From a virus (lineage: Duplodnaviria > Caudoviricetes): a stretch of 47,854 nt of DNA. The stretch's first letter is position 1. Each line of letters opens with the position of its first letter. The DNA lies in the IMG/VR virus record IMGVR_UViG_3300033076_000881, positions 1 through 47,854 of that record. One strand, given 5' to 3'. The position numbers and the translations under genes are program-made. Under the pieces are notes generated by a model. That model did no database searches, was not told where the DNA came from, and saw nothing but the letters and a program-made list of their open reading frames with translations. Shown here one piece after another: positions 1 through 47,854 of the stretch.

Positions 1-370
1 CGGCCTGGCCGTGCGCGACTGGCGCTACGCCGTCCGCATCTGCAACATCGACGTGACGCTGCTCGGCGGCGGCTCGGCGGCCAACCTGATCAACGCGCTC
101 GTCTCGGCCTGCCACCGCGTCCCGGTGGCCCCGAACGGTGCGCGCATCCAGACCATGCCGACCGACCCGAGCGGCATCGTCACGATGGCCCCGCGCTGGG
201 GCATCTACTGCAACCGCGTCGTCGCCTCGGCTCTTGACCGCCAGGCGATGAACAAGACCAACGTGCTCCTCTCCATGACCGAGTGGAACGGGCACCCGAT
301 CACGACGTTCCGTGGGATCCCCATCCGCGTCGTGGACAAGCTGCTCTCCACCGAGGCGCGCATCACCTGA
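1..370 (+). CDS. Major capsid protein, C-terminal part (continues from 47181-47854 across the window junction)
   Basis: The last two bases TG plus base 1 (C) form a Cys codon, giving HFKWECGLAVRDWRYAVRICNID. This motif and the FRGIPIRVVDKLLSTEARI end are typical of BPP-1 Bbp17/epsilon15 gp7-like capsids. Confidence 0.92.
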   Translation, partial: GLAVRDWRYAVRICNIDVTLLGGGSAANLINALVSACHRVPVAPNGARIQTMPTDPSGIVTMAPRWGIYCNRVVASALDRQAMNKTNVLLSMTEWNGHPITTFRGIPIRVVDKLLSTEARIT

Positions 371-376
371 TCGTCG

Positions 377-398
377 GGGGCGGCCCGAAGGCCGCCCC
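377..398 (+). terminator. GC-rich hairpin after the capsid gene (attenuator or mRNA-stabilising stem)
   Basis: GGGGCGGCC-CGAA-GGCCGCCCC perfect 9-bp stem. There is no U-tract, so it is not a canonical intrinsic terminator. Confidence 0.5.
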
Positions 399-430
399 TA
401 CCGCAACCGCTTGCAGAGGGGCACTTCCTC

Positions 431-877
431 ATGATCATGGACAGCACCCTGCTGTTCGACAGCGCGGTGGCGATCACCACCACGCGCGTCAGCACCAACG
501 TCATCTCCCTGGTCAACGCCCGGGACATCGGCATCGGCAACCCCGTGAAGCTGGCCATCGTGACGGACGGCCTGTTCGCCGCGGCCGGCGCGGGCACGCT
601 GACGATCACCGTGCAGACCTCGGTGGACAACAGCACCTTCACCGACCAGCTTTCGAGCATCGCCTTCTCGATCGCGCAGCTCAACGCCTCGGGCTTCCTG
701 CTCGGCATCGACTGGCCGCGTCTCGTCGCCGCCAGCATGTCGCTGCCGAAGTACCTGCGCCTGAACTACACCGTGGCCACCGGGCCGTTCACCGCCGGCG
801 TCATCACGGCCGGGCTGGTGATCGACCGCGGCGACATGGTGTACTACCCGGCTGGGTACACCACGACCTACGTCTGA
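431..877 (+). CDS. Capsid cement/decoration protein (Bbp16-like)
   Basis: 148 aa directly after the capsid gene. MIMDSTLLF start, STNVI..RDIG.G and KYLRLNYTVATGPFTAG match this jelly-roll family. Confidence 0.75.
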   Translation: MIMDSTLLFDSAVAITTTRVSTNVISLVNARDIGIGNPVKLAIVTDGLFAAAGAGTLTITVQTSVDNSTFTDQLSSIAFSIAQLNASGFLLGIDWPRLVAASMSLPKYLRLNYTVATGPFTAGVITAGLVIDRGDMVYYPAGYTTTYV

Positions 878-935
878 GCGGCTGCAGGCGCCCCCGCCTG
901 CATCTCGCGCACCCTGATCGAACCAGGAGACTGCA

Positions 936-1379
936 ATGGTTGACGCACCGTGGCCTGCCGCCAAGTACCGCCTGCTGGATCGCGCCTACATGGGCATGTT
1001 CCCAGGCGACGAGCCCCGCATCGTCGAGGCTGGCGCCGAGGTGATCTGGGACGGCAAGCCCGGCCCGCACATGGAGGCGCTGGACGATGAGGGTCGGGCC
1101 GCCAAGGAGCGGGCCGGCATTCAGCGTCTCGATTTCACCAGCGTGGCGCCGATGACGGTCGGCGACGAGCAGGATCTCCTGGTCGAGCGCGCGGCCGCGG
1201 CGGCGTCCGCCGGCGTCATCGCGGCGCTGAGCCAGGCTGGCCTGCTCGCCGGCGGGGTGCAGCTTCCGGCCGGTGCCGGACAGCACCTCGCCACGATGGC
1301 CGCCACCGCGGTGCCGGCCGCCGCCATCACCGCGCCGCCCGCGCCGCCTCTGCCGCCGAAGGCGCCCAAGGCGGCCTGA
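936..1379 (+). CDS. Hypothetical virion-module protein with Ala/Pro-rich tail
   Basis: AGGAG RBS, 147 aa, TGATG coupling to the next gene. Confidence 0.7.
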   Translation: MVDAPWPAAKYRLLDRAYMGMFPGDEPRIVEAGAEVIWDGKPGPHMEALDDEGRAAKERAGIQRLDFTSVAPMTVGDEQDLLVERAAAAASAGVIAALSQAGLLAGGVQLPAGAGQHLATMAATAVPAAAITAPPAPPLPPKAPKAA

Positions 1380-1570
1380 TGTCCATCGCGGTCCCACAGC
1401 CCGATGGCAGCGTGGTGCAGATTGAGGGAACGACCACGGCTGGGGTGACGACGATCGCCATCACCAACGCCGCGGCCGACACCTTCGTGCTGCTGCCGCA
1501 GCCTGACGGTTCCTGGGCCAAGGTCGCAGCCAAGGCAGGATCCGGCACCGTAATCCTCTGCGTGAGGTAG
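1379..1570 (+). CDS. Small fibre-associated protein with two PQPDGS motifs
   Basis: 63 aa, coupled start, motif shared with the N-terminus of the next gene. Confidence 0.65.
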   Translation: MSIAVPQPDGSVVQIEGTTTAGVTTIAITNAAADTFVLLPQPDGSWAKVAAKAGSGTVILCVR

Positions 1571-1574
1571 CTCG

Positions 1575-2210
1575 ATGGCCGCTTCCTTCATTCTCCTGCA
1601 GCAGCCGGACGGCTCCTGGGCCAAGGCGCTCACCGACCTGTCCGGCGGTGTGCACACGCTGGTCGTCACCGGCAGCGGAGGCGGCGGCATCGGCACTGTC
1701 ACCAGTGTGGCGCTGTCCGGCGGCACGACCGGCCTGACGGTCAGCGGCAGCCCAATCACGACATCCGGCACGATCACCCTGGCCGGCACCCTGGCTGTCG
1801 CCAACGGCGGCACCGGCGGCATCACCGCGACGGCTGCGCGCACCAACCTAGAACTGACCAAGGTTCGGATTGGTGTGCCCGTGAACGGCGTGCCGACTGC
1901 GAGCGCCACCCTGATGTGCATCGTGCCGCAGTACCCGGTCGATGTTGACCTCAATGTGGCTGGCGCCTGGCAGGTGACCAGCCTTGCCAACGTCGTGAAT
2001 GCGACGGCGAGCACGACGTACTCGGTGAACAAGAACGGCGTCCAGCAGGGCACGATCGTCATCGCGGCCGGCACGAACACCGCGACGATCTCCGCTGCTG
2101 GCAGCTTTTCGCTCAACGGCACGACGGATGTGCTGACCATCACGGCGCCAGCATCGCCCGACGCCACGCACGCCAACTTTTCCATTCAAGCCCTTCTGAC
2201 GAGGACCTGA
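1575..2210 (+). CDS. Fibre shaft/adaptor protein (possible head fibre)
   Basis: GAGG RBS; GTVTSV..SGGTTGL..SG.PITTSGTITL.GTL.VANGGTG..TA..ARTNL fibre repeat; beta-rich C-terminal domain. Confidence 0.7.
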   Translation: MAASFILLQQPDGSWAKALTDLSGGVHTLVVTGSGGGGIGTVTSVALSGGTTGLTVSGSPITTSGTITLAGTLAVANGGTGGITATAARTNLELTKVRIGVPVNGVPTASATLMCIVPQYPVDVDLNVAGAWQVTSLANVVNATASTTYSVNKNGVQQGTIVIAAGTNTATISAAGSFSLNGTTDVLTITAPASPDATHANFSIQALLTRT

Positions 2211-2214
2211 GCAC

Positions 2215-2685
2215 ATGGCAGCCTCGAACTTCTCCTGGGCCGCGCCCGGGTCTTGGACCAACTGCTTCGGAGCGAGCGATCTCAACTCGCTGGCGAACAT
2301 CACGACCGTGTTCAGCACCGGCAGCACGTTGGACACCACGACCACGCGCGAGCTCTACGTGCAGTTCGAGTTCACGGGCGGCTCGATCTCTCCGACTGCG
2401 CCGGCCGATGTCGTGATCTTCTGCCTGCCGCGCACCTCAGACGGTTCTACCTATGTGGACGGCGAGGCCAGTGGCACGGCGGCCAATCAGCCGATATGGA
2501 TGCAGGTTCCGCACGCGGTTATCGGCCTGCGCGGGAAGGCCACCAGCACGCAGCTAGAAATGTCGATGCCGGTCCTGTTGTTCCCGAACGTTTACAAGTT
2601 CGGGCTGCTGAACCGGGCCGGCGTGTCGCTGGCGGCGTCCGGCAATCAGGTCAAGTACCGGCTGCTGACCCAGGCTGTGGGCTGA
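2215..2685 (+). CDS. Putative virion fibre-tip protein
   Basis: 156 aa, GAGGA RBS, beta-rich, lies in the fibre cluster. Confidence 0.6.
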   Translation: MAASNFSWAAPGSWTNCFGASDLNSLANITTVFSTGSTLDTTTTRELYVQFEFTGGSISPTAPADVVIFCLPRTSDGSTYVDGEASGTAANQPIWMQVPHAVIGLRGKATSTQLEMSMPVLLFPNVYKFGLLNRAGVSLAASGNQVKYRLLTQAVG

Positions 2686-2688
2686 CCC

Positions 2689-3633
2689 GTGGCGGCGCCT
2701 ATCCTTCCGACGCAGGCGGCAGGACGCGCTGGCATCAACCAGCCCGGCCGGCCGGCCGCGCGCAGCAACGGTCCTTCGGCGGCAATCCGCGGGCTGATGG
2801 CGCTCTATTCGCCGCTCGCGCCGCGCCTGGCCGCGACCCGCACCAACGGCGGCACGTCACTGACCGACATTGAGAACCTGGCGCCGTTCGACGGGCCAAG
2901 CGGCAACAACCGCCGGTTCTGGATTGGCAGTAACTCTGGTGCTGGCAACGCGGTCAACACCCTCTCCGACATCTACGGGCCGTATTGGGAGATCGGGTCA
3001 ACCAATGTCCGGGCTCGGCTGCTGAACGGGCAGTCCGCGCTGATGCCGTGGGCGCCAGCTGGCGGCTACATGGCTGGCGCCCTCGGTGCGGTCGTCATGC
3101 CGACCTCCACACCGAGCGGCGCCGGGTGCGTGATCTGCTTCTCGGGCGACACGGCGGGCAGCAACGGCAATTTCGAGCTCGGCATCACCACGTCTGGCGG
3201 CACGCGAGCCTACGGCAACATCTACACAGGCACGACGACTGCAAGCCTAACCAGCCCGTCTAACCTGACGAACGGCAACCCGCACGCGATCATCTTCACC
3301 ACCCGCGCGAACAACGACCACGAGCTTGTCGTGCGGGATTTGGTCACTGGCGTCACATCAAGCACGACCAGCACGACCAACGCAGGCACCACGGCCAACA
3401 CGCCGCCTTACTACCAGATGTTCTTTCGCACGGGTGGTGGCGATTTGAACTTGCTGGCGAATGCGCGCGTGTACCAGACCATGTTTTGGTCCGGCGGCAA
3501 GACGCAGGCCGAGATGTACGAGATCGTCCGCGCGCCGCTGTCCATCGTCGCCCCAGCCGCCTTTCCGATGCCGCTCTCGATGGCTCTCGCTTCGTCGGCG
3601 ATCGGCATCTACACCCCGGCGATCATATCATGA
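2689..3633 (+). CDS. Putative receptor-binding protein, concanavalin A/LamG-like
   Basis: 314 aa, Gly/Thr/Asn-rich beta pattern (LTNGNPHAIIFT; FWSGGKTQAEMYEI resembles a LamG C-terminus). Ends in an ATGA overlap. Confidence 0.5.
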   Translation: MAAPILPTQAAGRAGINQPGRPAARSNGPSAAIRGLMALYSPLAPRLAATRTNGGTSLTDIENLAPFDGPSGNNRRFWIGSNSGAGNAVNTLSDIYGPYWEIGSTNVRARLLNGQSALMPWAPAGGYMAGALGAVVMPTSTPSGAGCVICFSGDTAGSNGNFELGITTSGGTRAYGNIYTGTTTASLTSPSNLTNGNPHAIIFTTRANNDHELVVRDLVTGVTSSTTSTTNAGTTANTPPYYQMFFRTGGGDLNLLANARVYQTMFWSGGKTQAEMYEIVRAPLSIVAPAAFPMPLSMALASSAIGIYTPAIIS

Positions 3634-4421
3634 CCGCAGCCAGCCACACTGACATCGCCAATCGGGCGTTGATCGCGGTGGCCGCTCGCGCCACCATCAC
3701 CGACTTCGAACTCGAGAACAGCCCCGAGGCGAAACTGATGCGTGCGCTGTTCGAGCCGACGCGCGACGCGCTCCTGCGCGCGGCCAACTGGAACTTCTCC
3801 ACCAAGACGGCGTACCTGTCTCTGCTACGTTCGGCGCCCGGCACTCCCGAGAACCCTGACAACTCGTCCACGGTCTGGGATCCCGACACGATGCCGCCGC
3901 CGCCCTGGCTGTACGAGTACCTGTACCCGTCCGACTGCATCAGGATGCGCTACATTCCGGCGGGCATCTGGGCCGGCAACACGGCCGCGCAGATTTTCCC
4001 CTACGGGTCGTACACCCCGAACATGCCGGGGCCAAACAACGCCGTCCGCTTCGAGGTGCGCACCAGCACCGACAGCAATGGCGATCAGGCCAACACGATC
4101 GTCACCAACGCCGACAGGGCGCTCGCCGTGTACACCAAGCGCGTCGAGAACTCGGCGCTCTGGGATCCTTCTTTCCAGGAAGCGATGGTGTTCTCGCTGG
4201 CCGTGCGGGTCTGCCTGCAGGTGAATGGCAGCAGTGAGATGCTGGCGCAGGTGAAGGCCAACGCCAAGTCGCTGGTCGAAGCGGCCCGCGCCAACGACGG
4301 CAACGAGGGGTTGTCGAAGCTGGACCACACGCCGGACTGGATCAGGGCTAGGGGGCCGGGTGCTGTGCCGATGTCGGCGCCGTTCATCCTGCCCTGGCTC
4401 GATCCGTTCTTCCTCGTCTGA
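3630..4421 (+). CDS. Tail adaptor / tail tubular protein A-like
   Basis: ATG 3630 overlaps the upstream stop. DIANRAL, RDALLRAANWNF, YEYLYPSDCIR and WDPSFQEA motifs; precedes the nozzle gene. Confidence 0.8.
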   Translation: MTAASHTDIANRALIAVAARATITDFELENSPEAKLMRALFEPTRDALLRAANWNFSTKTAYLSLLRSAPGTPENPDNSSTVWDPDTMPPPPWLYEYLYPSDCIRMRYIPAGIWAGNTAAQIFPYGSYTPNMPGPNNAVRFEVRTSTDSNGDQANTIVTNADRALAVYTKRVENSALWDPSFQEAMVFSLAVRVCLQVNGSSEMLAQVKANAKSLVEAARANDGNEGLSKLDHTPDWIRARGPGAVPMSAPFILPWLDPFFLV

Positions 4422-4428
4422 GGGTTCC

Positions 4429-7400
4429 ATGCCTGTTCTCGACCTGATCAAGACGAGTTTCGCCGCCGGGGAACTCGCCGAGGGTCTGGCGGGCCGCGTC
4501 GATCTCGCCAAGTACGCTGTCGGCGCGTCCACGATGCGCAACTTCTACGTCGATGCCCGCGGCGGCGCATCGACGCGGCCAGGGCTGGCGCACGTCGGCC
4601 GCTGCCGCATCGTCACCGACTACCCGGCGCCGCGCCTGATCCCCTTCGTGTTCTCGTCAGACCAGGCGTATGTGCTGGAACTGAACGGGTCGAAGATGCG
4701 GGTGATCGAGGAAGGCGCGTACGTCACCACAGCCGTCACCAATCCGATCACCGCCGTCACCACCGGCGCCACCACTGTCATCACCAGCAACGCACACGGC
4801 CTGGCAGTCGGCGACTTTGTGGTGATCACTGGTGTGGTTGGCTGCCTGCGCACGAATGGGATCAGCGGCCTGAATGGTCGCACCTTCTACGTCGCTGCGG
4901 TCACGACCAACACCTTCACTGTCGAGGATTACGGCCCGACCGGCGGCGCGGACTACGTGGCTGTCGTCAGCACGACGTGGACCGCCTGGACCTCTGGCGG
5001 CACGGTGCGCAAGATTTACGAGATCAGCACACCGTGGGCCGGCACCGACCTGTTCACGCTGAACTATGCGCAGCAGGCTGACATTCTGACCGTCACCAGC
5101 ACCAACTATCCGGTGTACGAGATCCGCCGGTCGAGTTCGACGAGTTGGACTATCGCGCAGGTGTCGTTCGGCAGCACCGTGGCTGCGCCTACCGGACTTG
5201 GCGTCATCCCGGCCTTCAACAACCCAGCGGTGCAGCAATACCAGTTCTCCTATTGCGTGACCGCGGTGGACGACAGCGGGCGCGAGAGCACGCCATCCGA
5301 GGTGGTGAGCTGCATCAACTCTGCGCTGAACCAGAGCGCCACGCCGAATATCTACAACCTGCTGCAGTGGCCGGCGGTGTCTGGCGCCTTCAAGTACCGC
5401 ATCTACAAGGCCAACCCGCTCACCTCGGATCAGGCGAACAGTGACCCCAAGGTGTTCGGTCTGGTCGGACAGTCCTACTCCAACCAGTTCCAGGATCTGA
5501 ACTACGCCGCTGAGTTCGACCAAGGGCCGCCTTCGACGCGCAACCCGTTCCTTGATGGCGCCCTGGCTTCGGCGACCATCACCGCGGGGGGTAGTGGTTA
5601 TGTCAGCCCGTACGGCGTGATCAGCGGCACGGGTTCGGGCGCCTCGATCTCGCTTGGGTCCGACCTGTCGGCATCGGCGTCGCCCTACGGCGAGATCACG
5701 GTGGCGAACATCGTGGCCGGCGGCACGGGCTTCACCGGCACACCAACCCTGGCGGTGTTCGATGGTGCGCCTCTCGGCAGCGGCCTGACGCTGGCGTTCT
5801 CCGGTTCCTGGGTGGCCAATCCGCTCGGCACCGGCTTCGTGCCTGCGCCGGGCAGCATCACCATCTCGTCTGGCGGCTTCAACTACCACCACGGCACATA
5901 CACCAACTTCATCACGGCCACCGCTGGCAATCAGGTTGGCACGAACGTGTTGCAGATCGACGTGACGCAGGTGGTCGGCGGCGTCATCACGGCGATCTCC
6001 TGGGCCAACACCGACATCACGCCGACCGCGACGACTGGCCTGTCCAGCACCGGCGCGGCCGACACGATTGCCTTCGCCTACGGCACCGACACCGCCGGCG
6101 CCGGCGGCGCGACCATCACCCTGGCCATTGGCGGCACGACCAACCCGGCTTGTGTCGGCTTCCTCGAGCAGCGCCGCGTGTTCGCCGGCAGCCTGTCCAA
6201 CCCATCGTCGTTCAATATGTCAACGGTCGGGCAGCTTTCGAACTTCGACGTGCACGATCCAATCCAGGACGACGACGCGATCAGCGCCACGATCTACACC
6301 AACGAGGTGAACCTGATCCACTCGTTGGTGTCGGTGAACAACGGGCTCATGGCGCTCACCAGCGGTGGCGCGTACTTGATCAAGTCGTCCGGCGACGGCG
6401 CCGTGACGCCGAGCACTGTCAAGGCGACGAGCCAGGCGTTCACCGGGGCGCAGGTGCATCTTCCGCCGCTGCGGGTGGGCGACCAGATCCTCTATGCGCA
6501 GAGCCGCGGTTCGGCTGTCCGCACGCTGGAATACGACGTGTACAGCAACAGCTTCACCGGCAAGGACGTGTCGGTGCTGTCGTCACACCTCCTGCGCAAC
6601 CGCCGCATCGTGCAGTGGGCTTGGGCAGAAGAACCCTACAAGCTGGTCTGGGCTGTCCGTGATGACGGCGTGCTGCTCTCCTGCACCTTCATGAAGGAGC
6701 AGGAGGTGTACGGCTGGGCTCGGCACGACACGATGGGCCTGTTCGTCTCTGTCGCCTCCGTCCCCGAGGGGAAGGAGAACTCCGTGTACTTCGTGGTGCA
6801 GCGGTATCGGGAAGGCTACCCGATGCAGTACCACGTCGAGCGCATGGCCAGCCGCACGCTGGGCGCCAACCCTGCCCTGGCGATCAAGGCCAGCAGCGAG
6901 GAAGCGTACTTCGTGGATGGTGGCGCGCAGTACCCGTTGACCTATCCGGCTTCGGCGCTGTCCGGCGGCGAGGCTGACGGGCTGGGCGAGATTTACGACA
7001 TCGACATCATCACCGGCGGCTCGGGCTACACGGCCCCGACGTGCTACGTGCGCGACCCGACCGGCACGGGCGCCGAGGTGACCCTGACGCTGACCGCCGA
7101 TGTGATCACCGGGTTCACGATCGTCGATCCTGGCTCTGGCTACACGGCGCCTGAGATCGTCATCGAGGACGCCACCGGCGCCGGCGCGCGGCTGCAGGCC
7201 ACCTACGTCAACCGCTTCTTGCTGAACAGCGAGGCGGGCAGCCTGTTTTCGTCGGGCGACGTTGGCAAGATTGTCAGGGTGCGCGGGGGCCGCGGCACGG
7301 TGCTGTCGGCGCCTGCTGGCGACCAGATCGAGGTGGACTTCGACGTGCTGCCCGCCGGGCTGCAGAACCTTCCCGGCATCGTGCTGCCCCGTGTGCCTGC

Positions 7401-7956
7401 TGACGAGTGGTCGATGACGACGCCGGTCGGGATCATCGGCGGCCTAGATCACCTGAATGGCGCCACGGTGCAGATCCTTGCGGACGGCAACGTGCTGGCG
7501 CCTCAGGTCGTGTCGGACGGCTGCATCGACCTTGGTGTGGACGCCACACGCATCACGGCCGGGCAGGGTTACACCTGCCAGCTTCGCCCGATGCGGATCG
7601 AGACGAAGCAGCCGACGAGCCAGGCGTCGAAGCGGCTTGTGCCGAACGCCTACCTGCGCGTGGAGGAAACCCGCGGCCTGTGGATCGGGCCGACGTGGGA
7701 CAACATGCGCGAGATCAAGATGGAGAACATCGTCGCGGGCGGCAGCATCGAGATGCAGGCTGGTGGCCAGATCCTCGACCCTACGTACGACGACGCGCCC
7801 ATTGCCGTGGTGCCGCTCTCGACGCCGGACCAATACGCCATCATGCCCAACGATTGGAATGACGACTGCGCGCCGTGCATCATGCAGTCGTATCCACTGC
7901 CGGCGTCTGTCCTGGCGCTGATCATCAACGTCGTGAATGGGGATGATCTGAGGTGA
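4429..7956 (+). CDS. Tail nozzle / tail tubular protein B-like, enlarged by insertions
   Basis: SFAAGEL..GRVDLAKY, RLIPFVFS, FLEQRRVFAG and EQEVYGWARHDT motifs; 1175 aa. Confidence 0.88.
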   Translation: MPVLDLIKTSFAAGELAEGLAGRVDLAKYAVGASTMRNFYVDARGGASTRPGLAHVGRCRIVTDYPAPRLIPFVFSSDQAYVLELNGSKMRVIEEGAYVTTAVTNPITAVTTGATTVITSNAHGLAVGDFVVITGVVGCLRTNGISGLNGRTFYVAAVTTNTFTVEDYGPTGGADYVAVVSTTWTAWTSGGTVRKIYEISTPWAGTDLFTLNYAQQADILTVTSTNYPVYEIRRSSSTSWTIAQVSFGSTVAAPTGLGVIPAFNNPAVQQYQFSYCVTAVDDSGRESTPSEVVSCINSALNQSATPNIYNLLQWPAVSGAFKYRIYKANPLTSDQANSDPKVFGLVGQSYSNQFQDLNYAAEFDQGPPSTRNPFLDGALASATITAGGSGYVSPYGVISGTGSGASISLGSDLSASASPYGEITVANIVAGGTGFTGTPTLAVFDGAPLGSGLTLAFSGSWVANPLGTGFVPAPGSITISSGGFNYHHGTYTNFITATAGNQVGTNVLQIDVTQVVGGVITAISWANTDITPTATTGLSSTGAADTIAFAYGTDTAGAGGATITLAIGGTTNPACVGFLEQRRVFAGSLSNPSSFNMSTVGQLSNFDVHDPIQDDDAISATIYTNEVNLIHSLVSVNNGLMALTSGGAYLIKSSGDGAVTPSTVKATSQAFTGAQVHLPPLRVGDQILYAQSRGSAVRTLEYDVYSNSFTGKDVSVLSSHLLRNRRIVQWAWAEEPYKLVWAVRDDGVLLSCTFMKEQEVYGWARHDTMGLFVSVASVPEGKENSVYFVVQRYREGYPMQYHVERMASRTLGANPALAIKASSEEAYFVDGGAQYPLTYPASALSGGEADGLGEIYDIDIITGGSGYTAPTCYVRDPTGTGAEVTLTLTADVITGFTIVDPGSGYTAPEIVIEDATGAGARLQATYVNRFLLNSEAGSLFSSGDVGKIVRVRGGRGTVLSAPAGDQIEVDFDVLPAGLQNLPGIVLPRVPADEWSMTTPVGIIGGLDHLNGATVQILADGNVLAPQVVSDGCIDLGVDATRITAGQGYTCQLRPMRIETKQPTSQASKRLVPNAYLRVEETRGLWIGPTWDNMREIKMENIVAGGSIEMQAGGQILDPTYDDAPIAVVPLSTPDQYAIMPNDWNDDCAPCIMQSYPLPASVLALIINVVNGDDLR

Positions 7957-8411
7957 GCCAGGTTGTCGTCGTCCCCACCGAGCCGGTGCACGCGGAGTTC
8001 GTCGCCGCCTACATGCGGCGCGAGGATGCCGCCGAGTGCCAGGCGATGGGGATGACGCCACGGGAAGCCATCGTGCAGGCTGTCAACGCCAGCATGATCG
8101 CCGAGACTGCGCTGGTGCTCGGCACCCCGGCGGCGTGCTGGGGGTTGGTGCCCGGCACGTTCCTCGGCGGCAGCGCGGCCGTGTGGATGCTGACGACTGA
8201 CGAAGCGCGGCGGCATCCGAAGGCGCTGCTCAGGCTGTCCAGGCAGTTCGTCCAGGAGTGCTTGACGCTCTATTCGACGCTGGAATGCTTGACTGATCTC
8301 AGGTATCACCAGGCAGTCCGCTGGGTTCAATGGCTCGGGTTCCGCGAAACGCACATCGTGCCAAGCAGGGACGCAGCGATGCGCAGGTTCGAGATCACGC
8401 GAGAGGACTAG
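7953..8411 (+). CDS. T7 gp13-like virion assembly protein (GNAT-like fold)
   Basis: 152 aa after the nozzle gene; MRREDAAEC, VWML.T and AVRWVQWLGF pattern. Confidence 0.7.
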   Translation: MSQVVVVPTEPVHAEFVAAYMRREDAAECQAMGMTPREAIVQAVNASMIAETALVLGTPAACWGLVPGTFLGGSAAVWMLTTDEARRHPKALLRLSRQFVQECLTLYSTLECLTDLRYHQAVRWVQWLGFRETHIVPSRDAAMRRFEITRED

Positions 8412-8414
8412 CAG

Positions 8415-9011
8415 ATGGGTCCGGTACTCCCGATCGTCGCAGTTGCCGCCACGGTGGTCGGCGCCGGCATTTCGGCCGTGTCGAGCATCCAGCAAGGCAA
8501 GGCTGCCAAGCAGCAGGCGAACTACCAGGCGCAGATCGCCGAGATGAACCAGCAGCAGGCGCTCAAGAACGCCCAGCTTTCGACGCTGAATGCAGGCTAC
8601 GCCGAGGACGCCGCGGCGAAGAAGGCCGACGACGAGGCTCGTCAGATCCGGGCGATGGCCGGCGCGCAGCGCGCCTCCCTGGCAGCGAACGGGCTGTTGG
8701 TGGATGAGGGCAGCGGCGCGGAACTCGTCGCCGCCACCCAAGGGCTTGGTGCCGCCCGCATTGCCGAGACGCGGCGCGGCGGCGCCCGCACGGCGACCGG
8801 CTACCGCATCCAGGCCGAGAACAGCGTGTTGGATGCCGGGGCCGCCGACATGCGGGCCGACGCCTACCGCGCCAGCGGCAAGGCTGCGCAGACTGCCGGC
8901 ATCCTCGGCGCGGCCGGGTCGATCATCGGTGGGGCGTCGAAGGTCGCCGGGCAGTATAGCGATATGTCGCGCAGCGGGGTTGCGATGACGCCGCCCGCCA
9001 TCTTCGCCTGA
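8415..9011 (+). CDS. Small internal virion (ejection) protein, gp14-like
   Basis: Hydrophobic N-terminus, Ala/Gln-rich helix, QRASLAANG...GS motif, synteny. Confidence 0.75.
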   Translation: MGPVLPIVAVAATVVGAGISAVSSIQQGKAAKQQANYQAQIAEMNQQQALKNAQLSTLNAGYAEDAAAKKADDEARQIRAMAGAQRASLAANGLLVDEGSGAELVAATQGLGAARIAETRRGGARTATGYRIQAENSVLDAGAADMRADAYRASGKAAQTAGILGAAGSIIGGASKVAGQYSDMSRSGVAMTPPAIFA

Positions 9012-9022
9012 TCGGACCCAGC

Positions 9023-12022
9023 ATGGCCAAGGTTCCTGTCACCACCACGATCGGCGAGTACGCAGGGGCCATCCCCGGCGGCTACCGTGGCATCTCCGAA
9101 AGCGTCCCGGGCGACCGGGCTGCGGCGTGGCGCGCGGCGGGACAGGTCGGTGAGCAGATTGGCGCGGCCGGGCAGCGGCTCACGCGCGACATCATCGCGG
9201 ACCAGGAAGTCGAGAACGACTTCCAAGCCACCACGGCGATCAACGAGTTCTCTCGCCGCGCGAACGAGCGGTTCGTTCAGTACAGCGAACTGCAAGGCCG
9301 CGCTGCGGTGGACGGCTTCGGGCAGTATCAGACCGACGTGCGCGCCTTGCGCGACGAGGTGCTGGGTGGTGTGTCGAATGAGGTGCTGCGCCGCCGGCTG
9401 GCCGGGCGGCTTGAGAGCACCGCCGAGGGGTTGATCAGCGGCGGCCAGCGATACAGCGTGTCGCAGAACCGGGTGGCGCTGCGAGAGGCCACTGAGGCTG
9501 GGATCCAGAACGCCATCAACGCCGGTGTGGTGGGGCGCAACGACCCGCGTGTGTTTGCCGCTGCTTTGGCCACAAGCTTGGAGCAGGTGGACAACCTGGG
9601 CCGGCAACAGGGTTGGGATCCTGCCAAGTTGCAGCAGGAGCGCACGGCGCAAACCGGCCGCTTCTACTCGGCGACGATCGCCACCATCGCCGAGACGGAC
9701 CCGCTGGCTGCCAACCGCATGTTCACCCAGGTGCGGGATCAGCTGGACGCGGCGTCGCAGATCCGCATCGCCAACATGCTCGAAGTGCCGGTGCGCGAGC
9801 GGCAGGCGCAGGACATCCAGCGCAACGTCACCACCCCGATGGACGACAGCCCTGAGGGGGTGCGCGCCAGGGCGTTCCGCATCGAGAACCCGGCAGGCGA
9901 CGCCAGGGGCAACCCCACGTCGTCGGCGTCCGGCCCCGGGCAGGTGACGAACGGCCTGTGGAATGCCTACGCCCCGCGCCTTGGGCTCAGGCCCGAGCAG
10001 CGGAACGAGCGCGCCGCGCAGGAAGCCATCTGGGACGCCGTGCAGCTTGACGCGCGCCGCGCTGTCGGCCGCCCCCTGACGCCGGGCGAGCAGTGGGGCG
10101 TCTGGCATCTCGGCCAGGGCGGGATGCAGGCGTTCATCTCGGCGCCCCGGGATGCCGACGCCTTCGAGACGTACAAGGCAGCGGCCGGGGCGTCGATCGC
10201 CGAGCGCGCCTTCGCCACCAACCCAGGCACCCTGCGCCGTGGCATGACGGTCGGCCAGGTCCGGGACGCCCTGGACCAGAAGATGGGGCAGGGGCAGCCG
10301 CGTCAGGACAACGGCGCGATGCTGCAGGCGGCGATGCGGCAGGCCGGCGACGACCCGAAGCTGCAAGCCGCCGTCATGACCGAGATGAGCCGCTACTTCT
10401 CGGTGCTGAACGCCACCCAGGCCAGCGAGCGCGCCAACCTGGACCGGCGCGTGAACGAGTTGCAGCGCGGCCTGCAATACGATCCTAGCCTGACGATCCC
10501 CGAAGGCGAGATCCGCCGCTACCACCAGCCGCCCCAGGCTGAGGCGATCATCGACCGGCTGAACACCGCAGCCATCGCCGGCGAGATCGGCCGCGGCATT
10601 CAGTTGGCGACCCCGGAGGAGATCGACACCACCCGGGCCGACCTGGCTAGTGGGTCTGGCGCAACCTCGGCGGCGCTGCGCCTGCGCCGCGGCACGCGGA
10701 TGGAGGGCGACACTGTACTCGAGGAAGATCGCGCTGGGGATGTGGCTGCCCGCGGCGACGTGCTTCGTGTCTATGACGAGCAGGTGGCGCGGCGGAACCA
10801 GCAACTCCGTGCCGATCCTGCACAATATGTCGTGGCCGCCGATCCGGCTGTGCGCGAGGCTGCCGCGGAGGCTGCTGCCAACCCGCGGGATGCCGGCGCG
10901 GCCGAGAGGTACGCTTACGCGACGGTGGCGGCGCAGGCGCGGCTAGGCGTTCCCGAGGCCGAGCGGCGCGTGATCTCCAAGCCGCAGGCGCTCGCCATCG
11001 TCGGCGACATCATGCGTTCCGACCCGGGCGACGGGACGCCACAAAACCCGGACGGCCCGGCGATCAGGATGCGCGGGCTGCAACAGCAGTGGGGCCGCGC
11101 CTACCAGCAGGTGTTCGGCGACCTAGTGCGGGACGGCAAGTTGCCCCCGGAGTACCAGGTGCTAGCCACGATCGAGAGCCCGATCGGCCAGGCCGACTTT
11201 GCCCGCATGATCGCCGCGGCGAACAAGGCCGGCGGCATGAACCGCCTGGCCGACGTGCTGCCCCGCGAGGCGCGCACCCAGATTGACAACGAGGTTGGTA
11301 CCTACGCCGCCCCCTTCGTCCGCACGGCAACGGCGTCTGGGCAGACCGGCGGCGTGGCGCTGGCTGACGTGGTGCAGACCTCGATCAAGAACCTCGCCAC
11401 CTACTACGCCATTCAGGGTGCCTCGCCGGGCGACGCCCTACAGCGCGCCACCGACCGCGTCTTGAACGACAAGTACGAGTTTCAAGGGACGATGCGCGTG
11501 CCGCGCTCCGTGGGGCTGGACCGTGTGATGCGGGCGCAGGCGACTGTCATGCGCGACCTGACGCCCGAGCGCATCGCCGACATCGACGGCAACCCCGCCC
11601 TGACGCCGGGCGACCGACGCAACACCGCATGGGCGGGGGCGCAGCGCGGCCAGTGGGTGCCGAACGAGGACGACACCGGCCTGATCCTGATGACGGACCT
11701 GCGCGACGGGGGCCGCACCCCGGCGCGGTGGTCAGGCACGGCCGGCGATCCTGAGCGGCCGTGGATCAACCCGGGCGGCCGGGTCGAGATCCTGTACAGC
11801 CGGATGCCCGAGCCGACGATCCGCGGCATCGGCAGCGGGCCGCGCGACGTTGTCGGCAACATGGTGGACGCCGAGAGCGGCGTGCTGATGCGCGAGGCGC
11901 AGCCGCAGCAGCCCGGCGACATCGGGCCGTCCCGCCCAAGCGAGCGCGCTCCCGCCCGGCCTGTGCAGCCTGGCGAGCGCGGCGCGCCGCGTGGCCGGGG
12001 TCGGTGGGAGGCGCCGCAGTGA
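9023..12022 (+). CDS. Internal virion (ejection) protein with lytic transglycosylase-like domain
   Basis: 999 aa helical protein; central RIEN..GNPTSSASGPGQ...W...WHLGQGG resembles SLT motifs. Confidence 0.7.
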   Translation: MAKVPVTTTIGEYAGAIPGGYRGISESVPGDRAAAWRAAGQVGEQIGAAGQRLTRDIIADQEVENDFQATTAINEFSRRANERFVQYSELQGRAAVDGFGQYQTDVRALRDEVLGGVSNEVLRRRLAGRLESTAEGLISGGQRYSVSQNRVALREATEAGIQNAINAGVVGRNDPRVFAAALATSLEQVDNLGRQQGWDPAKLQQERTAQTGRFYSATIATIAETDPLAANRMFTQVRDQLDAASQIRIANMLEVPVRERQAQDIQRNVTTPMDDSPEGVRARAFRIENPAGDARGNPTSSASGPGQVTNGLWNAYAPRLGLRPEQRNERAAQEAIWDAVQLDARRAVGRPLTPGEQWGVWHLGQGGMQAFISAPRDADAFETYKAAAGASIAERAFATNPGTLRRGMTVGQVRDALDQKMGQGQPRQDNGAMLQAAMRQAGDDPKLQAAVMTEMSRYFSVLNATQASERANLDRRVNELQRGLQYDPSLTIPEGEIRRYHQPPQAEAIIDRLNTAAIAGEIGRGIQLATPEEIDTTRADLASGSGATSAALRLRRGTRMEGDTVLEEDRAGDVAARGDVLRVYDEQVARRNQQLRADPAQYVVAADPAVREAAAEAAANPRDAGAAERYAYATVAAQARLGVPEAERRVISKPQALAIVGDIMRSDPGDGTPQNPDGPAIRMRGLQQQWGRAYQQVFGDLVRDGKLPPEYQVLATIESPIGQADFARMIAAANKAGGMNRLADVLPREARTQIDNEVGTYAAPFVRTATASGQTGGVALADVVQTSIKNLATYYAIQGASPGDALQRATDRVLNDKYEFQGTMRVPRSVGLDRVMRAQATVMRDLTPERIADIDGNPALTPGDRRNTAWAGAQRGQWVPNEDDTGLILMTDLRDGGRTPARWSGTAGDPERPWINPGGRVEILYSRMPEPTIRGIGSGPRDVVGNMVDAESGVLMREAQPQQPGDIGPSRPSERAPARPVQPGERGAPRGRGRWEAPQ

Positions 12023-13938
12023 GCGCCCCGGGCTTCATCACCGAGGGCGAGATCGGCAACACGGCCGCCGAGGCCCAAGGCACCGACCTGATCCCGTCCA
12101 CCGGCGGTGAGGTGGCCGCGGCGACGTTCGGCCGCGCCCTGGCGATGAACCCCACATCGCGGCTGTACAGGCTGATCGACCGCAACACCGCGCCCAACCC
12201 GCGCACGATGCAGCCGGACGAACTGAACGAAATGTTCGGTGTCCCCGGCAAGCTGTCCTTCTCCGAGCCCACCACGATGGAGGTGGCGCGGGATCTGCAC
12301 GACTACCACCGCGCCCAGGCGATCCGGGAGGACACCATCCGCCGATCGGGCGGGGGTGTCGGGTCTGGCATGGCCGCCAGCTTCGGCATCAACGTGGCGG
12401 CGACGCTGTTGGACCCGCTCAACGTCGCCTCGGCCTTCATCCCCTTCGTGGGTGAGGCGAACCTTGCCGCGCGCTTCGGTGGGGCGGCTGCCGGTGCGCT
12501 GGGGCGGCTGGGGGTGCGGGCGGCCGAAGGGGCGGGGCAAGGCTTCCTGGGTGCGGCCGCGCTTGAGCCGGCGAACTACTGGCTCTCCCGCCAGGACCGC
12601 GACGACTACACGATGGGCGACGCGATGCTGAACCTCGCGTTCGGCACCGTGGCCGGCAGCTTCCTGCATGGCGGGCTTGGTGTGCTGCGTGACGCCCGGC
12701 GCGGCCTGCCGGATTGGGCCCCCGAGAGCAACGCCGCGGCCATCCGCCAGGCGACGGCGGCGATCGCCGAAGGGCGGCCCGTCATGGCGGCCGAGGCAGC
12801 CGAGTTCACCGCCGCGCGCCGGGCGCGGGAGGATCTTGAGGATTGGTACGGCCGACTGCGCACCCAGGACGAGCGGGTCGCCGCGGCCGAGGCGTCTGTC
12901 GAGACGCGCGGCGTGGCGCTGACCGAGGTTCAAGACACGCTGCGCACCTTGCGCGCCGAGGCCGACCAGCTTTCCCGGGAGCGGCAGGCCGCCGAGATCC
13001 AGGGCACCATCCGCGGCCTGCATCATGCCCAGCGCGTCGAGTTCCGCGACATCGAGGCCAAGCTGGCAGATCCGGCGACCCCGATGGCCGAGCGGATGGA
13101 GTTGGAGATCCGCCGGCTTGACCTGCTGGACGAAGCGTCGTCCAACGGCACGCGGCCCAACCAGGAGCTCGAAGCCGCCAGGGACGCGGCGCAGGCCGAA
13201 GGGCTTGGCCGCGTCGAGGCCGGACTGCGCAGCAAGATTGCCCAGACAGAGCGCCGCTTCTGGGACGCGGCCCGCCGCGCCCAGGCCGCCGACCAGGCGC
13301 TTCGCCGGGAGCGCAGCATCCTGGCGTCCAAGGAAGCCGTCACGCTGGCGATGGCCGAAAAGACGGTGCGGCGGCTTGCCTTCCAGACCGGCATCGTCCT
13401 TGAGCCCGGCGAGGCTGCGGCGATGGCCAGCCGCTTCCTGCACGGGGCGGCCCGCAACGCTGACGACGCGGCCAAGCAGTTGCAGGCCGACATGCTGTCG
13501 GCTGGCGCCCGCGGCACGCCGGCCGTGGTTGATGGCGTCGAGATCCGCCCAGACATCGAGATCATGGCGCGCACCCTGCGCGGCCTGACCGAGCGTGAGA
13601 TGCAGGCTGAGAACGCCTTGCGCGACGGGCTGCGCGTCACCGAGGACGCCGCCGACATCCGGGCGACCCGCGCCAACGAGGCGCAGATCGCCGAGGCCCC
13701 GAAGCTGGACACCGGCAATCTGGCCGACGAGATCACTGATGCGCAGGATGCCGTGAAGCGTCTCGAGGACGCCCTGGCCGCCGAGGAACGCGCAGCCGCG
13801 GCACAGGCGAAGGCAGAAGGGCGCGAGCCGCCAGCGCCAGACCGTGGCGTCGAGTATGCCGACGAACTGCGCAAGGCCGCCGACAGCGACGCCAAGGCGT
13901 ACGAGGCCGCGGCCATGTGCGCGATCGGGAGGCTGTGA
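12019..13938 (+). CDS. Internal virion (ejection) protein
   Basis: GTGA overlap start; DPLNVASAFIP plus Gly/Ala hydrophobic segments, then coiled coil. Confidence 0.72.
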   Translation: MSAPGFITEGEIGNTAAEAQGTDLIPSTGGEVAAATFGRALAMNPTSRLYRLIDRNTAPNPRTMQPDELNEMFGVPGKLSFSEPTTMEVARDLHDYHRAQAIREDTIRRSGGGVGSGMAASFGINVAATLLDPLNVASAFIPFVGEANLAARFGGAAAGALGRLGVRAAEGAGQGFLGAAALEPANYWLSRQDRDDYTMGDAMLNLAFGTVAGSFLHGGLGVLRDARRGLPDWAPESNAAAIRQATAAIAEGRPVMAAEAAEFTAARRAREDLEDWYGRLRTQDERVAAAEASVETRGVALTEVQDTLRTLRAEADQLSRERQAAEIQGTIRGLHHAQRVEFRDIEAKLADPATPMAERMELEIRRLDLLDEASSNGTRPNQELEAARDAAQAEGLGRVEAGLRSKIAQTERRFWDAARRAQAADQALRRERSILASKEAVTLAMAEKTVRRLAFQTGIVLEPGEAAAMASRFLHGAARNADDAAKQLQADMLSAGARGTPAVVDGVEIRPDIEIMARTLRGLTEREMQAENALRDGLRVTEDAADIRATRANEAQIAEAPKLDTGNLADEITDAQDAVKRLEDALAAEERAAAAQAKAEGREPPAPDRGVEYADELRKAADSDAKAYEAAAMCAIGRL

Positions 13939-16430
13939 TGGCCCGCGCGCCCACCTCGTACAATCAGTGCCTTACCGCGGTCGAGACAGCCGCCGGGAGG
14001 GAACTGAAACAGGATGAGCTCGAGCGCATCTTCGACAAGCTGCAAGGCCGTGTGCGCCGCTACACCGCTGGCGGCCTGTCCGAGACGGACGCCTACGTCC
14101 GGGCCGGCAAGGAACTCGGCGACGAGATGCGCCTGCAAGGCGTCATCGCCAAGCGGAACCAACTGATCAACGTGGCGCGTCGCCGCGAGCTTGAGGGCCG
14201 GCTCCGTGAGGGGTCTGAGGCCGCCGATCTCCGCGCCCTGATCACTGGCCGGGAAGGCACCGCAGCCAAGGGTGGTGTGGCGAACAGCACCGACGCCAAG
14301 GTGCACGGCCTGTCCGCGCAGGTGCTTGGCCCCTTCGTGGCTGAACTGCGCCAGGTGCCGGGCTTGGTGAAGGTGCTGGCGCGCGGCGACAAGGTGTTCG
14401 ACCGGGACGTGATCCGCGAACTCTGGTCGATCGAGAGCGGCGGCAAGCCGGCCACCAAGAACGTGCTGGCCCGTCAGGCCGCCGAGATCATCAACCGGGC
14501 GCAGGAGAACGTGCGCCTGCTGCAGAACGACGCCGGGGCCTGGATCGGCAAGCTGGACCACTACGTCACCCGCCAGTCGCACGACATGGACAAGGTGCGC
14601 GGCACACTCAAGGACGCGAACGGCAAGTGGGACGCCGAGGCCAACTTCCGGGCCTGGCGCGACGCCATCCTGCCGCGTCTGGACGAGCGCACCTTCGACA
14701 GCCTGGACGAGATCACCCCAGTCAAGGTGGACGGTTTCCTGCGCGGTGTCTGGAAGGGGCTGGCGACTGGCGTGCACGACCGGGCGACGGGCGCGGCCTG
14801 GGGCGAGGTGGGCGCCGGCACCGGCCCGGCGAACCTTGCGCGTCGCGTCAGCCAAGAGCGCAAGCTGCTGTTCAAGGACGCCGACGCCTGGGCCGACTAC
14901 AACGACCAGTTCGGCAAGGGCTCGCTGTTCGACAGCGTGCGTTCCGGTCTTGAGACGGGCGCCAGGAACACGGCGCTGATGCGTGACTGGGGGCCGAACC
15001 CAGAGGCGATGTACAAGACGGTGGTGAACGCGGCGAAGGAGCGCGCGGCCGACCGGGCCGACGTCGCCGCCGTCGATGCGCTGAACAGTACCTGGAACGA
15101 TCGCATCTTCGACGTGGTGACAGGCAAGGCCGCCATCCCGGCCGGCGCCACCGCTGCGAAGATCACCGCCGTGGCGACCGCGCTGCAGACGCTCACCAAG
15201 CTTGGTGGCGTGGTGCTCTCGTCCATCCCGGATCTCGCCAACACGGCCGCCACGCTGCGCCACAACGGCGTGCCGCTGTTCGAGAGCTACGGCAACCAGC
15301 TTGCGTCCCTACTGCCCAAGAGCGCGGCCAGGAAGGAAGCGGCGGCGATGGCCGGTGTCGGCATCGACGGCGTGCTCGGCAACATCGCGTCGCGCTACAC
15401 CGCCGTGGACGGGATGCGCGGCACGGCCGCCAAGCTGGTGGACACCTTCCACAAATGGAACGGGCTTGAGTGGTGGACTGAGAGCATGAAGTTCGGTGTC
15501 GGGTCGATCCTGACGCACAACCTCGGCCGCCTCTCGTCGCAGTCCTTCGACAGCCTGCCCGGCGCGCTCAAGGTGACACTGGGCCGCTACGGCATCGACG
15601 CGGCGCAATGGGACGTGGCGCGCACAGCGACGCGCACTGTCGAAGGCAAGGCGATGCTCCTGCCTGCGCACATCGACGACGCCAAGGTGCGCTCGGCCTT
15701 CCAGACCTACGTGTCCGATCAGGTGCGGGAGGCGATGAACGAGCCCGACGCATACGCCCGCACGCTGGCAACCTGGGGCACCCAGGCCGGGACCGCGGCG
15801 GGCGCGGCCGTCCGCATCCTGATGCAGTTCAAGTCGTACCCGATCACCTTCATGCGCCGGACGCTGAACCGCGAGTTGAACCGCAACGACGGCATCGACG
15901 TGGCTGGCATGGCGCATCTCGTCGTCGGCACGACGCTGCTGGGCTACGCGGCGATGGAGATGAAGAACCTGGCGCGCGGCCGTGATCCTCGCACAGCCAA
16001 CGCCGACAAGCCGGGCGATTGGGCCAAGATCGTCGCAGCCGCGATGGTGCAGGGCGGCGGCCTGGGACTGTACGGCGACTTCCTGTTCGGCGACAGCAGC
16101 CGCATGGGCGCCGGCCCGGTGCTGTCCCTGGCGGGGCCGACAGCCGGCACGCTGGACGACGTGGCGCAGGAAGTGCAGCAGCTTCGCAAGTGGCTGGCCG
16201 AGGGCGACGCCCGTGCCGGCAAGGATGCCCGCACAGGGGCGCTGCGCCTGCTGCAAAACAACACACCATTCGTCAATATGTTCTACACCAGGGCGCTGAT
16301 GGATCATCTGATCTGGCATCGCTTGCAGGAAGCCATGAACCCTGGCTACCTGCGCCGGTACGAAGAACGCATGAAGCGCGAGCAGGACACCACGTTCTGG
16401 CTCCGTCCCTCCGACAGCCCGTATAGGTGA
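13938..16430 (+). CDS. Large internal virion (ejection) protein
   Basis: TGATG coupling; Y.TRQSHD, QFKSYP and GGGLGLYGDFLF motifs typical of epsilon15/BPP-1-like ejection proteins. Confidence 0.8.
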   Translation: MARAPTSYNQCLTAVETAAGRELKQDELERIFDKLQGRVRRYTAGGLSETDAYVRAGKELGDEMRLQGVIAKRNQLINVARRRELEGRLREGSEAADLRALITGREGTAAKGGVANSTDAKVHGLSAQVLGPFVAELRQVPGLVKVLARGDKVFDRDVIRELWSIESGGKPATKNVLARQAAEIINRAQENVRLLQNDAGAWIGKLDHYVTRQSHDMDKVRGTLKDANGKWDAEANFRAWRDAILPRLDERTFDSLDEITPVKVDGFLRGVWKGLATGVHDRATGAAWGEVGAGTGPANLARRVSQERKLLFKDADAWADYNDQFGKGSLFDSVRSGLETGARNTALMRDWGPNPEAMYKTVVNAAKERAADRADVAAVDALNSTWNDRIFDVVTGKAAIPAGATAAKITAVATALQTLTKLGGVVLSSIPDLANTAATLRHNGVPLFESYGNQLASLLPKSAARKEAAAMAGVGIDGVLGNIASRYTAVDGMRGTAAKLVDTFHKWNGLEWWTESMKFGVGSILTHNLGRLSSQSFDSLPGALKVTLGRYGIDAAQWDVARTATRTVEGKAMLLPAHIDDAKVRSAFQTYVSDQVREAMNEPDAYARTLATWGTQAGTAAGAAVRILMQFKSYPITFMRRTLNRELNRNDGIDVAGMAHLVVGTTLLGYAAMEMKNLARGRDPRTANADKPGDWAKIVAAAMVQGGGLGLYGDFLFGDSSRMGAGPVLSLAGPTAGTLDDVAQEVQQLRKWLAEGDARAGKDARTGALRLLQNNTPFVNMFYTRALMDHLIWHRLQEAMNPGYLRRYEERMKREQDTTFWLRPSDSPYR

Positions 16431-16434
16431 CACC

Positions 16435-17439
16435 ATGACCGTCATCAACGACACCACCCGCGTCACGGTGACGGGCAACTCTGCCACCACCGTGTTCAAC
16501 TACGACTTCATCATCCCGAGCCAGAGCGATGCGCAGCTTTGGCTGGTGGACACGTCGGTCACGCCGAACACCCAGGCGCTTGTTCTGTCGAGCGCGTGGT
16601 CGATGACGGGCGCCGGCAACCCCAACGGCGGCACGTTCACCTATCCTCTCGTCGGCTCGCCGATCGACAGCGACCACCAACTCGTTCTTGAGCGCACGGT
16701 GCCCTACACGCAGCCCTTCGCGTTCAGGAACCAGGGGCCGTACTACCCGACCAACGTGGAGAGCGCGCTCGACTGGCTCGAGTACCAGATCCAGCAGCTT
16801 GTCCGCGGCCTGAGCCAGACCATCCAGATCAGCCTCGGCAGCGGCGCGACGATCGTGCCGGTGCCCAACACCTTCTTCTACTTCGACGACAACGGCGACC
16901 TGACGTTGATCACGGTGGCCGAGTTGATCCAACTCCTCATCGACGGCGGCCTGATACAGGCGCTGATTGACGCCGGGCTGGTCAACGCGCTGATCGTGGA
17001 CGGCGACCTGATCAACGAACTGATCAACAACGGGCTGGTGACCGCCTTGACGCCGTATTTCGGCGGGGGCGGCGCCGGCGGCGCGTACGACCTGGCGTTC
17101 GACTTCGGCCAGACCAACCCCGACGCCGGGGCGCGGCTCGTCATCGCCATTCCGCGCGATGTTGAGTTCGCTGCCGACTTCTCCGGGTCGCAGGCATCTA
17201 GCGGCGCGGCGCCGGTGAGCGACGCGGTGTTCGCCGTGTACAAAGGGCACGGCGGGACAGACACGCAGATCGGCACGGTGACCGTGGACAACACCAACAC
17301 CGTCACCTACGCGACGACAGGCGGCGTCGCCCAGACCGTAGTGAGCAGTGTGGACAACTACGTGTACATCGACGCCCCCGACCCGCAGGTGACAGACCTG
17401 GAAGGGGTGTCGATCACACTCAAGGGCTCGTTGGTCTGA
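16435..17439 (+). CDS. Tail fibre, T7 gp17-like N-terminal anchor
   Basis: GNSATTVFNYDF...LERTVPYTQ...VESALDWL..QIQQL anchor pattern. Confidence 0.82.
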   Translation: MTVINDTTRVTVTGNSATTVFNYDFIIPSQSDAQLWLVDTSVTPNTQALVLSSAWSMTGAGNPNGGTFTYPLVGSPIDSDHQLVLERTVPYTQPFAFRNQGPYYPTNVESALDWLEYQIQQLVRGLSQTIQISLGSGATIVPVPNTFFYFDDNGDLTLITVAELIQLLIDGGLIQALIDAGLVNALIVDGDLINELINNGLVTALTPYFGGGGAGGAYDLAFDFGQTNPDAGARLVIAIPRDVEFAADFSGSQASSGAAPVSDAVFAVYKGHGGTDTQIGTVTVDNTNTVTYATTGGVAQTVVSSVDNYVYIDAPDPQVTDLEGVSITLKGSLV

Positions 17440-18341
17440 TGCCGATCCTCGTCGCCAGGAAGAGTACAACGGCACCTGCGCCGACGTACGATCAGTGGCA
17501 GGTATTCATCATCGGGTGCGTCCCGACATCCGGCGTCACCAACCCGCAGATCGCGCTCATCGAGATGGCCGCAACGCCCGGCGGCCCGAACCTGTGCACA
17601 GGCGGAACCGTCATTTCTTCCGGCGCGTGGAGCGGCCTGAACCCGCCGAGCAATGCGTTCGACGGCAACCTTGCGACGTACGCAGCGTGGAACATCGACG
17701 CATCGTCGGCAGGCATAGTGGCCAGCATAGGCTACCAGTTCGCCACGCCGGTCTCCATCGGAGAGATCCGCCTGTGGGCATCGACGACACCGGACACGAT
17801 GGTGCAGGCTTTCGTCGTCGGCCGCGGCACCGGCGGCACGTACACCTACTCTGACATCACGATGTCGCTCTCCGCATGGTCGTCGAACGAGGAGCGAGAC
17901 TTCACGGTCCCCACGTTCGCCACGTCGTACACACAATCCACGGCGCGCATTTGGGGCATCACCAGAAGCGGCTTCAACGACATCGGCAACGTGTTCTTTC
18001 GGGCCGTCAGCGGCGGCGCGACGCTCGCCACTGGCGGCACCAACATGGACGACAACGAGACGAACGGCACCGTTCCTGGCCGCTATCTGTGGGACAGCAA
18101 CGACGGCACGCGATGGCTGCCGGCCGGCACGGCATCATCGAGCGCGTGGTATGTGTTCCCCACCGCGCCGGATCCCGCGTACATGGCGCTCCAAGCGTTC
18201 GGGGCCGGCGGCGGTGCAGGCGCTCCGTCAGCGTGGACTGTGTGGTGGTCGCCAGACGGCATCAACCGAACGACGGCGCTCACTGTGACCGGGCAAACCG
18301 GGTGGGCATTGGGCGAAACGCGAGAGTTCGCCATACCATAA
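17439..18341 (+). CDS. Receptor-binding protein with two discoidin/F5-8-like repeats
   Basis: Internal duplication (GGPNLCTGG..NAFDGN..W..WS.NEERDF versus GGATLATGG..LWDSND..W..WALGETREF). Confidence 0.65.
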   Translation: MPILVARKSTTAPAPTYDQWQVFIIGCVPTSGVTNPQIALIEMAATPGGPNLCTGGTVISSGAWSGLNPPSNAFDGNLATYAAWNIDASSAGIVASIGYQFATPVSIGEIRLWASTTPDTMVQAFVVGRGTGGTYTYSDITMSLSAWSSNEERDFTVPTFATSYTQSTARIWGITRSGFNDIGNVFFRAVSGGATLATGGTNMDDNETNGTVPGRYLWDSNDGTRWLPAGTASSSAWYVFPTAPDPAYMALQAFGAGGGAGAPSAWTVWWSPDGINRTTALTVTGQTGWALGETREFAIP

Positions 18342-18435
18342 ATGGAGACACGGCGTTTAGTTTCGTGCTAAATGTCTCAAGTGTGCAACTCATTAGACAC
18401 GCGCTCGCGAGGCTGATAAGAACAGGAGGCTCGTT

Positions 18436-18759
18436 GTGAACATCCACCCGGCGTACTTCGACGACCCTGATCTTGGAGTGCCTATCATGGCTGCAGCCGA
18501 CGATGCGCGACTGCTGGGCTCTCTTGTCTCCCGCATGGATGCGCTCGAGAAGGCACAGCTCCGCATCGAGGGAGAGCAGACACGGATGGCCGGGCGCCAG
18601 GACGACATCATTGACAACCTGCACGCCATCCGCAGCACGATGGACCGGGCGGAAGGCGGCCTGACCGCGGGCAAGTGGGTCGCTGGCTTCCTTGGGCTGG
18701 GGTCGATGTCCGGCATCGTCTCCTTCTTCGCTTGGCTAGGCAGCCTGACGAAGCACTAG
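18436..18759 (+). CDS. Lysis-cassette membrane protein (coiled coil plus C-terminal TM, holin/XhlA-like)
   Basis: AGGAGG before GTG 18436; second GGAG before in-frame ATG 18487; C-terminal hydrophobic helix. Confidence 0.6.
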   Translation: MNIHPAYFDDPDLGVPIMAAADDARLLGSLVSRMDALEKAQLRIEGEQTRMAGRQDDIIDNLHAIRSTMDRAEGGLTAGKWVAGFLGLGSMSGIVSFFAWLGSLTKH

Positions 18760-18762
18760 CCG

Positions 18763-19038
18763 ATGAGCGACGCGCCCCCCGCCGAAACTCAGAAGCAGCA
18801 TTGCGACAAGGATCGCTTCGACAGGCTGCTCGTCTCCATCGTCGCGCTGCTGCTCTCCCTGATATGCTTCGTCCTGCTCGTCGTGTACGACATGCCGACC
18901 GAGCGGCTGGCGATCTTCGGTCCCTTCCTCGGCTTGATCTTCGGCTGGGCCGGTGCGTGCGTCAGCTTCTACGTCGGGTCGTCGCAGGGCTCGGCGTCGA
19001 AGGAAGCAACCCTCGCCAAGCTGGGGCGCCAACCATGA
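18763..19038 (+). CDS. Putative holin
   Basis: 91 aa, two TM segments, SFYVGSSQGS..K motif, upstream of the spanins. Confidence 0.7.
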   Translation: MSDAPPAETQKQHCDKDRFDRLLVSIVALLLSLICFVLLVVYDMPTERLAIFGPFLGLIFGWAGACVSFYVGSSQGSASKEATLAKLGRQP

Positions 19039-19277
19039 CCGTGCTGCTCGGCCTGCTCGCCAACCCGCGCGTTGTGATCTGCCTGTTCATCGCCGTGGTG
19101 TTGGCGCTGGCAGGTTGGCACTTCTACAGCCAGGGCCGCGCGAGCGCCGAGCATGAGCAGGCGGCCGAGGCGCTGGAACAGGCGCACGAAGCGGAAAGGG
19201 CACGACGCAATGCGGACACTGCTGCTTCTCGGCCTGGCGCTGCTGAGCGCCTGCGCAACGACTGGACCCGCGACTGA
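19035..19277 (+). CDS. Inner-membrane spanin (Rz-like)
   Basis: ATGA overlap; N-terminal TM followed by an Ala/Glu/Arg coiled coil. Confidence 0.7.
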   Translation: MTVLLGLLANPRVVICLFIAVVLALAGWHFYSQGRASAEHEQAAEALEQAHEAERARRNADTAASRPGAAERLRNDWTRD

Positions 19278-19392
19278 TCCATGCGCCGGCTGGCGTGCCA
19301 TCTACGTCAGCCACCAGGACGTGCTGACTGACGGCACAGCCCAGCAGATCGAGGCGCACAACTTGGCAGGACGTTCCCGCGCCTGCTGGTGA
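19210..19392 (+). CDS. Outer-membrane spanin lipoprotein (Rz1-like)
   Basis: MRTLLLLGLALLSAC lipobox; overlaps the Rz-like gene in another frame. Confidence 0.8.
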   Translation: MRTLLLLGLALLSACATTGPATDPCAGWRAIYVSHQDVLTDGTAQQIEAHNLAGRSRACW

Positions 19393-19450
19393 TCCCGCCT
19401 GTGCGCGGGGCCTTGGGGGCGAGGGACCAGCGCGGCACAGCGGGCGGGAA

Positions 19451-19483
19451 GGGCGGCCGGGTGTGTTCGACATCCGGCCGCCC
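19451..19483. terminator. Strong hairpin at the convergence of the late and replication arms
   Basis: GGGCGGCCGGGTGT-GTTCG-ACATCCGGCCGCCC, 14-bp stem with one G-T pair; weak U-tracts. Confidence 0.6.
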
Positions 19484-19488
19484 GGTCC

Positions 19489-19998
19489 CTAGCCGAGTAG
19501 CTTCTTCATGTCTGGTGCTTCTCTCGGTGGCGGCATGTCGGCTGGTGGCAGTCGGAAGGCGAGCAGCTTGCTGGACTTGGTGACGCCGACCATTTGAAAT
19601 CCCGCCTTCTGCCACGTCCAACCCCACACATCCTTGCCGCGCACCTTTGTCGGTTTTACGTGCTTCCTGTCCAGGAAGGTGACCATGCCGATCTCGGGCG
19701 GATCGCCATAATGGTGTCGTGTGGCGGCCACGGCGTCACGGATCATCTCGGACGCCACGCCAGCTCCTTCATTCCGAAACGCCGAGCACATCCAGGCACC
19801 AGCCCAGGCGTGGCGCACGTATTCAGCGAAAGGCCACGATGTAACCCAGAACGCTTTGCCGCTGATGGTGTGCGCGTAGAGCACGAAACACCGACCCGGC
19901 GGCACGAACTGCTTGCTGTCCGGCTTCTGGCGGTTGTAGTGCCGATCGGCGAGTTCCTTGGCCCGAGCATCGGCGCGGTGCGAAACCTGCCAAATCAT
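19489..19998 (-). CDS. Putative Mom-like GNAT-fold DNA-modifying protein
   Basis: ATGA-coupled to the primase gene; RHY, SEMIRDAV, MVTFLD and GWTWQKAGFQMVG.T follow the order of Mom-family motifs. Confidence 0.45.
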   Translation of the reverse strand: MIWQVSHRADARAKELADRHYNRQKPDSKQFVPPGRCFVLYAHTISGKAFWVTSWPFAEYVRHAWAGAWMCSAFRNEGAGVASEMIRDAVAATRHHYGDPPEIGMVTFLDRKHVKPTKVRGKDVWGWTWQKAGFQMVGVTKSSKLLAFRLPPADMPPPREAPDMKKLLG

Positions 19999-21974
19999 CG
20001 CAACAGCACCATCATCACGCCGCCTTCCTCCCTGCACACCACCACGCTTCCATCTTCCAACGTCACGGGCTCAGCGAGGTAGGACTGGATCCGCTGCTTG
20101 AGCAGATCGCGGGGCAGCTTCTCGAACAGCGGATCGCCACCCTTCAACAGCGCGGCAGCGTCGTTCAGCTTCACGCCTGCTTGGCCGCGGGTGTGGATCA
20201 TTCCAGCCGCCAGGGTGCGGGCCATCAAGGACTGCAGGTGCTGGGTGCGGACGTGCATGTCCGTCTGCTCAAGCGCGGCCACCTCCTCCCCGTTCCACAG
20301 CTTGACCGGGACGCGACGAAGCCAACGGGTGTTGTCGTCGGGCGGCCCGTAGTTCTCCTTGGCGTGGTCCAGCCGCAGCAGCATCTTCCTCTCGGCGGCC
20401 GTCATGCCGTAGTGCTGCGCATCCTCGTCGTCCGGGTTGTACAGAGTGAAGGTGATGCGTGCGCTGTCCTTCACCGCGCCGGCGCCCTGGCCGCTGTCAG
20501 CGTTGCCGGCCCGCTTCCCCAGCCCGGATGGCTTCGAGGTGTGGTGCGCCAAGAGCACGGCGATCTCGGCTTCCTCGGCGATCGTCTCAAGCGTCTCCAT
20601 CACGAACGTCATGGCCACGTTGTCGTTGCCGTTCATATTGTGCAGCTTGTTCAGGGGATCCAGCGCGGCCATCACCACCTCCGGGTCGGAGCAGGCAGCC
20701 ACGAACTCCCGCACAGCCTCGGTGACGGTCGGCGCGGCCGATGTGCCCGCCACGAAGCGCACCTTGGACGGCGGCCCACCCTTCTGCCGCTTCCCCGAGA
20801 CGAGCCGCACCCGCCGGGCCACCTCATCGAATGGCAGGTTGTGCGTCGTGCATATGGCGTGCAGCCGCATCGACATTTCGTTCAAGTCGTCCTCGGCGTT
20901 GTAGATCACCGACTTGGCCGGGCGGCCCAACATGTTCTTGAAGTTGAGGAAGTCGGCCCCGACCGCCAGGTGGGCCGCCGCGGTGAGCGACAGCAGGCTC
21001 TTGCCGATACCGCCGGGGGCGAGCAGGGCGGTGATGCTCCCTTGCAGCAGGAAGCCACGCAGGACGTGCGGGCGGGGTGCCAGGGCGGTCAGGGGCAGAA
21101 CGTTGCCCCAATGCCCGTTGATGGCCCCCTGCAGCGCCGGGACCGCGGCGGCCATCGGGGGCGGCTCGATCAGGATGGCGCCGGCGAACTGTTGGGCTGG
21201 GTGCTTCTGGCCCGGCGGGTTCTGGGCGTAGAGGTAGGCATTGGCCACGATGGGCATCATGTCGTCATGCGAGATGCCGCTGCGGGCCGCCCACCCCTCC
21301 ATCAGCGCCAGACAGGTCGCTTCGGACACCCCGAGCTCCCTGACCGCGCAGGCCAGGCGGTACGTCTGATCGCTGCGTTCGCCTTGGATCGCCTCCGGGG
21401 TGCGCGCCACGCGCTCCTGGGCTGCCTGGATGGCCGCCGGGGTGTCCAGGTCCACCAGCGGCACGTCAGCCGCCTCTGCGCGCATCCCTGGCGGCTTGCA
21501 CCGGGCGACGATGTGCGGCGGCGCAGGCGCGAGCGGCAAGTCCAGGGCGATCTCATAGCCCTTGCCGTCGATCAGCGATCCAGGCGCCACCACGTAGCCG
21601 TTGTGGCTGCGAATATCCAAGCCCTGGCCGAGCGCCCCGGCCGACAACCCTACGTCAGCGCCCGTGTAGTAGAGGTGGAAGCCGCCGCTCCTGGTCTTGA
21701 CGGTCAGGGTGTCCCATTCGCCGTGAAGCGCGGCCCAGGACGCAAGCCCAGCTCGGTCCTTCTTCACGTCGATGTCCACCACCAACATCCCGGTGGTGCA
21801 GATCCCGACGTTGTACTTGCTCCCTTCCCACAACGCGCGGATTTGCGCCGCGTCCGTGGTGGCCCAATCAGGCCAGCCTTCGTACGCGGGCTTCTGGCTG
21901 TTCTCCACCAGGGGAAAGACGCGAAAGCCGCGTCCGGCCCAATAGAGCGCCGCATCGAGGAAGGGGTTGGACAT
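19995..21974 (-). CDS. Bifunctional primase-polymerase fused to RepA-like (AAA_25) helicase
   Basis: GFRVFPL..K.P, VVDID, TRSGGFHLYY, DIR..GYVVAPGS; Walker A APGGIGKS, YNAED, LDPL, LAHHTSK. Confidence 0.9.
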   Translation of the reverse strand: MSNPFLDAALYWAGRGFRVFPLVENSQKPAYEGWPDWATTDAAQIRALWEGSKYNVGICTTGMLVVDIDVKKDRAGLASWAALHGEWDTLTVKTRSGGFHLYYTGADVGLSAGALGQGLDIRSHNGYVVAPGSLIDGKGYEIALDLPLAPAPPHIVARCKPPGMRAEAADVPLVDLDTPAAIQAAQERVARTPEAIQGERSDQTYRLACAVRELGVSEATCLALMEGWAARSGISHDDMMPIVANAYLYAQNPPGQKHPAQQFAGAILIEPPPMAAAVPALQGAINGHWGNVLPLTALAPRPHVLRGFLLQGSITALLAPGGIGKSLLSLTAAAHLAVGADFLNFKNMLGRPAKSVIYNAEDDLNEMSMRLHAICTTHNLPFDEVARRVRLVSGKRQKGGPPSKVRFVAGTSAAPTVTEAVREFVAACSDPEVVMAALDPLNKLHNMNGNDNVAMTFVMETLETIAEEAEIAVLLAHHTSKPSGLGKRAGNADSGQGAGAVKDSARITFTLYNPDDEDAQHYGMTAAERKMLLRLDHAKENYGPPDDNTRWLRRVPVKLWNGEEVAALEQTDMHVRTQHLQSLMARTLAAGMIHTRGQAGVKLNDAAALLKGGDPLFEKLPRDLLKQRIQSYLAEPVTLEDGSVVVCREEGGVMMVLLR

Positions 21975-21979
21975 GGCGA

Positions 21980-22285
21980 TCAGCCGTCAAGCGTGACCAT
22001 CCTGTACGTACCTCGCATCACGCCAGGCACGATCCGATATCCACGATGCACGAGTTTCTTGTTGAGCCTGCTGATGATAGGTCCAAGCCGCATCTGCTTC
22101 TCCCGATGGCTGAACCTGCCTGTGCCGACCCTGGCGTACAGCCTGGGGATCGAAACCTCCGTGCCGCGGCGAAGCATGTGCAGCAACGCGAGCTGCATCG
22201 TGCTGCGCGTCTCAAGCATCACTTCATCCACCGCGGGCAGCGACCTGTAGCGCCGGCGGTTCCTGGCACCTTTTCTACTTGGCAT
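21980..22285 (-). CDS. Small basic protein, possibly winged-helix DNA-binding
   Basis: 101 aa; IISRLNKKL...IVPG...GTYR resembles OmpR-type wHTH. Confidence 0.5.
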   Translation of the reverse strand: MPSRKGARNRRRYRSLPAVDEVMLETRSTMQLALLHMLRRGTEVSIPRLYARVGTGRFSHREKQMRLGPIISRLNKKLVHRGYRIVPGVMRGTYRMVTLDG

Positions 22286-24071
22286 AGCGCGGTCCATCCC
22301 ACCCAGCGGCAGCGAGCGGGCAGCCCGGCAGCCACGCAGGGTTCGTTGACATAATCGCTGCGAGCTCGTCACCCGACCCGTGCCAGGCTTCGCTCTCGGC
22401 CAGCACTTCGTCGTGGACGTGCATGACGATCGGATAGCCGGCGGCCTCGGCGCGGAACATCCCGTCAACCAGCACATCCCGCGCAGTGCCCTGGACGATG
22501 TGGTTGAACTGCATCCCGCCATACAGCGTGAAGCTGCCCCACCGCTTCTTCTCACCGTCGTACCCGTCGTAGTCCACACGGCGGCGCTCCCGCATGTGCT
22601 CGACGCCGCCTTGCGCGATCAGCGCCGCCCACTCTTCGGGAAGGTGTTGGTTGTGCAGGACGCGGCTGCCGTCCGGCATGTCGATCCACCGCTCGATCGC
22701 CAGGACGACGCGAGGCTTGCAGTAGGACAGCACCCGGCCGCTGGGCAGGCGGCACCACAGGAAGCCGCGCGCAGACACGTAGGCGACGTGGCCGTTCAGC
22801 GTGTGGACGATCTGGCCGGGGTTGGCGGTCGCTTCGATCGCTGCGTCCTGCAAGTCCCACCAGCCCTGAACGATGCCAGCGTGCTGCTCGCGCCACCCCT
22901 GCACGATCGTCTTGACCGCAGCCCACTGATCCAGCGGCAAGCCGTGCTTGTCGGGCGCCTTGGCGTACTTGTTGCACCACTCGGCGAACCGCTCGAACGA
23001 CACGGTGCGGATGATGGGCACCAGATCGCCCGGGTTCAGCCCGTAGTTCTTGCCCATCGAGATGAAGCTGCCGACGCTGCCCTGGTAGCCGAGCGCCAAC
23101 TCCATCACCTTGCCGATCTGGCGCTTCGCCTTCTGCCGCTTCACCTCGGCTGGATCCTCACCGAAGGCGCGGCCGTAGGCGACGCAGTATAGGTCGGCAC
23201 CAAGCCCGGCGTCGTACGCACCGAAGGCATCCAGCTTCCATTGCTCGCCACCAAACCACGCAGCGAGCCGGCCTTCGATGTTCGACAGGTCGCAGCCCTT
23301 CAGCGTGTGGCCGGGCTCGGCGATGATCATGTTGCGCAGCGTCTTGGCCAGCGGCGCCATGGCCGAGCCGAACAACATGCGCAGCATGTCGTGCGCGCCT
23401 TCAACGTCGTGGCGCAGCAGCACGTCGGTGGCCAGGGAGATGTCAGACCCGTCGCGCTCGGGGTCCACGCGGTACAGGTTGTGCGGCTGCCACAGGCGAC
23501 CGGCCCAGCGGCCCGACGACGCACCGTGGTACTGGAACAGGCCGCGCGCCCGATCATCTCGGCACATCGTGTGCAGCATCGCCGTGTACTTGGCGGTGGA
23601 GGTGCGGCCGGCGTCAGCGCGCAGCGTGATCGCCTGGCGCACCACGTTCGGGGCGTCGCTGGCCACGTCGAGATCGCCAAGCACTTCATCGGCTTCATCC
23701 ATCACGCCGGCTTGCTTGTCCTTGGCGATGCTGTCGCACTTAACGCCGAGGCTTCTGATCCACTCGACGAGCGCCTTGGTCTGGCTGCACTTCTTCACGG
23801 CGCCGCCGGTGACCTTCGCCATCTCGATGTCGAGCATCGCCTTGGCGTGGTCCCGCACCTTGATCGCGTGTTCGATGGCCGCGCGGTCCAGCTTCACGCC
23901 GCGGTCGTTGATCGTCTGATCGAGGATCCACACCCGCCGCTCGCTCTCGGAAAGCGGAGGCGCGAGCCCGTCGAGTTCTGTCTCAGTGACGACATCTTGA
24001 TCACAGTAGTCGCCAAGGCGTGCTACAAGGAGAGGGTCGTCCCACCAGACGTATTCGACAGACGTGCTCAT
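22275..24071 (-). CDS. Family A DNA polymerase, C-terminal piece (ExoIII plus polymerase domain)
   Basis: YCDQDV, YHGASSGRWAG, motif A CDLSNIEGR, motif B RQIGKVMELALGY, motif C HVHDE. Confidence 0.92.
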   Translation of the reverse strand: MSTSVEYVWWDDPLLVARLGDYCDQDVVTETELDGLAPPLSESERRVWILDQTINDRGVKLDRAAIEHAIKVRDHAKAMLDIEMAKVTGGAVKKCSQTKALVEWIRSLGVKCDSIAKDKQAGVMDEADEVLGDLDVASDAPNVVRQAITLRADAGRTSTAKYTAMLHTMCRDDRARGLFQYHGASSGRWAGRLWQPHNLYRVDPERDGSDISLATDVLLRHDVEGAHDMLRMLFGSAMAPLAKTLRNMIIAEPGHTLKGCDLSNIEGRLAAWFGGEQWKLDAFGAYDAGLGADLYCVAYGRAFGEDPAEVKRQKAKRQIGKVMELALGYQGSVGSFISMGKNYGLNPGDLVPIIRTVSFERFAEWCNKYAKAPDKHGLPLDQWAAVKTIVQGWREQHAGIVQGWWDLQDAAIEATANPGQIVHTLNGHVAYVSARGFLWCRLPSGRVLSYCKPRVVLAIERWIDMPDGSRVLHNQHLPEEWAALIAQGGVEHMRERRRVDYDGYDGEKKRWGSFTLYGGMQFNHIVQGTARDVLVDGMFRAEAAGYPIVMHVHDEVLAESEAWHGSGDELAAIMSTNPAWLPGCPLAAAGWDGPRYAK

Positions 24072-25306
24072 CCTAGCAACTCCGCCAGATCGGGGGCGGC
24101 GAACCGAGTGCGCAACTCGGCGAGGTAGGCATGATCTCGCTCGACCAGCACAGCAGAGAAGCCTTCGGCCTGCGCCGCCACGCCGGTTGTGCCGCTGCCG
24201 GCGAATGGGTCCAGTACCGTGCCGCCCGGTGGTGTGATCATGCGAACAAGCCAGCGCATCAGCGCGACAGGCTTGACGGTCGGGTGTTTCGACCCGGCAC
24301 GATCTTCCTTGCCCGCCTTGGCCGAATAGAAAAACCTGGACGCCGTGCCGCTGTCACCCCGTGGCGTCATCGGGTCGTCGGCCCGATCCATCTTCCCGTA
24401 CACCTTGCGAGTGCGCGCACTGTCCGTGTTGCTGCTCGCCGTGCCGAGTTGGCCAGGTCGCTCGCCGAACGCCGCGAAGGCGGCCTCCACTTCGTCGCTG
24501 CCGTCGTGGACGACGTTGGCAGGCCAGCGGCCGACATACGTCTTAGGCTCGCCTTGGGTGCCGCCGGGACGCAAGAGGCCCGGCGCGGCACCCAAGGCGT
24601 TTCCGTTGCAGGGCGCCAGAGATGTGAAAGCAGCGACACGCACCTCGTCACCTATCCGGCACTTGTCAATGTTCAGCGCCCCTGTGCCGTGCGCCAGGAC
24701 GTTCTGTGCCACCGTGCCGGCCAGGGGCTTCCGCGCCAGGATGATCGGCTCCCAGGCCGGCTTCAGCGCCGTGCCCCAGCCTTCCCAGGCGACGGCTTCG
24801 GGCAGTGTCACGGTGACCTTGCCGCCGGACCATCCGCTGTCCGCCTTGTCCGCCATCGTGCGGCGCGACGACTCCTGCCATTGCGCACCGGGGGCGGATG
24901 CCACACCAGTTTCCGCCATCAACGCCGGATCGCGCGCCGAGAAGCGCGAACCCCCGGTGCGGAGATGCGACTCTATGGCTCGCGCCGCGTCATGCGACTT
25001 CGGGAACCCGGTCCCGTAGAGCCACATAAGCGTGTCGCGGATCTCGAAGCCGGCATCCTCGATGGCGACGGCCATGCGGTGGAAGGTGCGCGTGCCGCCG
25101 AAGGCCACCAGATGGCCGCCCGGCGGCAGCAGGTCGAAGCACCGACGCCAGGTCGCCACGTCGAACGCGATGCCCGTGCCATCCCACTCCTTGCCCATGA
25201 AGCCGAGTTCGTACGGCGGGTCAGTGACGATGGACTGAAAAACGCAACCAGCGTCGCGCCAGCCAGCCATGACTTCCCGACAGTCGCCGCCGTAGATGTT
25301 GATCAC
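24068..25306 (-). CDS. DNA amino-methyltransferase (N6-A/N4-C, beta class)
   Basis: TDPPY near the N-terminus; HPTVKP and LDPFAGSGTT near the C-terminus. Confidence 0.92.
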   Translation of the reverse strand: MINIYGGDCREVMAGWRDAGCVFQSIVTDPPYELGFMGKEWDGTGIAFDVATWRRCFDLLPPGGHLVAFGGTRTFHRMAVAIEDAGFEIRDTLMWLYGTGFPKSHDAARAIESHLRTGGSRFSARDPALMAETGVASAPGAQWQESSRRTMADKADSGWSGGKVTVTLPEAVAWEGWGTALKPAWEPIILARKPLAGTVAQNVLAHGTGALNIDKCRIGDEVRVAAFTSLAPCNGNALGAAPGLLRPGGTQGEPKTYVGRWPANVVHDGSDEVEAAFAAFGERPGQLGTASSNTDSARTRKVYGKMDRADDPMTPRGDSGTASRFFYSAKAGKEDRAGSKHPTVKPVALMRWLVRMITPPGGTVLDPFAGSGTTGVAAQAEGFSAVLVERDHAYLAELRTRFAAPDLAELLG

Positions 25307-25764
25307 GACTTCACCGCCCGCGGCCTAGCCATCTTCATCATGAGCGCGTTGCCGGCCATGTCCTTCTCGGCCCGCGCTCCGAGCACCTTGGCTGCGATCT
25401 CGAGGGATTGAGGAATGGCGAGCGTGGCGCATCTCGACATCGTGCAGTCCTGTTGCTCAATCCTGAGCGGCGGCCAATGAGGCACGACCCGATCACGCAG
25501 CAACCCGTTCCACACGGCGCGCTCGAAAGCAGCGTTGTGCACCTTCACGATCCCTCCGCGCGCGACGTGTTCAAGCAAGGGGGTCGGATCAGGATCGCCA
25601 GGGTGCCATCGGTGCACCGCCAGCTTTCGCCGATCCTGGTCATCATGCAGCGCCCACGACATCATCCACACGCGGGTCGATGGATGCTGCACGTACGGAT
25701 AAACACCCGTCTTGCGCAGATCCACCGCACTCGCAGTCTCGAAGTCGTGGCAGGCGACGATCAT
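25303..25764 (-). CDS. Family A DNA polymerase, N-terminal 3'-5' exonuclease piece (ExoI, ExoII)
   Basis: HDFETASAVDLRKTGVY, HNAAFER, CTM, P.SLE, KDMAG..LMMKMARP; ATGA-coupled start. Confidence 0.88.
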   Translation of the reverse strand: MIVACHDFETASAVDLRKTGVYPYVQHPSTRVWMMSWALHDDQDRRKLAVHRWHPGDPDPTPLLEHVARGGIVKVHNAAFERAVWNGLLRDRVVPHWPPLRIEQQDCTMSRCATLAIPQSLEIAAKVLGARAEKDMAGNALMMKMARPRAVKS

Positions 25765-25982
25765 GTCAGCAGGATCATCACCCCGGCCGCTGCCGCCACG
25801 GCGATCAGCGAGCCCGCCACCAACAGGTCGGTCCATATATCCCGCTGCGGCTCGCTGCTCTTGGTGAAACAACGCCAGACCATCGCCGTCTCCGGTGTCA
25901 AGGGGATGTGCCGCTCGGGCTCTGGGTACGCCGGCCAGCGCGGGGCGCTGAACGGTGCGTGAGGATCCGGGGCCATCGTCAT
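25761..25982 (-). CDS. Small protein with C-terminal TM helix
   Basis: 73 aa, ATGA overlaps at both ends, hydrophobic C-terminus. Confidence 0.6.
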   Translation of the reverse strand: MTMAPDPHAPFSAPRWPAYPEPERHIPLTPETAMVWRCFTKSSEPQRDIWTDLLVAGSLIAVAAAAGVMILLT

Positions 25983-26755
25983 CCCAGCAGCTTGCTCATG
26001 TCGAGCGGCGGGGCCGGCGGTGCGAAGGCCGGGGGAGCAGGTGGCGCGACGCTGGTGGGCGGCGGCATGAAGCTGCTGGGCGACGCGCCGGCACCGAACT
26101 GCCCGGCAGGGTCGAACTTGGCATCGACGTTGACGCCGGCGAACTGCGTGGCGGGATCGGGCGCCCCGCCCGCCAGCTTGCTGTCGTCGGCGATCAGCAT
26201 GACGCCCTGCAGGCCGAAGCTGACGCCCTTCTTCGGCCGCGGCGGGTTCTTGCCGAAGGTGTAGATGTTGAAGTTCAGCAGCGCCCAGACGCCGGCATAC
26301 ACCCGGTTCTCGTCCACGATGGGGTTCATGGCCGGATCGACGATCTGCGGCTTGTACTGCGTGGTCATGCGCAGGAATGGCAGGCCGGGGGTGTAGCCGG
26401 TGTACTGCTGCTTCTCGCCCTGGTCACGCCACCCCGGCTGGTGCAGGCCGAACGGCTTGCCCTGCGGGTCGATGTTGTGGGGGAACTCCTGGCGCAGCAG
26501 GGCGTAGATCTCGGGCCAGAGCACGGCCTGCAACTGCTCCATCGAGCCGGGCGGGCAGAGCGCCGTCACCTCGTACGTCGGCGTCGCCTTCGGCGTGCCG
26601 TCGTCGTTCTTGTTGTTCGGGTTCGGCTTCATCAGGTGCACGAAGGCGAGGCGTACCGGCATGGAGCGGAACGTGCCGTCCGGTTGCTTGGTCAGCGGGT
26701 TTGCCGCCACCATACGCTGCACCCAATCGGGCGCGATCTTGCTGTCCTTCATCAT
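25979..26755 (-). CDS. ssDNA-binding protein (DUF2815 / T7 gp2.5-like)
   Basis: VRLAFVHL..P, P.IVD, VYAG.W, KGVSFGLQGVM...D..LAGG; lies between the exonuclease and polymerase genes. Confidence 0.82.
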   Translation of the reverse strand: MMKDSKIAPDWVQRMVAANPLTKQPDGTFRSMPVRLAFVHLMKPNPNNKNDDGTPKATPTYEVTALCPPGSMEQLQAVLWPEIYALLRQEFPHNIDPQGKPFGLHQPGWRDQGEKQQYTGYTPGLPFLRMTTQYKPQIVDPAMNPIVDENRVYAGVWALLNFNIYTFGKNPPRPKKGVSFGLQGVMLIADDSKLAGGAPDPATQFAGVNVDAKFDPAGQFGAGASPSSFMPPPTSVAPPAPPAFAPPAPPLDMSKLLG

Positions 26756-26757
26756 GG

Positions 26758-26955
26758 TCAACGGTCCTTCCAGGGAGACGGTGGGTCGGATACGGCGCGT
26801 GCGAGCCGCATGAACGCGATCTCGAACTCGGTGCGGGAGATGGCGGCCTGACGCTGGCACTCTCCCTCGGGCAGCGCGTCGCGCACATCCTTGACGAGTT
26901 TCGCCGTGGCGATCTCGTGCTCAAGCACGCGGCGCAGCAGTATCTCGTGCTTCAT
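26758..26955 (-). CDS. Acb2-like small helical protein
   Basis: RQAAISRTEFEIAFMRLARAVSDPPS parallels the Acb2 C-terminal helix pattern RxxAIxKTxxQxxxMxxxRAIxxPxS (recalled pattern). Confidence 0.5.
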   Translation of the reverse strand: MKHEILLRRVLEHEIATAKLVKDVRDALPEGECQRQAAISRTEFEIAFMRLARAVSDPPSPWKDR

Positions 26956-27251
26956 CGCGGATACTCATCCTCGGTGCGCGACGCCGGCGCCGGGTCGTAC
27001 GCCTGCGGCACGGCGCCGAGCCTGGACTGGCGCCAGACCATCATCTTCCGGGCGAGATCCCTGGCTTCCTGCACCTTGGCCTTGTCGCTGGCCGGGTGGT
27101 CGCCGCGGCGGATGCTGCGCTCCCTGCGGAACGCCCAATCCAACACGATGTCCGGCGCCTGGGGATCCCGCGCCAGCAGCACGAACATCGGTTCGTCTGG
27201 CGCGGCCTTATCGTATGCGTCGTACTCGCCGGGCTCGCTTTTCGTACCCAT
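26952..27251 (-). CDS. Conserved phage hypothetical protein
   Basis: GGAG RBS; DEPMFVLLARDP.AP..V..WA motif. Confidence 0.75.
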   Translation of the reverse strand: MGTKSEPGEYDAYDKAAPDEPMFVLLARDPQAPDIVLDWAFRRERSIRRGDHPASDKAKVQEARDLARKMMVWRQSRLGAVPQAYDPAPASRTEDEYPR

Positions 27252-27260
27252 CGCAATCTC

Positions 27261-28475
27261 CTATTCGGGTGGTAGGATATTCACGCCCTTGAAGGCGTCC
27301 AGCCGGCTTGCCGCCGGGCGTGGGTCGGTGTCGGGGACGAGCACCAGGGTGCCACTTTCGGCCCGCGGCGCAAGCCATGCCAGCTTTTCCTTAGCCGATC
27401 GCACAGCCGCTTCCTGCTGCCCCGGCGCAGCGCCCGCACGCACCGCCTCGGTCACGACCTTCTCTGCCTCGGTGATCGTGATGGGCTCGGCGCGCAGGAA
27501 CCTTTCCGGATTAAGTCCGGTGACCGCCGCAAGCTCTCCTGCGACAACCTGTGGTTCGGCCTTCCATTTCCTGGTAGCCCTGGCCTGCACCAACTTGTGG
27601 CCCGGCACGGACTGCCCACCCATGGCGCGGCGATGCATGTGGTTCTCGACTGCCTTGAGCCAGTCGCGCAGCATGTCAGCGTGCCGCAGCACGTAGAGAA
27701 GCCGATCGTCCGTCATCTGCTCCGGGGCGATCGGCTTCTCCTGCACCTGCTCGACGCCAGCGCCGGGGCCGTGAGCCACCGTCAGCGCGGCCGACACCCT
27801 GGCCGGGCAGGAGATGTCAACCGGACAGTGCAGGCAGTGCTCTCCGGGGATCCTGGGCGCATTGGGCTCGACGGAGGCGCGGATGGCTGCCTCAACCTCA
27901 GCCTGGAACTCAACGAGTTCGACGCCGTCGCACGACCACGTACGCACCACACCATCGTGGTGCCACGTCACACGAGGCTGGATGACGACTAGGTTCAGTT
28001 TGCGCACACCTCGGGTCCACAGCAGGCCGCAGGCATTGAACATCAACTGCGGATTGCGCTCCACCTCGACGGGACGCATCCCGTACTTGAACTCGATCGC
28101 CCAGGCTTCCGCATCCTCGGGGTGGTACACCATCAGGTCGGCGATGCCAGCCACCTGATCGGGCGGCAGGATCGTCTGCGGAAAGGCGAAAGGTGTCTCG
28201 ACGTACAGCTCGGTCGGCGTGCCCGGGTTCTGCAGGGCGATGCCTTCAAGAACATCCATGACGACATCGGACGCGGCCTGCATCTCTGGCGTCACGCCGC
28301 CAGGCTTGGCTTCACGACCCAGCCTGTACGCCACCAGCGCGTGAGCGATCGTCCCTTCCGCCGCGGCCTCGGACGGCGTGTCCGGGGCGCCTTTCGCCGC
28401 CTCGATGCTGCCGGGGCAGGCAAGCCAACGGTGCACGTTGCTCGACCCGCGTGGAGCGTGCTGTCGTGCTTCCAT
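27261..28475 (-). CDS. DUF2800 / Cas4-like PD-(D/E)xK exonuclease
   Basis: HA..GSS...RWLACPGS, AAEGTIAH, GIAD, EFKYG, NPQL, IQPR, PGEHCLHCP...CPAR. Confidence 0.85.
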   Translation of the reverse strand: MEARQHAPRGSSNVHRWLACPGSIEAAKGAPDTPSEAAAEGTIAHALVAYRLGREAKPGGVTPEMQAASDVVMDVLEGIALQNPGTPTELYVETPFAFPQTILPPDQVAGIADLMVYHPEDAEAWAIEFKYGMRPVEVERNPQLMFNACGLLWTRGVRKLNLVVIQPRVTWHHDGVVRTWSCDGVELVEFQAEVEAAIRASVEPNAPRIPGEHCLHCPVDISCPARVSAALTVAHGPGAGVEQVQEKPIAPEQMTDDRLLYVLRHADMLRDWLKAVENHMHRRAMGGQSVPGHKLVQARATRKWKAEPQVVAGELAAVTGLNPERFLRAEPITITEAEKVVTEAVRAGAAPGQQEAAVRSAKEKLAWLAPRAESGTLVLVPDTDPRPAASRLDAFKGVNILPPE

Positions 28476-28503
28476 CGTCCCCTCCCCCGGCGGCAGATCG
28501 AGA

Positions 28504-28941
28504 TCAGGCCGCCTCGGCCATCATGTCCTGGTAGGCCAAGTGGTACACGGCGGGGTTCATCGCCGCGACCGACGCCGAGCCGTACTTGTCCAGGATGCGC
28601 TTGACCGCAGCCGGTCCCTTGTTGGGGTTCTGCGCCAGCGTGGCGGCGGCGTGCTTGACGTGATCGACCGTCCAGCCCTCGACCGCCTGACCGTGCTCGG
28701 CGACGGGCGCGGCGACAGGAGCGAGCGCAGCGACAGGGGCAGGCGCAGCAGCCGGCGCCGGGGCGGGCGCAGCGACAGGAGCGGCCACCGGGGCGGGAGC
28801 GGCGACGGGCGCAGCAGCCGGTGCCGGCTTGTTCGCCTTGGGCGCCGGGGCCGAGACGACCTGCGGGCCGCCGTTCATGATCTCGAAGATGCGGGCGGCA
28901 AGCCCGGGATCCTCGGTGGTGAAGGTGTACGAATGGGGCAT
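28504..28941 (-). CDS. Hypothetical protein with long Ala/Pro linker
   Basis: GGAG RBS; APAPVAAP repeats between two small domains. Confidence 0.75.
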   Translation of the reverse strand: MPHSYTFTTEDPGLAARIFEIMNGGPQVVSAPAPKANKPAPAAAPVAAPAPVAAPVAAPAPAPAAAPAPVAALAPVAAPVAEHGQAVEGWTVDHVKHAAATLAQNPNKGPAAVKRILDKYGSASVAAMNPAVYHLAYQDMMAEAA

Positions 28942-28973
28942 TCTGTCTCTCCGGGTTGTGCACGAGACGTGCG

Positions 28974-28988
28974 GGTAACAAGTTAACC
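28974..28988. promoter_or_regulatory. 15-bp imperfect palindrome, copy 1 (candidate operator)
   Basis: GGTAACAAGTTAACC, identical to 32058-32072. Confidence 0.55.
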
Positions 28989-29246
28989 TATCAACTTGGC
29001 GAGATCAATAGCGTCCTTCTGCTGTTGCGGGAGAAAATCATAGGCGGCGGCGGTCATGGCTTCACGCAATGACGCGCCTTCCCCTACCTTCCAGCACGCA
29101 CTGTTTCCAGAAAAACTCTCGCGCGCGTTGCCATTAAAGCGCGGGTCGGCGAGCCGCACACGCCACTCGCCGCTGGTGCTGGACTGGATGTTCCAGACGA
29201 GCCAGCCGCCAGCCTCAACCTGGGCGATGATCTGCTCGACGGTCAT
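28983..29246 (-). CDS. Hypothetical protein
   Basis: 87 aa, GAGGTG RBS, ATGA overlap with the helicase stop. Confidence 0.7.
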   Translation of the reverse strand: MTVEQIIAQVEAGGWLVWNIQSSTSGEWRVRLADPRFNGNARESFSGNSACWKVGEGASLREAMTAAAYDFLPQQQKDAIDLAKLIG

Positions 29247-30604
29247 CCCAGCATCACCTCAAGCCCTGGCGTTGCGCCGGTGTCCAAGCCGCCCAGGTCG
29301 CGCGTCTTGCCGGCGATGATCTCGTTGATCGTCTCGTCGAAGCTGTTGGCCAGGGTCACGAACCGCACCGTGGTCTGTCGCGTCTGCCGCTGCCCCTGGA
29401 TCCGCATGAGCGCCTGGTAGTTCATCCACGGCGCCCAATCAGCCTCGAGCATGTCGAGCGCGGCAGAGGTGGACAGGTCGATCGCCACGCCGGCCGCCCG
29501 GATGTTGCAGATCACGAAGCGAAAGCGTGGATCGGCGGCGAACGCATCCTGGATCGCCGTCCGTTCCTTCTCGCTGGTGTCGCCGACGATCATGCCACCC
29601 CGCATCCCGTGCTTCACCAGCACATCATGCACGGAGCGCAGGACATTGCTGTGGTGGCCGAACACCACGATCTTGTCGAGCCCACCTTCGAGCTCGCCCA
29701 GGAGCGCGTGAGCGTAGGGAGCGGCCTTGGCCTCGCCGATCAACCGGCGCAGCGTCGCCATGTACGGCGCGTCTAGCATCTTCATCGACTGGCCGCTCTC
29801 GAGGGTCGTCTTGATCGTGTCGTCCAGGCCGGGGTGTTGCATCAGCAAGTCCCGCACCGGCTGGGCGTCGCCGTCGATCACCCAGGTCGTGCAGTACATC
29901 GGCGGGAGATCGGGGCGCACTTCCTCAAGCGTGCGGCACAAGCTGTTGTTGGCGATCAAGGCGCGGAGCTCGGCCAGCATGTCCATCTTCGGCGCCTGGG
30001 CCGTGCCGTACGTCTTGGGCCTGCTGTTGAAGTAGCGCCGGCTGAACGCATCCTTGCCCAGCGGCATTACGCCGGTGTGCCGCAACCAAGTGTAGATGTC
30101 GAGCGGGTCGTTGGGGCTCGGCGTGCCCGTGAGCCACCAGGAGTATTCGCCCCACATCATCGCCCCGCCGGCGCCATCTGAGCGCGGCCCGAGCAGCGTT
30201 TCCGTCCGCTTGCTCTCGGGGTTCTTCATCATGTGCCCTTCGTCAAAATGGACGAAGTGCAACGGCTCGCACCGATCATGTAGATAGGGCGCCCAGCGCA
30301 CCATCATCTCGTAAGACGTGACCAGCACGTCGAAGTGCCCGTTGGCCCAGGCGACGAAGTCGTGGATCGTCGAGCCTTTGGCCACCTTGCGGGTCTGCAA
30401 CTCGAAGCGCCTGAACTCCCGGCGCCAGTTCTCTCGGGCCACGGCGGGCACGACGATGATGCCGCGGCTGTGGCCCAGGAGATCCATAGCCCGAATGAGT
30501 TGCGCCGTCTTGCCGACACGGGGCCGATCGAACAGGCCGCCGCGCTTGCGCTGCGCGAGCCATTGTGCGCCGTGTTCCTGGTAGGCGTGGAGAGCCAGGG
30601 GCAT
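29243..30604 (-). CDS. SNF2-like superfamily 2 helicase
   Basis: LHAYQ, RVGKT, FDEGH, LTGTP.PN, AAGVAIDLS, QALMRI. Confidence 0.88.
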   Translation of the reverse strand: MPLALHAYQEHGAQWLAQRKRGGLFDRPRVGKTAQLIRAMDLLGHSRGIIVVPAVARENWRREFRRFELQTRKVAKGSTIHDFVAWANGHFDVLVTSYEMMVRWAPYLHDRCEPLHFVHFDEGHMMKNPESKRTETLLGPRSDGAGGAMMWGEYSWWLTGTPSPNDPLDIYTWLRHTGVMPLGKDAFSRRYFNSRPKTYGTAQAPKMDMLAELRALIANNSLCRTLEEVRPDLPPMYCTTWVIDGDAQPVRDLLMQHPGLDDTIKTTLESGQSMKMLDAPYMATLRRLIGEAKAAPYAHALLGELEGGLDKIVVFGHHSNVLRSVHDVLVKHGMRGGMIVGDTSEKERTAIQDAFAADPRFRFVICNIRAAGVAIDLSTSAALDMLEADWAPWMNYQALMRIQGQRQTRQTTVRFVTLANSFDETINEIIAGKTRDLGGLDTGATPGLEVMLG

Positions 30605-31168
30605 CTAGGCGTGCTTCTCCGCCCACAACGCCATCATCGCAGCCTCGGCACGATCAGGCCGCGGCACGACCTTGCCGGCCTGCGTCTCGTGCGGCCGATA
30701 GAACAGGTGTGCGTGCTGCGGAAAGAGATCCTGGGCTCGTGCCATCGCCCGAGCCTTGTCCTTTGGGGCCTTCATGTCTCGCTTCCAGGTGCCAGGGGCG
30801 ACCTGGATGACGGACTTGCCCATCATCTCGACCAACATGACAAGGCATCCGTATCCGAAGCCGAAGCTGAACATGCCGGACTGGCCGGGCATCTGCCCGA
30901 CCTTCTCGGCGACGATCTTGTCCACGCTGTGCAGATCGAACAGGCTGGTGACGAGCGTGCGGAGCCCGGCCCGGTCGATCATGCGGCGAGGCTTGCCGCT
31001 CACCTCGCCCATGATGACCGGCATGTCGTACACAGCCAGCGATGCCGGGATATCCGGGGCGGCCCACACGCCAGGGCGGGACGGTGTGCCAGACCGCCCC
31101 GTGACGCCCGGGGTCCACAACGCAATGGCGCCGTCGAGCCCCGGGTCAATGCCGATGTAGGTCGGCAT
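30605..31168 (-). CDS. RuvC-like Holliday junction resolvase
   Basis: YIGIDPGLDGA, AEKV, MFSFG.GYG, P.TWK, DRAEAA. Confidence 0.85.
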   Translation of the reverse strand: MPTYIGIDPGLDGAIALWTPGVTGRSGTPSRPGVWAAPDIPASLAVYDMPVIMGEVSGKPRRMIDRAGLRTLVTSLFDLHSVDKIVAEKVGQMPGQSGMFSFGFGYGCLVMLVEMMGKSVIQVAPGTWKRDMKAPKDKARAMARAQDLFPQHAHLFYRPHETQAGKVVPRPDRAEAAMMALWAEKHA

Positions 31169-32040
31169 CAGCGGCCGAGCTTGGCGAACGCCTGGGCCGC
31201 TTCCCGAAGCTGGGCTGCCCTGAAATCGCACTCCGTCATGTAGAGCCTGGCCTGCTCGGGCGAGATGCGCAGCCGGCCGACCTTGCCGTTGTGCCAGTTC
31301 GACAGCGTACCGCGACTGACGCCCAGCCGGCGGGAGAACTCGGCATCGTTCAGCGCCAGGGCGCGGGCGAAGGTGACGACAGCCTGCTGCGCGCCTTCGG
31401 GGCCTGGCGGGCTAGGTTCGGCCGCACTCCGGACAGGAGCGGCCGGGCTCGACGGAGGGGCCGCCGCAGTCTCGGCAGACGTAGCGGGCAAAGGGGGCGC
31501 GGGCGGCACCGGCACAGGCGGGGGCGGCGGGGGAGGCACCAGGACGACCGGCTCCACCTCGTCCACGATCTCGTCCGGGATCGCAGCGTCGGCGAAGTCC
31601 GTCTCGCTGCGCGCCTCGGCCACGGCGGGCGCGATGGCAGCGATGTCGTCGGCGACGATGCCGACCTTGGCCAGCCACTTGCCGCGGTTGACGGGCAGCG
31701 GGGCCTTGTAGGCGTCCCTGGCGGCCTTGGCGATCGCGTAGCCGCTGGCGCCTTCGTACACCATCGGGGCGAGTGCCGCGCCCATGCCGGCGTGCAGATC
31801 GGGCAGCGCATCCACCAGCGTGGCCAGATCGACCGGGTCGCCCATCATGTCGGCGAAGTCCCTGATCTCGGCGAACTTGGCGTCGATGGCCGCGCCGAGT
31901 TGAGTGGTGTGATGATCGAGCACGGCGCGGACCAGCAGCGCCTTCGGATCCTCACCTTCCACCATGATGCTCTCGGCTTCACGGATGACGGCGCGCTTGG
32001 CCGCATCGTCGAGCGTGCCGGGATCGAACTTGAGTTCCAT
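31168..32040 (-). CDS. Protein with Pro-rich linker and C-terminal XRE-type HTH
   Basis: NDAEFSRRLGVSRGTLSNWHNGK; start taken at MELKFDPG. Confidence 0.7.
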   Translation of the reverse strand: MELKFDPGTLDDAAKRAVIREAESIMVEGEDPKALLVRAVLDHHTTQLGAAIDAKFAEIRDFADMMGDPVDLATLVDALPDLHAGMGAALAPMVYEGASGYAIAKAARDAYKAPLPVNRGKWLAKVGIVADDIAAIAPAVAEARSETDFADAAIPDEIVDEVEPVVLVPPPPPPPVPVPPAPPLPATSAETAAAPPSSPAAPVRSAAEPSPPGPEGAQQAVVTFARALALNDAEFSRRLGVSRGTLSNWHNGKVGRLRISPEQARLYMTECDFRAAQLREAAQAFAKLGR

Positions 32041-32057
32041 GCGTTGGGGGCCTTTCA

Positions 32058-32099
32058 GGTAACAAGTTAACCATACAACGTGCACAGAAAGCGGGTCAA
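32058..32099 (-). promoter_or_regulatory. Sigma70-like promoter overlapping 15-bp operator-like copy 2
   Basis: Minus strand TTGACC-N18-TATGGT running into GGTTAACTTGTTACC. Confidence 0.55.
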
Positions 32100-32389
32100 G
32101 GGTATCCGATGACATTCCGTGCGCGCTGAACCATCGGCGACACCGGCGGCCTTGGGGTGTGTTGTCCATGCCGCAATGCGAGTTCGACGACCGCAGCTTG
32201 CATGGCTTCAACCAGCATGGGGGCCAGCCCGTTCGCGGCGGCCGTGTCGATCAGACCGGCCAGGCGATCGATCGTGGCGAAGGGGTGGGGTGTGTCTCGA
32301 GGGCAGGGCGACGCGTCGCCGTAATCCCAGACAAGGCCGCACGTCATGCAGCGCACGTCGCCGGATACAGTTCGCACAGCGTCACACAT
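32096..32389 (-). CDS. Hypothetical protein with Cys cluster
   Basis: GAGG RBS; C..CMTCG..W...C. Confidence 0.6.
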   Translation of the reverse strand: MCDAVRTVSGDVRCMTCGLVWDYGDASPCPRDTPHPFATIDRLAGLIDTAAANGLAPMLVEAMQAAVVELALRHGQHTPRPPVSPMVQRARNVIGYP

Positions 32390-32513
32390 GGGCGCCTCTC
32401 AGATCGGGGTTTGTCAGTCTGCGGGCCGGGACCGAACCCCGGCCTTGATTGCGTCTTTGCGAGCGTGGCGGCTCTAGCTTCCGGCTCCTAACGGCGACGC
32501 CGCAGATTGGGGT

Positions 32514-32738
32514 TTACGAGAATAGGTGCGGGTGGTTCGCCCGCGCCACGTAGGGCAGCCACGGTGCGCGGACGGTGGCGGTCAGGTTTCCGAGCCGGAA
32601 CATGACCGCGTTGGCCAGCCGGTTGCGTTGGAAGAAGCGCCGCCCAGGCAGCACCGGGGGCGTCCAGGCGAAGCGTATCAGCGCCGCTTTCGGAAGGCGC
32701 TTGCGGACGGCGGCGGGGATCGGATCGTCGGCAGGCAC
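32514..32738 (-). CDS. Hypothetical basic protein
   Basis: AAGGAG RBS before GTG; 74 aa. Confidence 0.55.
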   Translation of the reverse strand: MPADDPIPAAVRKRLPKAALIRFAWTPPVLPGRRFFQRNRLANAVMFRLGNLTATVRAPWLPYVARANHPHLFS

Positions 32739-32768
32739 GGGCCGCTCCTTATCTCGGCGATTGCTGGA

Positions 32769-32981
32769 CTAGGCGTCGGCGTCTTCAACGGCCTGGGCGC
32801 GTGCCGCCATACGGGCGCGGGCGATGGCCCGGAGTGAGCAGAGCGTGAACGCGCCGTCACCTTTGCGGGCCAGTTCGGCATAAGTGGTGTAGGGGGCCTC
32901 GCGGATGCCGCCCTCCATATACGCCTCCGCAAGCAGGTCGCGGTCTGCTTGCGTGATGATGCTGTTGTCTGGACGTGGCAT
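32769..32981 (-). CDS. Hypothetical protein, first gene of the leftward operon
   Basis: GGAGG RBS, MPRPDNSII start, just downstream of a promoter. Confidence 0.65.
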   Translation of the reverse strand: MPRPDNSIITQADRDLLAEAYMEGGIREAPYTTYAELARKGDGAFTLCSLRAIARARMAARAQAVEDADA

Positions 32982-33012
32982 GTCGGCCTCCAAGGCGGGG
33001 GTCTGCGAGAAA

Positions 33013-33041
33013 ACAATACCATTTGCCACGACAAACCGCAA
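33013..33041 (-). promoter_or_regulatory. Leftward sigma70-like promoter
   Basis: TTGCGG-N17-TATTGT on the minus strand. Confidence 0.65.
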
Positions 33042-33051
33042 GCGGTAGATT
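33023..33051 (+). promoter_or_regulatory. Rightward sigma70-like promoter, probably giving a leaderless mRNA
   Basis: TTGCCA-N17-TAGATT followed by 6 nt and then ATG 33058, with no SD. Confidence 0.65.
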
Positions 33052-33057
33052 GCGGCC

Positions 33058-33258
33058 ATGGATGACAAAATGCTCCGCGAAAACCTTTTCGTCAGGGTGC
33101 CGACAGGCACCAAAGCCAGGATCGACGCGGCCAGGGGCCACGAGCCGCAGGGGGCCTGGCTGCGCCGGCTGATCCTGGCCGCGCTGTCCGACAATCGCGT
33201 GGAAAAACCGAAACGCGCACTTGCCAAACCGCTAGCACGACAGAGAGGCACACGATGA
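33058..33258 (+). CDS. Ribbon-helix-helix (Arc/CopG-like) regulator
   Basis: LFVRVP.GTKARIDAA......AWLRRLILAAL beta-alpha-alpha pattern. Confidence 0.7.
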   Translation: MDDKMLRENLFVRVPTGTKARIDAARGHEPQGAWLRRLILAALSDNRVEKPKRALAKPLARQRGTR

Positions 33259-33656
33259 CAGACAAGCCCATGTGCCCGCATTGCGCCGACTACGTCGGCA
33301 AGTGTCCCTATTGCCACTCGACGCAGCCCTTGCCGCCCCCGCATGTGGACGACATCAACGATGCCGTGTGGCGCGGTATTGAGCGGGACATGCGGGCTGG
33401 GCTGTGCTGGGCGTGCGGGGTGAGGTGGGGAAGCGGGCACATCAAGGGCTGCCCAGAGGGCGACGACATGGCGGTGGAGCTCGACCGCGCCGCCGCAGAG
33501 ATCGACCGCGCCGCCGCAGAGATCGACCGCGCCGCCGCAGAGATCGAGCGGCTTCGCGGCTGGCTCGCCTACATCGAGGGCAACCACAGCGAGCACCGCG
33601 AGGCCGCGGCCCGTGCGTTGGCGGGTGAGACGCTGCCGAAGGGGTACGAGCCATGA
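33255..33656 (+). CDS. Hypothetical Zn-finger plus coiled-coil protein
   Basis: CPHC, CPYC, CWAC..H...C; (I/L)DRAAAE x3. Confidence 0.65.
   Translation: MTDKPMCPHCADYVGKCPYCHSTQPLPPPHVDDINDAVWRGIERDMRAGLCWACGVRWGSGHIKGCPEGDDMAVELDRAAAEIDRAAAEIDRAAAEIERLRGWLAYIEGNHSEHREAAARALAGETLPKGYEP
33481..33547 (+). repeat. Perfect 21-bp tandem repeat, about 3.2 copies
   Basis: TCGACCGCGCCGCCGCAGAGA x3 plus TCGA. Confidence 0.95.
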
Positions 33657-33877
33657 GCGCGGATAAAACGACCGACGCCTGGGAGCCGATCAGCACGGCG
33701 CCGTGCGACGACACCTGGGCGATGGTCCGCTGGCGAGACGGTAGCGAGGGCATCACGGACCTCGACCACGACAGCGACCCGGCATGGTGGGAAGAGCGTG
33801 GCGCGACCCACTGGCGCGTGCCGACCGAAGCCGAACTAGATGCGTTCTTCGAGAGGTGGGGTGATGAAGCAGCCTGA
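33653..33877 (+). CDS. Hypothetical protein (WxPIxTAP...THW, DUF551-like)
   Basis: WEPISTAP and ATHWR motifs; ATGA overlap. Confidence 0.7.
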   Translation: MSADKTTDAWEPISTAPCDDTWAMVRWRDGSEGITDLDHDSDPAWWEERGATHWRVPTEAELDAFFERWGDEAA

Positions 33878-34106
33878 CGCACAAACGACGACCCCGACGC
33901 CGCATTGGGTCTGGAATTCGGACACCTTCGCCAGCCTCATGCTCGGCCGGGTGCAGCTTGCTCAGATCAGCCGCGGCGCGACGACATGGTCGTGGACCCT
34001 GTTTTTCTGCCGGTCCGACGAGCGATCTTTCTACGGGGCCAAGGACAAGGCGGTGGCGATGGAAACGGCAGAGGCTCACGCCCGGAAGGTGCTGGCAGAT
34101 GCATGA
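33864..34106 (+). CDS. Hypothetical protein
   Basis: GAGGTG RBS; 80 aa. Confidence 0.6.
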   Translation: MKQPDAQTTTPTPHWVWNSDTFASLMLGRVQLAQISRGATTWSWTLFFCRSDERSFYGAKDKAVAMETAEAHARKVLADA

Positions 34107-34173
34107 ACCAAAGCCGACCGCGGAAACGACGACTTAAGCGCCCCGGCCACGTAGCAACCAGGGCGCCCATGCG

Positions 34174-34461
34174 TCACTCGCCGCGCGCTTTGGCGATGGC
34201 GGCGCGGATCTCCTCCGCATAATCGTCAGCACGAACCTTGCGCGGGTTGCCGGAAAGCGTGCAGACCATGTTGCACAACTCGGCGATGCGCTGATTGGCG
34301 ACATCGAGCGCCGCCAGCATGTCGGGCGCGGCATTGGCGCGACGCACCAGCTCACGTAGATCCTGGCCCGATGTCTCGTTGGTCGGGTTGTCCTGCGCGA
34401 TCATTCGGCCATCGGCCTTGACAACGCCCTGACCGTCGAAGCTGTAGCGGATGCGGTTCAT
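34174..34461 (-). CDS. Cassette-array gene 10, hypothetical
   Basis: ATG 4 nt after the 13-nt leader; ANAAPDMLAAL...AAIAKARGE phage motif. Confidence 0.8.
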   Translation of the reverse strand: MNRIRYSFDGQGVVKADGRMIAQDNPTNETSGQDLRELVRRANAAPDMLAALDVANQRIAELCNMVCTLSGNPRKVRADDYAEEIRAAIAKARGE

Positions 34462-34498
34462 GGTCGGATCTCCTATCCGGTTCGGTGCTAGCGGAATG

Positions 34499-34551
34499 CT
34501 GGCATCCGTTCGAGGATCACAGTCGCCCATGATCCTCTAGGCGGGTGTCAG
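34499..34551 (-). ncRNA. Intergenic structured repeat H1
   Basis: CTGACACCCG-CCTA-GAGGATCATGG-GCGA-CTGTGATCCTC-GAA-CGGATGCCAG. Confidence 0.7.
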
Positions 34552-34805
34552 TCGCCGACTTGGCGAACGTAGATCCACACGTTTCGCCCCGCCGTTGTGC
34601 CGCGGTCGCCAGGCACGGGGCGGCCAATGAACGCCTCGAATGTGTGGCTGCGGCCGTTGGGCGTCCAACAATCCAGGCGCATGGTGCGACAGAAGCCGGT
34701 GCGACCGTATTCGCGCGCTGCCTGTCGGTTGGCGAATATTTCGGCTGCTTCACGTGCGCTATCGGCGCGCACAGGCCGGAACCCGTCAGAAGCGAAAAGC
34801 GTCAT
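34548..34805 (-). CDS. Cassette-array gene 9, hypothetical
   Basis: Leader-preceded ATG; stop codon lies inside H1. Confidence 0.8.
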   Translation of the reverse strand: MTLFASDGFRPVRADSAREAAEIFANRQAAREYGRTGFCRTMRLDCWTPNGRSHTFEAFIGRPVPGDRGTTAGRNVWIYVRQVGD

Positions 34806-34830
34806 GGTCGGATCTCCTATCCGTTCGAGG

Positions 34831-34938
34831 TTAGCGGCTGGCCAGGTAGGCGACACCAGCCGAGAGGATCGCAAGGCCGGCGCCTACGGCCAGGGCCGCC
34901 CATGCGAGATGAGCGATTGCATCCTGCACGAAAATCAT
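34831..34938 (-). CDS. Cassette-array gene 8: 35-aa single-TM peptide, not in the ORF track
   Basis: MIFVQDAIAHLAWAALAVGAGLAILSAGVAYLASR; GGGGA RBS and TGACCCATG junction; fills the gap between neighbours. Confidence 0.7.
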   Translation of the reverse strand: MIFVQDAIAHLAWAALAVGAGLAILSAGVAYLASR

Positions 34939-34941
34939 GGG

Positions 34942-35364
34942 TCAGTCCCCCAGGCAGAAATAGATGCGACCATCGGCGCTGGGATAGATATTCGACGGGA
35001 TCTCGCCGCGGCCCATGCGGGGTTCCGCTTCCTCCCAAAATGCCGCCGCATCTAAGGGTTCCGACATGTCCACACCATCCATGCCCATCTCGCCCATGTC
35101 GCAAGCGATGTACTGAAAGAACAGGGCGTTGCACTCGTCAGGCGACAATGCGTCAATCTCGGCATCGTCCCAAGCGCCAAAGCCGCGCATGTAGTCGCGC
35201 AAGGCGTCTAGCTTCTCGGGGGTGTCCAGAAGCACGGTGCGCTTGGCTTCCTCGAGGCTGGCGGCCCATGTGCGCGGCCCTGCATCCGGCCCATGCGTCG
35301 CCACGCTGCCGCTCAAGGGCCAGGTGTCAACGTTGAGCACAAAGTCTGTGATGTCGATTTCCAT
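34942..35364 (-). CDS. Cassette-array gene 7, acidic hypothetical protein
   Basis: Leader-preceded ATG; Asp/Glu-rich, 140 aa. Confidence 0.8.
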   Translation of the reverse strand: MEIDITDFVLNVDTWPLSGSVATHGPDAGPRTWAASLEEAKRTVLLDTPEKLDALRDYMRGFGAWDDAEIDALSPDECNALFFQYIACDMGEMGMDGVDMSEPLDAAAFWEEAEPRMGRGEIPSNIYPSADGRIYFCLGD

Positions 35365-35389
35365 TGTCGGATCTCCTATCCGGGTTGCA

Positions 35390-35448
35390 CTGGTAGTCAT
35401 TCGGCGAGCACAAGCCAGGTTGCCCATGCTCGCCTAGGTGACTGTCAG
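35390..35448 (-). ncRNA. Intergenic structured repeat H2
   Basis: CTGACAGTCA-CCTA-GGCGAGCATGGGC-AACCTG-GCTTGTGCTCGCC-GAA-TGACTACCAG. Confidence 0.7.
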
Positions 35449-35828
35449 CGATACCAGTAGGTCACGTCACCATAATCGACAGACGAATAATCCATGCGCA
35501 ACTCCCGCGCAGCCTCCTTCCAGTCTATGCACGTGCACGGCCACCGTGCATCATCCGGGATCGCGCCAATATCTTCGGCGAGCTGACGCGCATAATCCTC
35601 GAAATAGTCATCTCGAATAATCGATACCGGATACCACGCGCCCTCCCATTGGTGATCGCCGCCGTTGCCGCGGAGATCTTCCAAAAGGCTATCGAGCGTG
35701 GCGAGTTCATCCTGCAATCCGTCATCGTCCGGCCCATCAAGGAAGGTGATCTCACCGCGCAGCTCTTTAACGCGATCCGTGATGTCGCGCACGTCGATTA
35801 TGTGCGCTGTGTTGCTGATGTCTATCAT
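35445..35828 (-). CDS. Cassette-array gene 6: acidic ArdA-like antirestriction candidate
   Basis: FEDYARQLAEDIG.IP...IDWKEAARELRMDY resembles the ArdA C-terminal domain; very acidic. Confidence 0.55.
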   Translation of the reverse strand: MIDISNTAHIIDVRDITDRVKELRGEITFLDGPDDDGLQDELATLDSLLEDLRGNGGDHQWEGAWYPVSIIRDDYFEDYARQLAEDIGAIPDDARWPCTCIDWKEAARELRMDYSSVDYGDVTYWYR

Positions 35829-35860
35829 TGTCGGATCTCCTATCCGTTGTCGGTGCCGGG

Positions 35861-35913
35861 CTGGCCTCCGTTCGGCAAGCACGGTCGCCCATGCTTGCCT
35901 AGGCGGGTGTCAG
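35861..35913 (-). ncRNA. Intergenic structured repeat H3
   Basis: CTGACACCCG-CCTA-GGCAAGCATGG-GCGA-CCGTGCTTGCC-GAA-CGGAGGCCAG. Confidence 0.7.
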
Positions 35914-36143
35914 TCACTCAAACATAGCAAGGAAACCGCCGGGCCACCTATCTCAATATCGTTTGGCATGGGCCAGGGAGTGACATCCACCCATGCGTTG
36001 CAGCACCGGCACTCGGCGCGCCACACCTTGCCGCCCGACGCGAGATTGAGCTTGCGGAATGGCGCCATATCGTGCCCGCGACCCACCGCGGCCTTGCGTG
36101 CTTCACGACGCAAGCGTGTGTCCTTTGTGCGCGTTCCGGTCAT
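35910..36143 (-). CDS. Cassette-array gene 5, small Cys/His protein
   Basis: Leader-preceded ATG; GH...CRCC...C. Confidence 0.75.
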   Translation of the reverse strand: MTGTRTKDTRLRREARKAAVGRGHDMAPFRKLNLASGGKVWRAECRCCNAWVDVTPWPMPNDIEIGGPAVSLLCLSD

Positions 36144-36170
36144 GGTCGGATCTCCTATCCGTTGTGGGTG

Positions 36171-36437
36171 TCAGCGCGACGGCGCGGTGAGGAAGGCCCA
36201 GCACGCCGCGCGCTCCGCCACGTTGCGATAGACGAACCCGAGATACCGGCGCCCATGCGCGGCATCAAATATCGGCTCGATAACGAGGCTCGCGCCCCGC
36301 GCCGCGGCCTGGATCGCCTTTTGCGTGGTGGGCGCCGTGGTGTTGTCCACCGACTTGACCTTGCGGAGTTTGGCGCGGTCAAGCCAATCCAACAGGTCCG
36401 CAGGGCCAACATACTGGCCAACTCGCTCAATCGTCAT
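36171..36437 (-). CDS. Cassette-array gene 4, hypothetical
   Basis: Leader-preceded ATG; 88 aa. Confidence 0.75.
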   Translation of the reverse strand: MTIERVGQYVGPADLLDWLDRAKLRKVKSVDNTTAPTTQKAIQAAARGASLVIEPIFDAAHGRRYLGFVYRNVAERAACWAFLTAPSR

Positions 36438-36448
36438 GATCGGATCTC

Positions 36449-36661
36449 CTATCCGTTGCGCGGCACAGCTACGCCGTGCTGCGTGGTGATGGTGTCACTG
36501 CCGGGCTTGGCCCACCCATAGGCGAAGGCGCGCCCATGCTGCGCTGCAGCCCGTTCGGCCGCCCGCTTGGCTTTCTCGACGCTGACATAGGAGCGCCAAG
36601 CCGGGATGCCGGGGGCGGGGAAGCCAAAACCGACGTCCCGGACGATGTATCGCTCGCCCAT
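36449..36661 (-). CDS. Cassette-array gene 3, hypothetical
   Basis: TGACCCATG junction; its TAG stop lies inside the next 13-mer. Confidence 0.65.
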   Translation of the reverse strand: MGERYIVRDVGFGFPAPGIPAWRSYVSVEKAKRAAERAAAQHGRAFAYGWAKPGSDTITTQHGVAVPRNG

Positions 36662-36664
36662 GGG

Positions 36665-36985
36665 TCAATCCTTCACGTAGGGGATTGCGTAGAGCGTGTT
36701 CATGTAGCGGCCGCGCGCATTGCGCAGGGTGATGTAAACCGCGCCGCGCCCATGCACGTTCTGGTCACTCTCAGTGTGAGTAAACCAAAAGTTGCCGCCG
36801 CTCCGCGCCCATGCCTTGCGATAGTTGGCAGGGAGGCACGACGCGATTGCGTCACTGTCGGGCTTCACGAGATCGCGTGTCGCCTTGCAGAGATGACCGG
36901 CATACATGGCCGGGACCGACTTGACCGGTCCCTTGACCATGCCGCGCACATGGCGCGAAAGGTGTAAGGCCCAAAGCGTTTCCAT
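36665..36985 (-). CDS. Cassette-array gene 2, hypothetical
   Basis: Leader-preceded ATG; 106 aa. Confidence 0.75.
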   Translation of the reverse strand: METLWALHLSRHVRGMVKGPVKSVPAMYAGHLCKATRDLVKPDSDAIASCLPANYRKAWARSGGNFWFTHTESDQNVHGRGAVYITLRNARGRYMNTLYAIPYVKD

Positions 36986-37008
36986 CTCGGGATCTCCTAT
37001 CCGTTGAA

Positions 37009-37061
37009 CTGGTAGTCATTCGAAGCGCACAGAAGCCCATGCGCTTCTAGGTGACTGTCAG
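37009..37061 (-). ncRNA. Intergenic structured repeat H4
   Basis: CTGACAGTCA-CCTA-GAAGCGCATGG-GCTT-CTGTGCGCTTC-GAA-TGACTACCAG. Confidence 0.7.
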
Positions 37062-37327
37062 ATCACGGCGCGCGTCGAGACGCGATGCTCGGGCGGCGTG
37101 TCATCCCACCGCACCATGAGAATGGTGCAACAACCCCGCGGCACCCACCACACTTCGTCACCGAAATCCCCGGTGATGTCACCTTTGACGCCGCGAAGGC
37201 CGAACTCCGCGCGAGCCTTGCGCATCGCCGCCTTGGGGTTGTCGGCGCTTTCGACGTAGCAGCGCCGCACCCAGGAATAGTTTGCTTCGCCGCCAAAAGT
37301 GTCAGTGTATTCAGCGAAATAGGCCAT
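37058..37327 (-). CDS. Cassette-array gene 1, conserved phage hypothetical
   Basis: Leader-preceded ATG; EYTDTFGGEANYSWVRR motif. Confidence 0.8.
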   Translation of the reverse strand: MAYFAEYTDTFGGEANYSWVRRCYVESADNPKAAMRKARAEFGLRGVKGDITGDFGDEVWWVPRGCCTILMVRWDDTPPEHRVSTRAVI

Positions 37328-37427
37328 TGTCGGGATCTCCTATCCTTGCGACACGCAGACCCTACCAGACACCAGACAAAATGCACAATCTGATATCCGC
37401 CATCCTAACACACTTGTAATGTGAGCC

Positions 37428-38105
37428 CTATTCACTCGGCTTTGCGGCCTTCTCTGCCGCCTTCCTCTCACGATAGCGTTCCATGGCGGGCTTTTCGGCA
37501 TTGGCGCACAAGATGCACAAGAACCTGTAGTTTGCCGCCGTCACAGGTTCGCCCTTCTTCCATAGCTTCGCAGCTCCGGCCTTGTAGCGCGGATTGATTG
37601 GCCACCATCGCTTGACCTCGGGCCATGCGGAAACCGGGATTTCCGGGCCGTCTAGCATGGTGCGGACCTCCACTAGGCAGTCATACTCCCCGAGGCTCGC
37701 AATCTGCACCAGCGCGGCCCTGCCGTCGCTCAGGTATCCCACCGCAAAGCCTCCTACCTCATATGACGTGGCAATGCGCGGGGGCTTTCCGTCCTTCACA
37801 CGATCCAAGGGCCATAGCCTGCGCTTAGTGCGCCAAGTCTCCGGCCATGCGCCGCCGACTTTGAAGAAATCCGCAACCGGCACGTAGTCGCACGTCCACA
37901 CGTCATCCCAAGGGGCGAAGGCGACACACATCAAGCGACTGTCAGCAGTTATTCTCATCCAGGCCGCAGCCCCTGACGATGTGCGAACCCTCATGACGTG
38001 ATCGTTAGGCCAGTCACCCATTAGCAAGGCCCATTCTGCCGCTTGCTTCAAATGCTCGGCTTCTGAGCCAGCGAAATCCGTTTGGACGTCACTTGACCAT
38101 TCCAT
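37428..38105 (-). CDS. Hypothetical Trp-rich protein, lower GC (start uncertain)
   Basis: Long ORF; internal echo AWPETWRTKRRLWPLD / AWPEVKRWWPIN. Confidence 0.55.
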   Translation of the reverse strand: MEWSSDVQTDFAGSEAEHLKQAAEWALLMGDWPNDHVMRVRTSSGAAAWMRITADSRLMCVAFAPWDDVWTCDYVPVADFFKVGGAWPETWRTKRRLWPLDRVKDGKPPRIATSYEVGGFAVGYLSDGRAALVQIASLGEYDCLVEVRTMLDGPEIPVSAWPEVKRWWPINPRYKAGAAKLWKKGEPVTAANYRFLCILCANAEKPAMERYRERKAAEKAAKPSE

Positions 38106-38854
38106 GTGGCCGGTCCCCAGACTGATAGGTCTATAAGCCCTCCATCTCCAGGCGGCGGAGCCTGGGGATGGTAGGGCCTTAATAGGACTACCAGATAAAA
38201 CGATACGTGCAACTAGAAGCTTGTCGGTGGGGATGAGACTGCAAGGACTGATGGCAGTTTGCTGGTGCTCCCCTGTCACACCACAAACTGACATCAAGCC
38301 ATGCTGCACATCCTGCAAAACAAGACAGGATGTGAGCATTAACTGCATTTTGGTTTATTAGTCAGGATGTGCAGAGATTGGGCGTGCTGTATGGTCTCGT
38401 CGGGCTGAAAGGGCTATTTGCGGTATGCGCTCGACCTCGAGACGCCCTTCCTGACATTCACTCCCGTTATGTGCATCACATTCACATGCCAGGTCTGGCG
38501 CACCAATCCCCGGGCGCGGCTGCGGCGGCCCAACATGCTCAGCCTGCACCAATCCAGCGGCTCGAGCGCAACCAGCACGCGAAACCGGCGCGCGATCCAT
38601 GCATGTCGTGCATCACCGGCTCGGCTGGCCCAAGTAATATCAATAGCTTAGCGCGCTACTTTCCATAATAGATGTTATGCTGCATCGCTTGTCGGCCTTC
38701 CTGGCGGGGTTTCGGGCTGCTCGGGCGGGATGGTGCGCCCCCGCACCCCACCCCCGGTCGATCGCGGCGCGCGGGAGGGGGTGGCCCCGCCGCACCCGCC
38801 CCGCCCCTCTCCAGCCCACCTGCCCCGAACATCTAGCACTATATTTTACGCTAC

Positions 38855-38924
38855 GTCCAAGCCTTACGTTATGCCCGCCTCCATCCTACGCACCGTGTCC
38901 AAGCCTTACGTTATGCCAGCCTCC
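38855..38924. repeat. 28-bp direct repeat pair in the divergent non-coding region
   Basis: GTCCAAGCCTTACGTTATGCC(C/A)GCCTCC at 38855 and 38897. Confidence 0.9.
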
Positions 38925-39101
38925 CTCCACAAATATTGTACTATTTGCCAATCCCCACGTTACCACCCACACATTTTGTCAAACTCACTCGTAGTCCCTA
39001 AGAACTAGTCCCCACACCCTTTTCCTCGAAAGCGGCCTAAATCCTCTACTTGACACCACTCGCTTTTGTGATGCAGGCTCGTTTTGGCAAAGGAGGCCAC
39101 C

Positions 39102-39371
39102 ATGAGCCAGACGGTTTCGAATGTGGAGTTCACCGTGACGGGGAAGGCGGTCGAGGTGACCACCACGACCAGGCTGATCGAGCTCGCTGCCGTCAAGGAC
39201 GGGGTGACGTATCCGATCGTGACCATGTCCATCCGCGCGGCCAAGAACCTCGCCCAGCAGTTGGCGACTGAGGTTGCCTTCGAGGAGCAGCTTCCCGCCG
39301 AGACGGTCACGGCTGCGCCTGTCGAGAACTCCGACGTCCCCAACCCGAGCGGCAACGCGATCCAAGGATGA
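39102..39371 (+). CDS. Hypothetical protein, first rightward gene
   Basis: AAGGAGG RBS; TTGACA at 39050 upstream. Confidence 0.75.
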   Translation: MSQTVSNVEFTVTGKAVEVTTTTRLIELAAVKDGVTYPIVTMSIRAAKNLAQQLATEVAFEEQLPAETVTAAPVENSDVPNPSGNAIQG

Positions 39372-39375
39372 GCCG

Positions 39376-39666
39376 ATGAACTTCGGAGAAGCTATCGCCG
39401 TGCTCAAGAGCGGCGGCCGGGTTGCCCGTGAAGGGTGGAACGGCAAGGGGATGTGGCTTGTGCTGACACCTGGCGGCACTGCGCTCGCCAGTGCCGTTCC
39501 GCGCGATTACGCAGCCCTGGCCAATATCGCCGGCGAGAGCCCAAGGCCGACGCATATCGTCATCAACTCGCACATCGACATGCGCGCGGCGGACGGCTCT
39601 CTCGTCATCGGCTGGCTCGCTAGCCAGACCGACATGCTCGCCGAAGATTGGAAGATCGTCGTCTAG
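39376..39666 (+). CDS. DUF2829-family protein (Tad2-like anti-Thoeris sponge)
   Basis: MNFGEAIAVLKSG.RVAREGWNGKGMWL ... GWLASQTDMLAEDW family signature. Confidence 0.85.
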   Translation: MNFGEAIAVLKSGGRVAREGWNGKGMWLVLTPGGTALASAVPRDYAALANIAGESPRPTHIVINSHIDMRAADGSLVIGWLASQTDMLAEDWKIVV

Positions 39667-39679
39667 AAAGGACACAGCC

Positions 39680-40348
39680 ATGAAGAAGTCAGGCTTTGGG
39701 CATTTCGGCATGAACGGGCACGAGGGCATCGGCATCCAGCCCGACATGTTCGCCCAGATGGCTGCGCCGGCCCCTCCCTCCCTCAGCCAGCAGCTTCTCT
39801 CGCAGATCGGCGATCCGTCCCGTCTGCCAGACGACGCCAAGATGGCGCTCGTCCACCAGATCTTCGAAGCCTTGGTGATGCTCCACCCTGCCCCGCTCGA
39901 GGTGCTGCTCCTGGCCAGGGACGCCACGAACCCCCAGAGCGGCGGCCTGATCGCCGAGCAGCGCACCAACCTCTCCCGCTTCGCAACCCTCATGATCCGC
40001 CAGGCTCTCCGCCGCGGCCCGATCGACGAAGCCGACCGAGCGGCCATCGCGTCCGAGCTCAATCTCGTCCCCGGCGCGACCGACGAGCAGTACGAGCGCG
40101 CAACCCTCGATCGTGCCAACCTGCAGATGGCGCTGATGCGGATGTGTGCGTTCTCGACCGAGCAGGGCGTCGCCATCGCCAAGCGCGCGATCGAAGGCGT
40201 CCAGACAGGCGCCTCGATGTCCGACACCCTCTGTGACCGCTTCGCCAAGCTGCGGGAGGCGATGGGCGACAGCCGCGGCCTGCCGAGCGACTACAAGGCT
40301 GGCATGTCGCACGCCATCAACATCCTCACTGGTGATGACGATGAATGA
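39680..40348 (+). CDS. Hypothetical helical protein
   Basis: AAGGA RBS; 222 aa. Confidence 0.7.
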   Translation: MKKSGFGHFGMNGHEGIGIQPDMFAQMAAPAPPSLSQQLLSQIGDPSRLPDDAKMALVHQIFEALVMLHPAPLEVLLLARDATNPQSGGLIAEQRTNLSRFATLMIRQALRRGPIDEADRAAIASELNLVPGATDEQYERATLDRANLQMALMRMCAFSTEQGVAIAKRAIEGVQTGASMSDTLCDRFAKLREAMGDSRGLPSDYKAGMSHAINILTGDDDE

Positions 40349-40475
40349 CGACGATTTTGACGACGAGGACGACGGCCCAGGCATCGTCGCCTTCCTCGCT
40401 GTCATGATCGCATTCTGCGGCGCAGCCACCTTGGCTGCGTGGCTCTCGATCAGCTTCTATCAGCGGCACTGGTGA
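40341..40475 (+). CDS. 44-aa membrane peptide with acidic N-terminus
   Basis: MNDDDFDDEDDGPG followed by a TM helix; TGATG-coupled to terS. Confidence 0.55.
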   Translation: MNDDDFDDEDDGPGIVAFLAVMIAFCGAATLAAWLSISFYQRHW

Positions 40476-41176
40476 TGGACGAGCACGCCAAGTTTGAGAA
40501 GGAAAAGCGCGAGCTCCTGCGCGCCAAGGCGGTCAACCTCTCCCCAATGCAGGAGAGGTTCGTCTGCGAGTACCTGATCGACTTGAACGCAGGAGCGGCC
40601 TGGGTGCGGGCCGGCGGCTCCCCACTCCACGCCGACAAGGTCGCATCCCGCTTCCTCAAGAAAGGCCACATCGTCCAGGACGCCATTGCCCGCGCGATGG
40701 CCGAGCGATCTGCGCGCGTCGGCGTCTCTGCCGATCGCGTCGTGCGCGAGTACGCTCGCATCGCCTTCGGAGACCCCCGCGTCCTGTTCAACGACGACGG
40801 CAGCCTCCGCAAGCCGACAGAGTACAACGAGGACGACGCCAGGATGCTCGAGGGCGTCAAGACGCGCCGCATCGTCGAAGTCGCCATCGACCCGGACACC
40901 GGCAAGCAGAAGATGGTGCCCGTCGAGATCCAGGAGGTGAAGCTGGCCTCCAAGACGACGGCGCTGCAGGCTCTCGGCCGCCACCTCGGCCTGTTCAACG
41001 ACAAGATCGACGTGAACATCTCCACGCCTCTCGACCAGCGGTTCGCCGAGGCTATGGCCAAGATCACATCCGATCCCCTGGCGCCCGAAGGACCGGCACA
41101 GGTGATCGAAGGGTCGTTCGAGGAAGTGGACGATGACGACGACCTGGACGACGAGTTGCAGAGGCTTCTTGGATGA
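40475..41176 (+). CDS. terS: Terminase small subunit
   Basis: LSPMQERFVCEYLIDLNA..A..RAG, V.ADRVV.EY.RIAF.D, KL.SK..AL.ALGRHLGLF.DK. Confidence 0.88.
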   Translation: MDEHAKFEKEKRELLRAKAVNLSPMQERFVCEYLIDLNAGAAWVRAGGSPLHADKVASRFLKKGHIVQDAIARAMAERSARVGVSADRVVREYARIAFGDPRVLFNDDGSLRKPTEYNEDDARMLEGVKTRRIVEVAIDPDTGKQKMVPVEIQEVKLASKTTALQALGRHLGLFNDKIDVNISTPLDQRFAEAMAKITSDPLAPEGPAQVIEGSFEEVDDDDDLDDELQRLLG

Positions 41177-41382
41177 GCCGCGATAAGCGTGTCGTCGTAA
41201 TCGTCGGGCAGCGCGTCACCGCTAACGAGGTGATCGACGACAAGGCCAGTGCGTTCACCAAAGGCTGGGCCAGCGGCCTGCGCGACGCCATCCACATCAT
41301 GCAGTCCAGCAGTTCGCTGCGCAGCCTCAAGACGAAACTGATCGTCAGGCTGGAAGAGATCGAAAGGATCGGGAAGTCATGA
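41173..41382 (+). CDS. Hypothetical protein
   Basis: ATGA overlaps at both ends. Confidence 0.65.
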   Translation: MSRDKRVVVIVGQRVTANEVIDDKASAFTKGWASGLRDAIHIMQSSSSLRSLKTKLIVRLEEIERIGKS

Positions 41383-41678
41383 GGAAGCTGAATAGCGGCC
41401 CGTCGAAGCTGCCGCGCGAGAAGCGCATCGAGGAGTGGGTCAAGACAGCCAGCCGCGGCCACAACGGCGTCAGGGACACACGCAGGGCGCCCGACTACAC
41501 AGGCCGCGTGTACTACTCCGTCGAACCCGACACCCGCACACCGCTCGAACGCTTCCGCGCCATGCGCGAGCAGGGCAAACGCGTCGGCGTGTTCCTGGAC
41601 GACGCCCTGGCCGGCGAGATCATGGCCAGACTTCCTGCCGAGAGCATCATGCCGAAGGACGACAACCGTGGACGCTAA
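41379..41678 (+). CDS. Hypothetical basic protein
   Basis: ATGA overlap; 99 aa. Confidence 0.6.
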   Translation: MRKLNSGPSKLPREKRIEEWVKTASRGHNGVRDTRRAPDYTGRVYYSVEPDTRTPLERFRAMREQGKRVGVFLDDALAGEIMARLPAESIMPKDDNRGR

Positions 41679-42150
41679 GACAGCATTCAACCTGTTCATC
41701 AACCCGTCGCTCGACTGGCTCGTCACCCTCGGCGGCCCGCCGCGCGACAAGCGCGCCGACATCCTGATCCTGGCGACGATGATCCAGGAGAGCGGCCTGT
41801 CCGACCGCATCCAGGGCGCCGGCGACAAGGGGCCGGCGCGCTCCTACGCGCAGTTCGAGCAGATCGGCGTCACCGACGTGATGACCAGGGCGCGCACCGC
41901 CCCCATCGCCAGGAAGGTCTGCCAGGAACTCGCCATCGCCCCGACCTCCGAGTACGTGTTCAACGTGATGGCCTGGAACGACACCCTGGCCACCTGCATC
42001 TCCCGGCTGAACTATTGGAACAGCCGCCTGCCGCTCCCCACCACCGAGGACGAAGGCTGGCACTGCTACGTCTCGACGTGGCGGCCAGGCAAGCCGGCCC
42101 GCAACCGCTGGGGCGCGGCATGGTCGGCGGCCGAACAGGCGGTTGAATGA
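41668..42150 (+). CDS. Putative endolysin (lysozyme-like fold)
   Basis: IQESG...R.Q....GPARS.AQFE and W..Y..TWRPGKP motifs seen in phage lysins. Confidence 0.65.
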   Translation: MDAKTAFNLFINPSLDWLVTLGGPPRDKRADILILATMIQESGLSDRIQGAGDKGPARSYAQFEQIGVTDVMTRARTAPIARKVCQELAIAPTSEYVFNVMAWNDTLATCISRLNYWNSRLPLPTTEDEGWHCYVSTWRPGKPARNRWGAAWSAAEQAVE

Positions 42151-43661
42151 GCACTGCCGACACCGAAGCGAAGCTGCTGCAGCAGATCCTGTCGTACCGG
42201 CACGATCCGCTCGGCTTCGTCCAGTTCGCCTTCCCGTGGGGCAAGAAAGGCACCGTGCTTGAGAACCGCATGGGGCCTTCGTACTGGCAGGCCGCTGAAC
42301 TCAACGGCATCGGCCATCGGCTGCGCACCGGCGAGCAGAAGATCCGCCGCGGCACGGCGAGCGGCAAGGGCATCGGCAAGTCTGCGCTCGTCGCCTGGGA
42401 GAGCATGTGGGGGCTCTGCACCTGCCGCAACACGCGCATCCGCCTCACCGCCGGCACGGACGGGCAGCTCAAGACGACCACGATGCCCGAACTGGCCAAG
42501 TGGTTCCAAATGCTGATCTGCAATCACTGGTTCAAGTTCACGGCGACCTCGATCTACGTGAACGACCCGAACGCCGAGAAGCAGAAGCAATGGCGCCTCG
42601 ATGCCATCCCCTGGAACGAGAACAACCCCGAGGCGTTCGCCGGGCTGCACAACCAGGGCAGCCGCATCGTGTACATCTTCGACGAGGCGTCGCAGATCGC
42701 CGACAGCATATGGGACACGTCGGAAGGCATCTTCACCGACGCCAACACTGAGGTGATCTTCTCGGCGTACGGCAACCCGACGCGCTCGATCGGCCGCTTC
42801 CGGGAGATCAGCGAGGATCCGCGCTGGTCCTTCGCCGCCATCGACAGCCGCACCGTCGAGATCACCGACAAGGCCGAACTCGACAAGCAGGTGGAAGCCT
42901 ACGGCGGTGAGGAAAGCGACGGCGCCCGGATGTTCATCCGCGGTCTGTTCCCCCGCGTGGCCGAGAGCCAGTTCATCAGCATCGAGGTGGTGAAGCAGGC
43001 CAGGAAGAACGAGCCCATCGCCACGTTGAACGACGCGCTGGTGTTTGGGGTGGACGTTGCCCGCTTCGGCGAGGACAGCAGCGTGATCGCCATCCGCAAG
43101 GGCCGCGATGCGCGCTCGATCCCCTGGGAGAAGGTGAAGGGGTACGACAACGTGCAGGTGGCGACGATGGTGGCCGACCTGCACGGCAAGTACAAGGCTG
43201 ACGCCATCCACGTCGATGCGGGCGGCCCGGGTGCCGGCGTGCTCGACATCCTGCGGCACTGGAACCTGCCGGTGCGCGAGGTGCAGTTCGGATCCTCGCC
43301 AGACCGCGCGCAGTTGAACATCAACGGGTTCCGCTATGCCAACAAGCGGACGGAGATGTGGGGCATCATGCGCGAGATGCTGCCCACCATCGCCATCCCC
43401 GACGACAACGAGCTTGAGAAGCAACTGACGAGCGCGTTGTACGGCTACCGCGGCAGGGGCGACGATATCGCCTTGATCCCGAAGGAAGTCATGAAGCGGC
43501 AGCACCAGGTGCCGAGCCCGGATAAGGCCGACGCCCTGGCGCTCACCTTCGCTTTCCCTGTCATGCCGAAGGTGCAGGGGAAGGCCGGCGGGGCACACCG
43601 GGTCGGCGACAACAGCAGCCCCTACAAGGCCGATACGGAATACGACCACCTCGCCAGATAA
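42147..43661 (+). CDS. terL: Terminase large subunit
   Basis: SGKGIGKS, YIFDEA, GNPTR, GVDVARFGED, SPDKADALALTFA. Confidence 0.93.
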   Translation: MSTADTEAKLLQQILSYRHDPLGFVQFAFPWGKKGTVLENRMGPSYWQAAELNGIGHRLRTGEQKIRRGTASGKGIGKSALVAWESMWGLCTCRNTRIRLTAGTDGQLKTTTMPELAKWFQMLICNHWFKFTATSIYVNDPNAEKQKQWRLDAIPWNENNPEAFAGLHNQGSRIVYIFDEASQIADSIWDTSEGIFTDANTEVIFSAYGNPTRSIGRFREISEDPRWSFAAIDSRTVEITDKAELDKQVEAYGGEESDGARMFIRGLFPRVAESQFISIEVVKQARKNEPIATLNDALVFGVDVARFGEDSSVIAIRKGRDARSIPWEKVKGYDNVQVATMVADLHGKYKADAIHVDAGGPGAGVLDILRHWNLPVREVQFGSSPDRAQLNINGFRYANKRTEMWGIMREMLPTIAIPDDNELEKQLTSALYGYRGRGDDIALIPKEVMKRQHQVPSPDKADALALTFAFPVMPKVQGKAGGAHRVGDNSSPYKADTEYDHLAR

Positions 43662-43764
43662 GGCTTGCATCTCCGTTTCGCGATGTGGCAGCCTTTTCGT
43701 GCGGTCCCTTCGGGCCGTCCGTGACTTGTTGTCTCCTCCCTAGTGACGTTTCCCGATCCAACTC

Positions 43765-43796
43765 GGCCGCCCCGGGCAACCAGGGCGGCCTTTTTC
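43765..43796 (+). terminator. Intrinsic terminator
   Basis: GGCCGCCCCGG-GCAA-CCAGGGCGGCC followed by TTTTTC. Confidence 0.85.
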
Positions 43797-43877
43797 TGCG
43801 CCCGCAACTTTGCACTTTTTGCTTGACAACGACATATGGTATAGGTTGGGCCACACCTGCCACCAGGGGATGGTTCG

Positions 43878-44144
43878 ATGGGCGCGTTCGGCGGCGTGGA
43901 CAAGAGGCTGAAAGGGTTCCCGGACCCGATCACCGGATCAGGTGCAGCCGCTGCGGCCCCCGCGCTTCCACCGCCGGAGCCGCAGCGCAGCCCGACCGCC
44001 CAGCGCGGCAACTTCGCCAAGAACGCCTCGAAGATGGTCGAAGGGCTCGGCATGGGCGGCACGATCCTGACCGCCCCGACGCGCAACGCGCCTGAGCCCA
44101 TCCCGGGCAACATGACAGGCACCAAGAGCCTGCTGGGGGTCTGA
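43878..44144 (+). CDS. Small pre-portal virion protein
   Basis: G.GGTILT...KSLLG pattern typical of the gene before the portal in this group. Confidence 0.7.
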   Translation: MGAFGGVDKRLKGFPDPITGSGAAAAAPALPPPEPQRSPTAQRGNFAKNASKMVEGLGMGGTILTAPTRNAPEPIPGNMTGTKSLLGV

Positions 44145-44145
44145 C

Positions 44146-45882
44146 ATGGCCAAGCCGCAGCCGAACCTCGCTGCCACGAACGAGCGGCTTGCGCTGGAAG
44201 CACGCCTCAAGAACCTCGAGCAGCTTCGCATATCCTGGTGGCAGCACTGGCGCGAACTGGCCGACTTCATCCTGCCGCGGCGGTTCAAGGCGTTCATCAC
44301 GCCGTACCAGCAGCAGCGCGGCCAGCAACTCAACACCAAGATCCTGAACAACACGCCGACCCTGGCGGCGCGCAACTGCGCCGCCGGCCTGATGTCAGGC
44401 ACCACGTCGCCGGCCCGGCCCTGGTTCCGCATGACGGTCCCCGACCCGGAGATCATGCGCGACCGCGAGGTGCAGGAGTGGTGCAACGAGGTGACCAAGC
44501 GCGTCATGCGCGTCATGGCCACGTCGAACTACTACGGCAGCAAGGCGGCGCAGTATCTCGATCTGGTCGTGTTCGGCACCGCGCCGATGATCATCTACGA
44601 GAGCGTGGAGAAGGTGATCCACTGCTTCAACCCGGTCTGCGGCGAGTACACCGTCGCCGTCAGCCCCGAGTTCGAGGTGGACACCCTGTTCCGCCGCTTC
44701 ACCATGACCAGCACCCAGGTCGTGCAGGAGTTCGGCATCGACGCCTGCTCGGACATGGTGAAGAACCTGTACCGCAACACGATGATGGGCGGGCGCGACA
44801 CCGAGGTGATCATCGCGCACTGCATCATGCCGAACAGCGAGTATGCGGACGGCGAGTACGCCCCGGGCAAGGCTGGCCTGCCGCGCAAGTTTCGCTGGAA
44901 GGAGTGCTATTGGGAGTACGGCCGCGCCGCGAGCGATGCGCGCCTGAACCCCTTCCTCCGCGTCCGCGGCTTCGACGACAACCCCGTCTCCTGCCCGCGC
45001 TGGGATGTGAACGGCAACGACGCCTACGGCCGCAGCCCCGGCATGGATGCCTTGGGCGACGCCAAGCAACTACAGTTCCAGGAGCGCAGCAAGGCCAAGG
45101 CGATCGACAAGCTGGTCGATCCGCCGATGGTGGCCGACGTGGCGATGAAGAACGAGCCCGCCAGCCTGCTGCCCGGGTCGATAACCTACGTCCCGAACAC
45201 CGGCCAGGGCTCGGTCGGGTACTCGCCGGCGATCAAGGTCGATCCGAAGCTGGCTGAGATGCAGGACGACATCCGTGGCGTCGAGCAGCGGATCAAGGAC
45301 GCCTTCTACAACGACCTGTTCCTGATGATCAGCCAACTCGACACCGTGCGGACGGCGACCGAGATCGACGCCCGGCGCGAGGAAAAGCTGGTGATGCTCG
45401 GCCCGGCGCTGGACCGGCTGCAGCGCGAGGGGCTGTCGAAGGACATCACGCGCATCTTCTCGATCATGGCCCGCCGCGGCCTGCTCCCGCCGATGCCTGA
45501 GGCGATGGAGGGGATGCCGCTCAAGATCGAGTACATCTCGCTCCTGGCTGACCTACAGCGCGCGACCCAGACGACCGCGATCGAGCGGCTGTGGGCCTTC
45601 GCCGGGTCGATCTCGGCGGGCGTCCCGTCCGTCCTGGACAACATGGATGCCGACGCCTCGATCGAGGAATACGCCGAACTCATGCGCGTGCCGCCGCGCG
45701 TCCTGGCCGACGTGAAGCAGCGTGACGCCGCCCGTCAGCAGCGCAACGCGCAGCAGGAGATGGCGACGACGATGCAGGTTGGCGCCGAGGCCGTGAACGC
45801 CGGCAAGGTGCTGTCCGAGACGGATGTCGGCGGCGGCCAGAATGCGCTGAGTGCGATGCTGAACGGAGCGGGGGGCCTCTGA
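44146..45882 (+). CDS. Portal (head-tail connector, T7 gp8/Bbp21 family)
   Basis: GLMSGTTSPARPWF, DLVVFGTA, RW.....AYGRSPGMDALGD, RTATEI..R.EEK..MLGP. Confidence 0.93.
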   Translation: MAKPQPNLAATNERLALEARLKNLEQLRISWWQHWRELADFILPRRFKAFITPYQQQRGQQLNTKILNNTPTLAARNCAAGLMSGTTSPARPWFRMTVPDPEIMRDREVQEWCNEVTKRVMRVMATSNYYGSKAAQYLDLVVFGTAPMIIYESVEKVIHCFNPVCGEYTVAVSPEFEVDTLFRRFTMTSTQVVQEFGIDACSDMVKNLYRNTMMGGRDTEVIIAHCIMPNSEYADGEYAPGKAGLPRKFRWKECYWEYGRAASDARLNPFLRVRGFDDNPVSCPRWDVNGNDAYGRSPGMDALGDAKQLQFQERSKAKAIDKLVDPPMVADVAMKNEPASLLPGSITYVPNTGQGSVGYSPAIKVDPKLAEMQDDIRGVEQRIKDAFYNDLFLMISQLDTVRTATEIDARREEKLVMLGPALDRLQREGLSKDITRIFSIMARRGLLPPMPEAMEGMPLKIEYISLLADLQRATQTTAIERLWAFAGSISAGVPSVLDNMDADASIEEYAELMRVPPRVLADVKQRDAARQQRNAQQEMATTMQVGAEAVNAGKVLSETDVGGGQNALSAMLNGAGGL

Positions 45883-46100
45883 TGCCGTACGTGATCACCA
45901 AGCCAGGCGGCGAGTACTACAGCATGTGGGGCTGGCGCGCGTCGCAGGCCGCCGCCTTCCAGTTCCGCAGCAAGGAAGATGCGCTCGATCACGTCCGCAC
46001 CCAGCGGCTCATCGGCGCCCTGGTCGAGCAGTACAAGCCGCCGTCGCCCGCCGGCCTTGAGCAGATCGCCCCGTTCGGGACCGAGCGGCCGACATCGTGA
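45882..46100 (+). CDS. Hypothetical protein
   Basis: Coupled at both ends. Confidence 0.6.
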   Translation: MPYVITKPGGEYYSMWGWRASQAAAFQFRSKEDALDHVRTQRLIGALVEQYKPPSPAGLEQIAPFGTERPTS

Positions 46101-46408
46101 CCGGCCCCAAGACTTCCTTCGCCACCGCGGCCGGGGTGCGCAAGCAGAAGCGCGACCTGAGCCTGCGAGACGCCCAGGACACGGCGGTGCTCGAGGCGCT
46201 GCTGGCGACCGAGGACGGCCGGCGCTGGTTCATGTGGCTGCTACAGGAGGTGTGCGGGCTGACCGCCACCGTGGCCAATGCGGCTTTCGATCCACACGGT
46301 CTGCACTTTCGTGAGGGTGCACGAAATGTAGGCTTGACATTACACCAACAAGCGTTGCGTTTAGCGAAGGCACCGTATATGGTGGCCGTGCGCGACCACC
46401 TGCGCTAG
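46097..46408 (+). CDS. Bbp19-like protein
   Basis: LL.TEDGRRW.MWLL...G......FREGARNVGL motif between portal and scaffold. Confidence 0.7.
   Translation: MTGPKTSFATAAGVRKQKRDLSLRDAQDTAVLEALLATEDGRRWFMWLLQEVCGLTATVANAAFDPHGLHFREGARNVGLTLHQQALRLAKAPYMVAVRDHLR
46355..46383 (+). promoter_or_regulatory. Candidate internal promoter for scaffold/capsid genes
   Basis: TTGCGT-N17-TATGGT in a locally AT-rich patch; TTGACA also at 46334. Confidence 0.45.
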
Positions 46409-46426
46409 ATCTGGGGGCTGTACAGA

Positions 46427-47167
46427 ATGCTGCTTCGGTGGGCTCGGATCGCATACGCTGCGGATGGCGCAGAGGGCGGATCCCCCGATGTCGTCGAGAC
46501 TGCGCCGGCCGACGCGGCGCCTGCGACCGAGCCCGCCGGGGACCAGGGCGGCACCTCGCTGCTGACCGAGGCGCCGCCCGCCGAGACGCCGGCCGACGCC
46601 AAGCCCGAGGCCGCCCCCGAGCCGATCGACCCCGCCTCGTACGAGGTGAAGCTGCCCGAGGGGCTGGATCGGGACGACGATCTGCTGACCAGTTTTCTGG
46701 AAGGCGCCGCCAAAGGCGGCATGGACAACGAGAGCGTCCAGGCCGTGCTCGACAGCCTGGCGCCGAAGCTGGCCGAGCGGCTGGCCGGGCCGTCCAAGGC
46801 GTGGGCCGACCTGAACGGCGAGTGGCAGAAGGAAGTCCGCGGAATGCCGGACATCGGCGGCGACAAGCTGCCGGGCACGGTGTCCGCGATCTCCCGGGCC
46901 TTCGATCAGGTCTGCACCGGCTACACCCGCGCGGACGGCACCGAGGTGTCGGCCAAGCAGGAGCAGGCCGACCTCAAGGCGGCGCTGGACCTGACCGGCG
47001 CCGGCAACAACCCCGCCATCGTGCGGGCGATGCATCGCTTCGCGGTGCGGCTCATGGAACCTGGGGCGGATGGCCGCCCCGGCGCGGTGACGGGCAGCGC
47101 GGTGCCCAACCAGCCTTCGACCGCCGCGCGCATGTACCCATCCGCCAGCGATGGCGTGAAGTCGTAG
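46427..47167 (+). CDS. Capsid scaffolding protein
   Basis: Acidic Pro/Ala N-terminus, YEVKLPEG, TGAGNNPAIVR, A.RMYP end; precedes the capsid gene. Confidence 0.8.
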   Translation: MLLRWARIAYAADGAEGGSPDVVETAPADAAPATEPAGDQGGTSLLTEAPPAETPADAKPEAAPEPIDPASYEVKLPEGLDRDDDLLTSFLEGAAKGGMDNESVQAVLDSLAPKLAERLAGPSKAWADLNGEWQKEVRGMPDIGGDKLPGTVSAISRAFDQVCTGYTRADGTEVSAKQEQADLKAALDLTGAGNNPAIVRAMHRFAVRLMEPGADGRPGAVTGSAVPNQPSTAARMYPSASDGVKS

Positions 47168-47180
47168 AGGGGGCTGAAAC

Positions 47181-47854
47181 ATGGCTGTCGTTGGGGCGAC
47201 CTACCTCAATCTCGCCGATTGGCAGAAGCGCGCGGACCCAGACGGGACCATGGCGCCGATCATCGACCTGCTGTCCCAGAGCAATGCCATGCTCGAGGAC
47301 ATGCCGTGGGTCGAGGGCAACCTGCCCACCGGCCACAAGACGACCGTCCGCACGGGCCTCCCGTCCGGCACCTGGCGTCAGCTTTACGCCGGCGTCCAGC
47401 CGACCAAGAGCACGACCGCCGAGGTGACCGAGGCGTGCGGCAACCTCGAGACGTACTCCGAGGTGGACAAGGACCTCGCGGACTTGAATGGCAACACCGC
47501 CGCGTTTCGGCTGGGCGAGGACCAGGCCTTCATCGAGGGTATGAGCCAGGACATGCAGGCCGCGGTCTGCTACTCCAATGCCATCTCGACGCCGTCCCAG
47601 ATCATGGGCCTGGCGCCGCGCTACAACTCGCTCTCGGCGTCCGTCTCCACCTCGGCGAACATCATCGACGCCGGCGGCACCGGCTCGACGAACACCTCGA
47701 TGTGGCTGATCGGCTGGCACCCGAACACGATCGCGGGCATCTTCCCCCGCGGCAAGATGGCCGGCCTGCAGCAGCGCGATCTCGGCGAGGACACCAAAGT
47801 CCAGACCGATGGCTCGTTGTACCAGGTGTATCGCTCCCACTTCAAATGGGAGTG
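47181..47854 (+). CDS. Major capsid protein, N-terminal part (missing from the ORF track because it runs off the end)
   Basis: GAGGGG RBS; MAVVGATYLNLADWQKR..IIDLLSQSN.MLEDMPW.EGNLPTGHKTTVRTGLP; 347 aa when joined to 1-370. Confidence 0.92.
   Translation, partial: MAVVGATYLNLADWQKRADPDGTMAPIIDLLSQSNAMLEDMPWVEGNLPTGHKTTVRTGLPSGTWRQLYAGVQPTKSTTAEVTEACGNLETYSEVDKDLADLNGNTAAFRLGEDQAFIEGMSQDMQAAVCYSNAISTPSQIMGLAPRYNSLSASVSTSANIIDAGGTGSTNTSMWLIGWHPNTIAGIFPRGKMAGLQQRDLGEDTKVQTDGSLYQVYRSHFKWE

Follow-up and report, generated by a model that had tools for sequence, protein, structure and literature searches.

Recurrent hairpin junctions around variable small genes in a complete phage genome

The window, by which we mean the whole stretch of 47,854 nt analyzed here (IMG/VR record IMGVR_UViG_3300033076_000881), is the complete genome of an uncultured phage, as base 47854 is joined to base 1 by an identical contig; its best portal match among cultured phages is 39%. 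The array consists of ten minus-strand ORFs of 35–140 aa located within 34174–37327, and the features described below lie on this strand. An all-against-all BLASTP comparison of the ten cargo proteins revealed no significant mutual similarity (best E 0.47, between two of them), in line with an earlier note on this DNA that had described ten co-oriented, unrelated small genes. A 225-aa ORF with no assigned function (37428–38105), for which an Atlas search returned no usable match, flanks the array both here and in the relative discussed below and thus marks a conserved slot. At the other end, a 16-bp hairpin without a U-tract (34135–34169) closes the array between g10 and a convergent plus-strand operon. 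A candidate weak sigma-70/extended -10 promoter at 37359–37388 was recognized by eye only and was not called by the promoter scan, which found no promoter at any junction, no strong promoter, and two sites in 6.8 kb, equal to the shuffle mean. The 66-aa ORF at 33058 has a poor predicted model (pLDDT 57), so that its ribbon-helix-helix look is a judgment by eye.

The first gene, g1 (37058–37327, 89 aa, phrog_22729), has no assigned function; a homologue is located in L024, a different viral small-gene array, and a g1 query for relatives returned none. The second, g2 (36665–36985, 106 aa, phrog_8778), likewise has no assigned function and no usable match in an Atlas search; it carries two copies of the heptamer considered below. 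The TAG stop of g3 (36449–36661, 70 aa) lies within the following leader, and an out-of-frame TGACACC with a hairpin inside this gene (36455–36497) looks like a decayed junction. No family match was found for g4 (36171–36437, 88 aa) or for the Cys/His-containing g5 (35910–36143, 77 aa). The acidic g6 protein (35445–35828, 127 aa, 24% D+E, phrog_25535) had been called ArdA-like. The similarity behind this description is weak: the PHROG anti-restriction family is matched with E 2.8e-5, and in Pfam the match to ArdA (PF07275, E 0.003) scores 18.5 bits, below the cut-off of 27. The composition of g6 fits a DNA mimic; the protein has no match among solved structures. Homologues of g6 are widespread among viral small-gene arrays, and when the array was compared by BLASTN with 50,697 phages, g6 alone gave a match. 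For g7 (34942–35364, 140 aa, acidic with 21% D+E, phrog_24784, four heptamer copies), the structure prediction is confident (pLDDT 92) and matches no PDB entry at E≤0.001. The remaining genes are g8 (34831–34938), whose 35-aa hydrophobic product is, judging by its sequence, probably a membrane peptide; g9 (34548–34805, 85 aa), which has no assigned function and belongs to a real family with 234 cluster representatives at E≤0.001; and g10 (34174–34461, 95 aa, phrog_1273). Homologues of g6, g7, and g1 occur in other arrays in a different order.

These genes are joined by junctions of 9–92 nt that, as the earlier note stated, fall into few types: four are composed of a stop, a hairpin, and a leader, and two are tight TGACCCATG junctions (g2–g3, 36659–36667; g7–g8, 34936–34944). 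Exact identity between junctions extends over only 13–23 nt, a point against the reading proposed below. As the note stated, the stop reads TGAC in eight of ten genes, compared with 18 of 81 long-ORF stops genome-wide (binomial P 1.7e-4). The 13-nt leader GGATAGGAGATCC is present in eight exact copies within 34466–37345 (37333–37345, 36990–37002, 36442–36454, 36148–36160, 35833–35845, 35369–35381, 34810–34822, and 34466–34478), and there are no further copies in the 47.9 kb, even when two mismatches are allowed. It is always on the minus strand, 4–5 nt before an ATG, with its AGGAG 8–9 nt upstream of that codon. The leader forms a 5-bp hairpin with the Shine-Dalgarno sequence in the loop, a feature that had escaped the first reading.

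Hairpins are present at four of the nine internal junctions. The type A hairpin after g1 (37009–37061) begins with C-UGA-CA and has a 10-position lower arm, a CCUA/GAA internal loop, and an 11-bp upper stem; the type A hairpin after g6 (35390–35448) has an apex 6 nt longer. The two type B hairpins, after g5 (35861–35913) and after g9 (34499–34551), have GCGA loops. The hairpin junctions fold with z of -2.6 to -4.4, and in an alignment of the four window hairpins alone, compensatory changes are seen at 7 of 17 pairs, with 68 of 68 cells paired. No array junction has a U-tract terminator. A search of Rfam gave one chance match only, and the hairpin is therefore no catalogued ribozyme.

In a complete syntenic relative, G002 (48,279 bp), the core proteins are in the same order and 25–57% identical to those of the window (portal, 57%). 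It should be noted that the pattern which detected G002 had been derived from the junction; one of the four G002 hairpins was thus selected by construction. The G002 array occupies the same slot, between the 225-aa ORF and HTH-RuvC-SNF2, and it contains four hairpins of the same family, the best of which scores 49 bits (E 4.5e-14) with model R1. All eight hairpins of the two phages start with CUGACA at the stop, end with CCAG, span 49–59 nt, and retain A.C at pair 4. The sense-strand loops are GNRA in three of four window hairpins and cUACGg in three of four G002 hairpins. The G002 array ends in an ordinary U-tract terminator. None of the ten window cargo genes has a match in G002 at E≤1e-3; conversely, one of 13 proteins of the G002 slot matches the window, and that match lies outside the array. 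Thus, the junctions persist while the cargo turns over, in a comparison that consists of one relative at about 55% identity and beyond the reach of which lie breakpoint positions. Since G002 keeps the hairpin family and shares no cargo, gene content in this slot is not fixed among relatives; fixed content is what the earlier note had named as contrary to its proposal.

Other searches for relatives, some of them suggested in the note, were less productive. Model R1, run over 69 sources, scored no hairpin above 20 bits other than its four source hairpins. The leader search did return matches, 15 single-copy ones in viral contigs and two in metagenomes, none accompanied by a cargo homologue. A hairpin pattern that included the core of the heptamer had no matches. 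Queries with terminase and helicase led to one identical contig, in which the array is not covered, and beyond that to distant loci only.

The proposal that conserved junctions allow gene exchange receives support on one side. Junctions are kept and cargo is changed in G002, and in an analogous array of two phages that are 92–97% identical (L064 and L065) whole genes are gained or lost with breakpoints in the Shine-Dalgarno/leader region. The excised or reordered cassettes that the proposal also envisaged do not appear among contigs: no rearranged junction was found in the assembled contigs of two runs with depths of about 22 and 9, contigs being a form of data that drops rare variants. The lone skip inside the array (34203–34307) is within g10 rather than at a junction and is seen in one contig, at depth 2.7 and with a 26-nt side.

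We consider it about an even bet (probability roughly 0.5) that the block represents an operon of variable accessory genes in an integrase-less podovirus, its hairpins being RNase III-type signals and its short repeats serving as recombination homology. Because the hairpin junction is kept in a relative around entirely different genes, it likely has a role in mRNA processing and likely marks sites of gene swapping. The operon would be transcribed early by the host polymerase, and a host RNase III-like enzyme would nick every hairpin in its internal loop. The cut would leave the upstream message with a stem protecting its 3' end and provide the downstream one with a short leader that displays its Shine-Dalgarno sequence in the loop of a weak hairpin. 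The short junction repeats likely provide homology for whole-gene gain and loss by ordinary recombination, and a gene recombining in at a leader or stop would be expressed immediately.

The geometry of the window hairpins matches that of the T7 early intercistronic hairpins (9–10 bp upper stem, asymmetric internal loop) and that of a 22-bp RNase III substrate. Like the RNase III signals of T7 early mRNA, they are intercistronic, start from the stop codon, combine an asymmetric internal loop with an upper stem of 9–11 bp and a tetraloop, and place about two helical turns between cistrons. The operons themselves are comparable, both being early (presumably so here) and containing an anti-restriction gene, which in the window is a weak match. 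The T7 records used for this comparison carry no annotation of site names or cut positions. Single-strand cleavage that leaves stabilizing 3' hairpins has been described (PMC3867540). The distal-box pair A-U/U.G is found in the T7 register in all four window hairpins (rules of PMC1540722), overlaps the heptamer, and on inspection was not seen in the G002 hairpins; the match may be a by-product of the heptamer. Unlike the T7 signals, the window hairpins carry proximal-box antideterminants, with G-C or C-G at position 2 in three of four and G-C at position 4 in all four. They would thus be poor substrates under these rules, which are those of the E. coli enzyme and perhaps not of the host's (PMC1540722).

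The same antideterminants, present in all four window hairpins, favor the alternative that the hairpins are not cut and instead act as 3'-exonuclease barriers, pause sites, or U-less or Rho-dependent partial terminators that step expression down along the operon, a function nearer to that of the stem-loop in T4-type cassettes. That every hairpin begins precisely at a stop codon also agrees with such a role, and covariation demonstrates structure, not cleavage. Nevertheless, a simple barrier needs neither a conserved internal loop nor a constant length (49–59 nt in two phages), and U-tracts are missing here, whereas the end of the G002 array has a normal U-tract terminator. For these reasons we regard uncut hairpins as rather unlikely. 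Quite improbable, in our view, is a role for the hairpins as DNA, i.e., as non-coding-strand or cruciform recombination sites analogous to attC and recognized by an unrecognized recombinase or the phage RuvC-like resolvase. The non-coding strand folds about equally well, and there the A.C mismatches of the lower arm (A.C/C.A account for 13 of its 14 sense-strand mismatches) become wobble pairs in a nearly continuous helix of 10–12 bp; both phages have a RuvC-like gene downstream, and cargo replacement between them is complete. Against this, transitions alone yield such mismatches, GNRA/UNCG loops and apical G.U pairs suit a sense RNA, hairpins occupy just four of nine internal junctions, integron boxes are absent, the window has no tyrosine or serine recombinase, and G002 has no tyrosine recombinase. 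Integron cassettes have attC R boxes (RYYYAAC ... GTTRRRY) and IntI. They resemble the array in their variable cargo and in a hairpin that follows the ORF and overlaps its stop codon, and differ from it in that the array lacks R boxes, an integrase, and any sign of excision in contigs. The earlier note was right on both of the first two points: RYYYAAC/GTTRRRY occurs on neither strand in any of the eight hairpins of the window and G002, and no tyrosine or serine recombinase match was found in the window.

The note's suggestion of an undescribed system does not survive comparison with the literature, as the concept is already known and has precedents in the T4-type PeSL cassettes, the cluster K SAS leaders, and the T7 processing sites. 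PeSL cassettes combine expression signals with gene shuffling, have been shown to form mini-circles, and drew a comparison with integrons from the authors who described them (Arbiol et al. 2010, PMC2839356). As in the array, small ORFans that vary are set between recurring intergenic regulatory units, and an integrase is lacking (PMC2839356; Comeau et al. 2014, PMC4122927); ORFan content differs between relatives, as it does between the window and G002. Gene gain and loss there proceed via recombination between units, and a similar exchange is proposed here. PeSLs differ in being promoter-plus-terminator units of about 100 bp, whereas the array junctions (9–92 nt) have no detectable promoter or U-tract; the array alone has a hairpin that covaries and contains an internal loop, along with a heptamer in its coding regions. 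The SAS/ESAS elements of cluster K mycobacteriophages are 13-nt leaders, about half of them with an upstream inverted repeat (Pope et al. 2011, PMC3203893; PMC12699233). They share with the array leader one orientation, an AGGAG core, self-complementary ends, an identical 9-nt core, and a position a few bases before the ATG of non-structural genes, the spacing rule of 3–7 bp being satisfied by the 4–5 nt found here. In contrast, all eight leader copies have three mismatches in 13 positions to the SAS consensus, exceeding the limit of two; ESAS repeats were described as unlikely mRNA hairpins, whereas the array hairpins covary; and the phage families are unrelated.

A second feature missed by the first reading is the heptamer CATGGGC, of which 15 sense-strand copies are confined to the operon (34165–37041), against 0.35 expected (P 7e-20), with a strand bias of 15:1 in the array. 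Their 5' ends are at 37041, 36813, 36754, 36662, 36538, 36257, 35893, 35428, 35295, 35270, 35098, 35017, 34904, 34531, and 34171, i.e., from the first junction to the last stop, and none is found in 37345–39084. Nine copies are in coding sequence, four at hairpin apices, and two at other junctions. The coding copies use all three frames, and at most five occurred in 2000 synonymous shuffles. Five homologues of g7 extend over its DMG site, where four carry R and one carries Q in place of G. The heptamer is absent from all seven homologous genes and from G002. Cargo genes of recent arrival seem to have acquired the word through mutation.

Our tentative reading, which we hold at somewhat less than even odds, is that CATGGGC is a putative site, oriented and read on duplex DNA, at which a regulator encoded by the phage would address the whole operon in the fashion of stoperators; no protein linked to the heptamer was found. 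Window-specific candidates for such a reader are the 66-aa ORF at 33058, a methyltransferase at 24068, and the individual cargo genes. The stoperators of cluster A mycobacteriophages are likewise numerous, asymmetric, and oriented with transcription, and differ as 13-mers that are distributed over the genome in short spaces between genes and recognized by a temperate-phage immunity repressor (PMC9283540), compared with a 7-mer of a single operon, with nine of 15 copies in coding sequence, in an integrase-less phage. A broader version, possible but doubtful, is that the word is a private address on the coding strand across genes and junctions: incoming cargo would be recoded to carry it, including where this alters amino acids, one phage factor would use it for silencing, protection, or timing of the anti-host payload as a whole, and the hairpin junctions would be plug-in slots.

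The restriction to the sense strand and to the extent of the operon could also mean that the heptamer is read in the transcript, by an RNA-binding protein, a sequence-specific ribonuclease for early-message shut-off, or a small-RNA seed, or in the transcription bubble, on its non-template strand. We find this unlikely, given that its first five bases are predicted to be paired in all four hairpins, that no RNA structure is common to the surroundings of the copies, that the word is not depleted on other sense strands of the genome, and that neither a small RNA nor a ribonuclease emerged as a candidate. Lambdoid phages have clusters of Chi motifs in the interval from the replication genes to terminase (PMC3784561), the region that the array occupies here, and the sharp-edged distribution of GCCCATG on the plus strand could reflect a host Chi-like site clustered against RecBCD/AddAB entering from the packaging end; this is improbable, as there are no copies in the 1.7 kb between the array and the late genes, non-coding DNA included, the density is 4.6 per kb, compared with a Chi density of about 0.2 per kb in phages of E. 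coli, and G002 lacks the word. Among other candidates considered, a priming site was set aside, as genome enrichment of the NrS-1 site is unsupported by the paper, which gives two copies (PMC7102993). The one-strand word of Ralstonia phage DU_RP_II is only apparent, being a pentapeptide-repeat gene, and candidate words in L021, L022, L027, and L029 were not above controls in a strict scan. A word in L087 has few copies elsewhere in the bin to which L087 belongs (163 in 2.3 Mb) and hence is not Chi-like there. CATGGGC is thus a statistically unambiguous, lineage-specific signal within protein-coding sequence, without a known reader.

The same slot in two related phages holds wholly different cargo sets. 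With the junction as a sequence handle, one can approach a hotspot of small phage genes, among which functions in host takeover and anti-defence are probably abundant. The junction-guided gene shuffling of T4-type PeSLs is hereby extended to a podovirus lineage, in which it is tied to an RNA hairpin uncatalogued in Rfam.

The window holds a podovirus genome in full, circularly permuted and 47.9 kb long, whose last base is joined to its first in an identical contig. Its portal is of the epsilon15/Rauchvirus type (best cultured match 39%), and it codes for a terminase, a family A polymerase, a primase-polymerase/helicase, an SNF2 helicase, a RuvC-like resolvase and a DNA methyltransferase. The array of small cargo genes (g1 to g10 in transcription order; 34174..37345) occupies the minus strand, with the replication module on one side and the terminase on the other. 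Two runs of a single study yielded contigs that cross it unchanged, and one of these may be the source sample. Its parts are as the earlier note described them, with ten ORFs, eight exact copies of a 13-nt leader, four hairpin junctions, two TGACCCATG junctions and TGAC stops in eight of the ten genes. No tyrosine or serine recombinase was found in the window.

The leader folds as a 5-bp hairpin with AGGAG in the loop, 8-9 nt upstream of ATG. The four large hairpins form two subtypes, A (after g1 and g6) and B (after g5 and g9), the members of each pair being non-adjacent. The hairpins covary, though over only four sequences: seven of their 17 pairs are changed on both sides and 68 of 68 cells are paired, compared with 25-42% in slid controls. 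Judging by sequence, the short junctions that follow g4 and g8 appear to have arisen from type B by deletion. Exact identity between array junctions is 13-23 nt. No Rfam family matched the junction hairpins, and neither a U-tract terminator nor a promoter was found at the junctions. Within the 3′ end of g3, an out-of-frame TGACACC with a hairpin (36455-36497) suggests that this gene was extended through a former junction.

Patterns built on the leader or on the heptamer CATGGGC found no relatives. A pattern restricted to the lower stem and internal loop gave two matches, one of which had no fold and was discarded; the second is in G002, a complete phage of 48,279 bp. Eighteen of the 45 window proteins tested match G002 at 25-57% identity and in conserved order; among them are a 225-aa ORF on the upstream side of the array and, on its downstream side, the HTH, RuvC and SNF2 genes. 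The ten cargo genes have no match in G002, and a single one of the 13 proteins in the G002 slot matches the window (32096-32389, outside the array). Four hairpins in G002 start with CUGACA at the stop codon and end in CCAG, as do the window's four; all eight are 49-59 nt long with A·C at pair 4, and one G002 hairpin keeps the CCUA/GAA loop. It should be noted that one G002 hairpin was chosen by the search pattern, the other three and the synteny being independent of it. The comparison of gene content with a relative, which had been proposed earlier, finds the junction hairpins kept and the cargo replaced. G002 has no 13-nt leader, heptamer enrichment, methyltransferase or plus-strand operon (33058-34106). 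Since the hairpin is present in both phages, with wholly different cargo, and the leader and heptamer in the window only, the hairpin is ancestral and has survived a full replacement of the cargo, and the leader and heptamer are lineage-specific.

Two window loci without a G002 counterpart are an orphan N6/N4 DNA methyltransferase (24068-25270) and four small plus-strand genes forming an operon that converges on the array (33023-34106), the first of which looks by eye like a ribbon-helix-helix protein. Assemblies break where a 21-bp unit is repeated three times in tandem (33475-33537). The largely non-coding divergent region separating the early and late arms contains an inverted repeat together with a 32-bp direct repeat (38304-38374 and 38855-38928), possibly operators, an origin or a genome end. 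In G002 a promoter-like unit (TTGACC, 17 nt, TA-type -10) with an inverted repeat in front is present twice, once before the array (L095:560-640) and once within it (L095:1535-1620); a consensus promoter scan missed it.

Five T7 early intercistronic segments fold as hairpins of the same size as those of the window, four with an asymmetric internal loop; the T7 records carry no annotation of site names or cut positions. The array hairpins resemble the T7 processing hairpins, outside the T7 class in the strict sense, and we put the probability that they are RNase III-type processing sites at about 0.5. By the rules in PMC1540722 and PMC3867540, with the register fixed by R1.1 (proximal-box position 2 A-U, position 4 U-C; PMC1540722), canonical distal-box pairs occur in all four window hairpins, and cleavage would hit the internal loop on its 3′ strand. 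Against processing, position 2 is G-C or C-G in three of the four and position 4 is G-C in all four, pairs inhibitory for the E. coli enzyme, which may not be the host's, and the distal-box match is absent from the G002 hairpins. An uncut barrier or attenuator, with those inhibitory pairs in its favour, is an unlikely explanation. A DNA-level recombination site is more doubtful still. The non-coding strand folds about equally well, 13 of 14 lower-arm mismatches being A·C and turning into wobbles there, whereas apical G·U pairs and GNRA or cUACGg loops favour sense RNA as the working strand.

CATGGGC occurs in 15 sense-strand copies in the array, against 0.35 expected (order-3 Markov, P 7e-20), and once on the opposite strand; the other 44.6 kb hold 10. 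The copies span the stretch between the first junction and the last stop, 37345-39084 being free of them, and each single-base variant has at most 2. Nine copies are coding, in all three frames; 2000 synonymous shuffles never gave more than 5. None of seven homologous genes carries the word; one g7 site encodes G in the window versus R or Q in the five homologues covering it, the remaining three g7 sites being less informative. We rank first, tentatively, recognition of the word by a phage regulator as an oriented site on duplex DNA. A transcript-level signal comes second and is improbable, no RNA structure common to the copies having been found; Chi, whose clustering is treated in PMC3784561, is third and less probable again. 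Stoperators (PMC9283540) and the NrS-1 site (PMC7102993) were among the systems compared. Window genes lacking a G002 counterpart are candidate readers of the heptamer, by a correlation over two genomes only. Our search, which most subscription journals lay outside, found no literature matching an operon-confined coding-strand heptamer in phages.

A strict scan took in 35 cargo-homologue loci, each 3.5 kb or longer (7 shorter dropped), and 33 controls (2 shorter dropped). An equally extreme 7-mer (log10 P <= -12) occurs in two of the 35, L017 and L087, the best control reaching -9.6; the L017 word is dispersed across coding sequence and the L087 word lies mainly at junctions. In L017 (5100-7850), an array in which a repeated leader and a g6 homologue also occur, TGGGG is written about 26 times on the sense strand within coding sequence, using all frames, and once on the opposite strand. 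L087 (contig QZKG01000016.1, 3900-8000) is an unrelated array of small genes; beside a g6 homologue it has a complete junction module with its own sequence: stop, AATCGC, a 3-4 bp hairpin (loop ending UCAA, compensatory stems) and repeated leader, resembling a boxA/boxB-type RNA site.

Homologues of g6 occur at 17 viral and 20 genome loci. Gene g7 immediately precedes g6 in L016 and L018, the opposite of the window order, and lies at differing distances from it in L025, L027 and L080; g1 is close to g6 in L024. The g6 protein is acidic, and the similarity behind its description as ArdA-like is present, below threshold. The predicted g7 fold is confident, with no PDB match, and g9 is a real protein family. 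An own SD-containing leader in at least three copies was found in 5 of 43 cargo-homologue loci. L064 (5020-7290) and L065 (780-2810) are 92-97% identical in shared blocks, each with a whole gene absent from the other and breakpoints falling in the SD/leader segments, the ribosome-binding leaders; this analogous array, not that of the window, shows leader-bounded gene exchange.

The array is real and under selection. It is not an integron, although the stop-anchored hairpins of the proposed integron-like layout stand. PeSLs already establish that small phage genes can be shuffled at repeats with no integrase, and their mini-circles arise in about 1 in 100,000 virions (PMC2839356, PMC4122927); at that frequency they would stay invisible in contigs. 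The array works like a PeSL-type exchange module, outside strict PeSL membership. Its leader is likewise SAS-like rather than strictly SAS, being of the same kind as SAS/ESAS, whose function is still unverified (PMC3203893, PMC12699233). The weight of the finding comes, in our opinion, chiefly from the comparison of conserved junctions with replaced cargo, together with the heptamer.

Follow-up and report, generated by a model that had tools for sequence, protein, structure and literature searches.

The locus raises the question of why four hairpins of one design should each begin at a stop codon within a single small operon of a phage genome. The window, by which we mean the whole stretch of 47,854 nt that was analysed, represents an uncultured 47.9 kb podophage whose host is probably a member of the Alphaproteobacteria, since GANTC sites are avoided (2 found, 149 expected) as they are in Rhizobium phage RHph_N65 (4 found, 172 expected). 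Ten small ORFs on the minus strand (34174..37327) make up the operon, namely 37058-37327, 36665-36985, 36449-36661, 36171-36437, 35910-36143, 35445-35828, 34942-35364, 34831-34938, 34548-34805 and 34174-34461, and the hairpins H1-H4 split it into units of 1, 4, 1, 3 and 1 genes. Layout and gene content suggest that the operon is expressed early. The ORF at 35445..35828 (minus strand) is an ArdA-like anti-restriction gene (phrog_25535, E 8e-51; phrog_2059, E 3e-5), with a Pfam ArdA match at E 0.003 that lies under the Pfam cut-off. For the operon, inspection by eye gives a candidate sigma-70-type promoter at 37358..37387 on the minus strand (TTGTGC ... TG-n-TAGGGT), which is weak and was missed by a consensus scan. 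As a scan of 61 ORFs of the window revealed no phage RNA polymerase, the early region must be transcribed by the host polymerase. The operon is adjoined by ORF 37428-38348, which was checked as a possible recombinase or regulator; it had no family match and one homologue in addition to one in a related phage, G004, and its single-sequence fold was unusable (pLDDT 43). The phage also encodes an HTH protein (31168-32169). Two assembly contigs (X1, X2) are identical to the window across the hairpins, and two others (X3, X4) cover small parts only.

All four hairpins that a first-pass annotation had placed at stop codons on the minus strand are present, H1 at 34551-34499, H2 at 35448-35390, H3 at 35913-35861, directly upstream of the ArdA-like gene, and H4 at 37061-37009, and in each the first base directly precedes the in-frame TGA of its ORF (34548-34805, 35445-35828, 35910-36143 and 37058-37327, respectively). 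They consist of a lower helix of 10 columns, a CCUA/GAA internal loop and an upper helix of 11–13 bp (13 bp in H2, 11 bp in H4), and H1 and H3 carry GCGA loops, as had been noted. The outer stem had been described as switching between AGTCA/TGACT and CCG/CGG, which we correct to the ten-column helix, reaching over the stop codon (in H4 the UGA of ORF 37058-37327) and containing A·C mismatches. A genome-wide scan for CTA-stem-GAA returned exactly H1-H4 and no others. The fold z-scores are -3.9, -6.0, -4.5 and -5.0 for H1-H4, and for each hairpin none of 200 shuffles folded as well. Lower arms are common to H1 and H3, and likewise to H2 and H4. In the four-copy alignment both sides have changed in 7 of the 20 pairs, giving a covariation score of 0.458 that was reached by 0/500 shuffles and compares with at most 0.108 in slid controls; the sequences are related, so that this shuffle result does not amount to a probability. 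The window has no Rfam match at the gathering score, and on the hairpins there is none at E up to 5 (one chance match, E 1.3, lies elsewhere in the region), in keeping with the earlier view that this is not a named family. Equally, no U-tract follows any of the hairpins and a terminator scan finds none of them.

Six homologues were found, four in G004 (G4a-d) and two in RHph_N65 (N65a/b), so that the family comprises ten copies from three phages, or perhaps four to five independent lineages; G4b and G4c are nearly identical, as are N65a and N65b. Every copy has its first base immediately 5′ of an in-frame UGA within a small-ORF operon and is sited between that stop codon and the next start, on what is presumably one transcript, and none is followed by a U-tract. 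The invariant part over the ten copies is the base of the stem, CUGACA...CCAG with an A·C mismatch, in which a non-pairing C faces the A of the stop codon. In the lower helix 4/10 pairs covary, with 16 cells changed on both sides and none of 500 shuffles doing as well, which together with the changes within the genome supports the proposal of selection on structure. The ten-column lower helix and an upper helix of 9–13 bp are found in H1-H4 and G4a-c; clean upper pairs number only 5 in G4d and 7 in N65a/b. On the coding strand G4a-c carry a C(UACG)G loop. The CCUA/GAA loop had been called invariant, which is correct for this genome, and it is common to the window and G4d despite a diverged upper stem, but over the relatives it is kept in five of the ten copies, the others having GAC/UUGA, GAC/UUGG, GUC/UG or a paired centre. 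Loop sequence varies while the geometry is kept, and the idea of a fixed loop as the functional core is weakened. The bulged-G or sarcin-ricin motif has an AGUA strand opposite GAA, and the likeness to it that had been suggested does not hold up, as the loop has no AGUA strand (its 5′ strand is CCUA in 5/10 and otherwise GAC, GUC or paired).

The family is probably under-sampled. No such hairpin was seen in the relatives G002, of which the early region is partial, or G005, and G001 and G003 stop short of the early region. The operon of G004 contains extra promoters and an intrinsic terminator as well. Among 50 related records a pattern search matched 8, in which inspection recognised hairpins only in G004 (four) and RHph_N65 (one), the model R2 gave one partial match (E 0.005), and the model R3 gave three, namely G004, RHph_N65 and one weak match (E 0.014). 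R3 found nothing in three bacterial genomes, with 150 candidates scored per genome, and the CCUA/GAA pattern was absent from all 401 genomes searched in the class to which G066 belongs. Patterns modelled on the CATGGGC-containing form of the window returned chance matches only (37/37 in viral contigs, 4/4 in metagenome contigs) and were too narrow because CATGGGC is not conserved across the family. Patterns in the style of RHph_N65 gave one viral match, which does not fold, and 15 genome matches, none convincing.

Two further repeats share the operon with the hairpins. The 3′ ends of H1-H4 lie 4–19 nt ahead of a start-associated Shine-Dalgarno element, GGATAGGAGATC, present in eight minus-strand copies within 34467..37345 (first bases at 37345, 37002, 36454, 36160, 35845, 35381, 34822 and 34478), six of which form a 5-bp hairpin whose loop holds AGGAG. 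GATAGGAG does not occur elsewhere in the genome, and the pattern of the element had no match in the collection scan. The second repeat, CATGGGC, which the first-pass annotation had passed over, has fifteen copies on the coding (minus) strand within 34165..37041, against 0.4 expected for the 3.3 kb operon. Four are in the 5′ arms of the four hairpins, nine are inside ORFs in all three frames (4, 3 and 2), one is on a start codon (36662) and one is just beyond the last stop (34171). It is also enriched in G002, which has no hairpins in its partial early region.

We suggest, with slightly better than even confidence, that H1-H4 are intercistronic processing signals on an early polycistronic mRNA, nicked by host RNase III as in phage T7. 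A single transcript would span ~37350 to 34170, and RNase III would bind the roughly two-turn helix of each hairpin, where the asymmetric loop would limit it to one cut in the 3′ strand near GA^A, predicted to within 1–2 nt at ~34510/34509 in H1, ~35401/35400 in H2, ~35872/35871 in H3 and ~37020/37019 in H4. The upper stem would stay on the upstream message as a protective 3′ hairpin, the downstream message would begin 15–30 nt ahead of its Shine-Dalgarno element, and the anti-defence genes would thereby be freed as separate, stabilised units.

Several features are consistent with such processing. For E. coli RNase III an idealised substrate has 22 bp and the minimal one 11 bp (PMC3867540; PMC1540722); H1-H4 are of two-turn size and have no fewer than 11 bp to one side of the central loop, and the upper helices of G4d and N65a/b are shorter. 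PMC6121014 describes a 4/5 asymmetric loop in T7 R1.1, cleavage of R1.1 at the canonical site by an alphaproteobacterial RNase III, and an S. meliloti RNase III that differs from the E. coli enzyme. All seven T7 sites examined have GUG on the 3′ strand at -11..-9 from the cut, partnered by CAU, CGC, CAC or UAU; the register was checked for R1.1 against its 28-nt product and the box summary in PMC1540722. In 7/10 family members GUG stands in the T7 register relative to a predicted cut within the 3′ strand of the loop, partnered by CAU (H1-H4) or CGC (G4a-c), and it is absent in G4d and N65a/b. The U·G pair at distal-box position 2 that E. coli RNase III requires (PMC1540722) is present in all four window copies, and position 1 is never U-A in H1-H4 in the GUG register. 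The CATGGGC motif, being enriched all along the operon, could account for this CAU/U·G match as a side effect. A CAU/GUG descriptor run on 26 sequences picked out H1-H4, the T7 sites R1 and R1.1, and a pair of hairpins in L058, a result of little weight given that it was built from the same sites and matched simulated genomes up to twice (mean 0.2–0.4).

RNase III-type processing was one of three guesses made at first and fits best of them, but the proximal box does not follow the E. coli rules in three of the four window copies. These rules (A-U or U-A at positions 2 and 4, no G-C; PMC1540722) describe the E. coli enzyme, and the probable host here is alphaproteobacterial. In the GUG register, position 2 is G-C or C-G, a binding antideterminant, in three window copies, leaving one that follows the rule, and position 4 is G-C, a catalytic antideterminant, in all four, with A-U or U-A in none. 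The short upper helices and missing GUG of G4d and N65a/b, the small number of lineages, the lack of hairpins in G002 and G005 and the strand evidence given below also count against processing. In E. coli, G-C at position 4 permits binding without cleavage (PMC3867540), which argues for a second reading, possible if doubtful, in which the hairpins stay uncut and are bound by a phage protein, or by RNase III itself, so as to shield the message or to link termination at UGA with re-initiation at the Shine-Dalgarno element that follows. The base CUGACA...CCAG, A·C pair included, would then confer specificity, and its invariance, down to the C facing the stop-codon A, is in favour of this explanation, as is the retention of CCUA/GAA in G4d. 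On the other hand, the central loop differs in half of the family, no RNA-binding protein was identified in the genome, and the GUG register and two-turn length can be explained without any new protein.

That the hairpins are attC-like recombination sites, folded as single-stranded DNA on the non-coding strand so that early anti-defence genes are shuffled as cassettes, is unlikely, although the strand evidence is mixed because 16 of the 18 unpaired cells of the lower helix are A·C or C·A and become G·U (as DNA, G·T) on the opposite strand. No G·U pair lies on the coding strand of this helix, the opposite strand is the better fold in 5/10 copies, and as DNA the non-coding strand leads by 1 kcal/mol or more in 5/10. 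The argument that G-U pairs and GCGA loops favour minus-strand RNA is weaker than first put, since the plus strand gives the better fold for H1 (-28.4 versus -24.5 kcal/mol) and an equal one for H3. Integron attC sites, like these hairpins, start at stop codons, and the near-identical pairs G4b/G4c and N65a/b show exchange or duplication. PMC9892861 describes lytic phages with working attC arrays, the bottom strand being preferred. Against this, the R″ (RYYYAAC) and R′ (GTTRRRY) boxes are absent from all ten copies, no PF00589 integrase was found in the window or G004 while the RHph_N65 control scored, although a host enzyme might act in trans, the element follows only 4/10 genes, the UNCG and GNRA loops are on the coding strand, the coding strand folds better as DNA in H2, H3 and H4, and comparison of the window with G004 showed no common cassette with its ends at the element. 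A related scheme, which we hold to be very unlikely, is an integron-like cassette system free of IntI, in which an unrecognised phage or host enzyme would use the G·T-stabilised non-coding stem with its invariant base to swap anti-defence genes of the first-expressed operon, with oriented CATGGGC marking the cassettes.

We see an equally slim chance of a role in transcription control, with the elements acting as put-like antitermination or pause sites by which host RNA polymerase is kept going along the early operon. Their repetition along the coding strand of one operon without a U-tract, in a region that the host enzyme must transcribe, would suit such control, but put elements are promoter-proximal double hairpins whereas those of the family are single and follow stop codons, there is no Rfam match, and the promoters and terminator within the G004 operon also speak against it. 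It is highly improbable that the hairpins are passive spacer repeats, spread by duplication and gene conversion as mere homology patches for gene shuffling; the shared lower arms and near-identical copies fit, but compensatory changes (7/20 pairs in the genome, 4/10 lower pairs over the phages) are needless for homology and lower it. Read-through or a SECIS-like signal acting on UGA-C at the stem base is barely credible, for although UGA is followed by C and a hairpin in 10/10 copies and H3 and G4b would give in-frame fusions to the next gene, the other eight would not (seven stop within 13–29 codons, one is out of frame), and no SECIS family of Rfam matches.

If processing by RNase III is the true explanation, T7-style cutting of an early anti-defence message has emerged in a phage group unrelated to T7, and the ten variants found in nature would form a substrate set for alphaproteobacterial RNase III recognition, where the E. 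coli rules seem inapplicable. Since RHph_N65 is in culture and has two of the copies, a test is practical. CATGGGC, oriented and present in coding sequence in all three frames and in a relative without hairpins, suggests another, unexplained level of control over the early genes and may be more surprising than the hairpins.

Among known systems, CATGGGC resembles the T4 RegB target motif and the mycobacteriophage stoperators, as described in PMC3014915 and PMC9283540, in being a short, asymmetric, one-orientation early-gene repeat found in starts and coding sequence; it differs in sequence, and no RegB-like nuclease or cognate repressor was identified. The Shine-Dalgarno element shares GGATAGGAG with the 13-bp SAS of cluster K mycobacteriophages, for which the sequence is GGGATAGGAGCCC with up to two deviations; the 9-nt core and the position before start codons agree, and the flanks differ. 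SAS too is placed immediately ahead of the start codons of non-structural genes (PMC3203893), and about half of SAS have an inverted repeat upstream, as do 4/8 window elements. That repeat, ESAS, is made up of inverted 17-bp half-sites, almost identical and a short spacer apart, whereas the window hairpins have covarying arms and a central loop and extend over the upstream stop codon. The common core may be convergent. A paper on Fri1-like phages (PMC5537680) concerns phage-polymerase promoters and is not relevant to the hairpins. Integron attC sites, including the phage arrays in PMC9892861, are likewise imperfect palindromes that end small ORFs, with the non-coding strand better paired in the lower helix. 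The window hairpins differ from them in having neither R boxes nor an integrase, in not occurring once per gene, and in their RNA tetraloops on the coding strand.

Bs-RNase III sites in the early mRNA of Bacillus phages SP82 and SPO1 are repeated internal-loop stem-loops between small host-takeover genes; they belong to another host phylum and have another sequence, and the likeness is one of description, not base by base. To the T7 sites the hairpins are unrelated in sequence, their proximal box is GC-rich, the invariant base with A·C is missing from the T7 sites, and they belong to a podophage without its own RNA polymerase and with a probable alphaproteobacterial host, in which the cut is predicted. 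In arrangement, however, T7 R0.3, R0.5, R1, R1.1 and R1.3 are like H1-H4 intercistronic in an early operon that opens with anti-restriction cargo, and the stops of genes 0.4 and 0.7 lie in or beside the R0.5 and R1 stems, as the UGA does at the stem of the family. The T7 sites and the family also have in common a lower helix, a central asymmetric loop, an upper helix (9–11 bp in T7), often a GNRA loop, and a 3′-strand GUG at -11..-9 with a CAU, CGC or CAC partner.

The first-pass annotation had proposed four covarying stem-loops that begin at stop codons and lack a U-tract, and these are borne out. The four minus-strand hairpins (H1, 34551-34499; H2, 35448-35390; H3, 35913-35861; H4, 37061-37009) are the sole matches to a CTA-stem-GAA pattern over the window genome. 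Each begins one base ahead of the upstream ORF's in-frame UGA (4/4), ends 4-19 nt upstream of the next gene's GGATAGGAG element, and is built from a lower helix of 10 columns over the stop codon, a 4x3 CCUA/GAA internal loop and an upper helix of 11-13 bp, with no U-tract after the stem in any of the four. Folding z-scores range from -3.9 to -6.0 (0/200 shuffles fold as well), and both sides have changed in 7 of 20 aligned pairs, a covariation score reached by none of 500 shuffles and far above that of slid controls; as it comes from four related sequences, we treat this as support and attach no p-value. An Rfam search gave no match for H1-H4, in line with the earlier statement that the element was not recognised as a named family. 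We regard the hairpin family as real and, within the literature searched (phage early-gene RNase III, phage attC arrays, oriented early motifs, RHph_N65 and SP82, with subscription papers mostly outside the scope), as undescribed.

A model built on H1-H4 gave a weak match (E 0.44) in Rhizobium phage RHph_N65, the best named match to the window DNA polymerase, and reading of the region gave two copies (N65a/b), each on a gene's stop codon within a small leftward operon. A six-sequence model reached G004, a complete relative with the same gene order and a polymerase identity of 57%, at E 6e-9; its operon has four copies (G4a-d), every one on an in-frame UGA stop. Among the ten copies, 5' CUGACA and 3' CCAG are invariant, an A·C opposition occupies column 4 throughout, and columns 7-10 of the lower helix covary (4 pairs, 16 cells, 0/500 shuffles). 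The CCUA/GAA loop, first taken to be invariant, is indeed fixed in H1-H4 and recurs in G4d, but because the centre differs (GAC/UUGA, GAC/UUGG or GUC/UG in G4a-c) or is paired (N65a/b) in the other five copies, it is a conserved subtype of the family and not its core. Three kinds of search over 50 related records, a search of 401 genomes from the class to which G066 belongs, and collection scans with patterns that were too narrow added no further member. The related genome G005 and the partial early region of G002 have no such hairpin, and the sequences of G001 and G003 stop short of the region.

We favor, by a modest preference, the idea that the family works in the manner of the RNase III signals of T7, though the hairpins depart from the E. 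coli rules for membership. RNase III would process them by cutting within the 3' strand of the loop. In T7 intergenic stretches folded here for comparison, with cut positions taken as given, a 3'-strand GUG lies at -11 to -9 from the cut in all seven sites examined, opposite CAU, CGC, CAC or UAU. Applied to the family, this rule places the cut, to within 1-2 nt at best, inside the 3' loop strand in 7/10 copies, and GUG faces CAU in H1-H4 and CGC in G4a-c. The CAU match may be incidental, since that CAU is also part of CATGGGC, a motif repeated along the operon; the G004 copies, from which CATGGGC is missing, are independent support for the GUG register. The R1.1 register is consistent with the 28-nt product and box list in portions of PMC1540722, in which a U·G pair, present in all four window copies, is stringently required by the E. 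coli enzyme. Passages of that paper and of PMC3867540 give 22 bp as the idealised substrate and 11 bp as the minimum, and describe loops at the target as limiting cutting to one strand and leaving a protective 3' hairpin. Against this reading, proximal-box position 2 is G-C or C-G in H1-H3 and position 4 is G-C in all four window copies, pairs that block binding and cutting, respectively, by the E. coli enzyme (PMC1540722, in part), and U-A at distal-box position 1 occurs in 0/4, all in the GUG register. If the register is moved over by one or two bases, some of the box violations disappear and the U·G is lost; in G4d and N65a/b the upper helices are short and GUG is absent. On the supporting side, the canonical R1.1 site is reported to be cleaved by S. 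meliloti RNase III, an enzyme that also cuts R1.1 at other places and may read other motifs (PMC6121014).

Folding as minus-strand RNA, which the first-pass annotation favored, stands in part: the GCGA and C(UACG)G tetraloops are on the coding strand (minus in the window), but the lower helix has no G·U there, and the opposite strand folds better in 5/10 copies as RNA and in 5/10 as DNA. Base pairing alone leaves the folded strand unsettled. The better folding of the opposite strand in those copies, together with the finding that 16 of the 18 unpaired cells in the lower helix hold an A·C or C·A opposition (in part forced by the stop codon, though the C facing the stop codon's A is not so forced), keeps alive an attC-like recombination site, for which parts of PMC9892861 offer a phage-borne comparison. 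R boxes are nevertheless absent in 10/10 copies, integrase is missing in two of three phages (no tyrosine integrase was found in the window genome), and most operon genes have no such element behind them. Read-through of the hairpin UGA is unlikely, given an in-frame fusion to the next gene in just 2/10 copies.

The phage genome is complete (47,854 bases, completeness 100%), with epsilon15/BPP-1-like virion genes and genes for DNA polymerase, primase, helicase and terminase; no RNA polymerase was found among the 61 ORFs scanned. GANTC, the CcrM site, occurs twice in the window against 149 expected and four times against 172 in RHph_N65, and G002 and G004 likewise avoid it, which is why we consider the host probably alphaproteobacterial. 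GTCGAC, GCATGC and AGCGCT have zero sites each in the window, and an N6/N4 methyltransferase gene lies at 24068-25306. From layout and cargo, we infer that a run of ten small minus-strand ORFs (37327-34174), which has a lower GC and includes one ArdA-like ORF, is the early operon. Directly upstream, in both the window (37428-38348, minus) and G004 (L187:3059-3823), is a conserved orphan ORF that matched no family and whose predicted structure is poor, and in the window a Tad2-like Thoeris anti-defence protein (39376-39666, plus; Pfam PF11195, E 1e-24) is encoded on the far side of the operon's upstream region. Within ORF 33255-33656 of the window, DRAAAEI x3 forms a short tandem repeat (33502-33547); the non-coding stretch preceding the terminase operon has a direct repeat in two copies (38860-38920). 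By eye, the G004 early operon has two near-identical sigma-70-like promoters (TTGACC ... TAGGTA / TACCTT; L187:3830-3880 and 4800-4860).

On the coding strand of the 3.27 kb operon, 15 copies of CATGGGC (34165-37041, minus) stand against 0.4 expected; the opposite strand has one, and the other 44.6 kb have 10. Nine of the 15 lie inside ORFs, in all three frames. In G002 the count is 9 vs 0 over 3.7 kb (G002:C1:29197-32565, L191), where five copies carry the gene-start ATG behind a repeated AGGAAAGGACA element (starts judged from SD context) and one more falls on the likely start of an HTH gene. G004 has three copies and the RHph_N65 operon none. Across these phages, therefore, the motif is separable from the hairpins. 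Other ArdA-like phage regions have strand-biased 7-mers of their own: CGGTACT (15 vs 0, L070), AAGCCCG (14 vs 1, L062), CGCAGTA (7 vs 0, L038, RS-PII-1), CTGGCGC (9 vs 1, L068) and TGGGGAG (11 vs 1, L058). In L070, L062 and RS-PII-1 a TTGACA hexamer immediately precedes one copy, which puts that copy in a likely promoter spacer, and early regions may in general carry such oriented 7-mers as operator arrays. L058 also carries, in an early operon of its own, a repeated start element, ACACATAGGAGCA, and intercistronic hairpins (2055-2110, 3630-3690, 4925-4980) that share CAU/GUG and have an internal loop but look like an unrelated family; one lies directly ahead of the ArdA-like gene. In the Caulobacter phage Ccr2 terminal repeat (L081), a different module recurs in the intergenic gaps: a hairpin resembling a terminator, the motif TTGTTAA and, ahead of the SD, a hairpin whose loop is CAAUCC.

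Ahead of eight operon genes (34467-37345, minus), and nowhere else in the window genome, stands GGATAGGAGATC, whose flanks pair (GGAU/AUCC) around an AGGAG held in the hairpin loop in 6/8 copies, and which has its core in common with the cluster K SAS as given in part of PMC3203893. Our guess, by analogy, is that CATGGGC could be a tag for early shut-off, comparable at the RNA level to the T4 RegB sites in portions of PMC3014915, or at the DNA level to the stoperators in portions of PMC9283540. In position, the hairpins themselves resemble those of T7, where the R0.5 and R1 stems contain or adjoin the stop codons of genes 0.4 and 0.7, much as H1-H4 lie at stops.
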